Below, piece after piece: positions 1 to 64,000 of a stretch of 64,000 nucleotides of DNA. Location of the stretch: positions 13,082,001 through 13,146,000 of the forward strand of contig CP075496.1 in NCBI GenBank assembly GCA_021613535.1. Reading direction: 5' to 3'. Every line of letters begins with the position of its first letter. The first letter of the stretch is position 1. The notes under the pieces are model-generated. The model saw only the letters and a list, made by a program, of their open reading frames with translations, was not told where the DNA came from and did no database searches. The stretch comes from Adineta vaga (lineage: Eukaryota; Animalia; Rotifera). The position numbers were made by a program, and so were the translations under genes.

Positions 1-62
1 AATTTTCTTATTATCTTCTTTCAACAACAATAGAGAAGATATTTATTTTTATTTGTTTGTAG

Positions 63-1245
63 CACATGGAACATTTATAGGACATATACGATTGGAAGAT
101 CATAAACCACAACAAGTACATATTGATAGTGAGATTCATTTTGGTGAATCAAGTCGTATTTATATTATTCGTGAACGTCCACAAATACAGGGAAATAAAC
201 TTCATCATATGTTTGGTAGTAATGCTAATACACTTAATTCTAATAATGATGCAAACGGTGATCACAATGATGAAAATCGTGATGGAAATAGTTCGTTTTC
301 AATGCCAGAATCAGAAGTTGAACTTGATGTAAGATAATTTAATGAAATCTAACACGATATTCAAGAACTTTTCTTGTCTGTTTTTTTAGAATTTAACAGA
401 ATTCAATACTGCACATAATCGACGTATTGCACAAATTGTTCAAATCACTGATTTACCTAATGTACCAACTGTTAAAAGAAAACGACGAAACGTAACATTT
501 AACGAAGAAGATGATGTAATTAATCCAGGTTTGTTCATAGACGAAAAAAGGAAACTAAAGGACGTATTAATAAATTCTTTATTTTTTCTAGAGGATATCG
601 ATCCAAATGTTGGTCGATTTCGTAATCTTATTCAAACAACTGTTATTGTACCGAAGGTTAGTTTAACGTCTTAGAGATAGAATGACTGTAGTAATCAGCA
701 ATTGTAGCGAACTCGAACGATATTTTAGTCTCTATTCAGATGTTCTTTGATATATTCAAAATACTAACAAATCTAGTAATATTTTTGTATTCACTAGAAA
801 CGAAAATTTGATCATCCAACTGTTAGTCATCTTGGTATCGATACTGCTCAAAAGCATGCCCAAGCATTCCACTATTCACAACTTTATGATGCTAGCCATC
901 CCATTCATAGTGACACATCTGCTGATGCACCGAATCCACTACAAACGCAACATTTAAGTGTAGCAGCAAAACTTGGTAAATAAATTATCTAAATATATAT
1001 ATATTTATGTTTTAATTCATTTTAAATATTATCTTCTAGGAATAGCAGTACCAAATCTAGCACCTGATCTTCGCGATTATGATGTAACTGCATCTTCAGT
1101 ACCAATTCTCCCAAAGATAACATCAGCTTCGTTAGAATCATCCGCATCTGACTCGAATAATAGTCTCGGACCAAAGAAAAAGAAATATGCTAAAGAAGCT
1201 TGGCCTGGCAAACGACCATCTGGTTCAGTGTTACTTGTTAAATGA
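63..1245 (+). CDS. PPP1R8: Nuclear inhibitor of protein phosphatase 1 (NIPP1), 5' end outside window; 5 exons visible
   Basis: FHA-domain end HGTFIGHIRLE...IHFGESSRIYIIRE; RVxF-type region KRKRRNVTFNEEDDVINPEDIDPNVGRFRNLIQT; C-terminus KKKKYAKEAWPGKRP, all characteristic of NIPP1; GT-AG introns join the ORF fragments. Confidence 0.93.
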
Positions 1246-1350
1246 TTTTTTTTCTCTTTTTTTTGTACAGTGGACGTGTTTTGTTCTCTTCTCTCTCTCT
1301 CTCTCTAACTGTCTTGTTATAAAAAATCTGAGCTGAAATCTTACTTTCAG

Positions 1351-2931
1351 ATGAATTTCCATCCTTCATACGATGACAAAGATACCATTATTCACCGGTA
1401 AATAAATAAAATTTCACAAACAATCTCTATTTTAAATCTTTAGTCTACAAACACATATAAGTATACTTGAACAACAACAAAATTCAAATGGTTATTTTTC
1501 CTATGAAGAAACTCCGTCATTTAATGAGCAAGTACGAGGAAAATTTAACATTTTTATTCTCTTCTAAATTCAAATTTTGATTTATTCATAGTATTCGATT
1601 GATAATCAACCGAAAGAAGATGTTATTACATTAGAAAAACTTCTTCAGTAAGATTTCAATATTGATTTACTAAACTTTATTATTATCTATAATAGAAAAC
1701 GTGAATATGAATTAGAACAATTACGTGAACAACTTAATCAACATCAACAACAAGCTGAGGAAAAACTTCAACGAACAATTGATCAAGTAAGATTCTATCG
1801 AAAAATCTTGTTGAAGAAAAACAATCATAACTTTTTCTTAGGTTAATCATTTTGAACAAAAACTATCTATTGTTGAAAATGATCGTACGAACCTTCGTCA
1901 ACAATTACAATTATTACAAGATGAAAATGATCTGATTAAATCCTATATGAATCGTTTACCATCGGAAATTGAATATGAAAAACTTCAACAATCACATCGA
2001 ATACTTCAAGATCAATTCGAACAATCGAATCAGACGATCACAGAATATCGTAAAGAAAAAAATCAGTTAAAAAAACAATTTATCATATATCAACGTCAAA
2101 TGGATGAACAGCAACAATATTCAATGAAATCGCAGGAAACCTTATCAGATAAATCAATGTTTAATGCAAAATGTTTAACAATAGATGAAAGAATTGAAAC
2201 ACAGAAGAAATTTGAAGAATTTAATAAAACTATTCAACAACTAAATCAACAATTAAATGAAGAAAAATCAAATCGAAAACATGATCAACGTCTTAATGAA
2301 ACTAACATACATACTGTTGAATCTTTATCAAATGAATTGGCAAAAAAAGAACAAACAATTAAAGAAATCACGAGTCTTTTACGACAGGTAAATCAAAACT
2401 AATTATCATTTGCTAAGACATATTCTAAATTTCCATTTTCGTTTCTTTTGAAGAATCGTCAAGAATTAGCTGATCTTCGAGTACGTTTATTACTTAATGA
2501 ACAAGAGCAAAAACAATTGGATGAACGTTTATTAACCAATGAACAATTATCCAAAGCTTTACATCGTATTCATGAAACAATGGAAAAATTATTTCTTGTC
2601 CTTGATTTCTCATCTGATTTGCTCGCTAATGACTCAACAGTAACTCCTGATGTATTAATGCTTCAATTATCTAATCATAAACCTAAGTCAGGTAAATTTC
2701 TTTTGCTAAATCATTCGAAGAAAAACAAATCGTCATTGAATGATTATTCTTGTTGTAGATCCAATCGATTCGTCCATAGGAAATATGCCAAAGATTGATT
2801 TGTATGATATTGAAAAATTAGAATCCAAATTAGATCATATTATCGATCGTCTTTTATCAATTCGTAGTGAATTAATCGCACGTCAATTTGAAAATGATCT
2901 TCAAAGCAACATTCCATGTCGTTTACAGTGA
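1351..2931 (+). CDS. Coiled-coil protein, CEP85/CEP85L-like, multi-exon
   Basis: Spliced ORF MNFHPSYDDK...; Q/E-rich heptads; YMNRLPSEIEYEK and terminal LSIRSELIARQFENDLQSNIPCRLQ* resemble the CEP85 family from memory. Confidence 0.55.
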
Positions 2932-3045
2932 AATGAATATTTCTTTTTTTTTTCTATTCAGATATTTTCACAATAAATGAATTAAACAATGCAAAGATTT
3001 TTCTTAGATAATTCATCATTTTGTTTTGTTCTTGTAGAATAGATT

Positions 3046-6000
3046 ATGATTGATGATAATAAATATTTAGGTGTCAGTACATTTGTTGCTAGTTGTCATG
3101 GAAATGATCAATGTGGTACAAATGGTTTACCATTGACACCGAATTCAACGGTTATTATTGGACGTTATCAATATTTAAAAACAATGGAACATCCTAATCT
3201 TTGTCGATATGTTGATATTCGAAAAGGCACACATGGTAGGATTTAGAATGTGAGAAAAATTATTTTTGTTTATTCGTTGCTTTTTTTCTCGTTATGTACA
3301 GAACGATTATTGGTGGTTAGTGAATATTATGAAAGAAGTTTTGAATCTTTAATAAATGAAAAAATATTATTGAATGTTGAACAAATTCAACAATGGATTC
3401 ATCAAATACTTTATGGATTAATTTATTTACAAGAAAAACAATTGTATGCAAGAAATTTATCTTTGAAAAATATTCGATTAACACAATCCGTATGTTGAAG
3501 CTTAATATAAGTAAAAATAAACATGTCTCTTCTTTGTTTCTGTTTAGGATCAAATTGTTAAACTACAAAATTATGGTTTATGGCATATGACACAATATGG
3601 TACATGTGTATCTTTTCCTATTGGGTAAATTTATCATTAAGACCATCGTTTTTGATGAAAAAGAGTAAAGATTTTGATCTATTTTAGAGATCCATTCTAT
3701 TTAGCACCGGAATGTTTTGCATTGGATTTGACATTTAAAGCACTCATTGCTGCAAGTAATAGTTCATATGAAAATGAAATTATTGATCCAGCCAATGCTA
3801 AAAGTTGTATTTGGTCACTTGGTATTATTTTACTTGAATTATGTTTAGTAAGATTAGAATTAAATGAAAGATAGAAAATGGAAATATTTGAAACTTTTGT
3901 TTTATTTAGGGTCAAAGATTGTATGGTGCTCAACCAATCGCTGTACCAATGTCAACAAGTGTTCGATGTTTGAAATTAAATGTACGAAGTGCATTGGATA
4001 TACTTTTACGACAGAATGGACTTGATCAAGATGAACGTTTAAAAAGAAATACAATGCAATTTTTTCTACCAATTATTCGAAAATGTTTAAGCGTTCAAGT
4101 TCAAGATAGGTTAGTAATATTTTTCTTTTTTTTTTCAAAAGGAAAACATATTCGATAAATCTAATGTGATAACTGGATCTCTATATACGAATTAAGAATC
4201 GAAAATTTCGTTTAAGATTAATTGAAAGCAATTATTGTATAATCTACAAAAAACGTGTTATCCTATTTTAGATGACTCTATGGTACAGTAGAAAATAAAC
4301 TAATCATATTAATCTAGATAACATTCTTTGATTTTTATGGATGTAGATATAATGCGAAGAATTCATATATTCAAAGCTTAATATAGAAATAATCGGAAGC
4401 TTTATTATTAGATAAGAATGATTCTGCTTCGAAGTTAGAACTTTCGACTAATGTATTTAAAGAGAACAAGTTAAATTGTTATCCAGATATATTATTCTTT
4501 GACTTTTATAGACCGACATTTGTGGAACTATTAAATGAACTTAATGGTAAACCATATATATCACCCATTCAACGTTCTCTTCAATTAACATTATTCAATG
4601 GTGTTACACCTGTTCTTGATCATAATTTAGATTTAGCTGATTTCAAACAACTTGATAGTTCGTAATTCTTTATTTATCTTTCATTAAATCTCTCGTTTGT
4701 TTCCTTTTTCTTAGCTAGTCCATTTCGATGTCGAACAATTGATCAAATATATTATCTATGGAAATTAGCTGGTGGTGATTTAACAACTGTTTCAAAAAAT
4801 GCTGGTCTCATCAAAATCTCTCCATCAATTAGTAAAATATCAAAGTAAAATACAGATTTTGTTTTTCTTCTAAAGTTTCTCAAAACAAATTTCTTTTCTC
4901 ATTAGATTTGTTACTGATCATGGTGATGTTTATGGACTTCAAAGAGATATAAATACTTTATTTGATGATACATCATATAAACTTTCATTAAAAGAACTTG
5001 AAAATCGTTTTAATGAAATGCCTATTGAAATTCTTCATCCATTACTTGAAGGAGGGTAAGATTTTGAAAATTAACATATTGATCGAAGTTAATATTTGAT
5101 TTTTATTCTTAGTGATAACGAATTTGAACAACGTCAAGAAGAATTCGATAAAATGTATGAAAGACAACCATTAGCAGTGCGAGAAAATGATTTTGAATAT
5201 CAAGTAAAAGAGAAAGATAAGAGAGGAAATCTTGAATTATGTTCTATTTATTTAGTTTCATCGTTTGACACTATTTGAACGTCTTCTCGCTTCATATCCA
5301 TATCATAAACAACGATTACATACAGAAGCACGAAAAGATATTCCACCAATCTATCGAGCATTTACTTGGGCAGCATTACTTGAAATTTCTGTAAGTAACA
5401 CATTGTCTTTTTCTTTGAAATAAAAATATTCCATTACTTACGTGTTTTGTTTTTCTTTAGAGTAATGTGAATGATGTTTACAATCGAATCAATAGAGATG
5501 ATATTTCACCAGCAGTTATACGTCAAATTGAAGTTGATATTCCACGTTGTCATCAATATGATGAACTTTTATCTTCACCGGAAGGTCATCGACGAATGAA
5601 AAATGTGTTAAAAGTAAGTTTTCTCATGATAGAAACTCAATGCAGATTCAATTGAAAGTGTTTGTTTTTAAAGGCTTGGATTGCTAGTCATACGAATTTA
5701 GTCTATTGGCAAGGTCTTGATTCATTATGTGCACCATTTGTTTATTTAAATTTTAATAATGAAGCACTTGCATATGCTTCTTTGTCAGCATTTATACCAA
5801 AATATATAAATAATTTCTTTTTAAAAGATAATTCATTGATTATAAATGGTAAGAGTGATCAATTGTATATGAAATAAAAATCGAATTTTATCTGTTATTT
5901 TTTTAGAATATTTAGCTGTTTTTTCACATTTAATCGCATTCCATCATCCAGATTTATCGAATCGATTAGAAACAATCGGATTTATTCCAGACTTGTACGC

Positions 6001-7228
6001 TATTCCATGGTTTTTAACTGTTTTTGCTCGTAAGTAAAACTTGATTGTAGACAAATTCTAAATGAATCTTTAATATTATTGAGTTTATTACCAATATAAG
6101 ATTACACTCTGAACAAAATAGTCAACATATTCAAAATCTATGTAAAGAAAGAAGCAATCGACATATAGTAAATTAGTTGAGTTAATGTTTTAATAGTTAT
6201 GAAGACTAATGGATTTACAAATATTATTCGCATGACAAGAGGTTTATTTCTATTTATATCGAAATATTTGTCGTGTTTTCTATCATTATTGAAAACATTC
6301 TTTCCTGTTTTGATATTCTGAAAATGTCTAAATATCATTCAGCTTTCTAATTATAGATATTATGATTTTTTTTTCGTTGAAATTTAGATGTATTTCCATT
6401 AATCAAAATCTTTCATCTATGGGATATGCTTTTATTAGGTGGTTCATCATTTCCACTTTGTATCGGTGTAGCTATATTAACACAATTAAAACCTTTATTA
6501 TTGAAAGCTGATTTTAATGAATGTATTCTCTTATTTTCTGAATTACCAGGTTTGTTTTCTATCTATTGTTGAGTAAGTCTTATATACAAGAAATTCTTCT
6601 TCTTCTTCTTTTTTAGAAATCGATATTGAACGTTGTGTTCGTGATTCTATTGATATATTTGCATCAACACCACGTTCATGTACTTATCGAGAACATGCAA
6701 GTGATGTACCAAATTATCCAATCAATAATGAACTCGTATGATAAATTAGAATTGAGTTTGATATAACACAAAAAAAAAATAATCGATACTTTTCAGGATA
6801 TGGATCCATTTCCATTAGCTGATCTTAAATTTGAACGTTGTCCACATATATCAGCTAATGATGTGATTGAATTAAATGATTTAAAGGCACCAACAGCAAG
6901 TTTAAAAACTTCTAAACTTCTTCTTATTGACATTCGTTCACCTGATGAATATATTAAATCAGCATTGCCGTCAAGTGTTAATATATCCTATGAAAAAGGT
7001 TTCGATAATCAAAATCGTATAATTGATACTCGTTTACAATCTTTACTTGATCAACATCGTTCATTAGTTAAAGTTGTTATTGGTAATAAAAATCATAAAC
7101 AAACAGTTGATTTTACCAATAATTTAATTATGAATAATTCTTCGCGTGTTTGTTTACTACATAAAGGTATTGATGTATTTAAAACGACTGGATTACTCTA
7201 CGTACCATCACAATCCGATCTTTCCTAG
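3046..7228 (+). CDS. TBCK: TBC domain-containing kinase-like protein (pseudokinase + Rab-GAP TBC + rhodanese-like)
   Basis: N-terminal [35 protein letters not shown]; TBC fingers [12 protein letters not shown] and [12 protein letters not shown]; C-terminal rhodanese-like [12 protein letters not shown]. Confidence 0.95.
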
Positions 7229-7553
7229 AAGTTGATTGACAAAAAGTTGATTATATATTTATTTATTTATTTATTTGTATTGCCTATTTGTTTTTTACAT
7301 CTATTTTTTTAAAAGATTTTCCTCTTTTTTTTGCTCATATATAAATGACTATAGCCGGTGCAATAAGAAGCACATAATTACGAAAATAATCGATGAGACA
7401 TTTGTTTTTTTGTATGATATTTTCTTGTAATTAAGCAGATCTTTCTTTAATAGACGAAAGTTAACTTTGTGTTTAGAATTTAATTGAAATTCTTCTTTAT
7501 CTATTTGTGGACATTGATTTTTAGATATATTTCATAAAAAAAATTAAACTAAA

Positions 7554-8350
7554 ATGCTCAATTCATTTCGACAGGTTTGATTTCTTTGAGATTGACCAAA
7601 CGAAAGATTAATATCATTTGTTTAGATCCTGCCTCGAACAATTCGTCCGACGATGATGTTAGCAAATGGTCGTTTCAGTTCAACTTCAGCTGATAAATCT
7701 CCCGTGAGTTAAACAAGAGCATGCTTTCAAGACACTTAGTCTCGTTTCTTTGCACAGATTTCAGCAAATGTACCAAAAGGTGTATGGAACCTTGGTAAAC
7801 TTAATCATTTAGCTGTTGCTGTTCCTAATTTAGGTATAATCATGAGAATAAAAGAATATTGATGACCTAGATTTGATTTTAGATGAAGCAAGTAGTTTTT
7901 TCAAAAATGTTCTTCAAGCTAAATCAGTTAGTGGAGCTGTCGCATTGAAAGAACATGGCGTTTATACTGTCTTTGTTGATTTGGGTAATACAAAAATTGA
8001 AGTAATACATAGTATATGATTGAATAGATACAAAAGAAAAACATATGTTTTATTTTAAGCTTCTTCATCCACTCGGTGAGAAAAGTCCAATAAAAAAGTT
8101 CTTAGAAAAAAACAAATCCGGTGGTATTCATCATATTTGTATTGAAGTAAATTCGAATCATATTTTGAGTACAAAATTAACTCTAATTTTCATTTAGGTT
8201 GATAATATTGAAAAAGCAATTAAAGATATTCATCAACAAAATATTCGTACATTAGCTGAAAAAACTCAAATCGGTGCACATGGAAAACCGGTTATTTTTC
8301 TTCATCCAAAAGATTGTGGTGGAATATTAATAGAACTTGAACAAGCTTAA
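7554..8350 (+). CDS. MCEE: Methylmalonyl-CoA epimerase, mitochondrial (missed by the ORF track; 6 short exons)
   Basis: Spliced MLNSFRQ|ILPRTIRPTMMLANGRFSS (presequence-like)...WNLGKLNHLAVAVPNL...EHGVYTVFVDLGNTKIE|LLHPLGEKSPI...GGIHHICIE|VDNI...IGAHGKPVIFLHPKDCGGILIELEQA*. Confidence 0.95.
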
Positions 8351-9275
8351 TGATTGTTTCTATTCATTCACCAGTTGCTCAGAACTACTTTCACATTTCG
8401 TTGTTGTTGTTTTTTCTTCTTCTTTTTACATCGAAAACAGAAGCCTATTTTTCTCACTGTAGTCATGTAGTTTTTTTCAGCAATGATTGTTTTGCACTGA
8501 TCTATATTTTTCTTTTGTAGTTTATTATAACCGTTCATTCATTCCAGGATGAAATAAAGGAAAATCTTCGAAAAAAAAAAGTTAACTTGACGTTGACAGA
8601 TTCGTTGAGGGAAAGGAAGAAAATATTGATATGAGATGATAATAAAACTCTGAATAAGATTTTCATATTTACATATGATGATCATCTAATTGATTAGATT
8701 ATCATATTAATAAATAGAACTCAGCATGAAAGGATATCCGTCATCAACAATGATTATTTAAAGAAAAAAAGAATATACGTTGTATTTCGTTCATCTCCGA
8801 TAACAAATAGACATAGATAATCATCTAAATGAACAATTGATGATATAAATAATTTTATCAATAAAAGAGATAAATACGCTCTGATTCCTATTTGAAATAT
8901 CAACCAGATGGAATTCCTTGAAAGAAAAACTAACTCGCACTATGGAATTTTTTGCCTAGAGATAATAGATTGAGTAGATTAACGCAAGACGATAATAGAT
9001 CAAGTCGTGTATCATTTACACATGCGAGCTTAAGTAATATAGAAAAATATGGCAAAAATGATCATTAACATTCCAACTAGAGAAATCAATCTGACAGTAG
9101 AAGAAAAAAAACGGACAAAAACAAAATCAGCTATATTTTCAAAGATCATAATTGAAATACGAAAAAAAGAACATCTGATAAAAAGAAAATACAATCTAAA
9201 TAATTCGTTTTTTCTTTCTTTCTTTCCTTTAATGGATTGTATTGTAAGATATAAATATATTCATATGTATACAAA

Positions 9276-12200
9276 TTAAACAAGAGTACTATGTTGACCA
9301 CTCGTTGGTGATGGTGAATCATCGTTTGAACTTGATCCACATAAATCACGTGCTTCTCGACGTTTAACACTTAGAAAATTAGGAGCACCAGATGATGATG
9401 AGAGTGGAGCTGTTTTTGAACGTGAATATGGTTTTATTTCTCGTAATGTTGTCTCGGATGCAGCTGTCATTGTTGTTGTTGTTGTCGTCATTGTAGTTGT
9501 TGCTGCTGCTGCTGCAGCTGATTGTAGAGTAGGTGGTGATGAAGGTGGCGATTCTTTAATATCTAATGTATTTGGTCGTATAATAGGTGAAGTAATAATA
9601 TCATCAAATGAACTAACATTAATGATTGGTTCAGTTGCATTTCTTAATTGTTGTTGTTGTTCATTGATAACCGATGAAAATGGTTCAATAACACGAAAGA
9701 TAATTTGATCCATACCAGCTTCACGTATATCACGTACACGTGGCAATTTCGAAACTGATTGTTGACTATGATTTGAAAGGCGTTGTTGAGAAGATGACAT
9801 CGGTACTTGTAAGAATTCTGATGAACGTGATGAATGTGTAGATGAACATGGAAAATCTGAATTACGTCGATGATTATATCGACGAAGTATATGTCCACCA
9901 CCTCCACTTCCTTGTTGTTGATTGGATCGATTTGTTTGAGGAATGATTGCTGAAAGAATACTTGTTGTTGCATTTGGTGTTTCGCATAGAACTGGTGTCA
10001 AATCAAGTGACGTCAAAAAACGTTCATTCGTATCATCCAATTGCATCGAAAGTATTCTACAACAAAAAAAAATTTTTGTTTTTTTTCTACTATATTCTTA
10101 TCAAATCTTCTGGTTATCTCTTACCCACAACCCTGTTGTACTTTAAATGATAACGTTCTCATTAAGTGAACACTATCTGATTCATTCAATGCCAAACTGA
10201 TTTGATTATGTAAATCTTTTGGTAACTAAATTAAAATGATCAATGTTGAAATAGTTTTCTTTTTAAAATAACAAAATGAATTACGATAAAAAGTTCTTTA
10301 TACTGTTCAATCATCATTTTTAAAACAGTTTTTCCTTGTTCCATTTGATCAGCACTTGTTGCGACACTCATATCTTTACTTGATATCACCGGTGCTTTAC
10401 CATCCATAAGTATAGTTGGTGCAAAAACAATTGCTAAATTTGCAGCATCCATTTTATTTCCAGAAACAAGAACTTTACCATCATCTGAACAACGATCTTG
10501 TGAATTCAATGAAACATGATGGAGAAATTTCAATAAAGTATATAAAGTATCTCGATTTGACGAAGGTAATAAAGCAATAATATAGGAAAGAGCACGAGAT
10601 TGATCTTTCAGATTTAATCCTTGACAGAAGAAAACAAAAAATAATATAATTTTCAATTTGAAAACTGTTTTTTGGAAATAAAAATACAAACTTGATGGAA
10701 TATTGAGAAGTGGTATACATAGATCGCGTGTCAATAATGGTTCGGGTAATTCACGTAGAAATTCTTTAATTAAACCAGCTATATCATGTGCATTTGTTGA
10801 AACATCGAATGTAACACTACGATTTAAATTAACTTGTTCTTTTAACTGAAATATAAATAAAATAAATTCATATATATATCTGATCTTATGAAAGACGTAC
10901 TTCTTTTAAACGTTTTTTCGATACACCAACTCGAAAGAGACCAAGAGTTTGTAATGCTAATAGAAATGAAACATTTTCTATTAATAGTATATACTTATTT
11001 ATTCTTACCATTTTTTTCTAGATAATCACAGCAATTTTGTATTAATTCAGGTACTTTAGCTGGATAGCATCTTAATGTATTACATCTATTTACACCAGTA
11101 CCTGTTTCATTCTCTACTAATCCTTCAAGAGATAATGATCGAAGTTTCGTATGTTCATAATCAGAATCTAAGATCTAAATAGAGAAATAATAAGAATGAT
11201 ATTCATATATGGAATCATCTTCTTTTCTTACATGTAAACTACTTGGACTTGCAGGAGAAACTGAATAACCACTATCATTTGTCGATGAAACACTTCCAGA
11301 TGGACTTGTACGTCTATCATTCGTAGTTGTAACAATCATATCTATGCTATCTTTTCGATTTGTACCACTTGCTGTTGTTGCAATAGGTGGTGAAGTTGAA
11401 ATTGTTTCATCTTGAAAACGAAAATCATCATCGATGACACATTGAGCAAGAGCAACACCGAAAATATTGCCATTTGATTTAGCTTCTAGTAAAAATTAAA
11501 AAAAAGTGTCATCTTGCTACGAAATTCGATGTAGGAACTTCGATAATGATCGTCACCTTTTGCTTCTTTGGATTTGTCACTTGATTTACTACGAAACATA
11601 AAATGATGTTTACGTTTCCTAACAGGTTCTTCTAAATATATGCAAAATCAAATATTAGTAAAATTTAATTTCTTAATCTTAATCAACAATTGATTGATGT
11701 TTAATTCTTTTCAAATTGCTTTTTTCAGTTGAAAATAACAATCTTTATTATTATTATTATTATTATTTCTTTTCTATTTGTATATTCTCAATACGACTGA
11801 TTGTTATCTATAGAGATTAATTTATCTAATACGAATGATTTAGTAAATGTCATCTAATTTAGTTCTGGCTTGGATCGATTTATTTTCTCTTGCTTTTCTC
11901 ATTTGTATGTAGATGGGAGTAAGAAAAGAACATGTTTGGTAAAACGATACTCTTTTCCGTAGGGTAATACGAACATAAATCAAGGTTGTTTACGTACAAA
12001 GAATTCAATCAAGAAAAACTGGAGTCATTCGGAATTGAAGACTTGTTTTTTCTTTTCTTTACTACTATAATAAATGTATATACAAATGAGATCTATTTAG
12101 AATTATTCGTATGTATGTGTACTTCAGACAACTGTCATCTCTATTTGTAACACTAGTAAGAATAGTTACCTTTTGGTACATGTATTGGTACGCCAAGATC

Positions 12201-14079
12201 ATATTGTGCTGTTTGTAAACGTTGAAGAACGAGACGTTTTAATTGTTTATATTCGACATATGTTAAATTATGCAATTCAATTGGACCAAGAGTAATAGCA
12301 CTTGTACCATCAGCTGAACACCATTGTGATTTATCATTCTAAAGATGTATAGAAAAAATAAAATGGATATCTTATCAAACGAAGAAGTTGATGTAACAAT
12401 CTCATTTTATGATTATATAGATATGTATCGATAGAAAGAGCAGATGTTTATTGATAAATATGAATATTTAGAAAGTAAATAGGAATTATTGAATGTAAAG
12501 TGAGCATATGTTCAATATCCTAGATGAAATCGAACAACATAAATAATCAATCAATAATTCCAGATAAGTAATTCTATCTTGTTTTTTTTGTTATTTAGAT
12601 TTATCTTTTTTTTAGTTATGTGTTTATATTTATTCTTCTGATAAATACGGATCATATTCACTGCTAATGCAAATAGAGATTATTTTATCTCATACTTTTC
12701 TTTTGCTCGTTCTATAACTAAATGTTGTCCTTCTATTATTGTACTAATAAGTTTGGCGTCTACTTGGAAGAAATGTATAGACAAGTAATCGTCATATGCC
12801 TATTGTTAACATTATTATCGGAGCCCTTTTTGTCCCTTGTTTATTTTCCTGTTATTCTTGCAACTAGTCGACTACAATATCTATTTCTCTACAAGTACTG
12901 CTGTGTTTTGGCGTGTCACTATATGTTGCGCAAATAGGATATTCTACTAGCAACAAAAAGATTCTGAATGAAATAACAGCAGTTGGTCGTGTAATTAGCA
13001 ATTTATTCAATGTGTTTATATATATAGATATAAGCACTTACATCGAAATACCACGGAGATTGAGCATCTATAGTGGTTGCAGATCGTTTTTTTAATGATA
13101 GAGATGATGGTGTTTGATCAAGTGTTGATGATGATGCACCCGCCGCGCCAGTTAATGTAGTTAAACTCGAATGGTGTGGCGTTGTTGATGTTGATGATGT
13201 TGTTGAAATGATTGATTTTGTTGATGTTGTTGTTGTTGTTATTGCCGATGTCGATGATGATGGTAGTTTAACTAGAGAAAGAAAATTACGGAATGTTGAT
13301 AATGGTGAAGGAGAAGGTGTTAAAATAGATGAAGAAGATGATCTGGATGAACATAATGACTGAGATGATTGTGATGGTACATTGAGTCGATGATGATGAT
13401 GATGATGATTGTTATTATTATTGTTGTTATTTGTTGATTTATTACGTTTAAGAAAATTACGTATTACTAATCCAGCTGGTGATGTATCAGGTAATGAATG
13501 ACGAAAATTATTTGTTGATGTTGTTTCAAAACATTGGTCGTCTTCATCTTCTTCGGGTTCATTATTCTCTTCTTCTTCTTCTTCATCATCATCATCATCA
13601 TCAGCCTCACCATCACTAATTATTAACGGATTTTGTGTTAGAATCAACGGTGATACTGGTGCTGATACCGTAGTCGAACTCGGTAATGATCCATAGAGTG
13701 ATTGACATCTTTGTCGACATAATTCAATGTAGTCACATTCACTTGGTGCTTCATCAAATGTCGATAATTTGTTAGTAGTTAGAGAGGATTCAGATGGTCG
13801 ATCAATGAAAAGACTTGCTCGACGATGGTTGTCATTGTAGATACGTCCTTCAGGTATAGTTGAACTTTGTAGATCAGAACAAGCCGATCGACGAAAACGA
13901 ACTTGAGTTCTTTGTGGTTGTAGTTGTAATTGTTGCTGTTGCTGTTGCTGCTGCTGCTGCTGGTTGTATGTTTGAGGTATATCTGATGATGTGGGAGTAG
14001 TACGTGCTCCTGCGGTACTGTGTTCAGTAATACAGTCTGGATCGAGTCGAAAACGTGGGAAAGATGGATGACGAGCCAT
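9276..14079 (-). CDS. Rho GTPase-activating protein, ARHGAP6/RhoGAP102A-like
   Basis: RhoGAP motifs GLFRVG, IAGLIKEFLRELPEPLLTRDL, NRDTLYTLLKFL, NKMDAANLAIVFAPTIL; exon near 12170-12339 (HNLTYVEYKQLKRLVLQRLQTAQYDLGVPIHVPK) and C-terminal STLV resemble ARHGAP6. Confidence 0.85.
13386..13960 (-). repeat. Coding trinucleotide tracts (polyQ, polyD/E, polyN, polyH) in RhoGAP exon 1
   Basis: CAG/CAA run at ~13930-13960, GAT/GAA run at ~13567-13603, AAT and CAT runs at ~13386-13430. Confidence 0.85.
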
Positions 14080-17000
14080 TTTTTGATAGATGTGTACGTT
14101 GTGCAGTCCGATGCGTTTATTTGATCAGTTTAAGCCAATCAAGGTTATTGTCAATGTGGACAACAATTCATCAACATTCTTCTTGATCAAGCAGTGTTTA
14201 TACACGAACTAGATCTTTTCTCTCTTCTTCTTCCTCTTCTTCTTTTTCTTTTTCTTTCAATAATAAGCATACATGCGCATATGTGCACAGAACTCTCTAA
14301 TTACTAACGGCCGTGATGTTGGTGATGGTGTTAGTACTTTCTCGCTGCTTTCTTTTTTTCTTCTTCGTCTTCCTTTCTCTGTCGTTTTTTTTCTTCTAAT
14401 GACGGCCCAGTCGATCATCCGTCATTAGACGGACTTTAAGAAAACAACAACGGAAGTGGATAAAGAATGTATTCGCGCTTACGATACAACGACGACAACG
14501 ATTAGGATGTTCGTGATAAAAGGAATCTTGTTTCTACGTTTGTGTGTATATATCTCTATATGTGTATATGTGTTGGTTTTTTGAGAATCGATTCTCGTAA
14601 TTATACGCGTAAGAAATAACCAAGCAAAGCTATGATGACAAGAAGAGAATGACAACAGTCATAGCAGTATATTCTTTCGTCTGTTTACGTCGCATGCCTC
14701 TTTTTCTTGCTGAAGTTCTGTCGTTTGTGATTGGATTGACGAACTGATAGGCGGAAAAGAAAGAAAGAGGAAATATGAAATGCAGAATCTTGTTATCTTT
14801 TTTTCTTAGAACATACGCCTCATGCACATTCTCTATGTACAAACGACATTCTTCTATCCATACTGCTTCATTTTTATGCATGTTCCACTACTATTATCAT
14901 TTAGCTAGATTTATATAAACATGACGAAAGGGAGACCATGTATCGCCTGGTGGGCGAGTGTACAAGACGAGGCAATCATTGAGTGATACACAAATACGAT
15001 TTGTTTCCTATTCTAATAAAATTGATTATGCAACGGTTGTTGTATTTCATTACCTGATGACATTTTTGATTGTATTGGAATGTAATTTAGTTGGAACTAA
15101 TTTTTGTTTTGTTATTGAATCAAAATATTATCAAATATGATAATACTAATGGTGGCTGTAGATACAACTTGAAGATAAGTAAAAAAAATCGATGATTTGT
15201 TTTTTATGATTCAAATACAATACAAGAGCTTTTCGACAAGAAGTAGAATTAAATAAAAAAAAAGAAACCAAATACGTTTGGAAGCACGTTTAACTTCTTT
15301 CAAGGTATGTTTGTAAGCAGATGGCATAAAACAATTTGTCTATATAATTACGGAAAACAAGATAGCTGTATTATTAGAAAAATCTATTTTTTTACTCTTC
15401 TTTTTTTACAAATATGTGACGATTTGTAAGATAAATCTGTATTATTAATAGCGAGTTGATTACTTCCTCAATCTAGAAGTCATGCAAAATTCTAAACTCA
15501 AATTCGTTGAAGATAACACGCTTGTTAAGATTGTTGATACACTTGTTTGTTATCAGAATTAATTCATTCTAATAACATTATCCGGTTCATATTGTATAAT
15601 CGAAATAGAAGAAAATATTATTCCAATTCAATAATCAGAAAAGGGTTGACTGGTATTTAAATGATATTATTTCTTTAAGAAATCAAGTACGTTGCGACAT
15701 CTTCATCGTATTCTCAAAATAGATGGCGATCATGACCGATAAATTCGCAACAAAGTGTAATAGGATTTATAACGAGTCACGAACGGGGATTTAATTGATG
15801 CTTACCCGTAAATGCGAATGTATTTGTTGTTAGATCAGCTGAAGTCATTAAGTATCAATAATCGTAATAGAAGATATTATACTAAAAAGAGATCATCAAT
15901 AAAAAAGTAATATAATATTATATATACGTGTATGATTAAGTTTTAACTACTATCTCTTCTACATAAAAATGTTAGAAGATATGATCTTCTTTTCAAATTA
16001 ATCATCGAGAAAGAATGAAGTTCTTCTGATCAATCAATTTTGAATAGAAATATTTTAACAAAGATACTCACTGAAACTTTTTGTGATTGATTTGTGTCAG
16101 TGAGTAAAACTATGATTGAGCATGCACGTTATATTCAAAGATAAGATGAAGAAGTTAGCTTTCTATGTTGATGAGTTCTCGCTCTTTTTCGTCGGATGAA
16201 CAATTAACAATGGTATATGATGTATTCGGGTCGATAAGCAGAGAGCATCTATAACACAATAGAAGAAGCCAAACGATAAAGATAGAAGAGAAGGAGAGAA
16301 CGTTGTATGTGAGTATTTGTGTGTTGTCTTTCTGAACTCGTATAGCCCAGCTGGAGCGAGTCGTTGTGCGCAATGTCAAATTCTCTCTTCTCCTTTCCGT
16401 ATCACATAAATTCTCTCTCATCTGCTCGTTTCTCTCTCTCTCCCTCTCTCCCTCTCTCTCCCTATGTCTTGCGTGCAAATCTCTGCTTTGCTTTTATGGC
16501 GTGTCAATCTTGTTTCTTTCATCAGCAATGGCATTCGTGAAGGAGAAGTGAGAAAGAAGAAAAAAAGATGTGCCTTCGCATGCGCGGGAGGCAAGAAGTG
16601 TAAGGAGAGACGAGACAATCGCCGTGCAACACACTAAACTTGCTTGTTGCCATTATTGATGTTATTCTTTAGTCGCGATGCGAGATGTAACACCCATATA
16701 ATTATATGAATGCACATATACGCATATAGATATTTTGTATACATATATAGACGATTGGATCACCTCCACTACCCAGGAGTCCGAGACATATTAGATTCAA
16801 TAACTATCATTATTTAACTTTTTATTTTTAATTATTAATGTCAAGAAAAGATGAAGAAAATTGAAATAGAAATATTTCTTTGATTCATTCATTCATTCTT
16901 AATCTAGTCCAAGTTCTCTGAAAGAACAAATGTCAATAACTATCAGTTTGGATTGATGATCGAACACTTCATCTAGTGGAGGAGTATTTGATTTGTCTGC

Positions 17001-19809
17001 TTATCAATTTGAAGTCATAAGATTCATCAAATGACATCATGATCATTCATATATCGATATTGACAATGAATAATGGAGTAAGAAAACTTCTCTAGACATC
17101 GAATATGTAGTTCTAAGTGAGTGGAAATAATTAGTGATAAGTAATCATACCATTTTTATTTGTTTGTCTTAAAAATAACCTTGAAGAAATGAAAGGAAAT
17201 AGACACTTGCTATTGTACTTCTTTACAAGATCTCTCTCTCACTCAACCTTCTTCTAACAAAAAGAAATTTTAACATATAAAAACTTCCGCAATGAAACAA
17301 TATCTAATCGACGTAAAAGTGAAGAATTCTCTTTCCTTCGTTAACATCAAACAATATTATGAATATAAAGATAAATATTCTACATCCTTCTACCCATATA
17401 TATATATATATATATAGAAATCGAGCTAACGATTAATTAGAAATATTCTAGATATGACATAATCATCGAATTGAAATCGTCTAGAGAAAATCGGATAAAA
17501 AACCAGGGAAGATTCATCCTTTTATGTCATTCAAAATCACATGTACTTACACTTGTATAAAAAACTAATGAATGTATACTATATTTCACAACAATGTTCT
17601 TCTCTCTTTCTTTCTTTTTTTTTGCTCTAGTAAAGTCTCGAATAGTTTTTGTAAGTGGAACATGGCTGACTTAGCATCTTCAATAAACTATGTTTTTCTT
17701 GCTTGTTTAGTTTATTTAACAAATGAACCTTGCAATAAGAAAAACTTTTCGACAATTAGCGAATGTATATCTTGCTTCATTCATCCTTACGTCTTAAAAC
17801 AAACATCGAGATGAATGATGGATACAACAGTCTCATTCATGTCCGACATATTACATTTTTGCATAATAACATTGACCGAACAATTGCTAGTAATAATATT
17901 CTCTTTCTTTTCTTTATCTCATCACCGCTTTTCAATACTGACGTGCTTTCCATTATATATGACACTTATTGACATGAAAAGTGTTCACTAGAAATATATT
18001 TTCTATTCTTATTTCCTAATCAAATTTTAAGCTTTTTTTTCTTGTTTTTTTCTTCAATTAAAAATTCTTGCTTTGTTTGATTTTGTACTGGAAAATTATA
18101 ATGAAGAATATTCGACGAACAAAAATACAATCTAACGAGCCTTCTCTTTGATGCTTGATCATCGATCGAGATAAACTTTTTGACAGACATAACAAACGAT
18201 GATTTTTATCGAGCATTCAATCAAATTTGCAGAATACAGACAGAAGTAATGTGTATATATATGCATATGTATCTTTGTGAACGAACTCAAATGATACTGT
18301 CTGAGATCTTTCTGCATATGGTCTGACAAATAATCAATATCTTAGAAAAAGAACTGATTAGAAACGATTCGAGACTAATAAGGGGTAAAACAAATGTTTT
18401 TTATTGTTTATTTATTTGATAAAAAAATTACTTTTGTTTGAGTAGTAATTTGATTCTTTGATTAGATATGTAAATTTGAATATAATGTTCTCTATTTTGG
18501 TGACATTGTAATCTATCTATAAACATGTTAATATTACACAAGAAATAGACACTAAAAATCTTATGTAATAGATATTTTATATTCAAAATAATGACTACGA
18601 CTCTTCTGCTCGTGTTTGATAGTCATAGTATAGTGTTTTCTTTCTTTCATCCAAAAAGAAGTATGAAATAATCTAAGGTCGATATGCCCTTTCTTCTGAA
18701 TATTTTCTAATATTTATGAATAATTCATAACATTCATTCCCAGCCTTTGAAATTCCGTTATGATAGACTGATTGCATTCCATTTCATAGATAAAGACTAC
18801 CAATAAAATTCTACGAATATCAATATTTACGATACTATGTATGTTTATCGGTCTATTAAACTCCAAATATAATGTTCTAATCAGAAACCGATTGTTCGAT
18901 TGAATGAAACATTTTTTGTGTAATCGATTTCAAAGAAATCTTATTCATGGAAGAAAACATTTTCTTTCAGTAGAACATAACAAGAATCCTTAGAAAAAGA
19001 ATGAAATAAAATGAAATCATTATTAAATTAGTTCATACTCATGTGTCGTCGATTTATAAGTAGTATTCACTATAATACATTTGAATTGCTATATAATGCA
19101 TGGAATTAGATGATAATGTATCTTATTGCACATATTGTAACGTAATTATCCACATGATTTGCGCATTAGCAAAGGATATGAAGTACATCAGATAGTGGAA
19201 TAAAGGAAATGAGTGTCGAGTAATAAAGAAAAAAGAAGAAGAAGAAGAAGAAGATTATCAATTATTTTATTTCAAGTAAATATTACGAATAGCTTTTATA
19301 AATTAAGATATATGAATAATTGATACGAAACATTGATTGAAGACCTCAGTTATAATAATAAATAGAACATTATTATTGCTGCTAATATTGATGGAAAGAT
19401 ATATGAGTAATGTCTTTTTGAGACGGATTGATTATAGTTTCAGCTGATAAAATAGTTCTCTGATAGTAAAAATAACAATTCATAGTAAATTCTTTTGTAG
19501 CATTCAAACATCATCTCAAGCATTTCTTGATGTCACTATTCGTAAGAATAGTATAGATATAATTTCAGCATAAATCCATGAAATCAATCATTTTATCTCA
19601 TTTTATTTAAACATCAAAATTCGTCAGTTTGGTATTTCTTTATAGTTGGATAGATTGTGTACATGACATGGATTCTAAATAATGAAACAAAAGATCATTT
19701 ATCGATTGAAAACAATGAGCATATAAAGCAGAGAAAAGTTGTCAGCAAGCAATAAATATGCATGTATATAGTTATCAATTAACAATTAGCGGAAGAATCT
19801 TGATTAAAA

Positions 19810-21589
19810 TCAATTGAGATCACGAGTAAATAGTTGAAGCTGAGAAGCTGTAGATGTTGATGAAGAAGGTCGATCAATAGCAGGTGTAAATAATAATGCT
19901 TGAGCATGTTGTTGTTGTGATGAAGAATCAAGATCAAGTTCATCATCATTATCATGCAATTGTCGCATAATAATACCTTCTTGTTGTGCTTCATTGATTA
20001 ATAATTGAATAATTTCATCGGTTATCATTGGTCCTCGAGGATTTTCAACATAATGTGTTAATGTATAATTCGTTAAATCATTAAAATCAATTGCTTGTTG
20101 ATCTTGTTTATCTTGATTTAAAAGTGAATAACGTGTTTTCATTTCATCAACTGCGCATTGACCTAAATATTCAACGAAGAAGAAAAAAAAATACAGAAAA
20201 CTTTGAAAAGTTGAATTTTATTAAATTTAATTTTACCAAGTAATTCATTCAATTGTTCATCGGAAAGAACGGCTTCAATCTTTTCCTCTATCATTGGTCG
20301 ATGTAAATTTTCAAGTTTTTCATCAATTTGTCTCAATCTTAACATATGTTCACGTTGTAAACGTGTTTCTTTTAATGTTCGTTCACCAAAATGATTTTCC
20401 ATTTGATCATTTTCTTCATTTGTAATCTGTTGCATATGACTATAATCAATATCATTCGAATAATTATTTCGTCGTAATTGATGATTTAATAATGGATTAT
20501 AATATTCTCTTTCTAATAGATCATCAATTTCTTTTAAACGTTGATTATCATTTAATGATGGAATATAACCATTGATTTGTTCAGTTGCTAATGCAACAAC
20601 ATTTCCTGGTTCATCTTCATTTAATAATTGATTTAAACGTTGTTTTTCATCATCAGTCATTGCCCATGTACCACCGATTTCTTTTGCTAATTGAATATTA
20701 CGTTTAATAAAATCTTTTTCTGGTGCTTTCATTTTCTTTGATTTATCTTTATTATTTAGTGTTGAATTCGATGATATACTAGATTTTTTCTTATTATTAT
20801 TTACTGAAGAATTTTTTGTATTATTATTATTTACAGAATCTTTGTCATTTTTATTTGTACTATGTGAATCATCGAGTGGATCATTTAATTGTGTTTTAAA
20901 TATTGATTCTGTTGATTGAGGATTTTCCGAATCTATAACATAACCATCTAATCGTAAAATTTCATCATCTAATGCTAGAAATCGTTTTAAATTCGATTCT
21001 GTATGAGATAATTCATTTGTATCATCACGCAAAACACCACTCATTGATTGCATTTCAGTACGTAATCTAAATGAATAAATGTTTATTTGTCAAAAGATAA
21101 TAGCGACATACTTTTTCATTAATGACATTGTTTCAATTTTTACTTGTTTTTCTTTTTCGAATGCTTCTTCAAGTGCTCGATCGAGTCGTTTCATTTTTAA
21201 ATAAGCATCATCTAATTTAACTTCATTTCCGATATCAATTGCATCTATTTTATAAGAGAAAAGAAAGTTTTCCAAACAATTCCTTATTATTTCGACAAAC
21301 CATCTTTATCCGGTTGATACTTTTCTTGTAATTGTTTAATAAAATATTGTTCTTGATGAGAATTATTTTCTTTAGTTGTAGATTTAATTGGTGGTAATAT
21401 GGAATAATTATTAAGACTAGATGAAGTTCGATGACCATTTTCTTCATCATCTTGCACGGATTTCGTACTATTCTCATCTGAATAATCATCATTTTGAGCT
21501 AAACAATCAATTGTTGTTTAATTTCTTTCATTTTTTTTCTCAATAAATTACTTACATTTATAATCATTATCATCCTGTTGATCAGCCAT
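19810..21589 (-). CDS. FSIP1: Fibrous sheath-interacting protein 1 family
   Basis: KMKRLDRALEEAFEKEKQVK, NLKRFLAL, KDFIKRNIQLAKE...MTDDEKQRLNQLL and RLKEIDDLL match conserved FSIP1 blocks; ATG at 21589 followed by a GTAAGT donor. Confidence 0.8.
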
Positions 21590-21953
21590 ATTTTTCGCAA
21601 TAAATCTACAATTTTTCTTTTCAATTATGACTTCTGTTGACAAGACAACTGAATAGAGGATATAGATGTCGCTAGGCTCTTTCTTTAAATTAATCCTTAT
21701 TTTCCTTTGAGATAATTTGTTGTTTTTTTTGAATATAAAAGAATATTGTTTTTCTTTCTTTTTTTTTATTTTATTAAAATGAATTCATTTGAAATAATTA
21801 ATAAATGCATATTATTTATTTATTTATTTCCTATGACTTTCCTTGATGATTGTGAGTCATAAGGTTTAACATCTTTTTGTTTACATTCAGATTAGATTCC
21901 TTGATCAAATTACTCGTTTATCTTAGTATTCGACATTTTCAAGGAAATTTTCA
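21590..21953. promoter_or_regulatory. Probable bidirectional promoter FSIP1/RIC8
   Basis: Head-to-head start codons 364 bp apart; no specific motif identified. Confidence 0.45.
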
Positions 21954-24850
21954 ATGGCTTCGTCAGATGACGATTTCAATAAACTTGATACGTTGTCTGA
22001 TGATGAATATTTGGCATTAACCGAAAGATTCTATGAAAAAGTAAAAGTTGATAATTAGAAATCTTTTTCTATGTTGATTATCTCTGTTTAGAATGCAAAT
22101 AATTTCGCCTTTCCTCAACTTGATCTGGATAAAAAACAACGACTTGTTAAGGAATTATTCACACGTTTACGTTCATTTAATTCAAATGCAACTCATCTGT
22201 GTTTAAAAACATTACGTTTATTGACACGAGATCGTGAAGGACTTGATGTAATGTTATTCATCATTTAGATTCTATTTTTTATTTACTATTAACGAATTCT
22301 AGGTACTTACGGGATCATCGGTGCTTGAACCATTGCAAAAATTAGCTGGTTTAGACTGTGCCAAAGTTGATGTTAATCCAACAGATATTCAAAGTAAATT
22401 TTCATACGGATATGGTTTGATTTTGTTATGATAAGTGTTGGTTTTTTTTTAAAGATGTAATCGAAGCACAAAAATGCATGTCGAATTTAATTTATATGAG
22501 TCCAGCAGTACAAAAATTCTATAGTGTTAGTGGTGTTGCTGATGCGATAACACAACGTATTAAAGAAACAACAGCTACGAAATTAAATGATGGGATAAGA
22601 TTTTTTGATATGAGAATGCTTTTTCTTTTAACTGCTTTGAATGCTGATATAAGGTATGTATGATTGGAATTTGAATGAAAAATTAAATAGAAAAATATTT
22701 CAAAATTTGATTGTAGACAACGTGTTCGAGAAAAATTCCATGGTCTTTCTTATTTATTTGAAATTATTAATCAAATTATGTCATCAAAGAGTGAACCAGT
22801 TGCTGCTGCAGATTCAGGTTTGTTCATTTTTACGATTATTTACTATGCTTTTCTTTTAATTGGAAAATTAGTGAGACACAATGTAGGGAAATCTCATAAA
22901 GTAATACATTATATGATAATTATTGTCACGGACCATTTAAGATACCACTACCGGCAGTAGAAATACCTGTCCTTTATATTTGTTTACTCATTTATGAGTA
23001 ACAACGAATGACTGACAGAAAAATTAAGATTTGCATACATTCGATAGGTTCTCAAAAGAAATTTAGTAGTCTTACATAATAATTATAACAACAAGTGTAT
23101 AGATGAGGGATTTATGGAAACTTGTCTTGTACGTACCCTGGAATACATTCTTTCATGTCAAGTCAAATCAGAAGAGAATTAGATGAGACAAAAGTCTGCG
23201 AGCATTTTTTAGAATGTGAAATAGTTTTTATCGCCTCAGGTCAATGTCATATAATAGAAAATGCGTAAAATACATGATAATCCTCTGTACAATCTATCTT
23301 CATCTAAGAATAGTTCGAAGTCAAGATAATACACAAGAAAACATTCTCTTAGATTAGTTTTATTCTGATAAACACGTACGCATGCGTAATGTTATGTTGA
23401 CAAAAGAACTTGATCATTGTTTATTTAGGTATAATTTTATCAAATGAAGATATCGACTATTTAATTGAAATTTTGAAAACACTTTATAATCTTACTGTTG
23501 ATTTACCAAATTTAACTCATTCATATGCTATACAAGAAGAAGAAGAAGAAGGACATTTAATGAGATTAGTTAGTATTCTTCGTGAATTATTATTATGTTA
23601 TGGACCTAATGATGAAAAACAGATGGAATTACGAAAGTAAAATGAATGAGTTTCGTTTTTATTTTTTCATTTTTATCATAATGATTTGTTTTATAGTCAT
23701 ATAATTAATCTTCTAACAAATATGCCTAAAACATGTTTTGAAGAATTACTTTCACCCGCTGTTTTGGAAGATGACAATGGTAATGATGAACATGATGGTA
23801 AAAATATGGAAGCAATTAATATTATTCTTCATTTTCTTGATCATCGTATTATAAAAGCTGAAGTAAAAGCATCAAGTTAATTTCTTTTTCTTCTGTAATC
23901 AAATTATTTTAGGGAACAAAGAATGCAAAAGAAGCTCTGTTACCCGTTCTTCAACTTCTTATACTTATGTGTCAATCAAATCGAACAATACGAAAATTTT
24001 GTCGACAATATATTTTACCACCACTTGGTGATGAAGTTTTGAATTTACCTACCGAAGGACAAAAATTACGGAACAAGTAAAAATAAAAGCATTTTTTTTT
24101 CTTTCTCAATTTTATCTTTATTGATATTTAGATTAACGCGTATGATGACAAATCCGAATTCCGAATTGAAAACACTTGCTGCAAAATTACTTTTTGTACT
24201 TTGTAAAGAAAGCGGTACGTATGAAATATAAAGCGAAATAATGGTTTATTGACTTCGTTCTTTTTTATTATTTTAGTTGATCGATTAATTAAATATACTG
24301 GTTATGGAAATGCGGCTGGTCTTCTTTATGATTTTGGTTTGCTTGGTCCTCAGCATAATATAACTAAAGATCAATATTCAAGTGATTCTGATGAATCAGA
24401 TACGGAAAATTATAAGAAAATCCGTGATCACTATGGGTAAACAAATCTTCTTGTTCAAATGAATATTTTTTCATAAAAATCTATTTTTAGCATTGATCCA
24501 GTAACAGGTCGTGCACATGTCAAACGTCATGAAGATCCAACAGAAGGTTGGACTGAAGAACGAAAAATGGTTGAAGTTGATAAGCTTCTCAATACATTAG
24601 ATCGTGCTATGACGTAAAAATCTTTCTTTTGTTTTTCTTTTTTAAATTTCTATTCATTAATACAATTTTCTTTTTCTCTAGTCATGGTTTAATTCAACCA
24701 ATGGTTATGGATGCAAATGGAAATCAAGTTCCAGCTGAAAGTGTTCTGCAATTTCGCGAAGCTAATTTACTTGCACATCATACCAATGATCTTCGAGCTT
24801 CAGAATCAAGTGATGATGAAGGTGATGGTGGTCAAGTTGGAAAAAAATAA
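21954..24850 (+). CDS. RIC8: Synembryn / RIC-8 G-alpha GEF and chaperone
   Basis: [46 protein letters not shown]|[37 protein letters not shown]. Confidence 0.95.
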
Positions 24851-25179
24851 ATCCATATAGACAAAACTTTACAAACGATGCTCATTTTATATCTAGAAAA
24901 ATGCTTTGTTTGATCTGAATGTTGTCTCGTGAAAATCGAAGAAAAAAAAACAAATAATTTAACAGTGTATCTTTAGTCAGTTTTACAATATGAGATCTGT
25001 AAATATTCATCATGTTTTTATTCGTGTCCTAGTCATTCTAATCTTGTTGTTGTGTATTTCCTCTTTGTTCTATTTTGGTATATTTCATTTACATCAGCGC
25101 GGCTTTTTTTCTTCTTCTTCTTCTTTTCTTTCGTTTTTTGTCTTTGGATAAAAATCTATCATGAAAATTTTCTTTGCAG

Positions 25180-26871
25180 ATGAAAAGTCTCTGGTGTCTT
25201 TTGTTCCTATTTAGTCGAATTGATTCGATTATTGCTTGGGAAAGTTATGAACTTGATCTATTTGATTTAGTGGAAGAAATTGGATTGAATACGAATTTTT
25301 ATGATTTTATTGGAATTGAAAAAACAGCTGAAATAGGTGAAATTAAGAAAGCATATAGGTAGAAAGATTCATGTTCTTTTTTTATTGAATAAAACAATTT
25401 TTAATTTTAAAGAAAACTTTCACTGTTATGGCATCCGGATAAATCTGATGATCCAAATGCGGGAGAAAAATTTCGTCGTCTTGTTGCTGTTTACGAAATT
25501 CTTAAAGATGAACAACGTCGTACACGATATGATCGAATACTTGTGGAAGGTTTACCCAAATGGAATCAACCGATTTATTATTATCGACGTGCAAAAAAAT
25601 TACGTTTTTGGGAAATTTTTACTATTTTAACTTTTATTATGACCATTGGACATTATTTGGTTCTTTGGGCAAGTTATTTTGAATCGACTTTAGCTATGGT
25701 GAAGTAAGATCATTTGATCGATATGGAAAATTTCTCATGGGGGTGGTTTTTTTTTTCTTTCAAAACTATTGTAGAATGAACGATCAATGGATGTGAGAAA
25801 ACGACTGGAGAAAAAATTGAAGAAATCAAATAAAATGAAAGAAGTTGATCAAACGATGGTGGAAGAAGAAATGGCTCGAATTATTCCAGGTATAGAAGAA
25901 CATAGGAGACTTTCTCGAGAAATGAAGACATCTTGACCGTAAAACGGAAGAAGAATCTTCTATGAAGTTATTTCTTCACATTTAAGTGCTTTATAAGATG
26001 ATAATCTATCATATAATGTCTAAAGAATCAATTGTGTTACTTAGATAATACAAATTCTTATAGAAAATTTCATATTAAATTATGACTTTCTTTTAATCTA
26101 GTTCTTAAAACACCACAATTGACCGATATTCTACCAATCAAATTTGCGTTTTTCTTAATGAACCATCATTTTTTACTTCCACATCTAAAAGATCTTCTAC
26201 TTAAATTGCTACATTCTCGTAATAAATCTTCGTCAATGAAAACTATTCCATCCGACGATGAAGTGGAAGATGAAACAAATAATTTAACAAGTAAAAAATC
26301 TCCTATTACGCGTATTAATGATATCGTACCAGAAATGGCAACAAATCCCAATGCACCTGTGGTTTCATATTTAACAACAAATTCATTATCAACTGAAACT
26401 GATCATTCATCCGATTCTCGTAAATCTATTCGTTCATGGTCCGATGAAGAAAAACAATTACTATGTAAAACTATTGTTCGATTTCCACCAGGAACGCCAC
26501 GACGATGGGAAAAAATCGCTGAAGTTATGGGTCGTCATGTATCACAAGTTCTTGACATGGCTAAACAAATTCAAAACACAGTTGGATCTAGTACTAATAC
26601 TGTTTTTCAAGATAATCATTCAACATTTTCCTCGACAACACCAATCGATCAAAATATAATTACTGAACGGGAAACATTAGATTCTGTATCTGATTGGTCT
26701 CAAACAGATCAACATTTACTTGAATGTGCTTTAAAAACGGTACCAAAAGATACACCTGGTGCTGATCGATGGGAACAAATTGCACTTTGTATACCTGGTA
26801 AAACACGTGACGATTGTTTAGCACGTTATCGTTTTATTGTTCAACGTGTTAAAGCTAAAAAGATCGTTTAA
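25180..26871 (+). CDS. DNAJC1: DnaJ homolog subfamily C member 1 (ERdj1): signal peptide, J domain, TM segment, two SANT/Myb domains
   Basis: AWESYELDLFDLVEEIGLNTNFYDF; LWHPDK; SANT repeats WSDEEKQLL...FPPGTPRRWEKIAEVMGR and WSQTDQHLLECAL...DRWEQIALCIPGKTRDDC. Confidence 0.93.
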
Positions 26872-27213
26872 AGTGCGTGTGTGTGTGTGTATGTTTTTTT
26901 TTCTTTCTCGCTAGTGAAACCAAAAGGAAAAGGATAGTTTGTTATTTTATTTTCTGTCCGTTCGTTATTATTTATGGGCATACATTTCCCGCAATTATTC
27001 TTTTAAAAATAAAAAAGAACACGTTAATAATAAGTACATAATCACATCTATTTAATAAATTATTGTTGAGATTAAAAAATAACATAATTTCGTTTTCATT
27101 TTCTCTCTTAAATCTGAATAAAATAAGAGAACAGATAGATCGATGAATTCAATTAACTATTCGAACACAAAATTTGTCTGTTTTCTAAATTAGTTCAATG
27201 TTAATGTTTGTAG

Positions 27214-28565
27214 TCATGTCGTCGAGATTCGATTAGATAACGACGAAGTTGACAATGTGTTCTGTTGTTGTTGCGAACGCGAAGATGATTTAAAGAAAAA
27301 TGATCGTAAACGTGTCAATCGATTCGTATGTTTCGTCGTTGCTTTGGATGTTAATGAAAGAAGTTCACTCGTCTTTGAAGCTTCAATCAAAGAATTATTA
27401 TCTGTTGATGATACACTAACTGATTGCGATGTTGTTAATAATGATGGAATTGTTGAGCTAAATTAAATAGTAATATGAATTTGTTCTTTCTATAATAAGA
27501 ATTGTTGATTAATGTTAAAAGATGTAGAACAAATATTAATTTAGTCTATTTTTATATTTTTCCTAGTATAATTATGACTTCAACTGAAAGGAAAGATATA
27601 ATCGTTTGAAGTTAATTAAACGAAGAGAAGAAAAAACGAGCAGAAGAAGAAAGAAAACTCATTATGTTCTATTATTATCTTCGTAACTAGGGGAAAAGAA
27701 ACTGTGTATCATATACTGAAATAATATTGATTTTTACATTCTTTAGATTCAGTTCTATAGTGTCAATAGTCAATTATTTATCAATTTAACTGGAAAAATA
27801 TTTATTCATTATGTCAGTTTTTTCTTCTCCTTTTTTTCTTCAATATTTACATACGTACTCATGTTTAATAAGTGGAATCGAATGGTTTTCATCATCGACA
27901 CCTTCATCATCTTCTTCTTCAACGACCATATTTGTATGATGTTTACCAAAATGACTTGTTGTCAGAGGAAATGATGCTGTCGATGACGTAAATGAACGAG
28001 TTGATGATGATAAATTTGTTTTTGAATTTTCTTTTGTTGATGATGAACGTTTGAATAATCTTGCTTTGAAATTCTTTTTCATAGGATGTTCATCACGCAT
28101 AAATCCATGATTCGTTACACAACATGTTGATGAGGAAATATTTGTTGTTAATGGTAGAGATATTTTCGATGTCGAATAGAATAAATGATCTCGAAGTGAT
28201 CTGGAATATATCCATGAATTTTCACGATCGATGTTTTGAGAAGGAATAGTTGTCGTACTACGATTACGACGAGTTGATTTTGAATTAATATATACAGGTA
28301 CAAAAACATAACGACAATCCATATAACGTTCTTCGAAACGCTTTCTTAAATCTTCTGTATAAATCCATGAATTCGATGATGAGAGAGAAGATGAAGGCAT
28401 TTTGCCGACAGAATTTGATAAGTATTTCTGTTTCCGTGATAGATTCGTTCGATCAGACGAAAGAAGTCTTGAAATACTTGTTGTTGATGTTGATGGAGCA
28501 GTTGTATTTGCAGCAATCGTATTGTTAGCTGTCTCAAGAGCCAACAAGCCATAATAGAGAACCAT
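27214..28565 (-). CDS. Uncharacterised Ser/Thr-rich protein, about 315 aa, 2 coding exons
   Basis: The 241-aa ORF splices at GA|gtacgt (~27858) to ttag|CTC (~27458) and continues in frame as DSTIPSLL...NRISTT*; no domain recognised. Confidence 0.6.
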
Positions 28566-31381
28566 CCAGGGAACTGAATACTGAATAAATTTGATGTGTC
28601 TATCACCGACTCACAAGTTTGACTTATTCTTGAAAAGACGAAATGGAAAAATAATGTCGACAAATATGTATATAATGATTGAACTATTCTAAATAAATCA
28701 ACGAATTAAATATCATCTAGAAAAGAAAAATACAAAATACTAATTTTTTTTTTTTTTCAAATTAAATAGGAAGAATCGTCCTTTTTCTGCACTATTCTTC
28801 AAGTATCTATATCATAGATGATAATGATGTAAAAGAGCAACGGCTTGTCATAGTAGAAATAACAAGTAGACAGCAGCAATAGAGTATTAAATGTCGAGAT
28901 ATTTATTAAAAAAACTATGAACGAAGGAGCGAACGAATGAATTTAGTTTCTTTTGCATACTCACTTCACATCTCGAGAAAAATACTGAATCGATGATAGA
29001 AAGTAAGAGAAAAAGACACATCCGGGAAAAGAAGGAAGTATTTTCCGATCCGATAAAAACTACTAGAAAGAGAGGGAGAGAAAAAAAAGAAGGAAAAGAA
29101 GAGAAAAAGGTAAAATGGATGTATTGCATCTAAATATCAAACGATTGTACGCAGGTAAGTAATTAATTATATTAGAAACATTTATATATTTAGAAATTTT
29201 TGTAATTTTTACTCTAATTGATACGAAACATATGTCTGACAGTAATCAAGAAATACCAAGCAATGGTAGACAGATATGTTCATTCTCTTTTTACTGACTA
29301 TCTAAAGAAGAAGGACATAATCAGATCTGTATCGTCTAAAATCTTATTTAAAATAATGCAACAGTCTATTAATCGACCTTCGACTGAACATTGATATGCG
29401 TTCTAGACGATAATTTGTTCTTAAGAGGGTTAGAAAATAGATTAACAGTTTAGCATCGTCTCTATTGTCACTATACATCAAGTTAATATCGTATGAAAAT
29501 AATGTGTCTATCTGCACTGCTCATCATCAATACGAATGGTAGTAACAATAGTAGCAGCAATGACAATACCAGAAAGACAGAAAAAGAGGAGGAAAAAAAG
29601 AGAAGTCGCGAATCGAACGATGACAAGCTATTCGGAATGAATTTATTGATGAGAAATAGGATAAGCCTGAGTGTACATCATTAGAAGAAAACGACGATGA
29701 CTTCTGCTGATCTATGATAAAAAACAAACGAGATATTTCCTAGCAAAAACATACGCATAACTGTCACTATTTTGCTGATGTTGTTGCCGTTATTATTATT
29801 ATAATTATTATCGTAACGACGGTACTTTAGGGTGTAACATTAGAAAAACAAGCAGCAAAGGCGATCAGAGAAAGGAAAGAAAGAACTGTCAATCAATATG
29901 AAAATCGGGTTTTCATTGCGATTATATAAACAGTCTTTTTTCTAAAATTTGCTATAAATATATTTATGTATGTATCTATAAATATAACAGAGAAAACATA
30001 TAAGTATTCAAGAGAATATTACTTATTTCAAGATTTTTTGAGGAATGCTAATAGTGATTTCTAATCAATCTGGACGAAGGAAGAATATGTAAACATTAAT
30101 TTTATTGTAAAAATGACATAGTTTTTAACTGTTTTCATAAATATATAATTTGTGGATATACTACTATACTTCGTCATGAAGAATAAAAAAGTATTTACTA
30201 GAAATCAGTTATGCTGATTGTTGTTTATTACAGTTATATTACAAACAGATGTTACATTGATGTATAACGGATGTCTATACGATTAGTATTGCTTATAGGA
30301 ATGAAAATAAGAATCTTTTCGGTACACGTGATGATCAATTCAATGTTTCCCTTTTGGAAATAATTCCAAATACGATTATGTTTATTGTCCGCGATACCAA
30401 GTAATAGGCAAGCAACAGTGCTAAATTGTGCAATATTGTTGGTTAAATATTGAACAATATCAATACTTTGTGGAATAATAATAAAATCCCGCATGAATAC
30501 TTTGACAAAATTGTTTTCTGACAAATTAATCTGAATTGTCCACAAGTGATCATTTGAGAAGTTTTTACTAACTTGGAAAAGAAATTGTTCTATCTATGAA
30601 ACATGATATTTAGCATAGAGTTATTTTATATTTATCTCAAAAATAAAATTGTTTAGTTTATATGAGATCGAGCGAAAACAAATATTTTTTACGTTTAAAA
30701 AGAATCGTTACACGAACATCGATCATTGTTTTATAAACATAACGAATAAGTAGATAATAGTCATTGTAACAACTGATAGTCTTTGATTTCAATGCATTGG
30801 AGGCTAGTTCATACTTGAACATACAATTGTCTTTGAAATTTCATCTTCTAGTACCATATCATAAGCTCAGAAGAAACCTTTACAGTTGAGTTTTGAATAA
30901 AACTTACCTTGACAATGTGTAAGAAAGCAAAGATGTAAAAATTTCTTATCAACAAGATATATCTTTGCATAAAATGTATAATATATGTTGATTATGGGAA
31001 TTTTTAGCGAACTTACTAATGCTAATTTTCATTCTACAAATAAAATCTATGGATCTGATTGGTAACGAATGCCATCTGTCGAATTCATTGTGCATACTAC
31101 AATGACATTGGCTATAGTTCTTAACATTATTATCATTCACTCCTTATTTTTTGAGTCGCTAGCTAACCAGTTGATCAATTGATTATACAAAAATAAATAT
31201 ACATCACCTGATTTCTCACTTGACTCATTTTCATTTAATTTTTGTTGAATATTATTATTATTAACTCAACAATCAAATAACAAAAATACAACGCTAAACT
31301 ATTTGTTTTATTTACCTTGTGTTATTATTTTATTTTCGTTGCATTGTATCTTTACAATATTAAGATTATAATCAAACGAAA

Positions 31382-33020
31382 ATGGATGCAATAATTCCTA
31401 TTGATACACCGGAAGTGAATGGTACTGCTCTTAATGAATCATTTCGTTTACGTACTGATAGTATATCCGAAAGTACACCCATGGACGAAAAGAAAATTCA
31501 ATCGAGTGATGTTATCGAACCTGTTGTTAAGACGACTTATTCAACATCAACTGGATTTGATGTTCGAGAAGTTTATGAATCATTTGTTTCTGCTTTAAAA
31601 GAACCTCAAAATCCTAAATCATCGATCGATACACAAGATTATATCAATGGTTATAAAGCCTTAGTAAAGTAAGTTTTGTTTTCGAACAAATTTTCATAGA
31701 ATATTTCGATGAAAACCTATTCTCATTCTCTTTTTAGATTCTTCGATCAACTTGGTCGTGTATTTAAATTTGTTAAAGATGATGTGGTAGAAAAATTAGA
31801 TATTCTACAAGAATTTGTTGATAATGATAAAAATGATCCACCACAATTTGATACAATACAAAGAGCCATTGATTATGAAACAGAACATGGTTTAATTAAA
31901 ACTAATTCGACTAATTTTGCTCGAACTTTATTAAGACTTCATCGTGCTTTAATTTTTATTGAAGAATTTCTTCGTGGTTTAAGTGAACGACCGTCATCGG
32001 ATAGTACAGTAACGATTGCAACAAATGCTTATGATTCGACATTATATTATCATCGTAAGTGCGAGAAAAAGAATAAGATTTATCATCTCAATATTTATCG
32101 TACTGTCATCTCCTTATCGGATAAATGACATGTTAAATTCGATGTGTTCATCAGCTATAATTATTCTATTTTTAGTTAAAGCCACCGAGAGAACTTCCCT
32201 ACCGTTAACTTTCATCTCTGCTAAATCTCAATAGGTTTTATTTATCCAATATTGAGTTATAATCTAGTATTTCTAAAGAGTGTCATGAGAGAACGTTTCT
32301 GATATTATCGAAAATATCCTTATAGTGTTTGTTATCTGCTATTCATTAGAAATGTATATATAACTATATTATTGATCTTTATAGTTTGCCATTGAGAAAA
32401 ACAAACTAAGATGAAAATAACCAGAAACGTTCTATTATTTACGGTTTAAATATCACGCAGATAGAACATGATCATACATTGGATGAATGATAGTAATTGT
32501 ATTGCGGATCATTGCTAGCATAGCTCTCATATCTTTCATAAATCTGTCCGATGGGAACAAATTATGACCAATAAGAAATAAATGAGTCTTTCATCGATTA
32601 TTAACTGTTACGATGAAAGAGTTTACCTTTGAATCTTGCATTTTATTATCATTGATTTCACTGAATCGAGAATTCCGTTTTATATGATACTACCTATAAT
32701 CAATCAGATCGAACATAACATTCATTGATAATAAACAGAAAGGAATCTCTCTATCAAAACACGCGAAATAACCTTTGATATAGTTTACCTTTGATGATTA
32801 ATATGAAGGTGAATTTTCTTTAGATGGCTTTCTCATTCGTACAACAGTCAAGGTTGGATTTCGTGCATTACCATCACGTAAACAATTAGATGATATACTT
32901 TTTCATGGCCATAAATCTGATATTCTCGATGAATATAAAACATTTATAGAAACACTCAAACAAATTTATGATATTATTGAAGCATATTATAAAGAAAAAC
33001 AATATTTACAATTACCATAA
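31382..33020 (+). CDS. CPTP: Glycolipid transfer protein family, ceramide-1-phosphate transfer protein-like
   Basis: FFDQLGRVFKFVKDDVVEKLDIL, ARTLLRLHRALIFI, AYDSTLYYHH|GFLIRTTVKVGFRALPSRKQL; ends LQLP*; 3 exons. Confidence 0.85.
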
Positions 33021-34448
33021 ATTAACGCAAACAGAAAATAAGTAGTGCAGTGACTTTTATATCAAAGAAGAATATCATTTTATTTATTTATTTTTCTCTG
33101 TCCGTCCAAAATCTATACGTAGTTCTCTTTCTTTTTCTTTTCAACGTCGTCAAGTATTTGTCTTAGTGGATATAAAACATTAAAAAACATCAAGATTTCG
33201 TATTCAATTGAAAATAAATCAAAAGAGATTTTTATGCATTTTTATTTCTTTCGCGGTCGTCTGTTTGATATCTTCGCTTTGTTTTGTATGTAATGAAGGT
33301 AAAAATCGAGTGTTGTTCTTATTTTTTATATCCTATGCATGTATTTATATTATTTATCTTCACTCTTTGCATACTTATTACAAACGCTTGTAAAAAAGAA
33401 CGAATAAAATATGGGGGCTCTGTCAATGATTAGAAAAATGTTATGTCGACTTTAGAGCAATAAATAATGATTAATCAAAACGTTTTTTGTTCTTTCATTA
33501 TTATCATAGATTTCTCATAATCTTTCCATGAAATGCAATGTCAATATTATGATAAATGATTTTGATTCTAGTCTCTATTTGCTGCTAGAAATCAAGATAT
33601 CGAAAGAAAAAGAATTTGATATTTGTGTGTGCGTTTGAGTTGAATTTAAACATCAAAAAAAGCGACAAACTTAGAACTTGCTAGAAAAATACCAAACCAC
33701 TTGAAAATGAGAACGCAGGAATAAACAGAATGAGAAAAGAAGAAGAAGAAGAAGAAACAACGAATCTTGAAAGAAAACAAGCAAACTAAGAGATACCGAC
33801 TCGTTTGCACACATTAGTTAAGAATACATTCAATTGATAGAACAATGCTCTTTTGATATTTGTTTTCTTCATTGTTTAGTTATTAATATTGATCAAGAAA
33901 AGGGAAAATAGAAGGGAAATCAGAAAAGAGAAAACAAGCAATGACGACAACAAAATACTTGATGCATGTGAATGACCAAAAAGAAGAGAAATTAAAGGGA
34001 AAGAAATATTTGTGCTTTAACAAACAAAAAAGCGAAAGCAGAAAAGAAAAAAAAAGAGATATGAACACGAAAGAGCACAAAAATTCATCACGTAAATAAG
34101 AAGGGAAAGCAGAAGAATATAAGAATCTATCGATGACAATAATCGAAATAGGATTGAATAAAGAAAGAACACACACGCACACAAATTGACACACAATAAA
34201 TCGCCTAGTAATTATTTCTTGTTTTTATGTACTAAGCTAAGGGATGAATAGAGAGAGAGAGAAAAAATGAAGGAGAATAGTCAGTATAATCTTGAAAATT
34301 GAAATAATGATAATTGATAAAAGAAATAATAATAATAATAATAATACTTGCTCTTGCTTAGAGTGCGGAGAAACACCGACGAGAAAAAGCAAAAAAAAAC
34401 ATACAACACGAGACGACAATTAAGTTGTTAAACAAGACTAGAACATAT

Positions 34449-36938
34449 CTATGTTCTAACTGGTTGATTCGCTCCCTGTTCTGATGTTGCTGCTGGGTTA
34501 TAACCGGCGGCTGCTCGTCGTCGTCGTACAAGTAATATAATCAAACCAATAAGTAAAAGACCAGCTACTGCTGCAACAATGATGATAATTGGTATCCAAC
34601 CTAATTTCTTTTTTGTCGATGGTGGAGTTTCAGTACTATCTCCAGTACTAGCATCTGTAGATTGATTTGGATCAGCTGGATCAGGCTGATTACGTCCATC
34701 TCCTTCTTGTCGATTTTCATTACCTTCTCCATCTTGACGATTTTCGTTGCCATCTCCTTCTCGATTTTCATTACCTTCAACTGTTGTACTACTTTCACCT
34801 TGGTTGGGATCTATAAATATATGTAAGAGAATTGTTTAATCTCATTATCTGTCATATTATTTTTAATGAGTTATTTTCTATGTGAATGTCACAGACAAGT
34901 GAATGAGACAATCTTGTTAAGAAAATAATAGAATATCATTGATATCGTAAAAATAAGTAGAAAATCATTTCGAAATCTGACGTTTTCTCTTTCTAATTAA
35001 TCAATAATATCTATTTCATCTTTCAATTCAATGATTAGTCATAAAACAGCAATCGCAGGTGCTCATTTCAAATAGTAACTATGATTTATTTATTTGCTTT
35101 CCTATTACTTTCGTAATCAGTTAAATAGTCGAAAGGAACTTGTGATCTTTCATTATTTAGCTCATCCATATTTGGCGATGATGTTTGTGGTGAATCGTTT
35201 TGAATAACGGATGAATAGTAATCAGTTTTTTTCCCAGGAATATTATCATTGCTTTGAGAATACGATGATGATTGATATTCTGAAAACGTTATATAAGAAT
35301 TTTTTTCTCTCTCTTTCATAACTGTTCTTTATCAACCGTTTTCTCTCGAGTATTAAAAATATAAATGGGATTTTCTTGCTAAAAAATAAATCATCAAGAT
35401 CTTACCTGGATGATAATGATGTCCAGATTGTCCATGATCGTGTCCATCATCACCACTTTGTGGATTTGAAGGTGCTTGTTCATTTCCTTGTGATGATCCA
35501 CTTTGTTGAGATTTCTCTTGATCTTGATGTGTTATTTGATATGGACTAGTGTATAGTTTTGCTTCGCGTGGACGAAAAGCATCACTACCATCTAAACGTT
35601 GAATAGCTGGTGGAGCTTTAAATGATCTTGTTGCAGCATCATAATTGTTTTTAATAGCTGCACATGATGATTGATCACAACCTTGTGCATCACATGCATA
35701 TCGTCCGGAAGCTGATTCCAAATAAGCTGATGCGCATGTACAATGACCTCCACTTTGAATAGCTAAATTATATCAAATAGGTTCAAGATTTTGTTCTTGT
35801 CAATTTCTATAATACATACCTTGCACAGCTATTTGTCCGTTGGTTAATTTTTCAATCAATTCACATTGTTCTCTGTCATCAAGTTTTTCAATATTGCTTT
35901 CAAATTCTTTTAAACTAGGTAAACTGTTTAAAATAGCTAATGATGGTTTTGTATCTTTAATTGTTAATTTTTCTAATTTATTTAAACCATCAAATGCATG
36001 TGGATCAATATCTTTTTCAGTCGAAACCGATAATGTATGCAGATTAGAAAATTGTCGAAAAGCATTTGCTGAAATACGTTCTAGACTATGAATACGTAAT
36101 TCTCCTAAATTAGAATAATTGGGTGGATTATCACTAGAAAAATCGGTAACATAGAATGCGTTAATAATTAATTCATGTGCTGGATAGATAGGAAAATTTT
36201 GTGCTGTTAATTGACCAGCTTGTTTAGCTAATTCTAATCGACCAATGTTGCCTGTAAATGGTTGTGATAAATCTGAACGTATATCTCCACCACTTAAACG
36301 TAAATATTTGATATTTGCTCCGGTAAATAATTGTTGAAATGTTCCACGAAATGGATAGAGAACATATAATTCTAATGAATCAACATTTAAATTGGCAAAT
36401 AAATTGACATTATCATTCGGCTGAACTTGTTGATTATAAACTTCCAATGCCTATTGAGAAAAGAAAAGAAAAATTTAATTTATAAGTAAAAAGAAAAAGT
36501 CAATTAAAGATTTACCAAATGTTTTCGAGTTGTAGCTGGTGCATTATCAGGAAAAACTCGACTGAATGCACCTGCGTGTAAACTAAGTGCAGTGAATTTT
36601 TCAAATTTAATACGAAATTGCATATTATCTGCATCAGGTTTAAATAATTGCTTGACCGGTTCGAAGGTTTGTTCATAAACATTTTGATCGCGTTCACCAT
36701 TGATCAATAATTCTACTGATGGATATTTTTCTCTTTCATTTGATAAAATATTCAATGTTTGAGGTAAATCACGATCAGTTGTACATGATACACTATAAGG
36801 TGAACATTTGCAATCGAAACCTTCGATAGCTTGACAATATTGTGGTTCACTTTGTCGACGTGAAAGTGATTTACGAAGTAATGTTGCTGATGAAAAGCAA
36901 ACGAGGACTATCAACGATAAGAATACCGTGCGTAACAT
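34449..36938 (-). CDS. Type I membrane leucine-rich-repeat protein
   Basis: Signal peptide MLRTVFLSLIVLVCFSSA; Cys cap CQAIEGFDCKC...C; LRRs ISANAFRQFSNLHTLSV and IDPHAFDGLNKLEKLTI; CTC...C cap; polar stalk; TM WIPIIIIVAAVAGLLLIGLIILLV followed by RRRR. Confidence 0.85.
34695..34778 (-). repeat. Coding tandem repeat, 3 x GNENR(Q)(E/D)G(D/E)
   Basis: Three imperfect 24-27 nt units (GGTAATGAAAATCGA...) in the stalk exon. Confidence 0.7.
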
Positions 36939-39832
36939 AGTAATTCAAATATATTTTTTTCTTTTCTAAGTAGATAATCGAAATGAGAGGTAGAGAACGA
37001 GCAAATATATATTATCTGCACAAATATTCAATTGTACTAATAATGTAAACAAGAATGCCGATCTTTGGACCGATTAGTTAACAAAATCTATTATAGAAAA
37101 AAATAGAAAATATCATCGTCAGACATGCAAATTTGTACTTACTATTGTCGTGTTATAAAATAAGTCATCTAATGGAAAAAAACCGTCAATGATATCGAAA
37201 TTATCTAAAATTTCAAAAGAAGAAAATTATTATTTTATCACTTTGTTCTAATAATTATTTGTACACATGTGTCTGCATCTCATTATGCAATAATCTTGAG
37301 ATCTAAGCGTCTGGAAAATATGAAGAGAGATGTATGTATACATATAAGTAGTCCGTCTACCATTCTCTTTTCTTTTTCTTCTCTCCTCTCCATCATCTTC
37401 TGGAGTACTTTAGTGATCATTGATCAATGAATTAGTCTCTTTCTTTCACTCGATGTTACTGATTCTCAGCTTATAAATATTAGTCAGATTTCAGCGGATA
37501 GATTACGATTAGATTATTATTCTTAGCCAAGAAAGTACTGGTGTTAGAACAGGCAGACAAAACATTCGCTCTAAGGCATACTGTGAGGATAACATTTGAC
37601 GAACCAAACACATACGCTAGAAAGCTGAGCGTACATGTAGAGAAACGATGGAACATAGTGAATAAATGAAGAAATAGGGAACGAACAGCTCAACAACTGA
37701 GATTATAAGGGTATACTTGTCCTTCCTATGTATGTTCAATCAGTCAGTCTGCCTGCTGGCGATGATGATGTTGATGAATAGAATATGTTAAGAAGAGAAA
37801 ATTGAAAATTGAAAGGTAAAGCGTCGTAAAATCATAGAAAAGAAACTTAAAGACGAGAAAAAAGAAGAAGAAGAAGAAAAGTTTGTTCCTTTTTTAATTG
37901 AACATTGTCGTCACCGTTGTCGGCGACCATTGTAAACAAAACTTCAGTCTGTCAGAGATTGTGCAAATTTGTTGGATACTCTCTTAATATTTCATCTATT
38001 CTCTTCTCGTCGTACTCTACTATCAACATGAATATGTGAATGTCTGTATGTTTTACATAATAGACGAAGAGAAGAGAAAAGAAAAAAAAAGAAATAGAGA
38101 CGAAGAAAGAAGAAAAAAAGGTACTACAGTCGTGTTGTTGCCGCTGCAGCGACTTCTTCGTTGGCGATGGTTACGATCGTTGTGGTATTCATAGTAGTTG
38201 CGCGTTGCGGTTACAAACCGACATATAGTTAAAGAAAAAATGCATTGTAGAAAGAGAACAGTTCTATCTCTCTTCTCTTCTTTTCTCTCTTGTTCTCTCT
38301 CGCTCTCCCTCTTTGTTCGTAACGCATTTAGCCCATTACACATTTTTACGTCAAAAAACGAATGCCGATTTGGCGATTGTATGTTAATATCGCTGATATG
38401 GTTTGCTGTTCTTACTATTGCTTACGATATTCTTGTCTGGCCATTAGACAGACTCATTCTAATGAGCTCAGAAAGACAAACGAAGAGAAAAAAGAGAAGC
38501 GAAGAGAAAAAAGAAGAAGACAACGACGGCGCGACGATGCTGAGGAAGGGAAAGCATCTTCAGACGACGAGGAATCGAGAGAATATCAGTCTCTCGTGGG
38601 CAAAACAAAATAAAGCAATAGCATGAAGATAGATCGACTTTTCTCTCATATTATCAATACAAATAAGTATGTGTTGGCGGTTGACTAAGCTATTTGATAG
38701 TCTATCTGTCTATCTGTCAATGATGAATTATGCCATGGCTTCTCATTGTCAACCAAAACTCATGATGGAAAACCTTGTGGACTCGTCGTCTCGAGGATAA
38801 ACAAGTTGACCAATAATTTGCCAATGTCATCTTTTCTTCCTATACTTCTGACCCTATTTTCTTGATTTCTCTCTCTCCCTCTCTCTCTCTCTCTTTGTCT
38901 CTTTATCGACTTCTTTATAAATCTTTTTACCATTGTTTTTTTTTCAATGAAGGCACATCTGTAATCGACAAGCTCGTCTATAGTCAATGGTGCTGAGAAT
39001 GATGATTACCTTTTATTTGCTTCAATATAATTCAAGTAAAAAACGACCAGATGGAGAAAGAAAACCTTCAAAGAACGAGCTTGATGATTATATATGTCCT
39101 CCAAGATACAGGCAAAAAAAAGACAAAAAAAAACGCAACAAAGAGTGAAAAAGTGCGTCAGCTGCGATTCTATACCACAGAATTTTTTGGCTTGAGATGT
39201 ATATATACGAACGCTCACCAATTTATATATATATATATATATGTGTGTGTATATGAGACGCTTCATTACATCTTATACACCAGCATATTCACAATAGTAG
39301 TCCGCATGTTGGCTTATCAGCTCGTGTACATGTATGCGCGTATGTTTGAAAAGAGTGGAATCTAACTATCGTCTTACTATATTATGGATGAGAGGGTCAG
39401 AACACAAAAGAGAAAAAGAGAAACGAGAAAGAATACGACGAGTGTAAAGAAAATGACCTTTACTAGCAATCTCACTGTTCACATTGGCAAGCGATCGATT
39501 CGTCAATTTTATTACCGATGATAGAAAGCGATGATCCATTCACCTCATATAAATATACTATATATCTTCAGGCGATTATTTCTGTTAGCGGTTTTTTTAA
39601 CGAAGTTTGCCTCTTATCTCGATAGTTTAAAGCAAATAGATGTATATAAGAAAGAAACAAAAAAATCCGAAGAATAAGAAGATTAACGATTGTTATTATT
39701 TGGTTGTGACTACGCTGCACTTATTATTCAATAGAAAAAGAAAAGAATATTAGTATTAATTTTCCTTTTCTTCTTATCGATCATCAATGTAGTCAACAGA
39801 AATAAAAATACACAAAGATCATATTCTTTTCG

Positions 39833-39855
39833 ATATATATATATATATATATATA
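39833..39855. repeat. (AT)n microsatellite; similar tracts near 17396, 39224 and 46410
   Basis: Seen directly in the sequence. Confidence 0.8.
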
Positions 39856-42800
39856 CGTAGATCGCATATCATATTCGTATTCTTTCTTTTTCGATTTAGT
39901 TACATACGTAGATATATTTATAAACTTATCTCATGAGTAATAGCAAGTGTTAGAAGTTCCATTAGTAAAAAAAATAAACTTCTTTTTCTTTCTCTTCAGT
40001 CCAATGTTGGCTAATCAAATAAAATACTTGACTTTTTCTTCTTCTTCTACCGATCCCATACAATTACATAGAAATATGTTCATCAAGGGATTTGATGATC
40101 ATACATGTCTTCCAGACACAATAGATGATGAAACCACTAAAATTATTGCTATCTCTTATCATAATTCTTCACCTTTTTGTCTATCTATCTATGTATATAT
40201 CTATCTAATTATAATAGTTTTCGTTTTATTTTATTGGTCTTCGATGCGTTTATTACATAGATATGTATATAAGTAACATAGAAGATAAATCAAATAACAA
40301 TATAGAAAAACATCGAGAAAGAAGATAAAGATTATTCCACTAGCAAATGTTAGTTTCTTTTTCTTGTTGATGCCACTAGTAAAATAAGCGGAAATTGAAT
40401 TTTTTTACTATTAGTTGTTATTGAGGCAAAAAAAACTTAATCATGATGTAATTAGTGGGAATAAGATGTGTCCTGTCTTCGACTCCTATTTGCTTCGAGT
40501 GTCTATTAATAAACAAGCACGTTCCGCCTCTACTATTTCCTTATTCTTCTTTTAATAACACAAATAAATTTATTTAGACATTCTCGTTTTCTATTTTAAA
40601 TTTGTATAGTCGATTGAGGAAAAAAAAACATGACGTGATTTATGTTCATTATGACGAGAAAAAAAAAGAACGCAACCTTCACCTTTTATGACGCTTGAAG
40701 GACAATCCTAACAATTGCTGGTAATGAACGTCATATTGAAGTGAATAAAAAAAAAATAGTGACTTAAAGCGAAAGGGAAACCTATGATACGATAAGGCAC
40801 TCAAAAGGATTATAAAATATTAATACAATTATATTCTATTATTCTCTTTGGTATATTTTCTTTTTCGTATAAAAGTAAAAGAAAAAAAAACTTCGAACAT
40901 TATATTTTGATGAATACGTTAACAATAATAACGTAACTTACTTTTAACGACATTCAGGTGTGAATGTTCGAACGAACAGGAAGGGTAGGCATAGAAAATA
41001 AGTACCAAAAAAAATGAGTTTTACGCGTATTCTTTCAGTTGTCCTTGAAATGTAACGACAAAAAGAGCAAGGAAATCGATGTAAAAAGATAGGATGGTAA
41101 CGGTAGTTAGCTGCTCTCGTTTCTTTCTGCCTATGCTTCGTAAATGGGTATATGTGACAATTTTTTTAAAGAATACCAGTAGAGACATTTGCACAAAAAG
41201 AGAAGCACAAGAGAATAGACCCATAGAGACTTCTTTTTATATATCAGTAGTACTCGGTTTGTCATTAAACATAAATTACTAAATAGGTTATATTTCCAAT
41301 GAAGCAGAAGACTAGCTATAACACTGAGATAATGCATTGTCAACTAAATTCCATATTTATTCACATCACCGTCTTTTATTCTCATCTTGCTAGTTAGAAT
41401 TTTCATCTTATAAAAAAAAAGAAAAGAAATATGATGCGGTTGTTAAAAATTTTATATAAAAGATTGCTCACAAGAAAAAATAAGAAACTCTAAGTATTCA
41501 AGGACTACCTGTCTGCACGTCATCCGATGAAAAGTGTTTTCTATGAAAAAAAAGAGAAAAAGATCTTTTTTTATTCTCATATTTTTTTCTCTTCTCGATG
41601 CATTTTTTTTCTCGCTTCAAATCCTTCTCACTTGTTGATAGGTAGTCTTTTTCTCTTTCCTCATTTTCTTTTTCCGATGCTGCATTCATTAAACACATCT
41701 GCTAAGCAAATGCTCTGCATGCAAACAGACATTGAGAAAACTTCGTAAAAGAACCATTCGGCTCGAACGATAACACATTAGGTTACATAGTATAATTACG
41801 ATCGTAGTGACGAAACTACAGCATAAATAACGTCAGATGAGAGTACTAGTTCAATAGATGAAAGTTATATTCATGTTACTCGAGAAAAAGAAAGAAACTA
41901 CGAGTTCCGGAGGCTGGTTTTAACCATGTTAACAGTAGTATACTTGTTCAGATCAAACTCAACGATAACGAAAAAGCTTTTTTTTTCTCTCTCTAGTTCT
42001 CTTCGAGTTTCCTTTTCTTTTGCTAGTCGCGTCGATTATTATGCATTCAGTAACGAGGAGGAAAAAAAAGAGAATGACTATAAAAGAAAATGGAAACTAG
42101 TCTCTTTTCCGGATAGAACGACTAGTATATATGGATTGAATTTCGGCGCGCGTGTGCGATAGAGTTCAATCATGGTCTATACACGCATACATGCCGATGA
42201 ATACAGTATGTAGTCAAAGAGGAATCTAAGGAAACAGACATGAAGGAAATAACTCTTATTGATTTGCAAATCGAGTTTTTCTTTTTCTTCGGCGTCATCG
42301 TCGTCTTCTTCTTCTTCTTCTTCTCTCACTCTCTTTCTCTCAATTTAATCTCTTCGTTGCTCATTTTCAGCGATAGAAAACATCAAAAAGGAATACGGAA
42401 TAGAATAGTTTCCCAAATTAAAAATACATTGTTATGATTGATCGTCTCTCGTAGATCGCATATTCAATTGTCATGTATGTGTGAGTACGTGCGGTCAGTC
42501 AGTAATTAATCTTCGTTGAAGATAATCGATATTAAGACTATAATGTGATAATCAATGGTTAAAAAGTTCGACTATCCAAATAACAGGAACAAGCAACAAA
42601 AGGAAATTACCTAATAGTCACTAAATATAAATAAGAAGAGAGAAAATGATGTTGTGATCATTTTTCTTTTTATTCTCTTACTTTACATATCGATATAACA
42701 AGCGCGCGCAGTAGAGAGCGAGAGAGGAAAGAAAAGACATTCATCTTTATAAAAGAGTGGAATCAATAGTTGGGTCAAGGAGAGAAGTTATTGGAGATTG

Positions 42801-45800
42801 ATTGTATAGAAAGATATTTCAAATGATTTTCAACGGATTCTCTGTTGCTTCAATGATGATTTCATTATTTTCGTTACTGTTCTCTTCTCTACTTTATACA
42901 ACTTATATGAATATAGTTCAAAGTGATTAATCGTTCAATCCTCAAATGTAAAAAAACACTTCATGTACTTCTAATGCTTGAAGACAAACAGGTACCCGAT
43001 GCAAATCGAAAGAAAAAGACGAACAGAATAGAAGGGAAAAAAAAGAAATTAATTGTCTTGGAACTAGGAAGAATGTTTTGACAAAGTTGTCGCTTATATT
43101 CATTCTCAAGAGTCACATTAGTATATTCACTTTCAAGTGAAACGTACAAGAATTCAATCAAATGTGTAAATTTCATCACACAGTTAACTCAAGTGCACTA
43201 CACATCTGTATTCTGTTCACATGTTGACTAATCTGATGTCATAATCTTCTTATCATCTGTGTCGAAATTCGTGATACTATCTACTTTTCACAAAGGCTTC
43301 TCTAATGTCGGTATTTTGTAAACTAAGAGTTAAAAAAAAGAAAGAACGTATTCGTATTCTCAATGAAATCGTAGAATGAATTATTTTGTTTTGTTTATGA
43401 ACAATTTCGAGGTATCATTTACAACTCATATCTGTTAGTATGTAAACTCAGACGAAGAGAAAAATACAGAATTGCCGTGTACAACAAAGCATATGATTAC
43501 GTGAACTATAAAGGAAAACGAAGATGAATGACATGAGAAAAGAAATGAAATTCATTTCATGTAAAATTACTTTAAAAAGTGTTAACTCTTGAAGTAATTT
43601 GTAGTCTAATTTATATTTTCTACTATTACATCATTCGATGATGGAATTAATTTTGTAATATACATATGTTGTGTCTGTCAATTCTAAGTGACTTGGTAAT
43701 CGATGTGTTCAAACGAGAACACGTCAATGATGAGAATGAGGATTAATTAATCTTTTCTGCAAGATGAGAGATATGGGTTTTTTCTTTGATAAGTTTATCT
43801 TATAGATGTATATATATATATTTATATATACAAACAAGAAAAAGACACTTACAATTTCTTCAATAGTCATCGTTTTGACCGTATTGCATATGCGTCAAGA
43901 GGAGTTGACCTATCTTTCTGTGTGAGTGTCTGTCTCTCTTTCTTTTTTTTTTACTTTCATAGTTACCCATACGTACGTACGTACGCACGTACACACATTC
44001 GTTGTTTGGACGATGTGAGAAAAAGAAAGATCGAATACTATTTCACGACAGATAATAAATAAGATGTCGTCGACACATAGAGCTTTAGAGAAAATGAAAG
44101 AGAAAGAGAAAAGAGAAATCAACACGCTTGTTCTTGTTCTTCTTCGTCATATCGTTACTACAGATTTTTTTCTTTCGTGATCATTGCAACTTTCTGAAGA
44201 GGATGTTTGATCAATAGGGTGTAGACAACAACCAACACCCATCAATAGAATATATAGTAAAGTTAATCAACCAAACAAGACCCTTCACAATGATGTTGAC
44301 CATAACGACGAGAACGCAATCGATGTGTCAATGTTTGATTGTCGTCTATATACCGTACGAAAGAAAAAAAAAGTTGAAATCTAAAGTATGTACAAGAGAA
44401 TATAGTCGAATAAGAAATAATAAAGCAATCAAACGAGAATGAATTACTAATATTGTTGCGACTGCTTGCTTTATTCCAAGGTGAGGACCTTGATGGAATT
44501 ATGATTGACTAGCAAGTTGATCAGGGCAGACATAAACAAAGTTAAGTGTATAGATCACCGAAAAGAAAACGTCAAGATTTGATTTTTTTTACAAAATGAA
44601 TAAAAATCACGATGAAAAAAAAAACGAAATTTTCCTCCAGATATTATTTATTCATGATCTGACTTCGAGCTTGATTAGTTCGATCTTTTTCTTTATATCA
44701 ATTGTGTTTTACTATTTTATTTAATATATTATTCTAATCATAGATAGGAAGAACAGTTTTTTTTCCGTTCATAACAAACCTGTTTCTGCCGATGGAAATA
44801 TGTTATATATTCGACAATTGGCAAGGGAATAAATGGAGAAATGATGAGCTTAATATTCATCTCAAGGTTGCTGCTGTTCTATCACGCTTAAAGCATAATA
44901 ATATTCATGATGATTGATCGACATCGATCGTTTTCTTTTTTGTTGAACAATTATCAACATAAACCTATTACATAACTTAGATACACATAACTCCACCTGT
45001 CTCTCTCTCCCTTCTTTTTTTCGCCGGAGGTCGTAGTAGTAACTGACCTTGTTTGCTTTCATATTTACATATAAGAGGAGACATTATATTATGTTAACCT
45101 TCAACTTACACTTACTTGCTTAGTTCAACACAATTTGGCAATGACATTATTCTCCATATCTCTTTTTTTTATTTCTCTTTCTTTCTCTCTCTTCCTCCTT
45201 TCACTTTTGTTCGTTCCTAGTAAAACGAACGACATAACTATTTAAAAAAATGAGCGCCATGTGTATATATATCGTTATAATGGATCGGACGTCTATTGTT
45301 TAACTACAAACAGTGTCATTGAACCAATAAATATTCATTATTCCGGCAAGTGACATTGACTTGATGCTTCTAATTCCAAAAAAGCTCTATAGACATCTAG
45401 GCACATATGTGTACACGCATGAAGTTGATGGGTTATAGGACGCCGACGCCGACAACTGCTGCTGTTCGTAGTTTAAGAAGATGTGCATATGGAATGATGT
45501 AATGATTCTCGTGATGCTATGCATGTATCATTACCCATATCTAAGGTCGAGCGCGTGCATGTATCCATCATTTTATTATTCTTCGATTAGAGACATATGC
45601 AGATAAAATCTTATCATCCTCGTTTGTAATTCCGTTTATAAACTACCTTGAAAAAGGTCGAATAATAAAATCGATCTTCATATATTTCTTACCATTAACG
45701 ATCATTGATTGATCATATTGAAATAAAAAAAAATTCCCTTATGATACTATCATAAAAATCAAAAGGAATGAAGAAATTTTTTTTTCTACTCTACATTCCC

Positions 45801-46492
45801 TGTGGAAATTAAATACAAACACATACATATTTGACAAAAAAGAAAGATAAAAAAATCAACTTTAGGTATATGTAAAATCATATTTTAAATCTTTTCATTG
45901 AATAAACTTAAATTTATTATCATATGAAATGAAGAAAGAAAACTTTCAAATATCAGTTATATTAAGATTAATGCATATGATTATATCGAGGTTGAAAAAG
46001 TACGAGATTCAATGAAATGAAATTACGAATAGCTTCTAATGCCGTTTTGATTATCTTTCAACAATTGTTTTCTTGACGAGCCTTGTAGACAAACCATACT
46101 GATATCGTTTATATGTAGATAAACTTCCCTTAGACAATGTCATTGAGTGATAAAATACTATATGTGATATGTATACTAGAAATATGTTGAATAACATTCG
46201 TCTACTCCATTTTCAACTTAAGTATTTTATCTACTTTGTTCTCTTTTTCTATAGTTATTATTATCATAAGTTCGAAAGCATGCTCAATTTTCTTTTTTTC
46301 AGATCTACGTCATTCTAATCTTCTTTTTCATTGTCATTACCATGAGCTTTTCATAAAGAATTCTCTCGAGTTTCATAATCAACAAGAAAAAAGATTTATA
46401 CAAAATAGATATATATATATATATATACATACAATAAAAACAAAACTAATGAGATTCTAAAAAAACAAAATTATCATTCGATGAAATACATA

Positions 46493-48034
46493 CTACAAAT
46501 TCATATCACAGTCATTCATTAACAATATTGATTGATCATGTTCGTTAGGAATATTCATTGATACTGAGAAATTATTGTCATCTAATAAAAGATTAGAATA
46601 GGATTTGATTGGTACATAATTCGGTTGTTTCGTTGATGTTGTTGAATCAGATGATGCAAGTGCAAAAAATTGAGAATTCGAAGAAAATGAAGAAAGAAGA
46701 GATTCATCTAGAGAATATATATTTATTTTCTTAATTGAAAAACAAGAATGTCCCTTACCGTTCATGTCAATTGATTCTGTATCAATCGGTACTGTTATAG
46801 TTTTTAAATAGTTCATTAAAACCAATCCACATGTTATAACAACAAATCCAACTAGACACGCAAGAATATCTACAAATGCTAAGAAACGCCATTCACGAAA
46901 AAGTATACCGGATGTAATTAGGACACATGTTGTAAATAGGACATAATAAACAGTTGTTACAATTGGTGTTGAAAATATATCTAATGCTTTATTGAGATAA
47001 ACCATTTGTATAAAAATACAAGCGATAATGGTTATCGCACAGAAAAAAGTTAACCAAATGGAATATGTATGTTTATGTGTATAGAATTCTTTTAATCCTG
47101 TCGCTAAACCTTTGCATGCGGTAACAGTAAATGCGCCCAAAAGTGAACAGATTAAGATATATATAGAAACATATTGTGTGCCCAAACGAGGTGCATAATG
47201 GAAAATTAACAATAAAATAACACCACATGTAAACAATGAAAAAAAAAGAAATTCTAAACGAAATTAATGACCTATACCATGAGTAAGTGTTTTATTATGT
47301 CAACATACCTGCAGAGCCGATTCTTTCTGAAAAATCTAATAAAGAATTTACATCATTATCTTTTGGTGCATGAATAACAAGAATAATCGAGCCAGAAATC
47401 GTAAGAAGACAACCAATCTTACCAAGTGTACTTAAGTTTTCATTCAAAAATCGAACAGCCATAAGAGCACTACACAAATAAATATAAAATAATAAACGAA
47501 CGAAATAAAAATAATATTTTCATAGATAAATATACCTTACTAAGACTGACAGGGCACCAAGTGGAGTAACGACTGATGCTGGAGCAAATCCATATGCTGC
47601 AAAATTGCATGCTTCTCCAATGCCCATTGATATAAGTCCAGCCCACCATTGAATTTCATAGAGATATCCAAAACCACCAGAGCCTATAACCGAAGAAAAC
47701 ATATTTCGTTTGCTAATCGATCACAAGAAATTTTTCTTAACCAACCAGCTCGAACAGATCCAATATGATTAGTTAACTTGAGTAAACCTTTCTTTTTCAA
47801 AATAAAACTTGAACCAATAAATAAACTGGATAAAAGTGCCAGTGAAATACCAATAGTAAATTTATGTGATTTTGCAGAATCAGTTGTTGGCATATTCAAT
47901 AATGTTGATGCTGCTATAACATTCGGTAAGCTATTTGTTCGAGTGAGTAAATCATTTTCTGAAAATGTAAGTGGTTCACTTGTTAAAAAGACCTCGAATT
48001 ATAAAAGAACATTTTTACTCGTTTCATTCTGCAT
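46493..48034 (-). CDS. NIPA2: NIPA-family magnesium transporter (NIPA2/spict-like)
   Basis: [24 protein letters not shown]; [46 protein letters not shown]; [16 protein letters not shown]; [14 protein letters not shown]; start MQNET at 48034 by manual splicing. Confidence 0.92.
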
Positions 48035-48558
48035 GATGTTCTGTGTGTTCTTACATCTAAAACTATAAATATTTTATACATCAGTCTGAAATTGAGTTAC
48101 GAGAAGTCAGAAAAATAAATCGAATTCTCGTTTCTTTTTCGTTCTGTTCTCATATGATATCCAATAGGTAACATGCCAATTGACTCAAAGAAACAATCCA
48201 ATAATGGCGTGATCCTTCGTTTTTTCTTTTTTTTATTTTCTCGTCTATAACATCGAAAAGAAAGAAAAAACAACGTCCAATGTTTGCACTCCATAATCAT
48301 CCCATCACCTGACAGAAAAGAATCTTAAGAATTGATGCAAAATTCAAGAGAGAAACAAAATAAAGTAACAAATGTATAAGCTGGAATAGTTGTTTGTCAT
48401 ATGAAAGAGAAAACAAAACTTTCCTTTTCTATTTATATGTGTGTTCAATAGTATCAAGAATAAAAAAACAACAACCCCAAAGAAAGGAAATGAACAGTAT
48501 CTCAATATGAGATATAGAGGAAAGAGGAAAGAGGAAAGTGGAAAAAAAGCAAAACTGT

Positions 48559-51500
48559 TTAACTTGTAATCGATGATTTCATATGGTCAGGTAATAAATT
48601 ATTCGTATATCGATTCCACATTTTTATAAAAAGTTCTTCTAAATATTGAGTATATAAAGTTGTATCAAATAATGGACTGGTTAAACGACGTGACCAAACT
48701 TTTGCTCGAATAGATTTCAAGTAGACTGGATCGACACCGAGACGGACAGCTATATTTTCATAATCATCATAAGATTCAGCGACTAATTCAGGACAACCAA
48801 TTGTATGTAACAAAGATGCACCAACTCGTGATGCCAATGTTTCTAGTGGAAGGGTAATCATGGGCGTACCTATTTAATTACAATAATATAAATATTCAAA
48901 CAATAGAGATAGAAAAATATGTATACAAACCTGCCCAAAGAACATCCATACCAGTTGTATGACCATTACATAATGGTGTATCGAGACAAATATCAGCTAA
49001 CTGACCACGTCGAACATGTTCTTCTTTGGGTGCAACATTGGAAAAGATTAATCGAGATGAATCAATACCATAGAGTTTTGCTGTTTGAATTAGATTTTCT
49101 TCACCTGCAATTGGAAAACGTAGCAGCCATAAAACACTTTTTGGAACACGTTTTAATATCTATAGAAATTTAATTGAAAAAAAAACAAAACAAATACTCA
49201 ACATGAATATACATTTAAACTTACATTACACCAACAACGGATTGTAATAGGATCAATTTTATATAGTTGATTGAAATTACAATAAACAATAGCATCATCT
49301 GGTAATCCATACTGTGTACGAGTAGTTAAAAGAACTGTTTGAGGAACTTCTTCACCTGTTGCTGCACGACTACTTGTCTATAACAGTAAAGAAAAATCAA
49401 TTGTTGAGAAAAGATTGTTTTTCAAAGAAATAATCTACTTGTAATGTTGTTGTACCATTCTGTGCGACAATTCCATTAATACTAACTTCATTATGTCCTT
49501 GTTGTAATAGTTGATGGACAACAGTTGCTTCTGGTAATTCAACTAATGGGGTAATTACTTCTTCTTTACATTGATCTGTACTTGTTTTACCATTCTCTTT
49601 ATCATCAATAGGTAAGACTTGAACTGTTATTGTCTATAAAGGAGAAAGAAAAATATTAATTATTGAAATTAGAATTCAAACAGTATGTATTTACCCTAAC
49701 GTCACTTCGCTCAAGTATGGGCTTTAAATTTGTACCATTAACAATGGATCGATTATCTACTGTAGTTATAGTATTATTACTATTATCATTATTAGTCGTC
49801 TGTTGACTTTCAACAATAACTGCTTTTTCTGTCATATGACGAAACATATTTGCATGATCACCAATGAAGAATGTATACGGCATATATGCAAGTTTTTCAG
49901 AATATTGTGATGATAATGAGAGCGGAGAAGTAATCTCATCTGTTATTAAATAATCCATATATGGGGCACCTGATGTGTTCGGATAGCCGAGCCACATAAC
50001 TTGAATTGGAGATGGACGAAAGGCAAAAATTTCATTTCGAGCACCGCGTGTATAACCATTGAGATTAACTAAGATATGAATTCCATCTGCATAAATACGA
50101 TCAGCCTAAAAATTAGTGAAACAAATAAAAACAAGAACATGATATTTCCTAATTTTTTCTTCTTTAAAGAATCCTACCGCTTGTCCATTGCATGTAAGAG
50201 ACGATAAATCAATAAAATGTTCTGCTTCACGTTGAATCTTTGCGCGAAATGCAGTGCCATCATCAGCACTTAATGAGTAACAAAATATTTCCACACGTTT
50301 TCGATTATGTAAACCCGGTATACTCTGCATTAAGTGTGCAGTCGGATGATTACAGAAATCTGAACTGACATAACCGATACGTAATCGACCATTATTTTCT
50401 TTTAAATCTTTTGAATGAACAAATGTCTTCTTATGTAATAATTGAATCTAAACATGATGTAAATAATACTTTAAAAGATTGTTTTTCTTTTCAAAATGAT
50501 AATAGTTACTCGTTCAAGACATAGAAGTGCATGTCGAGTTGCAATATTTCGTCGTTGTTCACCGGTTAATGGATATAACATACTATGATGTGGATGTACA
50601 CTTGGTAAACGATTTTTCTCTAATTGTTCTTGTACAATTGAACAGATTTTATTCAAACGAATATCATAATCTGACCAATCACAAATAATCTAAATAAAAC
50701 CAATGATAGATTTTTTTTATTAAGAACTAACAAATTTAATAGATCAAAATATACTTGTAAACAATGAGCTAGATTACAAAAGGCATCAGGAAAATCTGGT
50801 TTTAATTTTAAGGCAGTTTTATAGGATTGTATTGCATCAGTAATATTGCCAGTATCTTTATGTATTGAAGCTAAATTTGAATGTGCATCAGCAAAGGATG
50901 GATTTATTTGTATCGCACGTGTATAACATTGTAATGCACCTGTAATATCACCGATTTCTTTTAAAGTATTGCCAAGATTCGAATGTGCATCAGCAAACAT
51001 AGGCTGAATACGTATTGCTTCTTTATAATGATTCAATGCATCATGCAATCGACCTTGTTGTTGAAGAACGGATGCTAAATTTGAATGTGCTGCAGCAAAA
51101 TTTGGGAGAATATCTAATGCACGAGTATACAGATTAATAGCTTCATCGATTTGTCCTTGTTCACGACGAATATTTGCTAGATTATTGAGAGAATCAGCGT
51201 GTGTAGGACATTGACCTAACGCCATTTTATAGCATTCTTCAGCTTCAGAAACCTATAAAATAAAAGGAATGTTTAGCTAATCTTAGTGAGAAAAGAAAAT
51301 GCATGTGTTCATACTTTGCCTTGTACTTTTAATGCATTCGCTAAATTGCAGTAAGCATCAGGAAAATTTGTTTGTAATTGTATTGCGCGACGATATGTTT
51401 CAATTGCTAAATCGATGAGACTACACAAATAGAAATAAAATTATTAGAAATAAACTGTTTTATTATTGTTGTTGTTGTTTTTTAAATACCCCTGTTCATA

Positions 51501-52865
51501 ATAAACACATGCCAAATTGCCATGAACGATAGGATGATTTGTTGAAAGACTTAAAGCACGTAAATAAGCTGTTACAGCACTAAATGAAAAGGTCATATTG
51601 TTTTTAAGTAATATAATAAAAAGTTTATTTACCGATCAAATATTCGTGCTTCTTTCAAAACATTTCCCAGATTGATATGCGCATCGAGAAAATTTGGATC
51701 CAAAGCAACTGCCTATCAATTAAAAAAAGAGAAAACAATCATATGTATATATATATGAACAAATTAATTCATCTGAATAAACCTTTTCGAAATGATGAAT
51801 AGCCAACCACACTTCACCTTGACAATTAAATATACACCCTAGATTACTCCATGCAACAGCAAATGTTGGCTGAGTTTTAATCACTTTTAAATAACATTCC
51901 TATTAGGAAAAAAACAACAATTCTCGATTTTGTTCTATCATTGCTGATATTTACTTTTGCTTCTTCTAAATAACCAAGTGCTTTCAATAGATTTCCTAGA
52001 TCATTTCGAACACCATATAAATCCTAAAGAGCAATTTTATAGCGTATACAAATATTTTAAAATCTAATTAAATTTACTGGATTGTATTGTAATGCTGTTA
52101 GGTATGCACTAACGGCACCTTCCATATCTGAGTTAGCAATGAGAGCAGCTGCATAATTAATACTGAATAAGAAAAAAAAGATATTTTCGTTGAAATCAAT
52201 GACATCCAGTTAACATACTATCCATCAATAAAATCTGGTTTCAGTTGTAAAGCTTTTACATAATGATCTAGTGCTAAAGTCAGAAGACCTTTTTCTTTAT
52301 ATACATTGGCTAAATTAGAATGAGCTTCAGCTAGATGTGGATCAAGTTTTGTTGCCAATAGACTATATTCCATTGATCTAGAAATAAAACGAACACACAT
52401 ATAATACATTATATTATATTGTTATTATTATTTTTATTCACTGATCATAACGATGCATTTGAAAATAAATTGAACTAAGTAGAAGCAATAAACTTGTGTT
52501 ATCTGGTTCTTGCTGATATAATTGAAGACAATATTGTTCAGCACGTTCATAATTTCCATTTTGATAATCACGATTTGCACGATCAGCAATTGCTATGAAA
52601 ACAAATGACAATAGGCAATTTATATTTTAATAGAGTATTCATACTTTGAAAATCAAATACATTATTAGGAGAACGTATATAATTTGTATGTTGATGTTTT
52701 TGATTTGGACTGGATAGCATTGTCGATGACGATGGAACAATTTTCATAGGAGATGTATCCAAAGTTTCTATGAAAATAAACAATAAGATTACCTTTACAC
52801 GTCAATAAATTACATCATCTTCTACCAGTAGAATTATTCATCGTAACATGTGAAATAGGGCTCAT
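48559..52865 (-). CDS. OGT: O-GlcNAc transferase (TPR array + GT41 catalytic domain)
   Basis: TPRs ([31 protein letters not shown]); [14 protein letters not shown]; [18 protein letters not shown]; [11 protein letters not shown]; [11 protein letters not shown]; [19 protein letters not shown]; [11 protein letters not shown]. Confidence 0.97.
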
Positions 52866-53099
52866 AACTTGATGAGCTTCATTCAGAAATAAATCATTTG
52901 ATTGGTACAATAGATTAAATCTTCAAAACAAAAAAAACGACAATATTATGTAGTCATTCGTGATCACCTTGTCTTGTCTCCTTCATAAGACTGAAGAAAT
53001 ACAAATTTATTAGTTGATATTATCAACAATATAGGAATGAAGCAATGAATAAGCATAAAATCAGCTGCTGGATAGATGTCACTGACGAACAGAAACATA

Positions 53100-54120
53100 T
53101 TAAAAGATTAGACACAGGATTTGAATGATAAACCATATTGAGGTGTTTTCCTGGCATCGGATTACGATTTTTTAAAAATATAGGAATTCGAATAGGATTC
53201 AATTCTTCTAAAACATAGGATTTTTCATAGAAAATAAAAATAATACAGGATTTATTAAACCGATTGATTCTAATTGAAAGTTTAATAATGATGACATAAG
53301 TGGACGGGAATTTTCACGGATAGAATGAATGTAAGTAGCTGGACGTCATCAAACATACCTAACTTCTTTTTACAAGAATGATAGATTGATTTCGGTTTAA
53401 TGAATAAATTCAATTAGTTCCAATATGTACTCTAAAACGTTATCTCTGATTCACTAACGTTTTCTTTCAGCAAAATCCAGGTAGCAATTGCATCAGGACT
53501 TGCTTAATTCTTCTTCATAGAAACTGTTTGTAAAATATGAGTAAGACATTACTTTACGTAATTTTCACTGATTAATTTACGTTTTGCGCTCCTTCACTCC
53601 GCACACCGTTCAGTCAAGTTTTGTTGAAAGTAATCAGTAAAGTATGAACATAAGCTAAAAGACAACTAAGGAAACAATTAAATCTTCGAAAACGGTTTCT
53701 TTGAAACGATCAAGCCTTTCATTTACTTCCTCCTCCGTATTATAAGTTCCTGTCTTAGAAGCTTCCTTTTGAAATTTCAATTTGTCAACCGTACGCGAAG
53801 ACCACTCACTTTAAAAACGCGACTTTTTGTTGGAAGCCGTTATTAGTTTTTTCAAAGTAAAATTTGAAAAATAAGATACTTTTAAGGTAGAAAAGAGTGC
53901 TACGTTCTTTGTTGATCATACTTAGATCTGAAAACGTCTTTGATAATCACTCGAAAAATCTTCCCAATAGTTCTGAAAACATTGCTAAATAAAGTTTTGA
54001 AAAAAGATCGTAGGATATATTGGAGACCTTTACTAAAAATCTGGAACGCTTCTCATATAAGAAGTTCATGAATTTTATAAATCTGATGAGGAAGATTACT
54101 AACACAGGAAGTCCGTCTGC
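53100..54120 (-). pseudogene. Possible decayed gene or transposon relic
   Basis: Protein-like segments with in-frame stops (RF*SEWSSRTVDKLKFQKEASKTGTYNTEEEVNERLDRFKETVFEDL; SMKKN*ASPDAIATWILLKEK), one intron-like GT..AG of ~57 nt, and clustered (C/T)AGGATT repeats at 53115-53255. Confidence 0.3.
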
Positions 54121-54896
54121 AAAGTGTTAATTTTTGCAAGATTCTGTACTATCAAAGAGACAATACAATATTTTCTATCTTTGAAATCTTCTATCACCGA
54201 TGGAAATAACAACACAATTAAACCATTCTTAATACAGATATTTTAGGGGGGGAAGAAGGGATCTGACTAAAAAAAGTTATCATTACAAATTTATAGACCT
54301 CATCGAGTATCGGGAGCTAGGATATCCTACGTCTGAAATAGTTGGTAATGGTAACAAACGGGAACGCTAGCGGTAGATTTTCAGATACTATATTCAGTTA
54401 TGTTACTGTTTTACTTGTATTAAGAATACTAATGTATGCTTTCGTGTCTTCTGATCATTTACATTTGTTCGTTATGAATATCATAGAAAGTCTTGTATTG
54501 AATCTTAAAATCATTATAAAAAGGTAATAAACATGTTCGCATTTTTTATTTTGCACGAACTATACGATATTGATTCCATATAGCGATATCTACAGCACGT
54601 TTGACAAGTGATTGAATCAAGCTCATAAAATTCAGCAAAAGTTAGCACAGATTGTATTTTAACTGTTATGACACGCATGCGGAGAAGTATAGATAAGATA
54701 TATGATACGTCTAATGTACAAGTGTCCGTCTCACTTTCAAAAGATTTTCTTACGCAATCTACACAACAATGAAAATTGTTTTGCCCGAATAAAATAAAAA
54801 ATGTATAATCAGAATACAACTACAATAAAATGTATTATTTTCGAATAACAAAAAAAGAATTTACAGCTAAAGTTTTGTTCTTTTCATTGATCGAAC

Positions 54897-57800
54897 TTAT
54901 GTTTGAACATCACCATAGGTACCTTGTTGAGCACGGTAATGTTCCGGAAATGTTAATAATTGAAAATATGAAAACGCATATGCTTTGCAACCTGTATTGG
55001 CAAGTGCATTTTCGATTGATGTTCCATTACATCGAAACTGATTAAGTATCTCTTGTAAATCATGCTTGTCGACATTATGATTATTCAAAAGTAATTGTCC
55101 TTGTTCTAATGTGAAACCCATCGAAGTACGATCTTTAGCACTTTTACAACCAGTTACTCGTACACCATATGCTCGACGACAAATCTAAAATATGATTTCA
55201 CACAAATTAAAAACAAAACAATAACTTTTTCAATTGTTGTCTATTACTTTTTCAGCAAGTGGAAAAATGTGAACATTTTTTGGTTTATTCGATCGGATTG
55301 AATGTTCTAGTTGTTTCAACAAATCAGGAATATCCTCTAAAGAATATATTCACTATTTTCAAAGATGTGGTTCATATCTCATAAATACCAGGCAAATAAT
55401 TCAGACTTTTGTTGATGAATGCTTTGAGTTTATCTAAATTGTTATGATTAAGATCACTTTCGACTTGAGTTGTTGAGAATAGATTCAATCTAGGAAACAA
55501 AATAATTTGAATTATGTATTAATATATTTCATTCGTTTCTATTCTCTTTATAACTTACGTCAATACTCGTGCAGCCAATGCTCGTTCATTGATACCGATA
55601 TTGAATACTACTGGTACAATTCGAATAGATCCACCATCTTTTAATTCTTGTGGTAATTTAGCAAACATAGCAACAGGTAGAGGTATGACAACTTTACAAT
55701 AAAATCTTGTACCAAAAAATCGAGGCTGTAGTAAATCATTATTTGCAGTTGCAGGAACGAAGCGTACATGAACATGTTCTAAAGCATGGATGGCTTCAAC
55801 AGAATCTTCAAGCATACCTAATTCATCACCGTCACATGTCAGAAGATATTCGAAAGACATCAACAATCCTAAAACGAATAGGATAAATTATGCAAGAGAG
55901 AAGAAAAGATGTTTATGTTGATTTTTCAAATAAATTTATGATGGAAAAAGAAATTAAGTCATTAAATATTTCATGCGATGAAAAGGAATGATCGATTTTC
56001 TGTTGGTAAAAACACTGAGAGGTTTTTTCGGTGCTACTGTTTTCAATATAATGACAACACGTGATGGATTCAATTCTGATTGCATAGGAAAACTTAAACA
56101 TATCGCCGGTGGTAAAGTAAGTGGAATAGCTGATCGTGAAGGGTTGATTTTAGGAAGTTTTTTCAAGGTATCACTTGAAAAACTAGTGTCTGTTTTCATC
56201 TTTTTCGATGGTGGTTTGATTGTTGGAGGATTTGTTCGTTTAATTTGGGGTGTCACTGGTGTTGTCGATGGCGGTGGTGGTGGTGGTGGGAGAAGAGGAG
56301 GTAATTTAATGGATGAAAATCGTGATCTTGGTACTTCTTTTACAGTATTTTGATATGATTTTGTTCGTCGATGAGCACGTTTTATTGGTACCACCTGATC
56401 TGGTAGTAAATGATATGTCTTCGGTTTTGCAAGTCGATTGACAGTTTCCATAGAAAATACTGTTATTGGATTGCGAGCACGTGGTCGTGGAGTTGAAGAA
56501 ATTTTCGGGAGAGTTTTCGTCGAAGTCTCTGCCGATAAGTGAATTTTTTGTTTCTTACGATTTTCGAACAATGTTGATGATGCCATTGATTGATGAGTAC
56601 TAGTTGTGATAGTTGTTGGTATCAAAGATAACGTAGATGTATACAATGGCGGAATCGAATCTAAAGAAGTTCTCGATGGAGTGCGAGACAAAAGTGAATT
56701 CGCGTCGTTTGAACAGTAACTAGGTGGTCGATGTTGATATCGACTTTTAACAATTCGTCGATTAAATTCTTCAACACTACCTAACAATGGTAGTCTTTCA
56801 TCTTTTTTCACTATCGATGCGATCAGACTATCATTTGTTTTCTTTTGTTCTCTTTCACTCCGTCTTACATCACGTAATGGATTATCGATATCACTGAAAG
56901 TCTTTTCAAAACTAGATTTAAAACTCGTATGTTGTTGTGACAATTGATCAAAACGATTGAGAAGATTATCAATTGAATGTAGTACAGGAAACATCATTTT
57001 CTTACTATGTATGTTCGTAAGAAATATAGAACGATGAAGTGAAATAAAGTTAAGTATTAACAATCACATAAAAAATATCGATAATAGTTCATTTTCTTTA
57101 TGAAATGTATGAAAAAATAACAATACATTTCAAGTTTTTTTTTCTCTCCTCGTCTACTTTTTGTATACTTACCATTATTAATGTAAAGCTTCCATGCTTG
57201 ATCACTAATTTTAACAGACGATAGAAGAACATATACAGAGAATATAAGACATGTTAACTAGAAAAATAAGAAATCAAAACAATAACAATGAGAGTTATAA
57301 AAAAAATAGGTATGATAATTACCGCTTGAGAAAAAGCAATGTCAAAACGTTCTCGAAATACTTCAGGATATCGTTCAATTTCCATATTTTCTTGAAATAT
57401 ATATCGAATAATATGTTTACATGTATGACGTTCAAGTTCATCGGCAATCAATTTAAGATTATTTAGTTGTGTCTTGCCAAATGTTTGTTCATCTTTGTTC
57501 ATCGATTGTTTTATCTCTTCTGTTAGTTTTCGAGCTTTATCTTGTATCGTTTCCTTCAAAAGAGGAGATTTAAATGATTCAAATATATTTAAAAGCTATG
57601 ATTTATTTTACATACATTCGATTGAGAGACTTCCTCGGTGGGAACTCTCGATATCAACGGGTTGATAATAACTTGTCCAGTAGAATTAGCTATTGTATCT
57701 AGATCTTTAGTTGAATATTCAAGTAAAGAAGAAACCTAACGAAAATAGGAAAATAAAGTGCAGTTTTTTTTAATGATCTTTCGTTATTTAACAAACTTAC

Positions 57801-58823
57801 AGCTTTGACAACTCTTTGTAGAGATAATCTTAATACAGAACGTTCAACATTTGTAGAAGGACTTTCTAGAATATGGGTTAAATGATCCAATGCATCCTCA
57901 ATATCACTATTAAGAATCAAAACATCTTGTAATTTCTCTTGTAAAAAACGTAGACGTTTATTTGACTCAATAATATTCGCCTTCATTCTTCGTAAACCGC
58001 CATGCGAAAAACGTGAATGATGTACAGCAGGTGCACCTAATGTCACTGTATTATAAATTGCCTCTGAAAGATAATTCAATGGAGAAAAACAAACATCAAC
58101 AATATAAATCATTCGTCTGATAAAATACTTTGTGAAGGATCATCACCACTACTAACTAATAATTGTTGAAGATGTAAATTCATTGGAACATGTGCAATTT
58201 CAGGTTTCATACGTTCAATAGAACGACGAAATAGACGTCCTAAATTCATATGCATTGAAGATGCAAATGTGAAAAATTTAAATCATACCATTACATTCAC
58301 TTTCATAAGTTTGAATAGCTCCAATTATATCCGTATAACGTTGAATAAAATCTTTATAAATTCGAATACAATTAAGTCGATGAATTTCTTCTCCACTACT
58401 TAACTATAAATATTTCACTTAAATTCTTATCATAATTAATAAATCAAAATTGAATTACAAACCGTTCCTAATTCTTCCGCAAATCGAATAAATTTTCCTG
58501 CACGTTTTAAATAAAATCGTCTAAAGAATCGAATTCATATACAAAGAAATTTATGTTGTAATATTTTCTTACAAATAACAAACAGGCGTGGAAAAATTTC
58601 CATCATATTCTGACATTAACTGAACGACATTGATCTTTTTAGTTCGATCTTTGGTTCGAAATTCAAAATGTCTTGGTACGAAATTACTTGCAATCTGTTT
58701 CAAGTTAATCTTTTCATTATCAATAAATGATACCATTGATTGAGGAATAACAACAGCTGGATTTGAATCCTCTGGTTTTGTTCCAACTTTTATATCAACT
58801 ACTGTATTGGCCAATGATGCCAT
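54897..58823 (-). CDS. INPP4: Inositol polyphosphate 4-phosphatase (INPP4A/B family)
   Basis: Catalytic CX5R motif VTGCKSAKDRTSMGFTLEQ; HVPMNLHLQQL; YNTVTLGAPAVH; FDIAFSQALT; GLLMSFEYLLTCDGDELGMLED; PVVFNIGINE. Possible extra in-frame upstream exon from ATG 58917. Confidence 0.92.
55954..56997 (-). CDS. Intronless 347-aa basic Pro/Ser/Thr-rich ORF nested in INPP4 intron 55869-57172
   Basis: Uninterrupted frame of more than 1 kb in strongly AT-rich DNA, with coding-like composition; first ATG at 56997; the flanking INPP4 exons join in frame (YINN-G-LLMSF) without it. Confidence 0.75.
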   Translation of the reverse strand: MMFPVLHSIDNLLNRFDQLSQQHTSFKSSFEKTFSDIDNPLRDVRRSEREQKKTNDSLIASIVKKDERLPLLGSVEEFNRRIVKSRYQHRPPSYCSNDANSLLSRTPSRTSLDSIPPLYTSTLSLIPTTITTSTHQSMASSTLFENRKKQKIHLSAETSTKTLPKISSTPRPRARNPITVFSMETVNRLAKPKTYHLLPDQVVPIKRAHRRTKSYQNTVKEVPRSRFSSIKLPPLLPPPPPPPSTTPVTPQIKRTNPPTIKPPSKKMKTDTSFSSDTLKKLPKINPSRSAIPLTLPPAICLSFPMQSELNPSRVVIILKTVAPKKPLSVFTNRKSIIPFHRMKYLMT

Positions 58824-59448
58824 CTGAAATAATCAATCAGATAAGTATATATCACCTAACTGGACATACTTGTCGTTTGATCGATATGGTTTTAAATATA
58901 AGTAAATATTGACGCATATATTTTACATCTAGGCACAATGAAAAACCATAAAGAGATTATCATTTTATGTGTCATATTCTATAAAAAGAATATTTAGTCA
59001 AAACAATGCACTGAGAGTACATGAAAAAAGAACAAACAAACGTACGAGTTGATTCGTCTTGTTTTTTTTCGTATCTTATGCACTAATATGATGTTTTTAA
59101 GAAAGTTTATTTCTTTTGAAAAAACATAAAAATAAAGAGAATCAACGACTACAAACAACAACAACAACAGTAATAATAAACAAAACACGCAAAGAAGAAA
59201 ACAATAAATAATCCACCGTCGAGTATTTTTCTATTCTTTATGCGTTCGTTTCTTTTCTTTTTACCTTTTCTCAACAAAAATTATAGAAATATGATCATAA
59301 TATATCAATGCTTGGCTTCTTTTGTTTTATCTCGCATATAAATAAGAACGAAAAAAGAGAAACAAAACAAATAAAAATAAAACACGTTTGTTTTTTGTTT
59401 TCATACAAACACATTCACACACGCACACATATAAATATAAGAATATAT

Positions 59449-60687
59449 TTATTCATCATTTTCACTTGAAGCAGCTCCAGCACTACCTGCTCCATTAACA
59501 TCATTATTTGCTTGACGAGATTTGCGTTGGCTTGGACTCTTTCTCGGTGAACGATCTAAATGAGAACAAAATTTATGAACTTTGGCAAATATTTCATTCT
59601 TTTTATGTTTTACTTTGAGAAAGATGATGTTTTGGAATCCAATCTGGATCATAACTGCCTTTGCTTTGTTGATTTCCAAGAAGACTTTGTGAGCTTTGTT
59701 TACCACCCATACGTTTAACACGATTTGAAAGTAAATATTGATAGCCTAAAAATCCCAAGAGTACGAGAACGGCAAAAAGAAAGACGTAGAGAAAGAATCT
59801 AAAGCAGAGACGAAAATGTTTTTAAAACTTCAATAACTTCGATTAATCTTACGTTTCTCCATCAAATCCTTCATCGGCATCAGTGAGATTAACAGTTTGA
59901 TTGAAGACAACATTTTGGAAACGTTTTCCTTCCTAAACACGAAAGAAAAGATTTTTGTTCAACAAAAAAACATCGAATCAATGGAAATTCTTATTACATT
60001 ATCTCGGTAGTTGATTAAAACAACTAGACCCATTGGTCGACCATTGAATGTTTCACTTGGCATGAATAAATATTCGAATGTAGCTTCTAGACCAGGTTCA
60101 AGAACTTTTTCTGATCGTAATGATGTAAAATTTTGAATATAATAAGTAAAATCTTGTGGATAACGGAATGAACCATCAATAGATTCAACCACGAAATTTT
60201 GTGTACCGTTATTACGAGTACCAACAAGTAAACGAGTTAATTTACCAGCAATTAATTCTGTCATATAAACATAGATCGATGGAAATTGAATTTATTCAAA
60301 AGTAGAACACTCACCATTAGTTTTTGCTGGTTGAATAAAAACATTTACTGTACGAAAATCTGGTGATGATGGAATGCGTGTTGGATCTTCATCTTCTTTT
60401 CCTTCCTAAAGAAACAATTGAACGACAATTCTTCTCTTAATATCTTCACCTACAAGAATATCATTTGGTGGTGTAACAGTATCATCTACACGTGAAGCGG
60501 GTTCTTCTTCATCATCTATTTCAACATCAGCTTCGACTATATCTTCTTTACCATGAACTACTAAAAAAATCAAAAGAAAACTTTCGATTGAACATGTACA
60601 TATTTTCGTTTATTTTTCTTTACCTGTAGTGGAAAAAAAGAGTAAACCGAAGATAGTCAAAAATGCAAAGACTCGAGTTATATTCAT
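59449..60687 (-). CDS. SSR1: Translocon-associated protein subunit alpha
   Basis: Signal peptide; acidic N-terminal region; ELIAGKLTRLLVG, GSFRYPQDFTYYIQNFT, EATFEYLFMPSETFNGRPMGLVVLINYRD, FNQTVNL...EGFDGETFFLYVFL, DWIPK, RSPRKSP. Confidence 0.95.
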
Positions 60688-61064
60688 TTTTAAATCTAAG
60701 ATAATGATGGAAAAAGCTATAATAATAATTAAAATAAAAACTACGATGATACATGGATAGAAGTTCAAGATTTTACCAACGAACACGCATACCTTTTTTC
60801 CATAACCAATCATATGTTGATATCCATCTGGGTCGGATTTTTTTCTCGGAAAAAAAACTAAAACTATCGCTTGAAAATCAAGAAATTGTTTCTTTAAGAA
60901 TATTTCTTTCTTCCAATCGAATTTATTACCGACATCTTTTTCTCTTCTCTTTGATTAACAAAACAACATGGACAATGGCAAATGCTCTTTCTATTGGTTC
61001 ATTAAGATATATAACCCAGTAATCGGTCGTTGATCAATTACTTGCTCAATCAAAATATCGAAAA
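60688..61064. promoter_or_regulatory. Probable bidirectional promoter SSR1/orphan gene
   Basis: Divergent start codons 377 bp apart. Confidence 0.4.
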
Positions 61065-61577
61065 ATGTCGACTCTTTGTCGTTTTGTATTACCAACAGCG
61101 TTATCATCAATTGAAGAAGCATGTGTAGCCGAATTTAATGAATTTAAAAAACGTAAGAAGGAGATAGCACAAAATAAATCGTCAGCAAAACGTTTAACAA
61201 ATACAGCGGGAGGAATAACAACAAATCTAACAAGTTCGAATGATTCATCCCGTCATTCAAAAGATTCCATACGAAATCCTGAACAAGCAAAAGAAGCAGC
61301 AAAAAAACTTGTTCAAAGTGGTGCTATTAAAGTTCAAGCACAAGGTAAAGATCAAGGTTTTAAACGTGCATCATCGAATTCAGGTCAAGAACGTCTTATT
61401 AAAAAAATTGGTTTAACACCAAATACATCATCATCATCACCATCAACAGTGAATCAATCGAATCCATTTCAATCGATTTCATTTGTTAGTCCAAGTTCGA
61501 CACCTAAATTTGTACATACGAATTCTCATGAAAACAAACGAAATGTTGTTAATTATGATGATACAGACACTTATTAA
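61065..61577 (+). CDS. Uncharacterised intronless 170-aa basic protein
   Basis: AAAAATG start context, host-like codon usage, NLS-like FKKRKKE, acidic tail VVNYDDTDTY. Confidence 0.7.
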   Translation: MSTLCRFVLPTALSSIEEACVAEFNEFKKRKKEIAQNKSSAKRLTNTAGGITTNLTSSNDSSRHSKDSIRNPEQAKEAAKKLVQSGAIKVQAQGKDQGFKRASSNSGQERLIKKIGLTPNTSSSSPSTVNQSNPFQSISFVSPSSTPKFVHTNSHENKRNVVNYDDTDTY

Positions 61578-61663
61578 AGATGTTCTTCTTTTGTTTATAT
61601 ATACATAAATATATATTTCTAGATTTAAAGAAAAGAAAAGGTATAGTTTAATTTTATTGAACG

Positions 61664-62999
61664 ATGAGTCGAACTGCTTCAGCTGGTTTCGATCGTGATA
61701 TTACAATCTTCTCACCAGAAGGTCGACTTTATCAAGTTGGTTAGTAATTAAACAAATAAACTCTTTTCAACATAATTACTTACATATATATAACTTTTTT
61801 TTATTATTATTTAGAATATGCTTTCAAAGCAATTAATCAAGGTGGTTTAACTACAGTAGCTATACGTGGTACTGATTGTGTTGTTGCCATTGCTCAAAAG
61901 AAGATTCCGGTTAGTGTATAATTCCTTAAATAAATTCAGAAAAGATAATACTGATCGAAACTGAACATCCCAAGAGACATGAACTGAAGGGAATGAACTC
62001 AAAATGAAACGACTAATTTTTTCTATGGATGACCATGCAATGGGATAGAATGGATCGAATTGTCCCAGGAGACATTCCTTTTTTGAAACTATACTTCATT
62101 CTTTTGCAATGTTAGAATGAAGTTGAACTGTCTTTTATACGCAATTTCAATCATGATTACTTCTTCTTTTCATCGTATAGGACAAACTTCTCGATCCATC
62201 ATCCGTTACTCATTTACATGCAATTACACCAACTGTAGGATGTTTAATGACTGGCATGGTTGGTATGTACAAACGGTTTCGTATCTTCTTCTTGATTTAA
62301 TGATTCTAATTTTTGAATTATATAGCTGATTCTCGTTGGCAAGTTCAACGTGCTCGATACGAAGCTGCTTCATGGAAATATAAATTTGGTTATGATATAC
62401 CGGTGGATGCTATTTGTCGTCGTGTTGCTGATATTTCACAAGTTTACACGCAAGAAGCTGAAATGAGACCACTTGGATGTTGTAAGAAAATATGAAATAT
62501 TTATCGATTTTTTTCTATTTCTTCAATGAATTTTGCTAATATTTAGGTATGATTCTATTTGGTATGGATGAAGAAAAAGGTCCAATGCTATATAAAACTG
62601 ATCCAGCTGGTTATTTCTGTGGATTTCGTGCAACTAGTGCTGGTGTTAAACAAACTGAAGCAAATAATTTCTTAGAAAAACGTATTAAGAAAAAAGCAGA
62701 TTTAAATTTTGATGAAGCAATCGAAGTAAGATAAAAAATGCACGTAAATATATGGAAAAATGAATTCCAACAATATACTTTTTTAGTTAGCAATTTCAAC
62801 TTTATCGAGTGTACTTTCAACTGATTTAAAACCAAATGAAATTGAAATTGGTATTGTGACAAAAGACAATGTTCAATTTCGGTTTGTTTGTTTACTTTGT
62901 TTTGAATAACAAAATAAATGATTGTTCGTTTTTATTTTTAGAGTCTTAACTGAAAGTGAAGTAGAACAACATTTAACACGAATTGCCGAGAAAGAATAA
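61664..62999 (+). CDS. PSMA6: Proteasome subunit alpha type-6
   Basis: [36 protein letters not shown]; [21 protein letters not shown]; [14 protein letters not shown]; [11 protein letters not shown]; ends IAEKE*. Confidence 0.97.
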
Positions 63000-63169
63000 A
63001 CAAATTTTCAAATTATCATTCACGAACAATACGTTCTAAAAATCCAGAAATTGTTGTTATTCACCTTTTCTTTTCTTTTGTTTTTTATTATTATTACTAT
63101 TATTGTGATGAAGTAAAACATCCTTCAGCCTATCTTTCATTTCAGATAGAAACGATCGTCATTATATGG

Positions 63170-64000
63170 ATGGCGACGGTTAATATCTTCTTTTCGATCG
63201 TATTCATTACGATCTTAGCATTTAATGCAATCGAATCTAGTACTTCTGGCCATGTTCTCTCCAGTCGAAGCGATCCGTCTGTTCGCGATCGTTTACCAAA
63301 AATTGAAATGAATGCAACCAGTCATTCAATTGTAATGACTCTTCATCCAGCAACTATTAATGATGATACAATCAAACGTTTTCGTTTTCAATATGGAATT
63401 AATTTTCCATATCAACATACACTTTATATAAATAAAAATCAAACTTCTTTATTTATTGATAAACTTGGTAAAAATGCGAAATCATATATTCGATGATGAT
63501 TATTAAATATTTCTTGTGTTTTTTTAGAACCAAATCAGAAATATATTTTTTCATTGATTGCACTTGATGAAAATAATAATACTGTCATTCCTGAACAATT
63601 CTATGATTTTCAAATGCCATCCGAAGGTAATTCATACTTGAAAAATTGAATATAAACTTCAAGAAACAATGTTTCTTTTTAACTTCTGTAGATGATGATC
63701 GTCAACCACCAAAAACTCCGTTGGAATTAAATTTAATTCCTCGTTCGAAAACATCTGTTCTTCTTCAATGGACTGATGTTGATTATCCAAAAACGAGTCG
63801 TTTACCTTCATCACGTCGTTATAAAATTCAAGTAAATGAATTAGATCTGAATCAACAAGTTGTTAAACAACAAGAACTTGTATCAAATAATGAACAATCA
63901 CATTTAATTGAAAACTTAAAACCATTAACAAATTATGAATTCGCCGTTCGAACAATTGATGGTGATCTTGAAAGTGATTATTCATTAGCAATTGAATATT
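63170..64000 (+). CDS. Secreted or membrane fibronectin type III protein, 3' end outside window
   Basis: Signal peptide; FN3 signatures PPKTPLELNL...SVLLQWTD...YKIQV...IENLKPLTNYEFAVR and IDKLEPNQKYIFSLIA. Confidence 0.85.

What the first reader, a model, noticed from the sequence alone, without database searches (positions are those of the whole stretch)
55869..57172. Same-strand intronless gene nested inside an INPP4 intron
Seen: the INPP4 exon ending ...YINN G|gtaagt (57173) joins ttttag|GA TTG (55868) to give a contiguous, family-conserved segment, so the 1304-nt interval is an intron, about 20x the local norm. It is almost filled by a 347-codon ORF on the same strand. That ORF is preceded by a pyrimidine tract and AG (57006-57005) and followed by only ~85 nt containing CATAAA hexamers. 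Established: nested genes are more commonly antisense to the host. Inference: one pre-mRNA may be processed into either INPP4 or this protein, by intronic polyadenylation plus SL trans-splicing or by an internal promoter, making the two outputs competitive.
Basis: partly seen in the sequence, partly recalled or inferred. Interest (0 to 1): 0.8.

Follow-up and report, generated by a model that had tools for sequence, protein, structure and literature searches.

The report
Orphan gene nested in INPP4 intron
In bdelloid rotifers a small rotifer-only gene of unknown function sits, on the same strand, inside one oversized intron of the lipid-phosphatase gene INPP4; the layout is real and old, but nested genes are a known kind of arrangement and how the two mRNAs are made could not be tested.

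Summary
Window 55869-57172 (minus strand) is a 1304-nt GT-AG intron in a gene whose other introns are about 41-70 nt. A 347-codon intronless ORF (56997-55954) nearly fills it.

The host is an INPP4 family member. Its exons map in order onto a profile of 32 full-length INPP4 proteins. The 29 profile positions between the flanking exons are exactly filled by the 28-aa exon plus the split Gly codon, and the last exon carries CKSAKDRT.

The ORF is a real gene. Intact homologues occur only in bdelloid rotifers, with in-frame indels only and dN/dS 0.27-0.6 against A. vaga. It matches no Pfam family, and only one paralogue exists in the genome. The protein is mostly disordered.

The nested layout and both splice sites are conserved in Adineta, Rotaria and several environmental bdelloid contigs. 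An old paralogue (contig 1, ohnologous region) lies free beside TRAP-alpha with no INPP4 remnants.

I therefore favour an internal promoter over spliced-leader processing. No RNA data could be obtained, so this is untested.

The scan has already noted several other same-strand nested genes in this genome. Verdict: a new member of a known kind, of modest interest.

The parts
54897..58823 (-). Coding span of the host INPP4-like gene, from ATG 58823 to stop 54899-54897. Further 5' exons between 59449 and 58823 are not excluded.
   Evidence: Exon blocks are conserved with A. ricciae, Rotaria and L016. They map collinearly onto an INPP4 profile. The profile members are named INPP4A/B-like by their sources.
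57323..57559 (-). Host exon U7 (79 aa), second exon upstream of the long intron.
   Evidence: Matches INPP4 profile positions 652-727, E 1.2e-4, ending at its last residue. It is 64-82% identical in other bdelloids.
57173..57257 (-). Host exon U8 (28 codons plus the first base of a split Gly codon). It ends YINN G, then the donor gtaagt.
   Evidence: It is 86-96% identical in metagenome loci. With the split Gly codon it fills the 29 profile positions 728-756 exactly. On its own it does not score against the profile.
55869..57172 (-). Long host intron of 1304 nt, phase 1, GT-AG.
   Evidence: Donor G|GTRAGT is conserved in 6 lineages and acceptor YAG|GA in 5. It is about 20 times the length of the host's other introns.
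56998..57172 (-). 175-nt spacer between the host donor and the nested ATG. It holds conserved blocks at about 57127-57121 (TGTATTG), 57101-57077, 57075-57054 (TTTTTTATGTGATTGTTAATAC) and 57020-57011 (TTACGAACAT). This is the candidate promoter and 5' UTR of the nested gene.
   Evidence: Alignments of nested and free copies. The second block reads TTAATTTGATCGTTAACAT in nested L012 and L019, and TTAATTCGATCGTTAACAT in free L025.
55954..56997 (-). Nested intronless gene of 347 codons plus TAA. It encodes a bdelloid-restricted, mostly disordered, basic Ser/Thr/Pro-rich protein.
55871..55953 (-). 3' spacer of the nested gene, with CATAAA at 55940-55935 and 55917-55912, followed by the host's pyrimidine tract.
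   Evidence: ATCATAAAT is conserved at the same place in A. ricciae and as TTCATAAAT in Rotaria. A. steineri has ATCAAAAAT, and L016 has AATAAA further on.
55559..55868 (-). Host exon D1, the first exon after the long intron.
   Evidence: Matches the IP4P domain of P-Rex2 (PDB 9zq7_A residues 1323-1414, E 8e-5) and INPP4 profile positions 757-854 (E 2e-34).
55125..55148 (-). CKSAKDRT, the Cys-x5-Arg catalytic motif of the host, in its last exon (about 55184-54897).
   Evidence: Sequence. The exon matches INPP4 profile positions 927-1021, E 2e-44.

Best explanation
This is a conserved host/nested gene pair. A single INPP4-type phosphoinositide 4-phosphatase gene is spliced across a 1304-nt intron. 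That intron carries, on the same strand, a complete intronless gene for a bdelloid-only, largely disordered protein. The pair predates the split of Adineta and Rotaria, and probably the old bdelloid genome duplication. In the duplicated region (contig 1) the INPP4 copy vanished while the small gene stayed next to TRAP-alpha. I infer that the small gene is its own transcription unit. Its compact promoter would lie in the 175 nt after the host donor, and its poly(A) signal in the about 85 nt before the host acceptor. Host polymerases would have to read through both signals and splice the whole unit out. Shown here: the anatomy, the host's identity, the conservation, the coding constraint and the shared upstream blocks. 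Inferred only: the promoter, the poly(A) site and any interference between the two genes. The protein's function is unknown. My guess is a nuclear or cytoskeleton-bound scaffold that acts through short linear motifs, based only on its basic, disordered make-up and its short conserved motifs. The confidence given is for the whole statement; for the nesting alone it is about 0.9.
For: Host identity and continuity:
- Exon D1 hits the P-Rex2 IP4P domain.
- D1 retrieved 161 proteins, whose full-length members are named INPP4A/B-like.
- A profile of 32 of them places the exons in order, and the 29-position gap is filled exactly by exon U8 plus the split codon.
- CKSAKDRT is present.

Splice sites:
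- The donor is conserved in 6 lineages and the acceptor in 5, with the same phase.
- Sequence after the donor shows indels that are not multiples of three and stops at varying positions, so read-through is not coding.

The ORF is a gene:
- It is 347 aa against a maximum of 165 in simulations.
- Twelve protein homologues were found, all named ones from bdelloids.
- Blocks are conserved and indels are in frame.
- dN/dS is 0.27 against A. ricciae and 0.44 against the contig-1 paralogue.

Layout:
- The nested layout occurs in A. ricciae L008, Rotaria Silwood2 L014, L016, L012, L013 and L018-L024.
- The free layout occurs in contig 1, L011, L017 and L025-L032.
- The free copies of A. vaga and Rotaria form a clade with 100/98 support.

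Own promoter:
- Upstream blocks are shared by nested and free copies.
- The 11-mer tested from one of these blocks, GAAAATCAAAC, is not enriched in the window: 8 matches against 6.3 expected.
Against: No transcript, cap, spliced-leader or poly(A) evidence was obtained, so neither the promoter nor splicing of the host across the unit is shown. Every contig recovered is genomic.

The shared upstream blocks could instead be a 5' UTR element or an RNA-processing element. In both layouts the gene lies downstream of another same-strand gene, so co-transcription is not excluded.

Exon U8 alone does not score against the INPP4 profile. Its placement rests on length and position.

Some pairwise dN/dS values among other species are near 1 (0.92-1.1). 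This probably reflects underestimated dS in AT-rich sequence, but constraint is clearly weak outside the conserved blocks.

Public gene models in A. ricciae and Rotaria split the host into separate genes.
Confidence: 0.6

Rival explanations
1. Operon-like processing. The nested gene has no promoter of its own. Its mRNA is cut out of the INPP4 pre-mRNA (or, in the free copies, the TRAP-alpha pre-mRNA) by 3' end formation and spliced-leader trans-splicing. Each primary transcript then yields either INPP4 or the small protein.
For: The gene lies on the same strand with tight spacing: 175 nt upstream and about 85 nt downstream. In A. vaga a pyrimidine tract and AG lie just before the ATG. In both layouts the gene follows another same-strand gene. 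Unchecked notes from other follow-ups of this scan report spliced leaders on other nested genes of this genome.
Against: An AG between the T-rich tract and the ATG is missing in 5 of 10 lineages. The spacing to the upstream gene in the free copies ranges from 250 nt to 1.6 kb. No spliced-leader-bearing contig was found for this gene.
Confidence: 0.2
2. Split host. The old INPP4 gene has broken into two independent genes, an N-terminal part ending shortly after 57173 and a 261-aa catalytic part starting at the Met near 55860. The ORF is then simply a gene between two genes.
For: Public gene models call three separate genes in A. ricciae and Rotaria. Four of five species have ATG as the first full codon of exon D1.
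Against: Donor and acceptor are conserved with matching phase in all lineages examined. That first full codon is TTG in A. vaga, and related INPP4s have Leu at the equivalent position, so the Met looks like an ordinary internal residue. The read-through tail after the donor varies in length and frame. The two-sided fit to the INPP4 profile is exact. The one apparent case lacking upstream exons (A. steineri) is bounded by assembly gaps.
Confidence: 0.07
3. The ORF is not a functional gene: a chance ORF, a decaying insertion or a mobile element.
For: It has no Pfam match and no relatives outside bdelloids. The predicted structure is poor, with mean pLDDT 51.
Against: The frame is intact in more than 15 loci from divergent bdelloids, with only in-frame indels. 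dN/dS is below 1 against A. vaga. The genome holds two copies only, in syntenic positions. The ORF is far longer than chance allows.
Confidence: 0.02

Closest known systems
Mammalian host/nested pairs with a same-orientation intronless nested gene, such as H13/Mcts2 (PMC13309782; survey in PMC11694760)
   Same: An intronless protein-coding gene lies inside an intron of a host on the same strand and has its own poly(A) signal, which the host must read through. In H13/Mcts2, transcription of the nested gene drives premature termination of the host.
   Different: Here the intron is only 1.3 kb and is almost filled, in a genome whose normal introns are about 40-70 nt. The nested gene is a lineage-restricted orphan, not a retrocopy of a known gene. 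No imprinting or methylation control is known. Interference between the two genes is only inferred.
Nested genes in introns of Drosophila and C. elegans (established knowledge; most are antisense to the host)
   Same: A complete gene sits inside a host intron and the pair is kept over long evolutionary time.
   Different: The orientation here is the same-strand minority. A duplicated region in which the host was lost and the nested gene kept shows directly that the nested gene does not need this host.
Spliced-leader operons of nematodes and tunicates (for example PMC1657053, PMC7668243)
   Same: Same-strand genes are separated by very short spacers, in a phylum that has spliced-leader trans-splicing.
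   Different: The downstream gene lies inside an intron, not after the 3' end of the upstream gene. A conserved acceptor before the ATG was tested here and not found. No spliced-leader evidence exists for this gene.
INPP4A/INPP4B and the IP4P domain of P-Rex1/2 (the host's family)
   Same: The host is collinear with these proteins from about profile position 329 to the C terminus and has the CKSAKDRT catalytic motif.
   Different: No counterpart of the N-terminal C2 region (about 300 profile positions) was found in the exons identified. Public bdelloid annotations split the gene.

Membership tests
Host/nested gene pair (same-strand intronic nested gene) | The nested coding sequence lies wholly inside one intron of a single host gene. 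| tested here: met
   The exons on the two sides map to INPP4 profile positions 652-727 and 757-854, and the 29-position gap is filled exactly by the 28-aa exon plus the split codon. GT and AG sites and their phase are conserved.
Host/nested gene pair (same-strand intronic nested gene) | The nested unit is a functional gene in its own right. | tested here: met
   Intact homologues occur across bdelloids, and dN/dS is 0.27-0.6 against A. vaga. A free paralogue is kept without the host.
Host/nested gene pair (same-strand intronic nested gene) | Both genes are transcribed and the host mRNA is spliced across the nested gene. | not testable with these tools
   All recovered contigs are genomic, with introns present. 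No spliced bdelloid INPP4 protein is in the databases searched.
INPP4 phosphoinositide 4-phosphatase family (host) | Cys-x5-Arg catalytic motif CKSAKDRT in the C-terminal domain. | tested here: met
   Window 55148-55125. The exon matches profile positions 927-1021, E 2e-44.
INPP4 phosphoinositide 4-phosphatase family (host) | Collinear similarity to INPP4A/B along the non-catalytic region. | tested here: met
   Seven exons hit the profile in order, with E values from 1e-4 to 2e-44 (one at 0.016). The profile members are named INPP4A/B-like.
INPP4 phosphoinositide 4-phosphatase family (host) | N-terminal C2 domain. | tested here: inconclusive
   The first identified exon starts at about profile position 329. 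Conserved blocks at window 59214-59110 and 58952-58863 were not resolved into exons.
Spliced-leader-resolved downstream cistron | A conserved 3' splice acceptor (pyrimidine tract plus AG) shortly upstream of the start codon. | tested here: not met
   An AG is present in A. vaga at 57006-57005, but absent from the last 50 nt or so in L012, Rotaria Silwood2, Rotaria Silwood1 (free), L018 and L019.
Spliced-leader-resolved downstream cistron | cDNA carrying the spliced leader at its 5' end. | not testable with these tools
   No RNA-derived contig of this gene was found.
Transposon or retrocopy | Transposon protein domains, many copies, or a parent gene elsewhere. | tested here: not met
   No Pfam family. 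The genome holds two copies only, both in syntenic positions. There are no relatives outside this small family.

The most novel reading that the evidence does not exclude
The pair is one instance of a genome-wide bdelloid habit of packing whole genes into same-strand introns. Here each INPP4 primary transcript would be resolved either into INPP4 mRNA, by splicing out the unit, or into the orphan's mRNA, by cleavage at the intronic poly(A) site with or without trans-splicing. The output of a phosphoinositide phosphatase and of a rotifer-only protein would then be reciprocally coupled.
Probability: 0.15. Interest if true: 0.6.

Novelty: new member of a known kind. Interest (0 to 1): 0.3.

Why it matters
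Three points make it useful.

- It is a clean natural experiment. After an old duplication, one region kept host plus nested gene and the other kept only the nested gene, with the same upstream sequence blocks. This argues that a same-strand nested gene can be autonomous.
- It corrects annotation. Public bdelloid gene sets cut this INPP4 into pieces. In A. ricciae there is a 768-aa TRAP-alpha/INPP4 N-part fusion and a 261-aa catalytic piece. In Rotaria the pieces are 439 aa and 237 aa. Surveys of phosphoinositide signalling genes in rotifers would therefore miscount it.
- Together with other cases noted by this scan, it points to a possibly general feature of bdelloid genomes that could be tested with existing RNA-seq.

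Taken alone, it is an ordinary example of a known arrangement.

Tried and rejected
Function of the nested protein:
- Pfam gave nothing at E up to 1.
- The word-index protein search found only bdelloid proteins, with the single sequence and with a 9-sequence profile.
- The ESM Atlas gave no usable hit; the best score was 0.75.
- The AlphaFold2 model had mean pLDDT 51 and pTM 0.16, with only N-terminal helices. I therefore ran no fold search, because a low-confidence model gives meaningless matches.

RNA evidence:
- The exact-protein look-up of the A. vaga ORF found nothing.
- The Logan and ENA contigs for P0002 and P0003 turned out to be genomic.
- P0008 and P0160, which carry extra residues before exon D1, are read-throughs of the intron and not spliced products.
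- All 15 metagenome loci are genomic.

Other checks:
- The upstream host exons did not hit PDB chains individually. A family profile was needed to place them.
- A search for INPP4 exon relics in the free loci found nothing above noise.
- A. steineri seemed to lack the upstream host exons and to have a tandem duplicate of the ORF. Both features are bounded by runs of N and were set aside as assembly artefacts.
- The apparent in-frame conservation past the donor in tblastx is a purine-rich, low-complexity stretch with frame-breaking indels.
- An 8-mer sharing test on the upstream regions was swamped by T runs.

The joined host protein was never assembled, searched or folded.

Full report
**What is in the sequence**

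On the minus strand an exon ends ...Y I N N G at 57173 and is followed by gtaagt. The next coding block starts at 55868 after ttttag. The 1304 nt between them hold one long ORF: ATG at 56997-56995, TAA at 55956-55954, 347 codons.

The other ten gaps between host coding blocks are roughly 41-70 nt, so this intron is about twenty times the local norm. An ORF of 347 codons is far beyond chance for this composition. The maximum was 165 in 2000 Markov simulations and 146 in 2000 shuffles.

**Where the window comes from**

The assembly has 100.8 Mb in 6 contigs, and the window lies on contig 4. GC is about 30% and introns are very short. The nearest relatives of every gene examined are from Adineta ricciae, A. 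steineri and Rotaria.

This fits the chromosome-level assembly of the bdelloid rotifer Adineta vaga. That assembly has six chromosomes, with pairs 1-3 homoeologous to three other pairs (PMC8494291). The species name is my inference and not a tool result.

**The host is one INPP4 gene**

- Exon D1 (55868-55559) matches the inositol-polyphosphate-4-phosphatase-like domain of P-Rex2 (PDB 9zq7_A, residues 1323-1414, E 8e-5).
- The last exon carries CKSAKDRT at 55148-55125.
- An exhaustive search with D1 found 161 proteins. The full-length ones looked up are named INPP4A-like or INPP4B-like by their sources: Tubulanus, Saccoglossus, salmon and other fishes.

I built a profile from 32 full-length hits and scored each window exon separately. 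The exons fall in order:

| Exon | Profile positions | E-value |
|---|---|---|
| U1 | 329-376 | 1e-4 |
| U4 | 431-461 | 1.1e-7 |
| U5 | 466-529 | 3.4e-12 |
| U7 | 652-727 | 1.2e-4 |
| D1 | 757-854 | 1.8e-34 |
| D2 | 856-885 | 0.016 |
| D4 | 927-1021 | 2.1e-44 |

U7 ends at its last residue on position 727, and D1 starts at its first residue on position 757. The 29 positions between them equal the 28 codons of exon U8 (57257-57174) plus the split Gly codon. U8 is too short to score alone, so its placement rests on this fit. The joined protein was never built, searched or folded.

**The splice sites are kept**

The donor AAT AAT G|GTRAGT is conserved in A. vaga, A. ricciae, two environmental Adineta-like contigs (L012, L013), Rotaria sp. 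Silwood2 (L014) and another environmental bdelloid (L016). The acceptor YAG|GA, in the same phase, is conserved in A. vaga, A. ricciae, A. steineri, Rotaria and L016.

Past the donor the sequences differ by indels that are not multiples of three, and stops fall at different distances. The upstream part therefore does not simply read on to a conserved stop.

This argues against a host broken into two genes, even though public gene models cut it that way:

- In A. ricciae: a 768-aa product carrying TRAP-alpha and spanning the upstream INPP4 exons, a 340-aa ORF and a 261-aa catalytic piece.
- In Rotaria: products of 439, 337 and 237 aa.

**The ORF is a gene, and a rotifer-only one**

- The single-sequence search found five proteins: three from A. 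ricciae, A. steineri and Rotaria, and two unnamed ones from sequencing-run assemblies.
- A 9-sequence profile added only five more unnamed environmental proteins.
- Fifteen more loci came from metagenomes.
- All are open, and the protein alignments show only codon-sized gaps.

The conserved blocks include:

- an N-terminal helical stretch, M-IPVLRSID-LLNRFDELS...NPLRDV
- EDFNRRIIKSR..RPPSY
- ITTF(S/T)METVNRLSKPKTYH
- IKRT...IK...KKLK
- P.IC.FPMQ.EL

Nei-Gojobori dN/dS is 0.27 against A. ricciae and 0.43-0.63 against the others. Some pairs not involving A. vaga come close to 1. I attribute that to underestimated dS in AT-rich genes, but constraint between the blocks is clearly weak.

There is no Pfam family and no Atlas look-alike. 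The AlphaFold2 model is poor: mean pLDDT 51, with helices at 4-33, 48-66 and 75-85 and the rest disordered. The genome holds just one other copy, so it is not a mobile element.

**The layout is old, and there is a natural control**

The whole order is collinear in A. ricciae (L008), Rotaria sp. Silwood2 (L014, no gaps) and L016. That order is proteasome-alpha, a small minus-strand gene, TRAP-alpha, INPP4 5' exons, the ORF, then INPP4 3' exons. Partial contigs L012, L013 and L018-L024 show host exons on whichever side they reach.

The second A. vaga copy lies on contig 1 at 38% identity, open for 280 aa. Its region is collinear with the window for TRAP-alpha and proteasome-alpha. However, no INPP4 exon lies on either side, and only about 440 bp separate it from the TRAP-alpha block. 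The same free layout is seen in Rotaria sp. Silwood1 (L011), L017 and L025-L032.

In a maximum-likelihood tree the free copies of A. vaga and Rotaria group together with 100/98 support. The two paralogues therefore separated before Adineta and Rotaria did, which fits the old bdelloid tetraploidy. No relics of INPP4 exons remain in the free loci.

The simplest history is that the nested pair existed before the duplication and that one region later lost the host but kept the guest. That order of events is an inference.

**How the small gene is probably expressed**

The spacer from the host donor to the nested ATG is 175-210 nt in all nested loci. It contains several conserved blocks. The same blocks occur upstream of the free copies. 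For example:

- TTAATTTGATCGTTAACAT in nested L012 and L019 against TTAATTCGATCGTTAACAT in free L025
- GAAAATCAAAC in free A. vaga and free Rotaria against AAAAATCAAAC in nested Rotaria

The proteins of these paralogues are only about 40% identical, so these blocks are under their own constraint. The one 11-mer tested from them, GAAAATCAAAC, is not enriched in the window: 8 matches against 6.3 expected.

By contrast, an AG between the T-rich tract and the ATG is missing in five of the ten lineages compared.

I read this as a compact promoter and 5' UTR belonging to the small gene. A poly(A) signal would follow just after the stop: ATCATAAAT is conserved in A. vaga and A. ricciae, and Rotaria has TTCATAAAT at the same place. 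The host would then have to transcribe through both and remove them with the intron. Interference of the kind shown for mouse H13/Mcts2 (PMC13309782) is plausible but untested here.

The main rival is spliced-leader processing of a longer precursor. It stays open because in both layouts the gene follows another same-strand gene, and because I found no RNA-derived sequence at all.

**Context from this scan**

Notes by other follow-up agents list several other same-strand genes that nearly fill introns in this same genome: chitinase in LRRK, GT15 in GT14, MAK16 in COA1, SNRNP35 in a CYTH gene, an EXTL3-like gene in CLUH and RNASEH2B. For two genes of one cluster they report the rotifer spliced leader on RNA contigs. 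I did not check those notes. They made me treat this case as one of a series, and made me keep the trans-splicing rival at about one in five. The paper library holds nothing specific on nested genes in rotifers.

**Verdict**

It is a new member of a known kind, the host/nested gene pair. Its value lies in the host-less paralogue as a control and in correcting the split INPP4 annotation in bdelloids.

Noticed in passing
L005 = G000:C4:13160385-13163465 (about 14-17 kb beyond the right end of the window): A partial duplicate of the host's 3' end lies here. Window 55640-54796, including the catalytic exon, is copied at 90% nt identity over 850 bp. Next to it is a 98.4% copy of window 60938-61383, part of the small minus-strand gene between proteasome-alpha and TRAP-alpha. 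It looks like a recent segmental duplication or rearranged fragment.
   Followed up: partly
L008 4244-10052 (A. ricciae); L014 3217-8986 (Rotaria sp. Silwood2): Public gene models split the INPP4 host. In A. ricciae they give a 768-aa product carrying TRAP-alpha and spanning the upstream INPP4 exons, plus a 261-aa catalytic piece. In Rotaria they give 439-aa and 237-aa pieces. No full-length bdelloid INPP4 protein appeared in the exhaustive protein search.
   Followed up: partly
L010 7940-10120 (A. steineri): The apparent tandem duplicate of the nested gene, and its odd upstream neighbour, are bounded by N runs and repeat the same flanks. This is most likely two haplotypes scaffolded in series.
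   Followed up: partly
L014 4391-6037 (Rotaria sp. Silwood2): The Rotaria host has a second long gap of about 1.6 kb between the counterparts of window 57762 and 57750. It holds no ORF of 70 aa or more, and its content is unknown.
   Followed up: partly
window 40000-48500 versus G000:C1:1680500-1687900: This block is homologous to the contig-1 region but inverted relative to the collinear TRAP-alpha/proteasome block. An inversion has therefore occurred between the two ohnologous regions.
   Followed up: no
window 58863-59214: Two blocks, 59214-59110 and 58952-58863, lie between the TRAP-alpha stop (59449) and the host ATG at 58823. In tblastx they are 57-77% identical with A. ricciae. They may be further 5' exons or regulatory sequence of the host, which otherwise lacks the N-terminal part of INPP4.
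   Followed up: no
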